Assembly: GCA_963759805.1 (NCBI GenBank)
Contig: CAVXAT010000015.1
Location: 1-14,726 of the forward strand
Source of the DNA: an uncultured bacterium
GTDB taxonomy: Bacteria > Babelota > Babeliae > Babelales > RVW-14
DNA: 14,726 bases
Direction of reading: 5' to 3'
Under the pieces are notes generated by a model. It saw only the letters and a list, made by a program, of their open reading frames with translations. It had not been told where the DNA came from and did no database searches. This document shows, one piece after another, positions 1 through 14,726 of this stretch. A program made the translations under genes and the position numbers. Each line of letters opens with the position of its first letter. Positions within the stretch are counted from its first letter, which is position 1.

Positions 1-284
1 TATAATAATTTGAGCCGCTAATTCTTTTTTTTCGGCATTATAGATTCCAATATTGGCTTCTGGCCAGTACTTTCGAAAAGTCTTTTTCGTTTGTTGAATT
101 AGTTCATCCAGATGAGAAATAATTAGAGCTTTTTTATTGAGATGTTTTGCGATGGCCGCCATCAGGATAGTTTTACCACCTCCTGTTGGAATAACTATAA
201 GTTGACGGTTAATGCCGTTTTGAGATTCTTTTATTACGCAATCAAGAGCTTCTTTTGATAGTTTCTTAGTGCCATTTGATCCAT
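1..284 (-). pseudogene. 5' part of a superfamily 2 helicase (type III restriction Res/DEAD-like), with a 1-nt frameshift near codon 11; runs off the window edge
   Basis: Manual translation: MDQMALRNYQK, frameshift at the T4 run 253-256, then EALDCVIKESQNGINRQLIVIPTGGGKTILMAAIAKHLNKKALIISHLDELIQQT...IGIYNAEKKELAAQIII. Contains a Q-motif (LRxYQ), Walker A PTGGGKT (169-189) and motif Ia (xxELxxQ). SD-like AAGGA precedes ATG 284. Read unshifted, the frame stops at TAA 236-234. Confidence 0.8.
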
Positions 285-380
285 ACAATTTCCTTGCAGT
301 TTTCCTTACGTTTTCATATGTAAAAAATAATTAATAAAAACTATCTTAAATTTAATATATGACTTGAAAATTAAGCGGGC

Positions 381-397
381 CCCACTAAAGCCCACTA
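381..397. repeat. Direct repeat CCCACTA x2 with a 10-bp period in the divergent intergenic region
   Basis: CCCACTA at 381-387 and 391-397, a GC-rich patch within very AT-rich DNA. Confidence 0.5.
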
Positions 398-447
398 TTT
401 AAAAAAGACTGAATTTTACGTGATAAAATCAAGCCCAGAATTCATTT

Positions 448-475
448 TTGACTTTAAAAGCCGTTCTGGTAACTT
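448..475 (+). promoter_or_regulatory. sigma70 promoter for the T-box/aspS transcript
   Basis: TTGACT (448-453), 16-nt spacer containing an extended -10 TG (467-468), TAACTT (470-475). The predicted TSS at ~482 lies just before T-box Stem I (486). Confidence 0.7.
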
Positions 476-485
476 AAATTCGAGA

Positions 486-712
486 GGCGATGACGATGCT
501 GACACATCTGAGCCAAGGAAAGAACGCCGAATTTGATTATCAAGTTTGTTTAGTAGAATCCTTCGGGTGTGCCCGTGATAGCACAAAGTCATACCAGTGC
601 ATGGTGAGGCTGAGGGGTCAGACTGAATTGATCTGGCAAGTAAGGTGGCACCGCGAACAGCAATTCGTCCTTACATATTTATTAGGCAACTTATTAAATT
701 CTGCGGGAGCCA
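486..712 (+). ncRNA. T-box riboswitch, class II/translational type with ultrashort Stem I and Asp (GAC) specifier
   Basis: Stem I 486-514: GGC-GATGAC-GATG-[CTGACA]-CATC-TGA-GCC, a K-turn plus a 6-nt loop with GAC at 501-503. Stem II 515-563: AAGGA/TCCTT with AAGAAC and TAGTAGAA S-turn strands. Stem IIA CGGG-TGTG-CCCG (564-575) with pseudoknot partner CACA (582-585). Stem III GTCAGA/TCTGGC (617-637). Antiterminator-type fold GTAAGG-TGGCACC-GCGAA...TTCGT-CCTTAC (640-674). Sits directly upstream of aspS. Confidence 0.93.
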
Positions 713-715
713 AAT

Positions 716-1540
716 ATGTTTTCAGAACAACGAATTTTATCATCTAATCTTAAGAACTATCTCAATAAAACAGTTAGTGTATCTGGATGGTTGCATAAGA
801 AGCGCAATCTGGGGAAAATTGCCTTTCTTGTTGTACGTGACAGGCACGGGCTCATGCAGATCGTTATTGATAATCAAACAGAAATAGCCAAGCTTGAACA
901 TTTACATCAAGGCTCGATACTCAACATTTCCGGTATGGTTGTTGATGCCCCAAAAACTCAATTTGGTTGTGAATTACACAACGCTTCAATCGAAGTTGCC
1001 GTCGCCGTAATAGATCCAAGTCCAGTTGAAATAGATAAGCCAATTGATCATCGGCAAGAAGTTCTGGCTAACATTTTTGATTGGCGGATTCTGACCATGA
1101 GAAATGTAACAGAGCAAGGCATATTCAAAATTCAATCTGGTGTGAGTGATGCAATTCGTTCATTTTTAACGTCAAATGACTTTGTTGAATTTCACAGTCC
1201 AAAATTACTCGCTGGTTCAACTGAAGGTGGAGCTGAAGTTTTCAAACTTGATTACTTTGGTAAGCAGGCAACGCTTGCTCAATCTGCTCAATTCTATAAA
1301 CAGATTATGGTTGGAGCATTTGAACGTGTATTCGAATTTGGTGCAACTTATCGCGCAGAGCCAAGCATGACATCTCGTCATCTAACTGAATTCATAACAG
1401 TTGACGTTGAGATGGGTTTTATAAATGGCATGGAAGATATTATGCAGACAATCAACGATATGATCCTGCATGTGGAACAAATCGTCTGGCAAACTTACGA
1501 AAAAGAACTGCTCGCACTTAATGCAACAAAACCTTTGCTC
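716..1540 (+). pseudogene. aspS: Aspartyl-tRNA synthetase (short archaeal/eukaryote-like, probably non-discriminating type), 5' part, interrupted by an IS
   Basis: OB-fold anticodon-binding domain (GWLHKKRNLGKIAFLVVRD), EFHSPKL, LAQSAQFYKQ and class II motif 2 YRAEPSMTSRHLTEF. The ORF tail after 1540 (YSDPHCQ...) is IS-derived. Confidence 0.92.
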
Positions 1541-1565
1541 TATAGTGACCCCCATTGTCAAGACA
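1541..1565 (-). repeat. IRR of the IS3 element, containing an outward-facing perfect -35 (TTGACA, 1561-1556)
   Basis: Inverted match to 3245-3269; TGTCAA on the plus strand at 1556-1561. Confidence 0.85.
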
Positions 1566-1594
1566 AATTTTTAACTTATATTTCAGAATTTTTA

Positions 1595-2515
1595 TCAGGC
1601 CATTTGTATCCCCATTGATTTATTTTGTTGAACGATGATTTTGCTATTACATACAAAAGCCAATGATTCGAAAGTAAAATCAGATTGGTCTACTGCAATG
1701 ATAGCTCCATAGTAAACTTCATCTGGTTTTTTATATTCGAGTGATTGGTGAAAGCGTTCTCTATTATAAAAGTTGATATAGTTTTTTATAATTAATCGCG
1801 TCTCAGCAATGTTTTCAAGAACATAAAAACACAGTGCTTCATATTTAATAGTTCGCCAGAATCGTTCAATAATGATGTTGTCTGCCCATCGACCTATTCC
1901 ATCCATACTAATTTTGATACCTTCTTTTTCTAAACGAGCAACCCATCTTTCACTTGTAAACTGGCACCCTTGATCACTATTTAAAATCTCAGGCTTACCG
2001 AGTACGAGAGCCATTTCCAATGCTTCAAGACAAACGTCTGTATCGAGATATGGTGACAATGCCCATCCCATAATCTTGCGACTAAAAACATCGATAAGAC
2101 AAACCAAATAAACAAACCCACCTCTTATTTTTACGTATGTGATATCTGTTTTCCAGACTTGGTTTGGGCGGCAAACTCGTAATCCTCTTAAAAGATATTT
2201 GTACACCTTGTGTTCCTTGTTTGGAATGCTAGTTTTTTTATAAGGGGCAACTGCACAAAGACCTGTCAACGTCATTAGCCGCTGTGTTCTTTTAATGTTG
2301 TGGTTAAAGCTTTTTTCGATAAGAACTTCGTGTATTTTTCGATATCCATAAAATGGATGTCTCTCATATTCGTTGCGTATCTCATCCATAATCACCTCGT
2401 CTTGGTTGTTGGCCTTCTTTGGCTTGTAATAAAGGCTACTTCGATTTATACCGAGCAGATCGCATTTTCTGGACAAGTTCAATTTGTTGTTGTGCTCAAT
2501 CCATTGCTTGCGCAC
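1595..2515 (-). CDS. IS3-family transposase OrfB (HTH_21 plus rve integrase core), expressed as an OrfAB fusion
   Basis: YGYRKI, PNQVWKTDITY (D), NSDQGCQF (D), DNIIIERFWRTIKYE (E) and YNRERFHQSL; the DDE triad is intact. Confidence 0.95.
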   Translation of the reverse strand: MRKQWIEHNNKLNLSRKCDLLGINRSSLYYKPKKANNQDEVIMDEIRNEYERHPFYGYRKIHEVLIEKSFNHNIKRTQRLMTLTGLCAVAPYKKTSIPNKEHKVYKYLLRGLRVCRPNQVWKTDITYVKIRGGFVYLVCLIDVFSRKIMGWALSPYLDTDVCLEALEMALVLGKPEILNSDQGCQFTSERWVARLEKEGIKISMDGIGRWADNIIIERFWRTIKYEALCFYVLENIAETRLIIKNYINFYNRERFHQSLEYKKPDEVYYGAIIAVDQSDFTFESLAFVCNSKIIVQQNKSMGIQMA

Positions 2516-2551
2516 TTGGATATCTAGCGACTGAGCACTTGTACTAAAAAA
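2492..2551 (-). promoter_or_regulatory. Programmed -1 ribosomal frameshift signal joining orfA2 and orfB
   Basis: Slippery heptamer T TTT TTA (2551-2545) in the orfA frame, a 6-nt spacer, then a 10-bp stem GTGCTCAGTC/GATTGAGCAC (2538-2529 / 2501-2492). The -1 frame is open from the heptamer into orfB. Confidence 0.85.
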
Positions 2552-2802
2552 TTGCGCTCTTCCTTTACTTGTTCAAGGTCTGCCAAAATCTTGTCATATG
2601 TTTCTTCTTTTTTAACTTTTCTTTTGTCTGCAAAAAGTTCGTTGCCATGCTCTTCTAGGTGTTGCTTCCATGCATATGCTTGGCATGTTGAAATATTAAA
2701 TTCTCTACAGATGGTATCAACTGATTTGTCGGCCTTTATCATAGCTAAAGCCACCTTAAGTTTAAGCTTGTCATCATGACTTTTTTTCGTGTCATCACTC
2801 AT
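2524..2802 (-). CDS. IS3 OrfA (HTH_Tnp_1-like), frameshift-competent copy
   Basis: MSDDTKKSHDDKLKLKVAL...CREFNISTCQAYAWKQ HTH, C-terminal coiled coil and ERNFL end. ATG 2802 is preceded by AAAGG, a better start than the TTG at 2826. Confidence 0.9.
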   Translation of the reverse strand: MSDDTKKSHDDKLKLKVALAMIKADKSVDTICREFNISTCQAYAWKQHLEEHGNELFADKRKVKKEETYDKILADLEQVKEERNFLVQVLSR

Positions 2803-2850
2803 GAGAATGCCTTTCTTGTAAAGCAAATTTTTAGATTTAACATTCTCATG
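2800..2850 (-). promoter_or_regulatory. Perfect 10-bp inverted repeat that would sequester the orfA2 start codon
   Basis: CATGAGAATG (2800-2809) and CATTCTCATG (2841-2850); ATG 2802-2800 lies in the 3' arm on the mRNA. Confidence 0.6.
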
Positions 2851-2903
2851 CTAATTCATTATTATTGTCGTTGTACACAGTTTATCCATTTGCGTTTATT
2901 GCA

Positions 2904-3179
2904 TTAAAGCGCCCGCAATAATGACTCACGTTCTACAATAAGCTTGCCTATAATCACATGAAACTTTTCAACATCTAAACTTTTTTTTGCAGCCATTTTT
3001 TCACTCGAAAAAACTTCAATGCCTCGATCTTCAAGCCGTTTTTTCCATGCATAAATTTGACTTGTCGCTAATGCAAATTCTTGGCATAATTCAGCTATTG
3101 GCCTATCAGCCTTTATAGCTGCCAATGCAACTTTTAGTTTAAATTTGTTGCTGTGGGTTCTGCTTACTTTGTTACTCAT
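2904..3179 (-). CDS. Second IS3 OrfA-like HTH protein inside the same IS (no slippery site)
   Basis: 29 of the first 57 residues are identical, ungapped, to the 2524-2802 OrfA (KLKVALA.IKAD, C.EF, Q.YAWK). Ends ERESLLRAL* without the TTTTTTA motif. Confidence 0.88.
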   Translation of the reverse strand: MSNKVSRTHSNKFKLKVALAAIKADRPIAELCQEFALATSQIYAWKKRLEDRGIEVFSSEKMAAKKSLDVEKFHVIIGKLIVERESLLRAL

Positions 3180-3244
3180 TTAATGCCCCCCGGGCTCATT
3201 GTTATAACTAATATTTTTAAAGTACTTATTTTCTCAAGTTGCAC

Positions 3245-3269
3245 TGTCTAGTTTTATGGGGTCAGTATA
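3245..3269 (-). repeat. IRL of the IS3 element, beginning 5'-TATACT
   Basis: Inverted match to 1541-1565; lies upstream of the orfA genes. Confidence 0.85.
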
Positions 3270-3770
3270 CTTTCCCCAAAATTTCCAGTCGTGACCTTGC
3301 AGGAGCTGCACGAGCTTTGCTTTGAAAAAACAGGTCAAGACTTTAGAAATGAAAAAGATCCAAGCCCATTTGAAGAACGTTGGATTTGCTCATATTCTGC
3401 AGAGAATTTGGGTAGCGAAGCAGTATTTATTACGGGCTTTCCAGCAAGCGAAATGAAATTTTATCACTATCGTAGTGAATCCAATCCAAGTATTGCTCAG
3501 CGATTTGACTTGATCTTTCGTGGGGTTGAAATCATTACAGGCAGCCAGCGCGAACATCGCTATGACAAGCTAATTGAACAACTCAAGGCAATGGGTGGAA
3601 ATCCTGAAGATTCTGGCTTTCAATATTATCTGCAAGCTTTCAAATATGGGATGCCTGCGCACGGTGGATTTGGTTTAGGGCTTGAACGATTGGCTCAGAA
3701 GATCATTGGACTTGGTAATGTTAAAGAAGCATGTATATTCCCACGGGATATTAACAGATTGGTGCCTTAA
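3270..3770 (+). pseudogene. aspS: Aspartyl-tRNA synthetase, 3' part
   Basis: Open frame from 3270: LSPKFPVVTLQEL...FDLIFRGVEIITGSQREH...YGMPAHGGFGLGLERL (motif 3)...FPRDINRLVP*. It is in frame with 716-1540, and the reconstructed protein is 440-441 aa. Confidence 0.92.
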
Positions 3771-3792
3771 ATTAGGCATAACCATCGTAGCT

Positions 3793-3821
3793 TTGCATTC
3801 TATTCGGTTTACGATTAACAT
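3793..3821 (+). promoter_or_regulatory. Possible sigma70 promoter for the downstream cluster
   Basis: TTGCAT (3793-3798), 17 nt, TAACAT (3816-3821). The AT-rich context makes a chance match possible. Confidence 0.35.
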
Positions 3822-3860
3822 TGAAGATATTTAAAAAACTTAAAAATATAAAAAGGTTCT

Positions 3861-5366
3861 ATGACAAAAAAATTCGTTATTGCCTTTCTGTTTGGTACAT
3901 TTATTTTATTAAGCCTTATTTTTATTATTATGAGGAAAGGACAAGCGATGCCAAAATTTATTTTTCCACAGCCAACAGGTAAATATGCTGTTGGCACCAA
4001 ACTTTTTGAATTGACTGATTTAACACGCAATGATCCAGAAACAAGTAAGCCTAGGGAGCTTGTGGTACAGGTATGGTACCCGTCAGATAGCAAGCTAGGA
4101 AAAGAAACCGCTCCTTATTCCTACGAAGCTCGTGAGTGGTATAAAGCAATCTTTGCTCAACAAGATGTATCAAAAGAAAAGTTACAATTACTTGATGGAA
4201 TTTATACACATACAGTACAAGATGCTTCTGTATGCAATGAAAATGCCCCATACCCGATAGTAATTTTCGCTCATGGAAATGGTGCTCCTCGTGGCGGCTA
4301 TTCATTTTTCTGTGAAGAAATGGCAAGCCACGGGTATGTTGTTGTCATGGTTATGCATACGTATATAACATCTATGACACGCTTTGCAGATGGCCGAGAA
4401 ATCAAGTCGCCAAGAGACATAAATCTTTGTGCCAAGGTTGAGGAATGTTTTGCCGATGTTGAATGTATGCTCAATGAGGCGATATCTGGGGCTTTTGGAC
4501 CACTAACCACCGCTTGTGATTTTAAAAATATCGGAATCATTGGACATTCTCTTGGCGGAATGACGACAGCCCAAGTATGCAGGCGAGATAAACGTGTTAA
4601 AGCTGGTATAAACTTAGATGGAACATTGTGGGGAATCAACTCCACAAAACCATTCCATAAACCATTTCTATATATTCGAACACCCAATTTTTATGCTGAT
4701 ATGAGTGGTCTTATTGAACAGCAGAAAGATTCATTGCAAGCCGTAGGTGTTACTAAAAAAAACTTTATTGGCTCAGTTGAACAATTTTGCCGAGAGAATG
4801 GTAAAGATACAATGCAGATTGTAGTTGAAGGTGCGAATCACATGACGTTTATGGATAATCCAATAGTGCATGGTTTTTTTGCAAAGATTTTTGCGACATC
4901 AGGTGATATAAGTACCACTAAAGCCAACACTATCATGGAAGCACCTGAGATACTGCATATCATAAGAAAATGCGTAATAACCTTTTTGAACAAACATTTA
5001 AAAGGACAGGAGTCTGTGTATCCTCCACAGGTTTTGCATGATGCTGATAAAGAAGATTTTGATTTTTATATCCCTGACCATCATCCTAAGCACAAAAGAA
5101 TAGAAATAGATTCTACTCTTTTGGATGCATACGTTGGTCAATATCGGTTAGGCAAAATGATCTTAACGATCAAACAAGATGGAAACGTGTTGTGGGTACA
5201 GGTAGCTAATCAGCCGGCATACCCCATATATCCAGAATCAGAAACAAAATTTTTCTACACAGTTGCTGATAGGCAAATGTCATTTATTAAAGATAAGCAT
5301 GGCAAGGCGGTACAATTAATTTTACATCAAGCTGGAACTGATCAAGTGGCTAAAAAGATTGAATAA
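3861..5366 (+). CDS. Membrane-anchored/exported alpha/beta hydrolase (PAF-acetylhydrolase-like) with a C-terminal DUF3471-like domain
   Basis: N-terminal hydrophobic segment, PTGKYAVG, VQVWYP, PIVIFAHG, MASHGYVVV, nucleophile GHSLGG, INLDG and GANHMTFMD. The C-terminus reads LDAYVGQY...IYPESETKFFY...MSFIKD. Confidence 0.85.
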   Translation: MTKKFVIAFLFGTFILLSLIFIIMRKGQAMPKFIFPQPTGKYAVGTKLFELTDLTRNDPETSKPRELVVQVWYPSDSKLGKETAPYSYEAREWYKAIFAQQDVSKEKLQLLDGIYTHTVQDASVCNENAPYPIVIFAHGNGAPRGGYSFFCEEMASHGYVVVMVMHTYITSMTRFADGREIKSPRDINLCAKVEECFADVECMLNEAISGAFGPLTTACDFKNIGIIGHSLGGMTTAQVCRRDKRVKAGINLDGTLWGINSTKPFHKPFLYIRTPNFYADMSGLIEQQKDSLQAVGVTKKNFIGSVEQFCRENGKDTMQIVVEGANHMTFMDNPIVHGFFAKIFATSGDISTTKANTIMEAPEILHIIRKCVITFLNKHLKGQESVYPPQVLHDADKEDFDFYIPDHHPKHKRIEIDSTLLDAYVGQYRLGKMILTIKQDGNVLWVQVANQPAYPIYPESETKFFYTVADRQMSFIKDKHGKAVQLILHQAGTDQVAKKIE

Positions 5367-5406
5367 ATAATGAAATCAGAAACGGAAAATTTTATGGCGA
5401 ACATGG

Positions 5407-5931
5407 ATGGCAATAATGATAAACAGATGCACCTTTAGACCGATGATTCAGGAAGATTGCCCAATCATGACTACAGCCATTGATACGCTCGGGTGGAATT
5501 CGCCAGCCAAACCATTCCAGAAATATCTGGAAGAACAATTAAGCGAAACTCGCTTTGTATGGGTTGTTTACTGTGAAGACAAATTTGTTGGATATGTCAC
5601 TTTAAAGTTGAATTCTGATTATCCGCAGTTCAGTCTTCAGGGTATTCCTGAGATCAATGATTTAAATGTACTTCCAGAATTTAGACGACGTGGTATTGCT
5701 TCAAAGTTGTTGGAGTTGGCTGAAAATGAAGCTAAAAAAAGAGGGTTTAAACAAATTGGTTTAGGTGTTGGGTTATATTCAGATTATGGCCCAGCACAAA
5801 GGCTCTACGTGAAAAGAGGATATGTCCCAGACGGTCATGGAATAACCACAAAAAATAAGCAACTTGGATACGGAGACACGACAATTGTTGATGACGATTT
5901 GGTGTTGTGGTTTGTGAAGATGTTGAATTAA
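5407..5931 (+). CDS. GNAT-family N-acetyltransferase
   Basis: Acetyl-CoA motif A (LNVLPEFRRRGIASKLL) and YGPAQRLYVKRGY. The start could be 5407 or 5416. Confidence 0.9.
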   Translation: MAIMINRCTFRPMIQEDCPIMTTAIDTLGWNSPAKPFQKYLEEQLSETRFVWVVYCEDKFVGYVTLKLNSDYPQFSLQGIPEINDLNVLPEFRRRGIASKLLELAENEAKKRGFKQIGLGVGLYSDYGPAQRLYVKRGYVPDGHGITTKNKQLGYGDTTIVDDDLVLWFVKMLN

Positions 5932-5943
5932 AAGGCTAAAGCA

Positions 5944-6717
5944 ATGGTTCTGAATAAATACACAGAAATCAACGAGCTTATCAAAGAGTTATTAAATGGT
6001 ATTCAAGCCGTACTCGGAAATAAGTTGGCAGGCCTTTATCTTTATGGCTCACTTGCAATCGGTGATTTTGATGAAAACATCAGTGATATCGATTTATTGT
6101 GCGCCACAACAACAAATATAGATGAAAATGATTTCGAAAAGCTCGATCAGATGCATAAATGGTTTGTTCAAAAATATGAACAGTGGAATGATCGCCTTGA
6201 GATTGCGTATTTATCGATAGATACCTTACAATCGCCCGTAATTCAACAAGATCAAATTGCCATTATCAGTCCAGGGGAGCCATTCAATATTAAAAAAATC
6301 GGAGCTGATTGGCTGATTAATTTCTACGTTATTCGCGAACAAGGAATAACTATTTGCGGAGATGATTCCAAAAAGATCATTAAACCAATTTCTAAACAAG
6401 AATTTATTGATGCCGTAAAAAGTCAAGCGCTAGAATGGCGTGATTGGATTTCGCATACAAAATATTCTCGTTCGTATCAGGGTTATGCGATTTTAACTAT
6501 GTGCAGAGCCTTATACGCATGTAAGACAGGAAAGCAGCCCTCCAAAATAAATGCCGCTCTGTGGGCTATGAAAGAATTACCGGAATTGACTGAACAAATT
6601 CAAGCCGCACTTCAATGGCGCAAGGAGTATAAGCGTATGGATATAAACCATGAGTCAACATATCCAGAAACACTTAAATTTGTTAATTGTATTATTGATA
6701 TGATTATAAAAGGTTGA
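5944..6717 (+). CDS. AadA/ANT-like aminoglycoside nucleotidyltransferase family protein (pol-beta NTase plus DUF4111-like helical domain)
   Basis: LYLYGSLAIGDFDENISDIDLL, RLEIAY, YAILTMCRALY and SKINAALWA. Confidence 0.85.
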   Translation: MVLNKYTEINELIKELLNGIQAVLGNKLAGLYLYGSLAIGDFDENISDIDLLCATTTNIDENDFEKLDQMHKWFVQKYEQWNDRLEIAYLSIDTLQSPVIQQDQIAIISPGEPFNIKKIGADWLINFYVIREQGITICGDDSKKIIKPISKQEFIDAVKSQALEWRDWISHTKYSRSYQGYAILTMCRALYACKTGKQPSKINAALWAMKELPELTEQIQAALQWRKEYKRMDINHESTYPETLKFVNCIIDMIIKG

Positions 6718-6722
6718 TAGTT

Positions 6723-7673
6723 ATGGATATAAATTACGAGCAGTTTGCTGAAAAAATCATTGCGTTTCATTTCAATCAGATGCCCAAATATATCAAGCGA
6801 ATAACGATTGGCATTTGTAATGAGGTTTATGATGTTGGCCTTGGTGATCAAGAAATTATTATACGTCTGAGCATGCAGGATAAATATTTGATGGGATCGC
6901 ATGATCATATAACAAAACTGAAAGCACTGGGAATTAAAGTTCCAGAGATTTTGGCTGAGGATTACAGCAAAACCAAATTTCCATTTTCATATCAGATTCA
7001 AAGCAAGATTGAAGGGCATGACCTTGGCTGCGTAATAGAAACCCTTGCAGATGAACAATTGATGTTATTAGCCAAAGAAATCGTAAATATCTTCAACAAA
7101 ATTAAAACCATACCATCAAGCAATAAATTTGGAGTCATCTGGGGTGGCGGCAACAATGATGTTAGCGATACCTGGACTGAAAGAATGAGAATATGGATAG
7201 ACGAGTCTCTTGGGCGTGGTTACAATACTGGCATAATGAATGATGATATTGCCGATCTGGCAGATGGTCTTTATTACGAATATCAATCCTATTTCGATCA
7301 AGTTAAACCAACAACTTATTTTGGGGATATTTGCTCCAAAAATGTGATGATAACGAATGGTGCATTTAGTGGACTTGTCGACTTAGATGGCCTAACGCAA
7401 GGTGATCCACTGGAGGCTATTGGGCGAATAAAGTTAAGTTGGTACGGAACTCACCACGGCAAAGTTTATACTGATGCGATCATGGATGAAATGCAGCTTG
7501 ATGCGATACAAAGAAAAATAGTTACAGTATATTCTCTACTAAACCAGATCTCATGGATGTGTGAAAATGGGATTCAATTCAATCAAAACACTAAACCTGT
7601 TGTGGATAGAAATAAAGAACTAGCAGATAAAAAAATAATTGATGCTTTGGCTGCAGAGTTTAAAATAGTCTGA
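6723..7673 (+). CDS. Aminoglycoside phosphotransferase (APH)/choline-kinase superfamily protein
   Basis: GICNEVY, IIRL, GIKVPEIL, catalytic GDICSKNV, Mg-binding VDLD and GDPL. ATG 6723 is preferred to TTG 6714. Confidence 0.82.
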   Translation: MDINYEQFAEKIIAFHFNQMPKYIKRITIGICNEVYDVGLGDQEIIIRLSMQDKYLMGSHDHITKLKALGIKVPEILAEDYSKTKFPFSYQIQSKIEGHDLGCVIETLADEQLMLLAKEIVNIFNKIKTIPSSNKFGVIWGGGNNDVSDTWTERMRIWIDESLGRGYNTGIMNDDIADLADGLYYEYQSYFDQVKPTTYFGDICSKNVMITNGAFSGLVDLDGLTQGDPLEAIGRIKLSWYGTHHGKVYTDAIMDEMQLDAIQRKIVTVYSLLNQISWMCENGIQFNQNTKPVVDRNKELADKKIIDALAAEFKIV

Positions 7674-7703
7674 ATATATGTTAAAACTTGGTCAGGAGAT
7701 CTT

Positions 7704-8423
7704 ATGGCAAAAGTTCTTATTGGGGCACTGGTAGGCATGGGCCCAAATTCTACGGCACCATTTTATGACGCTGTAATGAACTACGCAAGAACGTTATACG
7801 GCGCAAAAAATGATATTGATTTTCCAGAAATGGTTATGATTTCTCTGCCGACTCCATTTGTTCCAGGTGCTGCGCTTGACGATTTAAAAATGATTTCGAT
7901 ATTAACAGACGCGGTGCAAAGGTTAAATCGCTTTGGTGTGAACTACATTGTTATACCGTGCAATGTTGTACATAGATATTATGACGACATGCAGCAGGTT
8001 TCGGCTGTGCCAATATTAAACATCATAGATATTGCAGTGAATAGATTACTGGAAAACTCATCCCAAACAGCGCCAATTGCTCTGATTGGAACTCGCAGCA
8101 CAATTGATGCAGGTTTGTATCAGCAGCGGTTAACTGAAAAAGGCATCAAGATTTTTCATACTCAAGAATTACAACGCAAAGTCGACGGACTGCTTTTAGA
8201 ATTAAAGAGAAAAAATGAATCAGAGTTGGCAAGAGCTTGTTGGTATAATCTTGTAAAATACCTTGAGAAAAATTGTTGTGCTGCAGGAATAATTGCTTGC
8301 ACCGATATTTCACCTCTTATCGATTTTTACACCGAAAATTTAATGTTGATAGATTCGATGGACGCTTTGGCTCAAGCAACAATTGAAGAGTTCATGCGGT
8401 TGAGGGCAGAGCAGCATGTCTAA
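7704..8423 (+). CDS. Aspartate/glutamate racemase family (RacX/YgeA-like)
   Basis: GMGPNSTAPFY; both catalytic cysteines are present (IVIPCN and IIACTD); SD AGGAG at 7694-7698. Confidence 0.9.
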   Translation: MAKVLIGALVGMGPNSTAPFYDAVMNYARTLYGAKNDIDFPEMVMISLPTPFVPGAALDDLKMISILTDAVQRLNRFGVNYIVIPCNVVHRYYDDMQQVSAVPILNIIDIAVNRLLENSSQTAPIALIGTRSTIDAGLYQQRLTEKGIKIFHTQELQRKVDGLLLELKRKNESELARACWYNLVKYLEKNCCAAGIIACTDISPLIDFYTENLMLIDSMDALAQATIEEFMRLRAEQHV

Positions 8424-8931
8424 AAATTTCACGTTCAAACCGGTTGATGCAAATGATCTGCCTCTTTTATACGCATGGTTTAAAAAACCACACGTCGATC
8501 TATGGTGGCCAGTGCCAGACGAGCAAGAAGATTTTTTTAAATCATTCTTGGAACGAATTCGTGCAGGAGTAAAGAAGCCATACATGGTTTTGTTAAACGA
8601 TTTGCCAATTGGATACATTCAAAGTTACAGCATTAACAAAACGACACATTCATGGCTACCGAAATTACCCAGCGATGGAAATGTTGTTGGCATTGATCAG
8701 TTTATTGGTGAGCCGGATTATCTTTATAAAGGATTTGGACCACTTTTTATAAAACAATTTGTTGATGATCTTATCGCAAACGATCCAAGCATTACAGTTA
8801 TTGTTGATCCTGACCCAACAAATTCTGTGGCAATAAGATGCTATGAAAAGGTTGGATTCAAAAGGTTTGGCGTATATCAGGCTCCTTGGGGACCTGCATT
8901 GGTTATGACTCATAGTCAATATAAAAATTAG
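8416..8931 (+). CDS. GNAT acetyltransferase, AAC(6')-Ib/Ie-like (Acetyltransf_8-type)
   Basis: PHVDLWW, PIGYIQSY, GIDQFIGEPDYLYKGFG and DPDPTNSVAIRCYEKVGF. The start overlaps the racemase stop. Confidence 0.88.
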   Translation: MSKNFTFKPVDANDLPLLYAWFKKPHVDLWWPVPDEQEDFFKSFLERIRAGVKKPYMVLLNDLPIGYIQSYSINKTTHSWLPKLPSDGNVVGIDQFIGEPDYLYKGFGPLFIKQFVDDLIANDPSITVIVDPDPTNSVAIRCYEKVGFKRFGVYQAPWGPALVMTHSQYKN

Positions 8932-8968
8932 TAAAATCGGGTTTTATCCAATTAAATTCGATGTTTTT

Positions 8969-9015
8969 GCTTATTTAAGCCAATTTGCTACTTTAAACTT
9001 AGCAAATTAATAAGC
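8969..9015. repeat. Interrupted inverted repeat (operator or hairpin) upstream of the 9078 gene
   Basis: AATTTGCTA (8982-8990) / TAGCAAATT (9000-9008), extended by GCTTATT (8969-8975) / AATAAGC (9009-9015). Confidence 0.5.
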
Positions 9016-9077
9016 TGAAAACCTGAGCTAAAAATACGCAGGTCGAAGATAAAATTTATAAATTTAGGGGCATTGAT

Positions 9078-10406
9078 ATGCAATTGGTTAGATCTTTAAT
9101 TTATTCAATTTTTTTTATTTGCATTGTAGTAAGCGCATCTATGTGTGCTGACCAAAGTAATTTTGAAGATAAAGCTGTTCAACAAGGAATAACGGCGAGG
9201 TTTTTTTTATCTGAATTAACTGTCCCAACTAACATGCCTAATGGTTCTTATGTGGATGGCCTAGAGGATGTCCTTAAGGAAATTTTAAAATCTGGTAGTT
9301 CAACTCAAAAAGAAACTGCTGCGAATTTTATTAATTACATGCTGTTTAACTACAAATCAGAAGATTGGGTTGATAACAAGGACTTTAGTTTAGTAAGGGT
9401 TTTGTTTTCAGATGAATCGAAAAGAGAAAAATTTTTAAATTTGTGCAAAGATGTGCATGCAAGGCAAACCAGTGTCATTTGCAATCCATCAGATAAAGAT
9501 AAAGCAGCTTTCATGGACTTTATAAATCGTTGCAATGCTGCAATTGACTGCAATACTGGAATTAAAGATGTTATCGAGGATATCAGTCATTTAACGCTGG
9601 AATCATGCAACTACAATTTCAACAAGGATTTATTGAAAATCTGCACCAGGCTCACAAAGTACCCTGAATTCTTTGATGTAGGCTTAAAGTTTATGCAGGA
9701 ATACAGTGAACTGGGTAGTCCATTTAGTTATGATGATGAATTTCATAAGTTCTATAGCAAATTAATCTTTAATAATACGGATCGATTTTGTACAACAGAA
9801 AAAATACAACAATACGTATTAAGCGATACTCAAAGTTGCAAATTAATTGGCGCTCTTGTGATAGGAATGCTTATCTTTAAAGAATTTACCAGCAATGATT
9901 TACACGCATGTAAAAATGGTTACTTATATTTATATGATCTAGCAAATATAATCAGATACATCAGACTAAATTCTGAAGATAAAGTTCATGACTTTATTTG
10001 GAATGGATTTAACGATTGTTACGCTAATGCTGATTTACAGGATCAGCTTGATTCATTGTTTAGCGAGCATGATAATAGCCTACTGCGTAAAGATTTATTT
10101 ATTGCAGGAATGTTTTTTTCAAGAGCTTATTCGTACCAAAATGTTAATTACAATTTCTTAGATATTTCATGTATTTACGGGCTACTAAGTTCAATTGGGT
10201 ATAATGATCAAAACATCGTATATTTTTTGGACAGAGCCAGAAGCGAACAACCTACAAGCCTTGAAGATCTTATTGATTCTTGTTCTGGTCACACATGCTA
10301 TTGCCATGATTGTCTTCTTGAAAAGGAAAAAAGTGATGGCTTCAGTGAAATTGATTTTAATGATATTGGCCTTATCGATGGTTTCAGTTGTTATTGCACA
10401 AATTAA
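9078..10406 (+). CDS. Secreted hypothetical protein with a Cys/His-rich acidic C-terminus
   Basis: 442-aa ORF with SD AGGGG, an N-terminal signal-like segment and C-terminal CSGHTCYCHDC...CYC. No family recognised. Confidence 0.75.
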   Translation: MQLVRSLIYSIFFICIVVSASMCADQSNFEDKAVQQGITARFFLSELTVPTNMPNGSYVDGLEDVLKEILKSGSSTQKETAANFINYMLFNYKSEDWVDNKDFSLVRVLFSDESKREKFLNLCKDVHARQTSVICNPSDKDKAAFMDFINRCNAAIDCNTGIKDVIEDISHLTLESCNYNFNKDLLKICTRLTKYPEFFDVGLKFMQEYSELGSPFSYDDEFHKFYSKLIFNNTDRFCTTEKIQQYVLSDTQSCKLIGALVIGMLIFKEFTSNDLHACKNGYLYLYDLANIIRYIRLNSEDKVHDFIWNGFNDCYANADLQDQLDSLFSEHDNSLLRKDLFIAGMFFSRAYSYQNVNYNFLDISCIYGLLSSIGYNDQNIVYFLDRARSEQPTSLEDLIDSCSGHTCYCHDCLLEKEKSDGFSEIDFNDIGLIDGFSCYCTN

Positions 10407-12740
10407 GTTAATTTGACTTTCAATTGTGTTAATTTCGAGCTTAATAGTTCAAGCTTTTGTTTTAGTTTAGTTAACGAGTTTTTTAGATGCTTAAGCTTTA
10501 ATCGTAGATTTGTTTGTTGTTCAAAACTTGTCCACTCAGATTGTGTAATTTCAGGAGATTCTTCAATAGCACGCATAATCTCTGCAGGGTCAAGATCTAT
10601 AAGAAATTCTTTAAGCGGTTTAGTTTGTCTTTTAAAAAGATCTCGAAGTACGAATAACTGAGCCTGATATTCAACAAGATTTAATTTTGCCAGGTATGTT
10701 AGTCCATAAAAATTAAGATTGCCCTCGTGGCTGCCTTTCTTGGACTCTTTAAATTTCCACAAGAATTGATCTTTGTTTGTTGGGGGAACTGGCGGTTGAG
10801 GATTGAGGTTTTTGGCAGAGTAACTTAAAAACCAAGACTTTCCCATAAATTCAAATGAGATCGTTATAGACGCTGAATCCTTTATAAAGAAACCTGTTAG
10901 CTTAGTGTTTATAACAACATTTTGCAGTGTAATCCTCTGCTTTACCTGTTTTTTAATATCCAAGAATTTTTTAAACTCATCCTTGTCATGCAGGATTTCA
11001 GAAAAATCGTTGAACCCTTCAAGCTCTTTAATAAAGAAAGTTTTTGAAGAAGTTCTACCTCGTAAAATTAAAAAGCTATCTCGCAAGAAATTGAGGATTC
11101 CATTTTGAACATCTGGGACTCCCGCATTTGGCAGGCTAATCTTAGCAAATAAATTAATGCTGTCTCCATGCTGCATTGAAACAATCTGTGGATAAATATA
11201 AAAATCTTTTGTTACGGCTACACCCTTACAGATAGAATCAATGCATGGAATCGACGGAAAATATCTATAAAGACTGGACATCCATGGCGGTAATTTATTT
11301 GCAGGCCATGATGCCTTTTGAGGTGCCAGCACAATGTTCGCAAAAACAATCTCTGAATATAATAGCAAAAACAGCTTATCTTTAATTTCAATATGCCCGT
11401 CTATGCCAAAACTTAAAGCATGTGCCGTCTCAGCTCCGCTTATATCAATTTCCTTTAATTGAACCTTTCCCAAAGCTTTTAAAATGTTTGCATCAGTCAT
11501 ATTTACGCAGCTATTAAAAACCTGAAACCAACCGACTTCAGGAATTAAAGTCTGAGGAACATTATTAGGGCCAAGCAATCTAAGATACCAAAGTTTAGGT
11601 AAGGATACTTTACTTAAAACACTGAGTAAGCCGCTTCTTTGCTCCAATTCTCTTATTTCTGCCTTTATTTTTTTCATTGCTTCAACATCAGCAGTCTCTT
11701 TTTTTGGCTCTAATTGCGACTAATTTTTCTACAAAATTACTGTATCCATTTTGAAAGTTTTCTAATGCATCAAAGTACGCCCTAAGATTGACGTTGGATG
11801 AATCTTCCATTGTCCAGTCCGATGTTGTTGGAGCATCAGTGATTGCATCAACTATTATGAGATATTTTATTCTGACGGGCATCTTGTTCTTAACCTGGAT
11901 TAAATCAAGATTTTTACCACCTGCAACACACGTTGAAATTCGCACGGATTTCGTATAAATCTTGTCGTTAAGGAAAAGTAAGGTGGTGGCCATATCGTTG
12001 ACTGGCAGGCCTGCTACAGAGGACTTTTCAGGGGCATCAGAAGAATAATCTCCATGCCCAGACATGTATACATTGCAAGGCTGTGAGAGTTTTAACGCAT
12101 CAAGGTCTTCAACAGGATTGAAAATCGAAGACATTTGATTAGGATCAAATTTTTTATAGATTGTTATATCTAATGCCTTTGGCGCTGCAATATCGGATGA
12201 CAAATCTTTTGCATATGGAATACATTTCAGATTTTCATCGGACAATAACCTTTTGGCTTCTTCTGGCGCATCATCAGCCCAGGCTATTTTGGGAAATCTA
12301 ACTTTCACAGAACCACTATACACTTCATTGGATGGGATATCTATTTTAGTCCATTTGGTTTTATTAAAAATTGGGTTGTCGTAATTGTGTGGAACCAATG
12401 CTAAAAATTGCGTATCTTGTATGTGTAGAAATCCCAATCAGATAAGTTAAAGTTAATTTTTACGAGAATATGATCTGGTTTATTTGTGTATTTTCTGAGT
12501 ACAAGATTTTTTAAGACATAATCTGACACAATGGCAATATCTAGAGCACCTTGTGAGATCGCACATGCAAAATCGTATGTTATTGCTCCACCAGTTCCCT
12601 TGCAAAGCTTTTCTTTACTACTTCCAATAAAAAAACCAATTTATCGTGGTTTAACATTTTCACCAACAACAGGCTCAACCTTTGCTGCAAAAATAGTTGA
12701 TCCTTAAGAAAAACCCCCATAACATCATTAGCTTACGCAT
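10403..12740 (-). pseudogene. Large secreted hypothetical protein (~775 codons) broken by at least 4 lesions; includes listed ORFs 11688-12437 and 10403-11677
   Basis: AAGGAG plus ATG 12740 gives MRKLMMLWGFFL, frameshift ~12704, GSTIFAAKVEPVVGENVKPR, TAA 12643-12641, IGFFIG...LSDWDFY, frameshift ~12422, IQDTQFLALVP...AIRAKK, A7 run 11705-11699, ETADVEAMKKIKAEIRELE. The pieces join into one protein-like sequence. Confidence 0.75.
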
Positions 12741-12767
12741 CCCTTGCTCCTTTTAAATTAGTCCCAT

Positions 12768-14285
12768 TTAAACGGCGTTTTTAACCGTTGCCTCTAACCA
12801 TTTTCGGTCGACTTTAGAACAATGATCACATTTTTCTTTAAAATTTTGTAAAACATCTTTGTAACATTCTATTGCTTCACCACGTCTACCGAGCAAATCC
12901 AAAACCTCTCCGCGCCAAACTTTTATGCAATGACCGAATTCTTTCAATTGTTCTGGATTTGATTTTGGAACTGTATGTTCGTACTGCTGCAGCGCATATA
13001 AAGCATTTTCATAAAAGACGTGAGCATCATTCTTTTGAGGGCTAAAAAAACAATGGAAAAATAGCCACCATGTTGAAGCTTCTTTAGATTTTGTTTTAAC
13101 GGCTTGATCAAATAGAGCTAAAATTTTATTCTCGCGTTCCTGCTTATCTTGCAAAGATTGTGCCATGACTATTTTAAGTTCAAAATCTGAAGGAGGGTTT
13201 GGCCATGTCAGCCTATTCCCAGGCCTGTATTCTATTTGAGTTTTAACAGCTTTCTCTAAAAATGTTTGTAAAATATCAAAAAACTTTTCTGGTTCATCCC
13301 CAAAAATACGATGTCCTGATTTTTTAAAGATTTCTACTTGGGAATGTGGGTGATATCTACGCATTAATTCTGCTTTATCTGTATCCCATGTTAAATCCCA
13401 TTTTCCCTCAAATATCAAAGTTGGAATTTCAAAATCATCAAACATTCCATCCAATCCAATTTTATCTTCGTCTGAGCAAATCAAGTCTCTAAATCCAGGG
13501 GCAGGGTTTCATTCATAAAGAGCTTCCCTAATAAATCCTTCAGGTGTTGGCTTATAATAAGATTGACGTTTCCAATCTCCAGTCAGATGCGCATTGTATA
13601 AAGCTTGCACCAAGGTGAGTTGACCATCACCTTCAGCCAACCAAACTTTTCTTATTGCGGCTTGCTCTTCCTTTGAAATAAACATCTGTTGCCGACTGGG
13701 CTTCATTTTGACTTTTTTCGGTCCATCAGCTGCCGCTACGAGAATTAATCCATTAACGTTTTCTGGATAAGTTAGAGCATAGCATTGTGCTAAAAATTCG
13801 CCATAAGACCAGCCCAAAACAACCCACTGATCAATTTTCAATGCTTTTCTTAAGCTTTCTAAATCTTCAACAGCTTGTCTGACCGAGTAGGTTTTGCCTG
13901 TATTATCTATACTTGATTTACCTGTACCTCGCTGATCGTAATAAATTATGTGTGCAAAATCCCTGGCTCGAGAAAAGCATGGGTGAAAATCGTGATGTGT
14001 GCCTCCTGGCCCTCCATTGATTAAAACTAGCGGAATCCCACGGCCTTCTTCTTCGTAATAAAGTTTGCCGTCTAAAATATCGATGAATCCCTTTTTTAGA
14101 TCAAATATTTCATCACACAGTGGCGGCAGTTTTGAAATATCAAGAATCAATTTATCTGGAATATTTACAACTTTATCAAAAATTGTTTCACGTATTGAAG
14201 GGTTACGAAACCAATCGCAAGCTGGTAATGCCAATGATAAAATAATCACAGCAACAAATACTAGGATTTTGGTATTATCCCTCAT
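12768..14285 (-). pseudogene. Lipoprotein alpha/beta hydrolase (proline iminopeptidase-like) with a TPR-like C-terminus and one in-frame TGA
   Basis: Lipobox LPAC, LINGGPG, YDQRGTGKS, GWSYG, PTLIFEGKWD and SGH. The two listed ORFs are in the same frame (ALYE-TGA 13511-13509-NPAPGFRDLICSD), 505 codons in total. Confidence 0.85.
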
Positions 14286-14316
14286 TAGAACTCCTTTTTT
14301 TGTTTCAACTCAAATA

Positions 14317-14726
14317 TTATTTTTTACTCAACACATCTATGGCTTTTTTAAATTCTTGTGATTCAAAATTATCCAAAACTTGGCTAAAAAAAGTTTTTAA
14401 AACCAGTAAGCCATTTTCAGGTTTACTTAAATCAATGCTACGAATTTCTTTTACGAAATCGATAAACGTGGGGGCTGTGATCAATCCATATTTTTGGATG
14501 GTTTCTGCTGGCACCCTCTTTAGCCAATCGAAAGCCCATTTAAGCAAAATTACCTGCTTCATTAAATAAAATTTTGCATTTTCCGCAGCAGAGGGCTGTC
14601 GTCCAAGATATGTTTCAATCAATATTTTTTCATGATCAGAATCGGAATAAAAATACGAGGCCACTGTTGCTACATCAAAATAAGGATCGCCTTGTCCAGC
14701 ATCTTCATAATCAACTGCTTTAAATT
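14317..14726 (-). CDS. Choline/ethanolamine kinase-APH family phosphotransferase, 3' part (5' end lies outside the window)
   Basis: The frame is open to the window edge: FKAVDYEDAGQGDPYFDVATVASYF, matching the DxExA/GDPxxD kinase motif. Confidence 0.8.
   Translation of the reverse strand, partial: FKAVDYEDAGQGDPYFDVATVASYFYSDSDHEKILIETYLGRQPSAAENAKFYLMKQVILLKWAFDWLKRVPAETIQKYGLITAPTFIDFVKEIRSIDLSKPENGLLVLKTFFSQVLDNFESQEFKKAIDVLSKK

What the first reader, a model, noticed from the sequence alone, without database searches (positions are those of the whole stretch)
640..718. T-box expression platform in which the tRNA-binding bulge itself is the anti-Shine-Dalgarno
Seen: no terminator hairpin with a U-tract follows the antiterminator fold, and its 3' strand (CGTCCTTAC) has no downstream complement. 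Instead TGGC-A-CCGC (646-654) pairs with GCGG-GA-GCCA (703-712), covering the SD GGGAG (705-709), and the helix extends by AG/CT and AATT (662-665)/AATT (697-700). Established: in known T-boxes the 3' strand of the antiterminator/antisequestrator forms the OFF helix. Inference: the mRNA carries its own GCCA (709-712) mimicking the tRNA-Asp 3' end, so uncharged tRNA would compete directly with the RBS region for the UGGC bulge. This would be a distinct translational switch geometry.
Basis: partly seen in the sequence, partly recalled or inferred. Interest (0 to 1): 0.8.

Follow-up and report, generated by a model that had tools for sequence, protein, structure and literature searches.

The report
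T-box switch blocking its tRNA site
The RNA leader of an aspartyl-tRNA synthetase gene is a miniature tRNA-sensing (T-box) switch with no terminator, and in it and in relatives from two separate lineages the bases that grip the tRNA end are complementary to the gene's own ribosome-binding region, so the mRNA is predicted to shut off translation by pairing with its own sensor, an OFF state I did not find described.

Summary
Window 486-674 is a T-box (Rfam E 7e-11) with an ultrashort Stem I and an Asp (GAC) specifier. It precedes an IS3-split, redundant non-discriminating aspS. The pairing 646-654/703-712 exists and covers the Shine-Dalgarno (SD); only 7 of 895 start regions of this genome pair as well. 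There is no terminator. Of 62 distinct homologous leaders, 40 have terminators and 22 do not. CCA lies just before the start codon in 12 of 22 versus 1 of 40, in two separate lineages.

(1) Homologues usually keep the classic 3'-strand hairpin as well; the bulge helix is an added outer helix that mostly covers the SD-start spacer.
(2) The window's 3' strand does have weak downstream partners.
(3) The AG/CT and AATT extension is not supported.
(4) A 3'-extended GCCA resembles charged, not uncharged, tRNA.

In the window OFF beats ON by only about 1 kcal/mol and the gene is broken, so the switch may be decaying. No experiment supports it. This scan noted ultrashort aspS T-boxes before on other DNA, but not this OFF geometry. 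Verdict: new variant of a known kind.

The parts
486..514 (+). Ultrashort Stem I: K-turn flanks (486-493, 509-514), 4-bp stem 495-498/505-508, 6-nt apical loop 499-504 with specifier GAC (Asp) at 501-503
   Evidence: Sequence; Rfam alignment leaves 74 Stem I positions unmatched; the two free stem positions pair in 61 of 61 homologues with 4 and 5 pair types
515..563 (+). Stem II with S-turn motif (AGUA 552-555)
   Evidence: Rfam RF00230 alignment
564..585 (+). Stem IIA/B (564-567/572-575) with loop 568-571 complementary to 582-585 (predicted pseudoknot)
   Evidence: loop and partner change together in homologues, read by eye
612..637 (+). GAG linker motif and Stem III (617-637)
640..674 (+). 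Antiterminator/antisequestrator: A1 640-645/669-674, bulge UGGCACC 646-652, A2 653-657/664-668
703..712 (+). Predicted OFF partner of the bulge and A2 5' strand; holds the SD (GGAG 706-709) and GCCA 709-712
673..719 (+). Rival weak helix 673-680/712-719 plus 685-687/709-711 over the start codon
   Evidence: 2-27% of ensemble
716..1540 (+). N-terminal part of archaeal-type non-discriminating aspartate--tRNA(Asn) ligase gene
   Evidence: NCBIfam PRK05159 E 9e-82, profile 4-273 of 438
1541..3269 (-). IS3-family element interrupting aspS; five near-identical copies in the genome
3291..3770 (+). C-terminal part of the same aspS
   Evidence: PRK05159 E 3e-52, profile 284-438

Best explanation
This is an Asp-specific, ultrashort-Stem-I T-box that lacks a terminator and likely controls translation: without uncharged tRNA-Asp its UGGC bulge is predicted to pair with GCCA and the SD of its own ribosome-binding site, which would block both the ribosome and later tRNA entry. 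Shown: the T-box anatomy, the GAC specifier, the UGGC/G-CCA match to tRNA-Asp, the absence of a terminator, the complementarity and its recurrence in relatives. Inferred: uncharged tRNA-Asp binds the specifier and then the bulge during transcription, about 60 nt before GCCA is made, and locks helix A1 so that the SD stays reachable. Otherwise A1 is taken apart: in relatives its 3' strand pairs with the SD (classic sequestrator) and its freed 5' strand plus bulge pairs with the SD-start spacer, giving a three-way OFF fold. In the window the classic arm has decayed, so the bulge helix carries the OFF state nearly alone. The geometry likely arose from terminator-type ancestors, at least twice.
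For: T-box identity; specifier matches the gene and the tRNA end. Window pairing is matched by 7 of 895 own start regions. CCA in -14..+1: 12 of 22 terminator-less against 1 of 40 terminator leaders and 4 of 61 aspS starts with no T-box motif found. A UGGN partner with at most one wobble: 6 of 8 in the window's clade against 68 of 857 genome starts and 1 of 40 terminator leaders. The clade of 8 is supported 97/99, and the high-GC terminator-less group is a separate clade. Pair types change together in the predicted helix: A-U versus C-G at the fourth A1 base, C-G versus A-U at the bulge N base, G-C to G-U in L122; the cognate arm beats the other clade's arm in 10 of 10 high-GC members. In 9 of 19 terminator-less leaders the OFF fold without the bulge helix is weaker than ON, and all 9 pair the bulge with P >= 0.5; Spearman 0.60, p 0.007 (L088, L093, L138 left out). 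L164, found by a protein search after the idea was formed, folds a 9-bp helix over the whole bulge.
Against: All structure is predicted. In the window OFF and ON differ by about 1 kcal/mol and the result depends on the stretch folded; the short probe is not unusual (73 of 895). 6 of 19 terminator-less leaders do not pair the bulge (P < 0.5), and 9 of 40 terminator leaders do, so a freed G-rich arm pairs often by chance. The swap test in the window's clade is mixed: 3 better, 3 equal, 2 worse. The register of the helix shifts between members, so no fixed-column covariation test was possible. High-GC members are close kin with a poor background (1 of 10 control starts reach -12.8) and their locus percentiles for the short probe are 0.08 or higher. 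Kin are not independent, so the p values overstate. The gene is IS-split and redundant.
Confidence: 0.6

Rival explanations
1. Classic geometry after all: the OFF state in the window is made by the 3' strand and its continuation (673-680 with 712-719 over the AUG, 662-668 with 730-736), and bulge pairing is an accessory consequence of freeing a G-rich strand.
For: This fold is the MFE for 600-740 and for 612-720. Relatives all keep a 3'-strand or A2-loop helix. 9 of 40 terminator leaders also pair the bulge downstream.
Against: It holds 2-27% of the ensemble against 39-74% for the bulge helix; with arm and bulge kept free the best fold is -10.9 against ON -14.1; it does not explain GCCA in 5 of 8 clade members.
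Confidence: 0.15
2. Relic: the ancestor switched, but this copy is decaying with its IS-split, redundant gene and no longer responds to tRNA.
For: IS3 splits aspS; intact bacterial AspRS and AsnRS are present; this aspS is in 5 of 261 genomes of the phylum; the inner hairpin of relatives is lost and the OFF margin is about 1 kcal/mol against 5-13 in relatives.
Against: All sensor motifs are intact; the IS copies are 99.8-100% identical, so the insertion looks recent; an assembly artefact at the IS is not excluded.
Confidence: 0.15
3. Termination: the output is Rho-dependent or weak intrinsic termination, with RBS pairing incidental.
For: The genome encodes Rho; 40 of 62 family members are terminator-type; some clade members keep U-rich spacers that look like eroded U-tracts.
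Against: No terminator-like site on the + strand; only 41 nt separate the antiterminator from the AUG; the conserved partner sits at -2 to -6 from the start codon. Rho polarity after a translation block would be a consequence, not an alternative.
Confidence: 0.1

Closest known systems
Actinobacterial ileS translational T-boxes with ultrashort Stem I (Mycobacterium, Nocardia; PDB 6UFG, 6UFM as named in PMC7583486)
   Same: Short Stem I with apical specifier, Stem II, IIA/B, III, antisequestrator with 7-nt bulge; no terminator; SD sequestered in the OFF state (PMC1262725, PMC7583486, PMC12647780, passages).
   Different: Asp specifier and aspS, whereas bioRxiv 10.1101/2023.02.28.530422 states that all ultrashort T-boxes regulate ileS; host in Babelota by kinship; predicted OFF helix uses the bulge and A1 5' strand. 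The published sequestrator is an Mfold prediction in a figure that I could not see, so whether it also pairs the bulge is unchecked.
Transcriptional T-boxes of Firmicutes (B. subtilis glyQS, tyrS; Rfam RF00230)
   Same: T-box consensus, A1/bulge/A2, tRNA NCCA-UGGN logic.
   Different: No long Stem I or double T-loop, no terminator with U-tract in the window; score 52.7 bits, under the gathering cut-off of 93.
Terminator-type members of the same Asp ultrashort family (40 of 62 distinct leaders, many Patescibacteria or unassigned metagenome contigs)
   Same: Same Stem I pattern, specifier and antiterminator.
   Different: Their 3' strand forms a long hairpin followed by a U-tract, and their start regions lack the bulge partner (CCA 1 of 40).

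Membership tests
T-box riboswitch (RF00230) | T-box consensus with A1, 7-nt UGGN bulge and A2 | tested here: met
   640-674
T-box riboswitch (RF00230) | Specifier codon and bulge N match the gene's amino acid and tRNA discriminator | tested here: met
   GAC at 501-503, AspRS gene, tRNA-Asp ends G-CCA
T-box riboswitch (RF00230) | K-turn, Stem II S-turn, IIA/B, Stem III | tested here: met
   Rfam alignment; covariation of Stem I and the K-turn stem
T-box riboswitch (RF00230) | Rfam gathering score | tested here: not met
   52.7 against 93 bits, with 74 Stem I positions unmatched
T-box riboswitch (RF00230) | Binding of uncharged cognate tRNA switches expression | not testable with these tools
   Needs binding and reporter assays
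Transcriptional (class I) T-box | Long Stem I with double T-loop; terminator hairpin with U-tract | tested here: not met
   Stem I is 29 nt; no + strand terminator
Ultrashort-Stem-I translational (class II) ileS T-box | Short Stem I with specifier in the apical loop | tested here: met
   495-508
Ultrashort-Stem-I translational (class II) ileS T-box | Ile specifier, ileS gene | tested here: not met
   GAC and aspS
Ultrashort-Stem-I translational (class II) ileS T-box | Sequestrator over the SD competes with the antisequestrator | tested here: inconclusive
   Predicted, but by about 1 kcal/mol and through the bulge rather than the 3' strand

The most novel reading that the evidence does not exclude
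A distinct class of translational T-box OFF state, evolved at least twice from terminator-type Asp/Asn ultrashort T-boxes, in which the mRNA's own SD-start spacer carries an NCCA-like decoy that occupies the tRNA-binding bulge, so that tRNA and ribosome-binding site compete for the same bases; the window is the extreme case in which the bulge has become the only working anti-SD.
Probability: 0.45. Interest if true: 0.75.

Novelty: new variant of a known kind. Interest (0 to 1): 0.6.

Why it matters
T-box OFF states are described as the antiterminator's 3' strand being pulled into a terminator or sequestrator, and sequestrators are so little studied that TBDB does not predict them (PMC7778990, passage). 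Whether translational T-boxes decide once during transcription or re-equilibrate is an open question (PMC7583486, PMC11297988, PMC12647780, passages). A helix that buries the bulge gives a concrete, mutable cause for an OFF state that tRNA cannot reopen. This family supplies a natural series: terminator only, classic sequestrator only, both helices, and bulge helix nearly alone, with OFF margins from about 1 to 14 kcal/mol. The family also runs against two printed generalisations: that ultrashort T-boxes are all ileS, and that terminating T-boxes need a long Stem I.

Tried and rejected
Rfam at gathering thresholds found nothing in the window. The RF00230 search of 35 family genomes gave 3 hits, one of them (L004) inside a ribosomal-protein-like coding stretch and discarded. 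The Stem I pattern found 0 hits in viral contigs; a high-GC T-box pattern meant to fetch actinobacterial ileS leaders as comparators gave 2 chance matches in coding DNA, so no ileS sequestrator could be folded here. No match in plasmids. Protein searches of 401 genomes around G261 and 301 around G262 found no new members. The promoter scan found no site. The 16S rRNA 3' end was not found in the assembly, so SD use was judged from positional enrichment. Rejected: the AG/CT and AATT extension; a second independent copy on contig C3 (its end overlaps window 1-1540 at 99.5%, probably the same locus); docking of GCCA into an intact antiterminator as an uncharged-tRNA mimic (3' extension, and relatives pair the A1 5' strand too). 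Rows dropped: 3 of 72 Stem-I loci were cut before the T-box; 69 collapsed to 61 distinct; L009, L014 and L019 (T-box without the Stem I pattern, terminator-like by eye) are not in the counts; L093 and L138 look like terminators missed by my rule and L088 has no OFF helix (kept in the 22, left out of the 19). Literature searches with no describing paper: 0 papers; listings only, none on this geometry. Sherwood 2015 was not held.

Full report
WHAT IS THERE. Window 481-675 matches Rfam T-box RF00230 at E 7.4e-11 and 52.7 bits, under the gathering score of 93 because 74 Stem I positions are unmatched. Stem I is reduced to a K-turn, a 4-bp stem (495-498/505-508) and a 6-nt loop with GAC (Asp) at 501-503. 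Stem II with its S-turn, Stem IIA/B, Stem III and the antiterminator (A1 640-645/669-674, bulge UGGCACC 646-652, A2) follow. The gene is an archaeal-type aspartate--tRNA(Asn) ligase in two parts, 716-1540 and 3291-3770, split by an IS3-family element with five near-identical copies in the genome. The genome also has a full bacterial AspRS, an AsnRS, GatB and Rho. Its tRNA-Asp ends in G-CCA, which fits UGGC. The phylum holds one order; one member's record is titled Babeliaceae, so I take the host to be Babelota (inference). This aspS was found in 5 of 261 genomes of the phylum and many of its relatives are in Patescibacteria, so gene and leader were likely acquired horizontally.

THE OBSERVATION. 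GGAG starts at -10, the modal position in this genome (57 of 857), and no terminator-like site lies on the + strand. The arm 640-655 pairs with the start region at -14.8 kcal/mol; 7 of 895 own start regions do as well, 5 of 595 among those with an SD, and GCCA is that close to a start in 14 of 895. The shorter probe 640-649 is unremarkable (73 of 895; shuffle p 0.20). Two details fail. The AG/CT and AATT extension is disfavoured (-10.0 against -14.5). The 3' strand does have downstream partners: 673-680/712-719 over the AUG and 662-668/730-736. Unconstrained folds vary strongly with the stretch chosen (P of the 647-711 pair from 0.002 to 0.97).

HOMOLOGUES. A protein scan of genomes (80 loci kept of 155) and a Stem I pattern scan of metagenomes that ignores the expression platform (60 loci) gave 72 loci with the Stem I pattern, 69 with a readable antiterminator and 61 distinct leaders. 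The two Stem I positions that the pattern left free pair in 61 of 61, with 4 and 5 pair types. By a fixed rule (3'-strand hairpin followed by at least 6 U in 8 nt), 40 are terminator-type and 21 are not. L164, found later by protein search, makes 22. On the AspRS tree the window lies in a clade of 8 terminator-less leaders (97/99) nested among terminator-type ones, and a high-GC group of terminator-less leaders forms a separate clade (7 of its 10 members were long enough for the tree).

THE OFF STATE IN RELATIVES. In L143, L003, L006, L164, L013, L091, L109, L112, L122, L137 and L135 the best fold is a three-way junction. A2 is kept. The 3' strand or its continuation pairs with the SD (in L006 it forms a hairpin just before the SD). 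The freed A1 5' strand with the bulge pairs with the SD-start spacer, often into the start codon. The partner of the bulge U lies at -2 to -6. CCA occurs in -14..+1 in 12 of 22 terminator-less against 1 of 40 terminator leaders, and GCCA in 6 of 22 against 0 of 40; among 61 aspS starts with no T-box motif found the counts are 4 and 0. In the window's clade a UGGN partner with at most one wobble is present in 6 of 8, against 68 of 857 genome starts. Pair types change in step: A-U in L143 and L003 versus C-G in the high-GC clade at the fourth A1 base; C-G versus A-U at bulge N in L013; G-C to G-U in L122. L164 was a test after the fact and pairs the whole bulge in a 9-bp helix. In 9 of 19 terminator-less leaders the fold without the arm helix is weaker than ON, and all 9 pair the bulge at P >= 0.5; where the classic helix is strong (L111, L085, L105, L141) the bulge is not paired (Spearman 0.60, p 0.007; L088, L093 and L138 left out).

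RESULTS AGAINST. 6 of 19 terminator-less leaders do not pair the bulge, and 9 of 40 terminator leaders do. The raw duplex contrast (median -13.5 against -3.6) is confounded by GC content; after shuffling the last 12 nt, 8 of 21 against 2 of 40 reach p <= 0.05, and against windows of their own locus 6 of 21 against 0 of 40. The arm swap favours the cognate arm in 10 of 10 high-GC members but in only 3 of 8 in the window's clade, with 3 equal and 2 worse. The high-GC members are close kin with a background of only 10 control starts, 1 of which scores as well. Registers shift between members, so the pair-type changes come from predicted folds, not from a fixed-column test. Kin are not independent.

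MECHANISM. Shown: anatomy, specificity match, lack of terminator, complementarity and its recurrence. From established T-box biology (PMC7583486, PMC7778990, PMC11297988, passages): the anticodon binds the specifier first, then the free NCCA pairs with UGGN and stabilises A1. Inferred: tRNA has about 60 nt of transcription to do this before GCCA 709-712 appears; if it fails, 703-712 takes the bulge and the A2 5' strand, hides the SD and removes the tRNA's second site. The mRNA's GCCA continues 3', and a single extra 3' base makes a tRNA a charged-state mimic (PMC12647780, passages), so it is better read as a strand-displacing decoy than as an uncharged-end mimic. That paper (section 10 read) finds the Mtb ileS sequestrator hard to reopen after transcription; a buried bulge would give such behaviour a direct cause. 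In relatives the full ensemble lies 5-13 kcal/mol under ON, in the window about 1: either a switch that can re-equilibrate or one in decay. U-rich spacers after GGGC in L143, L003 and L013 look like eroded terminator tails, which suggests the route from terminator to this geometry (inference). Confidence 0.6; rivals are the classic 3'-strand helix (0.15), a relic (0.15) and termination (0.1).

COMPARISON AND NOVELTY. It is a T-box by every sequence feature tested except the Rfam score. It works like the actinobacterial ileS translational T-boxes (PMC1262725, passages) but is not a member in gene or specifier: bioRxiv 10.1101/2023.02.28.530422 (passages) says all ultrashort T-boxes regulate ileS, and PMC7583486 (passages) says transcriptional T-boxes generally need a long Stem I, which the 40 terminator-type members contradict in prediction. 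Searches for T-boxes in Patescibacteria/CPR or with a short Stem I and Asp specifier returned no papers, and the listings showed none on bulge pairing to the ribosome-binding site. The library lacks most subscription papers; Sherwood 2015 was not held, and I saw no figures or supplements, so the published ileS sequestrator may already include the bulge. Earlier notes of this scan report ultrashort Asp/Asn T-boxes on aspS in other genomes, none on this OFF geometry.

VERDICT. New variant of a known kind; interest 0.6.

Noticed in passing
L085-L144 and L005-L084: 40 of 61 distinct Asp ultrashort-Stem-I T-boxes end in a hairpin plus U-tract, i.e. predicted transcriptional T-boxes without a long Stem I.
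   Followed up: partly
L164 (G045:C5:31179-31321): Same architecture but the Stem I loop carries AAC (Asn) in front of the same non-discriminating aspS: a specifier switch inside the window's clade.
   Followed up: partly
L142 and L086: Asp ultrashort T-boxes also precede other genes: an aspartate-aminotransferase-like gene (best NCBIfam hits, partial protein, under cut-off) and a gene whose N-terminus recalls peptidase E (recalled, not tested).
   Followed up: partly
L159 = L013 (G261:C301): The Parachlamydia copy of this aspS has an in-frame TGA at about the residue where the window's copy is split by the IS.
   Followed up: no
window 1541-3269: The IS3-family element is bounded by TATA on both sides in all 4 copies examined, which suggests a fixed target, and it has two orfA-like frames (2524-2826, 2904-3179).
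   Followed up: no
G000:C3:23656-25196 against window 1-1540: Contig end overlaps the window start at 99.5% with 7 differences, including two in the Stem II S-turn and a frameshift in aspS; probably one locus assembled twice.
   Followed up: partly
L119: A terminator-type leader that also has a bulge-complementary stretch right before its start codon, 180 nt downstream: possibly both levels of control.
   Followed up: no
window 5407-8931: Run of small genes with weak likeness to GNAT acetyltransferases, aminoglycoside nucleotidyl-, phospho- and acetyltransferases (all under curated cut-offs) and an Asp/Glu racemase-family gene.
   Followed up: no
window 9078-10406 (+) and 10403-11677 (-): Two long convergent ORFs with no NCBIfam match.
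   Followed up: no
window 374-396 (-): Terminator-like hairpin on the minus strand upstream of the leader.
   Followed up: no

Follow-up and report, generated by a model that had tools for sequence, protein, structure and literature searches.

The T-box upstream of an archaeal-type aspS in a Babeliales genome has an ultrashort Stem I with an Asp specifier and belongs to a family apparently common in Patescibacteria

The leader of an archaeal-type aspS gene in a Babeliales genome raises the question of which tRNA a T-box with an ultrashort Stem I senses, and by what means it might act on the gene downstream. We analyzed a stretch of 14,726 nucleotides, referred to here as the window, in which positions 486-674 are a T-box with a Stem I of 29 nucleotides and the triplet GAC in its apical hexaloop (Table 1). 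A first-pass annotation, made from the sequence alone, had claimed the ultrashort Stem I, Stem II and the IIA/B pseudoknot, and all of these features were found where it had placed them. The K-turn of Stem I, the S-turn of Stem II and the pseudoknot are assigned from sequence motifs together with covariation and are to that extent putative. The antiterminator/antisequestrator helix has the UGGN bulge of a T-box, in the form UGGC, and tRNA-Asp ends in G-CCA. The specifier matches the gene that follows (GAC before aspS), and the linker and Stem III fit the RRRNG-Stem III-AA motif given for T-boxes in the accessible text of PMC7778990. A consensus scan for sigma-70 promoters returned 0 sites.

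Table 1. Features of the leader and of the interrupted aspS gene, in window coordinates
Feature	Position	Strand	Remarks
Possible sigma-70 promoter, weak	448..475	+	TTGACT, 16 nt, TG-n-TAACTT; suggested by the sequence letters
Stem I, ultrashort, 29 nt	486..514	+	3-bp base, K-turn-type strands, 4-bp apical helix, hexaloop; sequence and covariation
Stem I base pairing	486-488 / 512-514	+	GGC / GCC
Stem I K-turn-type strands	489-494 / 509-511	+	
Stem I apical helix	495-498 / 505-508	+	GATG / CATC
Stem I loop	499-504	+	CTGACA
Specifier GAC (Asp), then A504	501..503	+	loop codon tracks downstream synthetase across 110 loci (among matches listed)
Stem II	515..563	+	upper helix imperfect in the window copy
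Stem II lower helix	515-519 / 559-563	+	begins one base after Stem I end
Stem II S-turn-type strands	520-524, 552-556	+	AAGAA, AGTAG
Stem IIA/B pseudoknot	564..584	+	IIA 564-566 / 573-575; pseudoknot 569-572 / 581-584
Extra variable hairpin, 5' of Stem III	588..610	+	MFE fold; several relatives have similar hairpins by eye
Purine linker, Stem III (617-637), AA	612..639	+	
Antiterminator/antisequestrator helix	640..674	+	7-nt bulge TGGCACC 646-652, UGGC 646-649; complementary to tRNA-Asp G-CCA end
Expression platform	675..718	+	SD-like GGGAG 705-709; GCCA 709-712; AUG 716; no clear U-tract terminator
Shadow ORFs overlapping the leader	490-747, 645-887		
5' part of archaeal-type aspS (PRK05159 family)	716..1540	+	ORF 716
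IS3-family element splitting aspS	1541..3269	-	near-identical copies on C1, C2, C5, C11
3' part of aspS	3270..3770	+	ORF 3291; PRK05159 positions 284-438

The resemblance of the leader to T-boxes was not due to chance. The check proposed in the first-pass annotation, a search with the Rfam model RF00230, gave a match to positions 481-675 of 52.7 bits (E 2.7e-9), below the cut-off of 93 bits; because this model was built without the window sequence, a match of that significance indicates that the leader is not a chance fold. The alignment replaced 74 Stem I model positions with 4 nucleotides; the first-pass annotation had described the AG-bulge/distal T-loop platform as missing. In a 13-row alignment of aspS leaders (Stem III misaligned and 39% paired), two-sided changes occurred in 21/34 pairs, a value reached in 0/500 shuffles, and pairing was 89% versus 35-42% in slid controls. 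In 98 model-aligned leaders, an alignment fitted to the structure, 20/24 pairs were compensatory and 97% of cells were paired. The lower helix of Stem II had compensatory changes in 4/5 pairs of the 13-row alignment and 5/5 among the 98 leaders, and the two variable pseudoknot pairs were formed in 94/120 and 73/120 loci among the matches listed (shuffle means, 46 and 45). A chance resemblance with no T-box at all would fit the score under the Rfam cut-off and the MFE folding of the whole leader, which was not significant (z -0.72), but its probability is negligible given the E value, the agreement of codon and gene, and the fact that each core helix covaries; this agreement and the covariation of the 98 leaders rule it out. 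Rfam matches to snoZ182 and L20_leader were at chance level and were rejected.

The specifier corresponds to the downstream synthetase across the family. We scanned metagenomes with a specifier-blind pattern that omits the loop, and found at least 120 loci (111 unique among the matches listed); each downstream gene was assigned from its best blastp match among 16 references that had been typed by NCBIfam. Among the 120 listed loci, 8 were without a called gene and 2 without a codon, and 110 were scored. The loop codon agreed with the downstream synthetase in 97 of these 110 listed loci (ATC-ileS, 50; GAC-aspS, 41; GTC-valS, 5; AAC-asnS, 1); the others were AAC before aspS (12) and a single mismatch, GTC before aspS (L151). 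The covariation of specifier and gene in relatives, which the first-pass annotation had asked for, is thus present. Every listed GAC locus with a called gene preceded aspS (41/41). The bulge was UGGC in 35/43 and UGGU in 6/43 of the listed GAC loci, and UGGU in 47/54 of the listed ATC loci; judged from these sequences, it tracks the discriminator base. The tRNA-Asp(GUC) of the host genome ends in G-CCA. We take GAC as the specifier mainly because of the agreement of codon with gene and of bulge with discriminator across the listed loci. These comparisons bear out the Asp specificity proposed earlier, and the leader likely senses uncharged tRNA-Asp.

We considered whether the ligand might be another tRNA, either tRNA-Asn or one read in a shifted register (ACA, Thr), or two tRNAs. 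tRNA-Asn also ends in G-CCA, AAC stands before aspS in 12 listed loci, including L085, a member of the window's own aspS clade, and the best structural match of the enzyme is the non-discriminating AspRS2 (1n9w). However, GAC stands in the register that ATC, GTC and AAC occupy wherever codon and gene agree, it would form one mispair with GUU, and the -1 register spells a stop codon. We regard a ligand other than tRNA-Asp alone as quite improbable.

The window resembles Class III T-boxes in form and departs from them in specificity, host and target. Class III is described in the accessible text of PMC10482949 by a short Stem I with the specifier in an apical penta- or hexaloop, with actinobacterial examples such as ileS of N. 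farcinica, and as mostly translational. Stem II is needed for function in this class, and in the window it is present and covaries. As in the leaders upstream of ileS in Nocardia farcinica and Mycobacterium tuberculosis, the window has a short Stem I without interdigitated T-loops, a specifier in a hexanucleotide loop (499-504), Stem II with an S-turn, a IIA/B pseudoknot, Stem III and a UGGN bulge, and it has no clear terminator. Unlike them, it has GAC and UGGC rather than an Ile specificity, a Babeliales host and an archaeal-type aspS target; its OFF state is predicted to pair the bulge with a GCCA beside the AUG; and most members of its family elsewhere end in predicted terminators. With regard to the mostly translational character of Class III, the window has no terminator and a weak predicted switch, and 95/149 of its relatives have predicted terminators. 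Nor is it an actinobacterial ileS T-box, in which AUC stands before ileS in an actinobacterial host: the locus is also found in a same-order genome labelled Ca. Babeliaceae (G050), which places the host in the Babeliales (TM6), and the non-actinobacterial lineage proposed by the first-pass annotation is borne out.

Other classes share parts of the architecture. With Class I of the Firmicutes (RF00230; the Bacillus subtilis tyrS type) the window family has in common Stem II, IIA/B, Stem III and the antiterminator core, as well as many amino-acid specificities, a preference for C at the third position, and both synthetase and biosynthesis genes as targets. It differs from Class I in its specifier, which is in a terminal loop rather than an internal specifier loop, and in its Stem I, which is not long and lacks the interdigitated T-loops, the AG bulge and the distal T-loop. 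Class IV, as characterized in the available part of PMC10482949, likewise has Stem II and no elbow-binding motif, but its specifier is in a side bulge of an intermediate Stem I, unlike the apical-loop specifier of the 29-nucleotide stem in the window. The rule for an ultrashort stem was passed by 94/120 listed loci, and some of the 26 that fail look Class IV-like by eye. Eleven loci have an intermediate, Class IV-like Stem I before ileS or valS (L089, L097, L127, L135, L139, L140, L180, L203, L106, L122 and L206).

The family is broad in codons and in downstream genes. In searches of three Patescibacteria classes with a model termed R1, matches were found in 42/101 genomes of the class of records labelled Roizmanbacteria (one of the 42 is the unpublished G223), 6/101 of that labelled Yanofskybacteria and 56/101 of that labelled Saccharimonadia. 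All genome counts use R1, a model biased to GAC copies. Among 80 loci with a related aspS, 14 match R1, which was built from 12 of these plus the window; 12 of the 14, and the centre genomes G151 and G153, belong to its training set. We inspected 72 loci from the class searches, a subset of the matches in which some stems are longer or missing, and read their codons by eye. The codons of the family are those for Ile, Asp, Asn, Val, Leu, Pro, Phe, Trp and Tyr. Short stems carry CTC before leuS (L215) and TTC before pheS (L243); CCC precedes proS-like genes (L219, L272, L282) and TGG a trpB-like gene (L253), putative names based on Pfam family and sequence. GAC precedes genes for PEP carboxylase (L226), an aminotransferase (L250) and asparaginase (L221), and AAC precedes another PEP carboxylase gene (L222); these four loci could possibly form an aspartate-supply regulon in Patescibacteria. 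Two T-boxes (L237:1501-1827 and L248:1501-1826) are immediately 5' of tRNA-Tyr(GUA) genes, and since the specifier of L237 is TAC, this tRNA may regulate its own gene. At six further loci (L228, L269, L216, L238, L242, L244) short-stem loops suggesting Cys, Trp/Met, Arg, Pro or Ser precede non-synthetase ORFs (PIG-L deacetylase, desuccinylase-like, GNAT, unknown).

Standard annotation appears to pass over this family. RF00230 matched 8/18 and 15/20 such loci with 32-72 bits, and 0/38 of the scanned loci reached the cut-off. By these sequence matches, a large family, common in Patescibacteria, falls under the standard annotation cut-off, which agrees with the earlier suggestion that the standard model overlooks a wider family. 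The TBDB class II model was applied to Actinobacteria and to truncated class I hits only, according to the accessible text of PMC7778990, and the survey in the available part of PMC2494555, which predates CPR genomes, gives no T-boxes in 10 Chlamydiae genomes. The accessible portions of PMC12647780, PMC11297988, PMC12452182, PMC8632094 and bioRxiv 10.64898/2026.10.21.760802 contain nothing on non-Ile short stems or on these phyla. In the full-text literature covered by our searches we found no report of non-Ile ultrashort T-boxes, which may be new to print.

Most short-stem copies have predicted terminators, and the window does not. By a rule of a hairpin plus a U-tract, a terminator overlapping the 3' strand of the antiterminator helix was predicted in 95/149 short-stem copies, a few of which have doubtful stem alignments, and in 32/447 shuffles. 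The proportions differed among codons (GAC, 42/55; AAC, 16/23; ATC, 16/48; GTC, 5/6; others, 16/17), and terminators were predicted in 32/50 loci from genomes of the Patescibacteria classes. Transcriptional T-boxes are described in the accessible part of PMC7583486 (section 6.2) as generally requiring a long Stem I, with essential elbow-binding T-loops; the prevalence of predicted terminators among short-stem copies runs against that view. In the window, neither this rule nor a consensus scan of the + strand found a terminator. The first-pass annotation had called the leader a translational (class II) T-box, a reading that may fit the window itself, where there is no clear terminator; the TBDB class II label fits only part of the family, because most short-stem copies have predicted terminators.

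We asked how the platform of the window might work in the six-member aspS clade to which it belongs (window, L001, L002, L007, L009 and L085), in which the spacing from helix to AUG is 25-44 nucleotides. In predicted OFF folds of this clade the bulge region pairs with the region of the ribosome-binding site (RBS); in the window, 646-657 is predicted to pair with 699-712. In the models, forcing the ON helix made the RBS cheaper to open by 6.3 (L001), 6.8 (L002), 9.3 (L009) and 7.5 kcal/mol (L085), and the corresponding changes in three terminator-bearing controls were 0.8, -0.5 and 1.3 kcal/mol. The calculated changes were 1.5 for L007 and 0.6 kcal/mol for the window (opening cost 5.6 versus 5.0), the modelled OFF and ON folds of which are nearly equal (-15.4 versus -14.8). 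The switch predicted for the window itself is thus a weak one and may be in decay. L001 satisfies the terminator rule (-13.8), yet its stem holds the SD and its U-rich tail enters the AUG. A GCCA, the letters of the tRNA-Asp 3' end, is at most 14 nucleotides from the AUG in 4/6 clade members (L007 is without it), 1/145 other T-box loci and 20/1087 genome ORFs. The bulge of L009 is UGGA, which does not match G73. As the six members are kin rather than independent, and the folds are predictions, the pattern of GCCA and RBS is a lead and not a result.

It is improbable that the window senses tRNA-Asp with a transcriptional output, by weak intrinsic or Rho-dependent termination, as most of its relatives appear to have. 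The predicted terminators of short-stem GAC copies (42/55) would favor such an output, as would a weak hairpin (-6.4 kcal/mol) formed from the 3' strand in the register of the relatives' terminators. However, the U-tract is missing before the AUG, the best candidate (-9.8) takes in the start codon and coding Us, and the consensus scan was negative on the + strand.

The aspS gene of the window is interrupted. The first-pass annotation had correctly named aspS downstream of the leader and omitted that an IS3-family element splits it. This element has two tandem transposase-N-like ORFs (2524-2826 and 2904-3179); three other IS3 copies have perfect 3-bp flanking duplications, and the window copy has one mismatch. 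The copies are 99.8-100% identical across the genome, and the insertion in aspS is therefore likely recent. The host genome has its own intact bacterial aspS, as well as asnS and gatB. The locus occurs a second time in the assembly (G000:C3); this copy has other letters at window positions 554 and 556, within the S-turn strand, and indels in its gene, differences that may be consensus error. Two public runs yielded contig pieces that agree with 380-526, 566-716 and 587-737 except for 1, 2 and 0 letters, respectively; the independent piece over 380-526 comes from run X2, and the pieces together omit 527-565. The contig of the window (C15; 1-1540 and 8646-14726) overlaps both ends of C3 at 99.1-99.5%, which suggests either that the two form a circle of some 32 kb or that a repeat was collapsed. 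On C3 a ResIII helicase gene adjoins the T-box and two ORFs resemble serine recombinases by eye, so the T-box/aspS cassette may sit on a mobile island. Window positions 5407-8931 hold GNAT, nucleotidyltransferase-like, phosphotransferase-like, racemase and AAC(6')-like genes, all under curated resistance-gene cut-offs.

These observations bear on whether the leader is a genuine family member that has become a decaying relic, regulating nothing useful because its gene is split and redundant. Consistent with this are the IS3 element inside aspS, the intact bacterial aspS elsewhere, the predicted switch, which is the weakest in its clade, the imperfect upper Stem II, and the S-turn changes and indels of the C3 copy. 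On the other hand, the window copy retains every core motif and helix, the element likely inserted recently, the leader and independent contig pieces differ at 0-2 positions, and the other four Babelota matches sit in open frames of 457-482 amino acids. We consider a relic unlikely, though it is the alternative that we weigh most heavily.

The leader and aspS appear to have arrived together by horizontal transfer, probably from Patescibacteria, before the IS3 element inserted. This archaeal-type aspS was found in 5/261 Babelota genomes, all 5 of which carry the T-box, and no aspS match was found in 3 congeners of the host; this distribution, together with the host's own bacterial aspS, asnS and gatB, argues for transfer. 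In a midpoint-drawn aspS tree of 54 rows, the window grouped with L001, L002, L007, L009 and L085 (support 95/96), and next to this clade stood three rows, labelled Verrucomicrobiota or unlabelled, amid sequences from Patescibacteria, the putative donors. Genome placement put 5/6 clade members in the Babeliales, including L001 against its record label. R1 matched 4/151 Babelota genomes, one weakly. Among 401 Chlamydiia genomes there was no clade member beyond L009, and four weaker matches were without a T-box match; viral contigs contained no relative. The record labels of L001, L010, L011, L015 and L021 (Pseudomonadota, Gammaproteobacteria) look unreliable: the L001 genome was placed in the window's own family, and that of L015 has six model matches. 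Another Babeliales genome (G144) has a weak T-box-like leader and a terminator before an amino-acid permease gene (L086:1501-1650).

Based on these comparisons and on the folding models, we think it reasonably probable that the leader is an Asp T-box that binds tRNA-Asp and controls translation of aspS. From established knowledge of T-boxes, the apical-loop GAC would pair with the anticodon GUC. The S-turn of Stem II would latch the codon-anticodon helix, standing in for the elbow-binding T-loops that are missing here, and uncharged tRNA-Asp would pair with UGGC through its free G73-CCA end and stabilize the helix at 640-674. Without uncharged tRNA, the bulge region is predicted to pair with the SD and the GCCA segment before the AUG, blocking initiation; stabilization of the helix would free the RBS, giving a translational output. 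Leader and gene would have moved horizontally; the probable source is Patescibacteria, in which most copies of the leader run into a predicted terminator. We more tentatively suggest a wider scheme, which we rate at somewhat below even chances: that ultrashort-Stem-I T-boxes are a general regulon of Patescibacteria for many amino acids, terminating transcription without contact to the tRNA elbow, and that in the branch carried into Babeliales and Chlamydiae the terminator gave way to a GCCA in cis, a mimic of the tRNA end beside the start codon, which would pair with UGGC and be displaced by uncharged tRNA-Asp.

Because its gene is interrupted, the window copy matters less than the family; the window contributes a branch in Babeliales, an apparent switch of platform and, with it, the GCCA element. 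The family forms a natural series on one minimal scaffold, with at least 9 codons, most members having predicted terminators and a few having none. This series makes testable whether co-transcriptional switching needs contact with the elbow, how the groove of Stem I and Stem II takes non-Ile anticodons, and how one aptamer swaps its expression platform after gene transfer. The family offers compact tRNA sensors, and it places tRNA-sensing regulation in reduced genomes, where the Rfam cut-off had hidden it.
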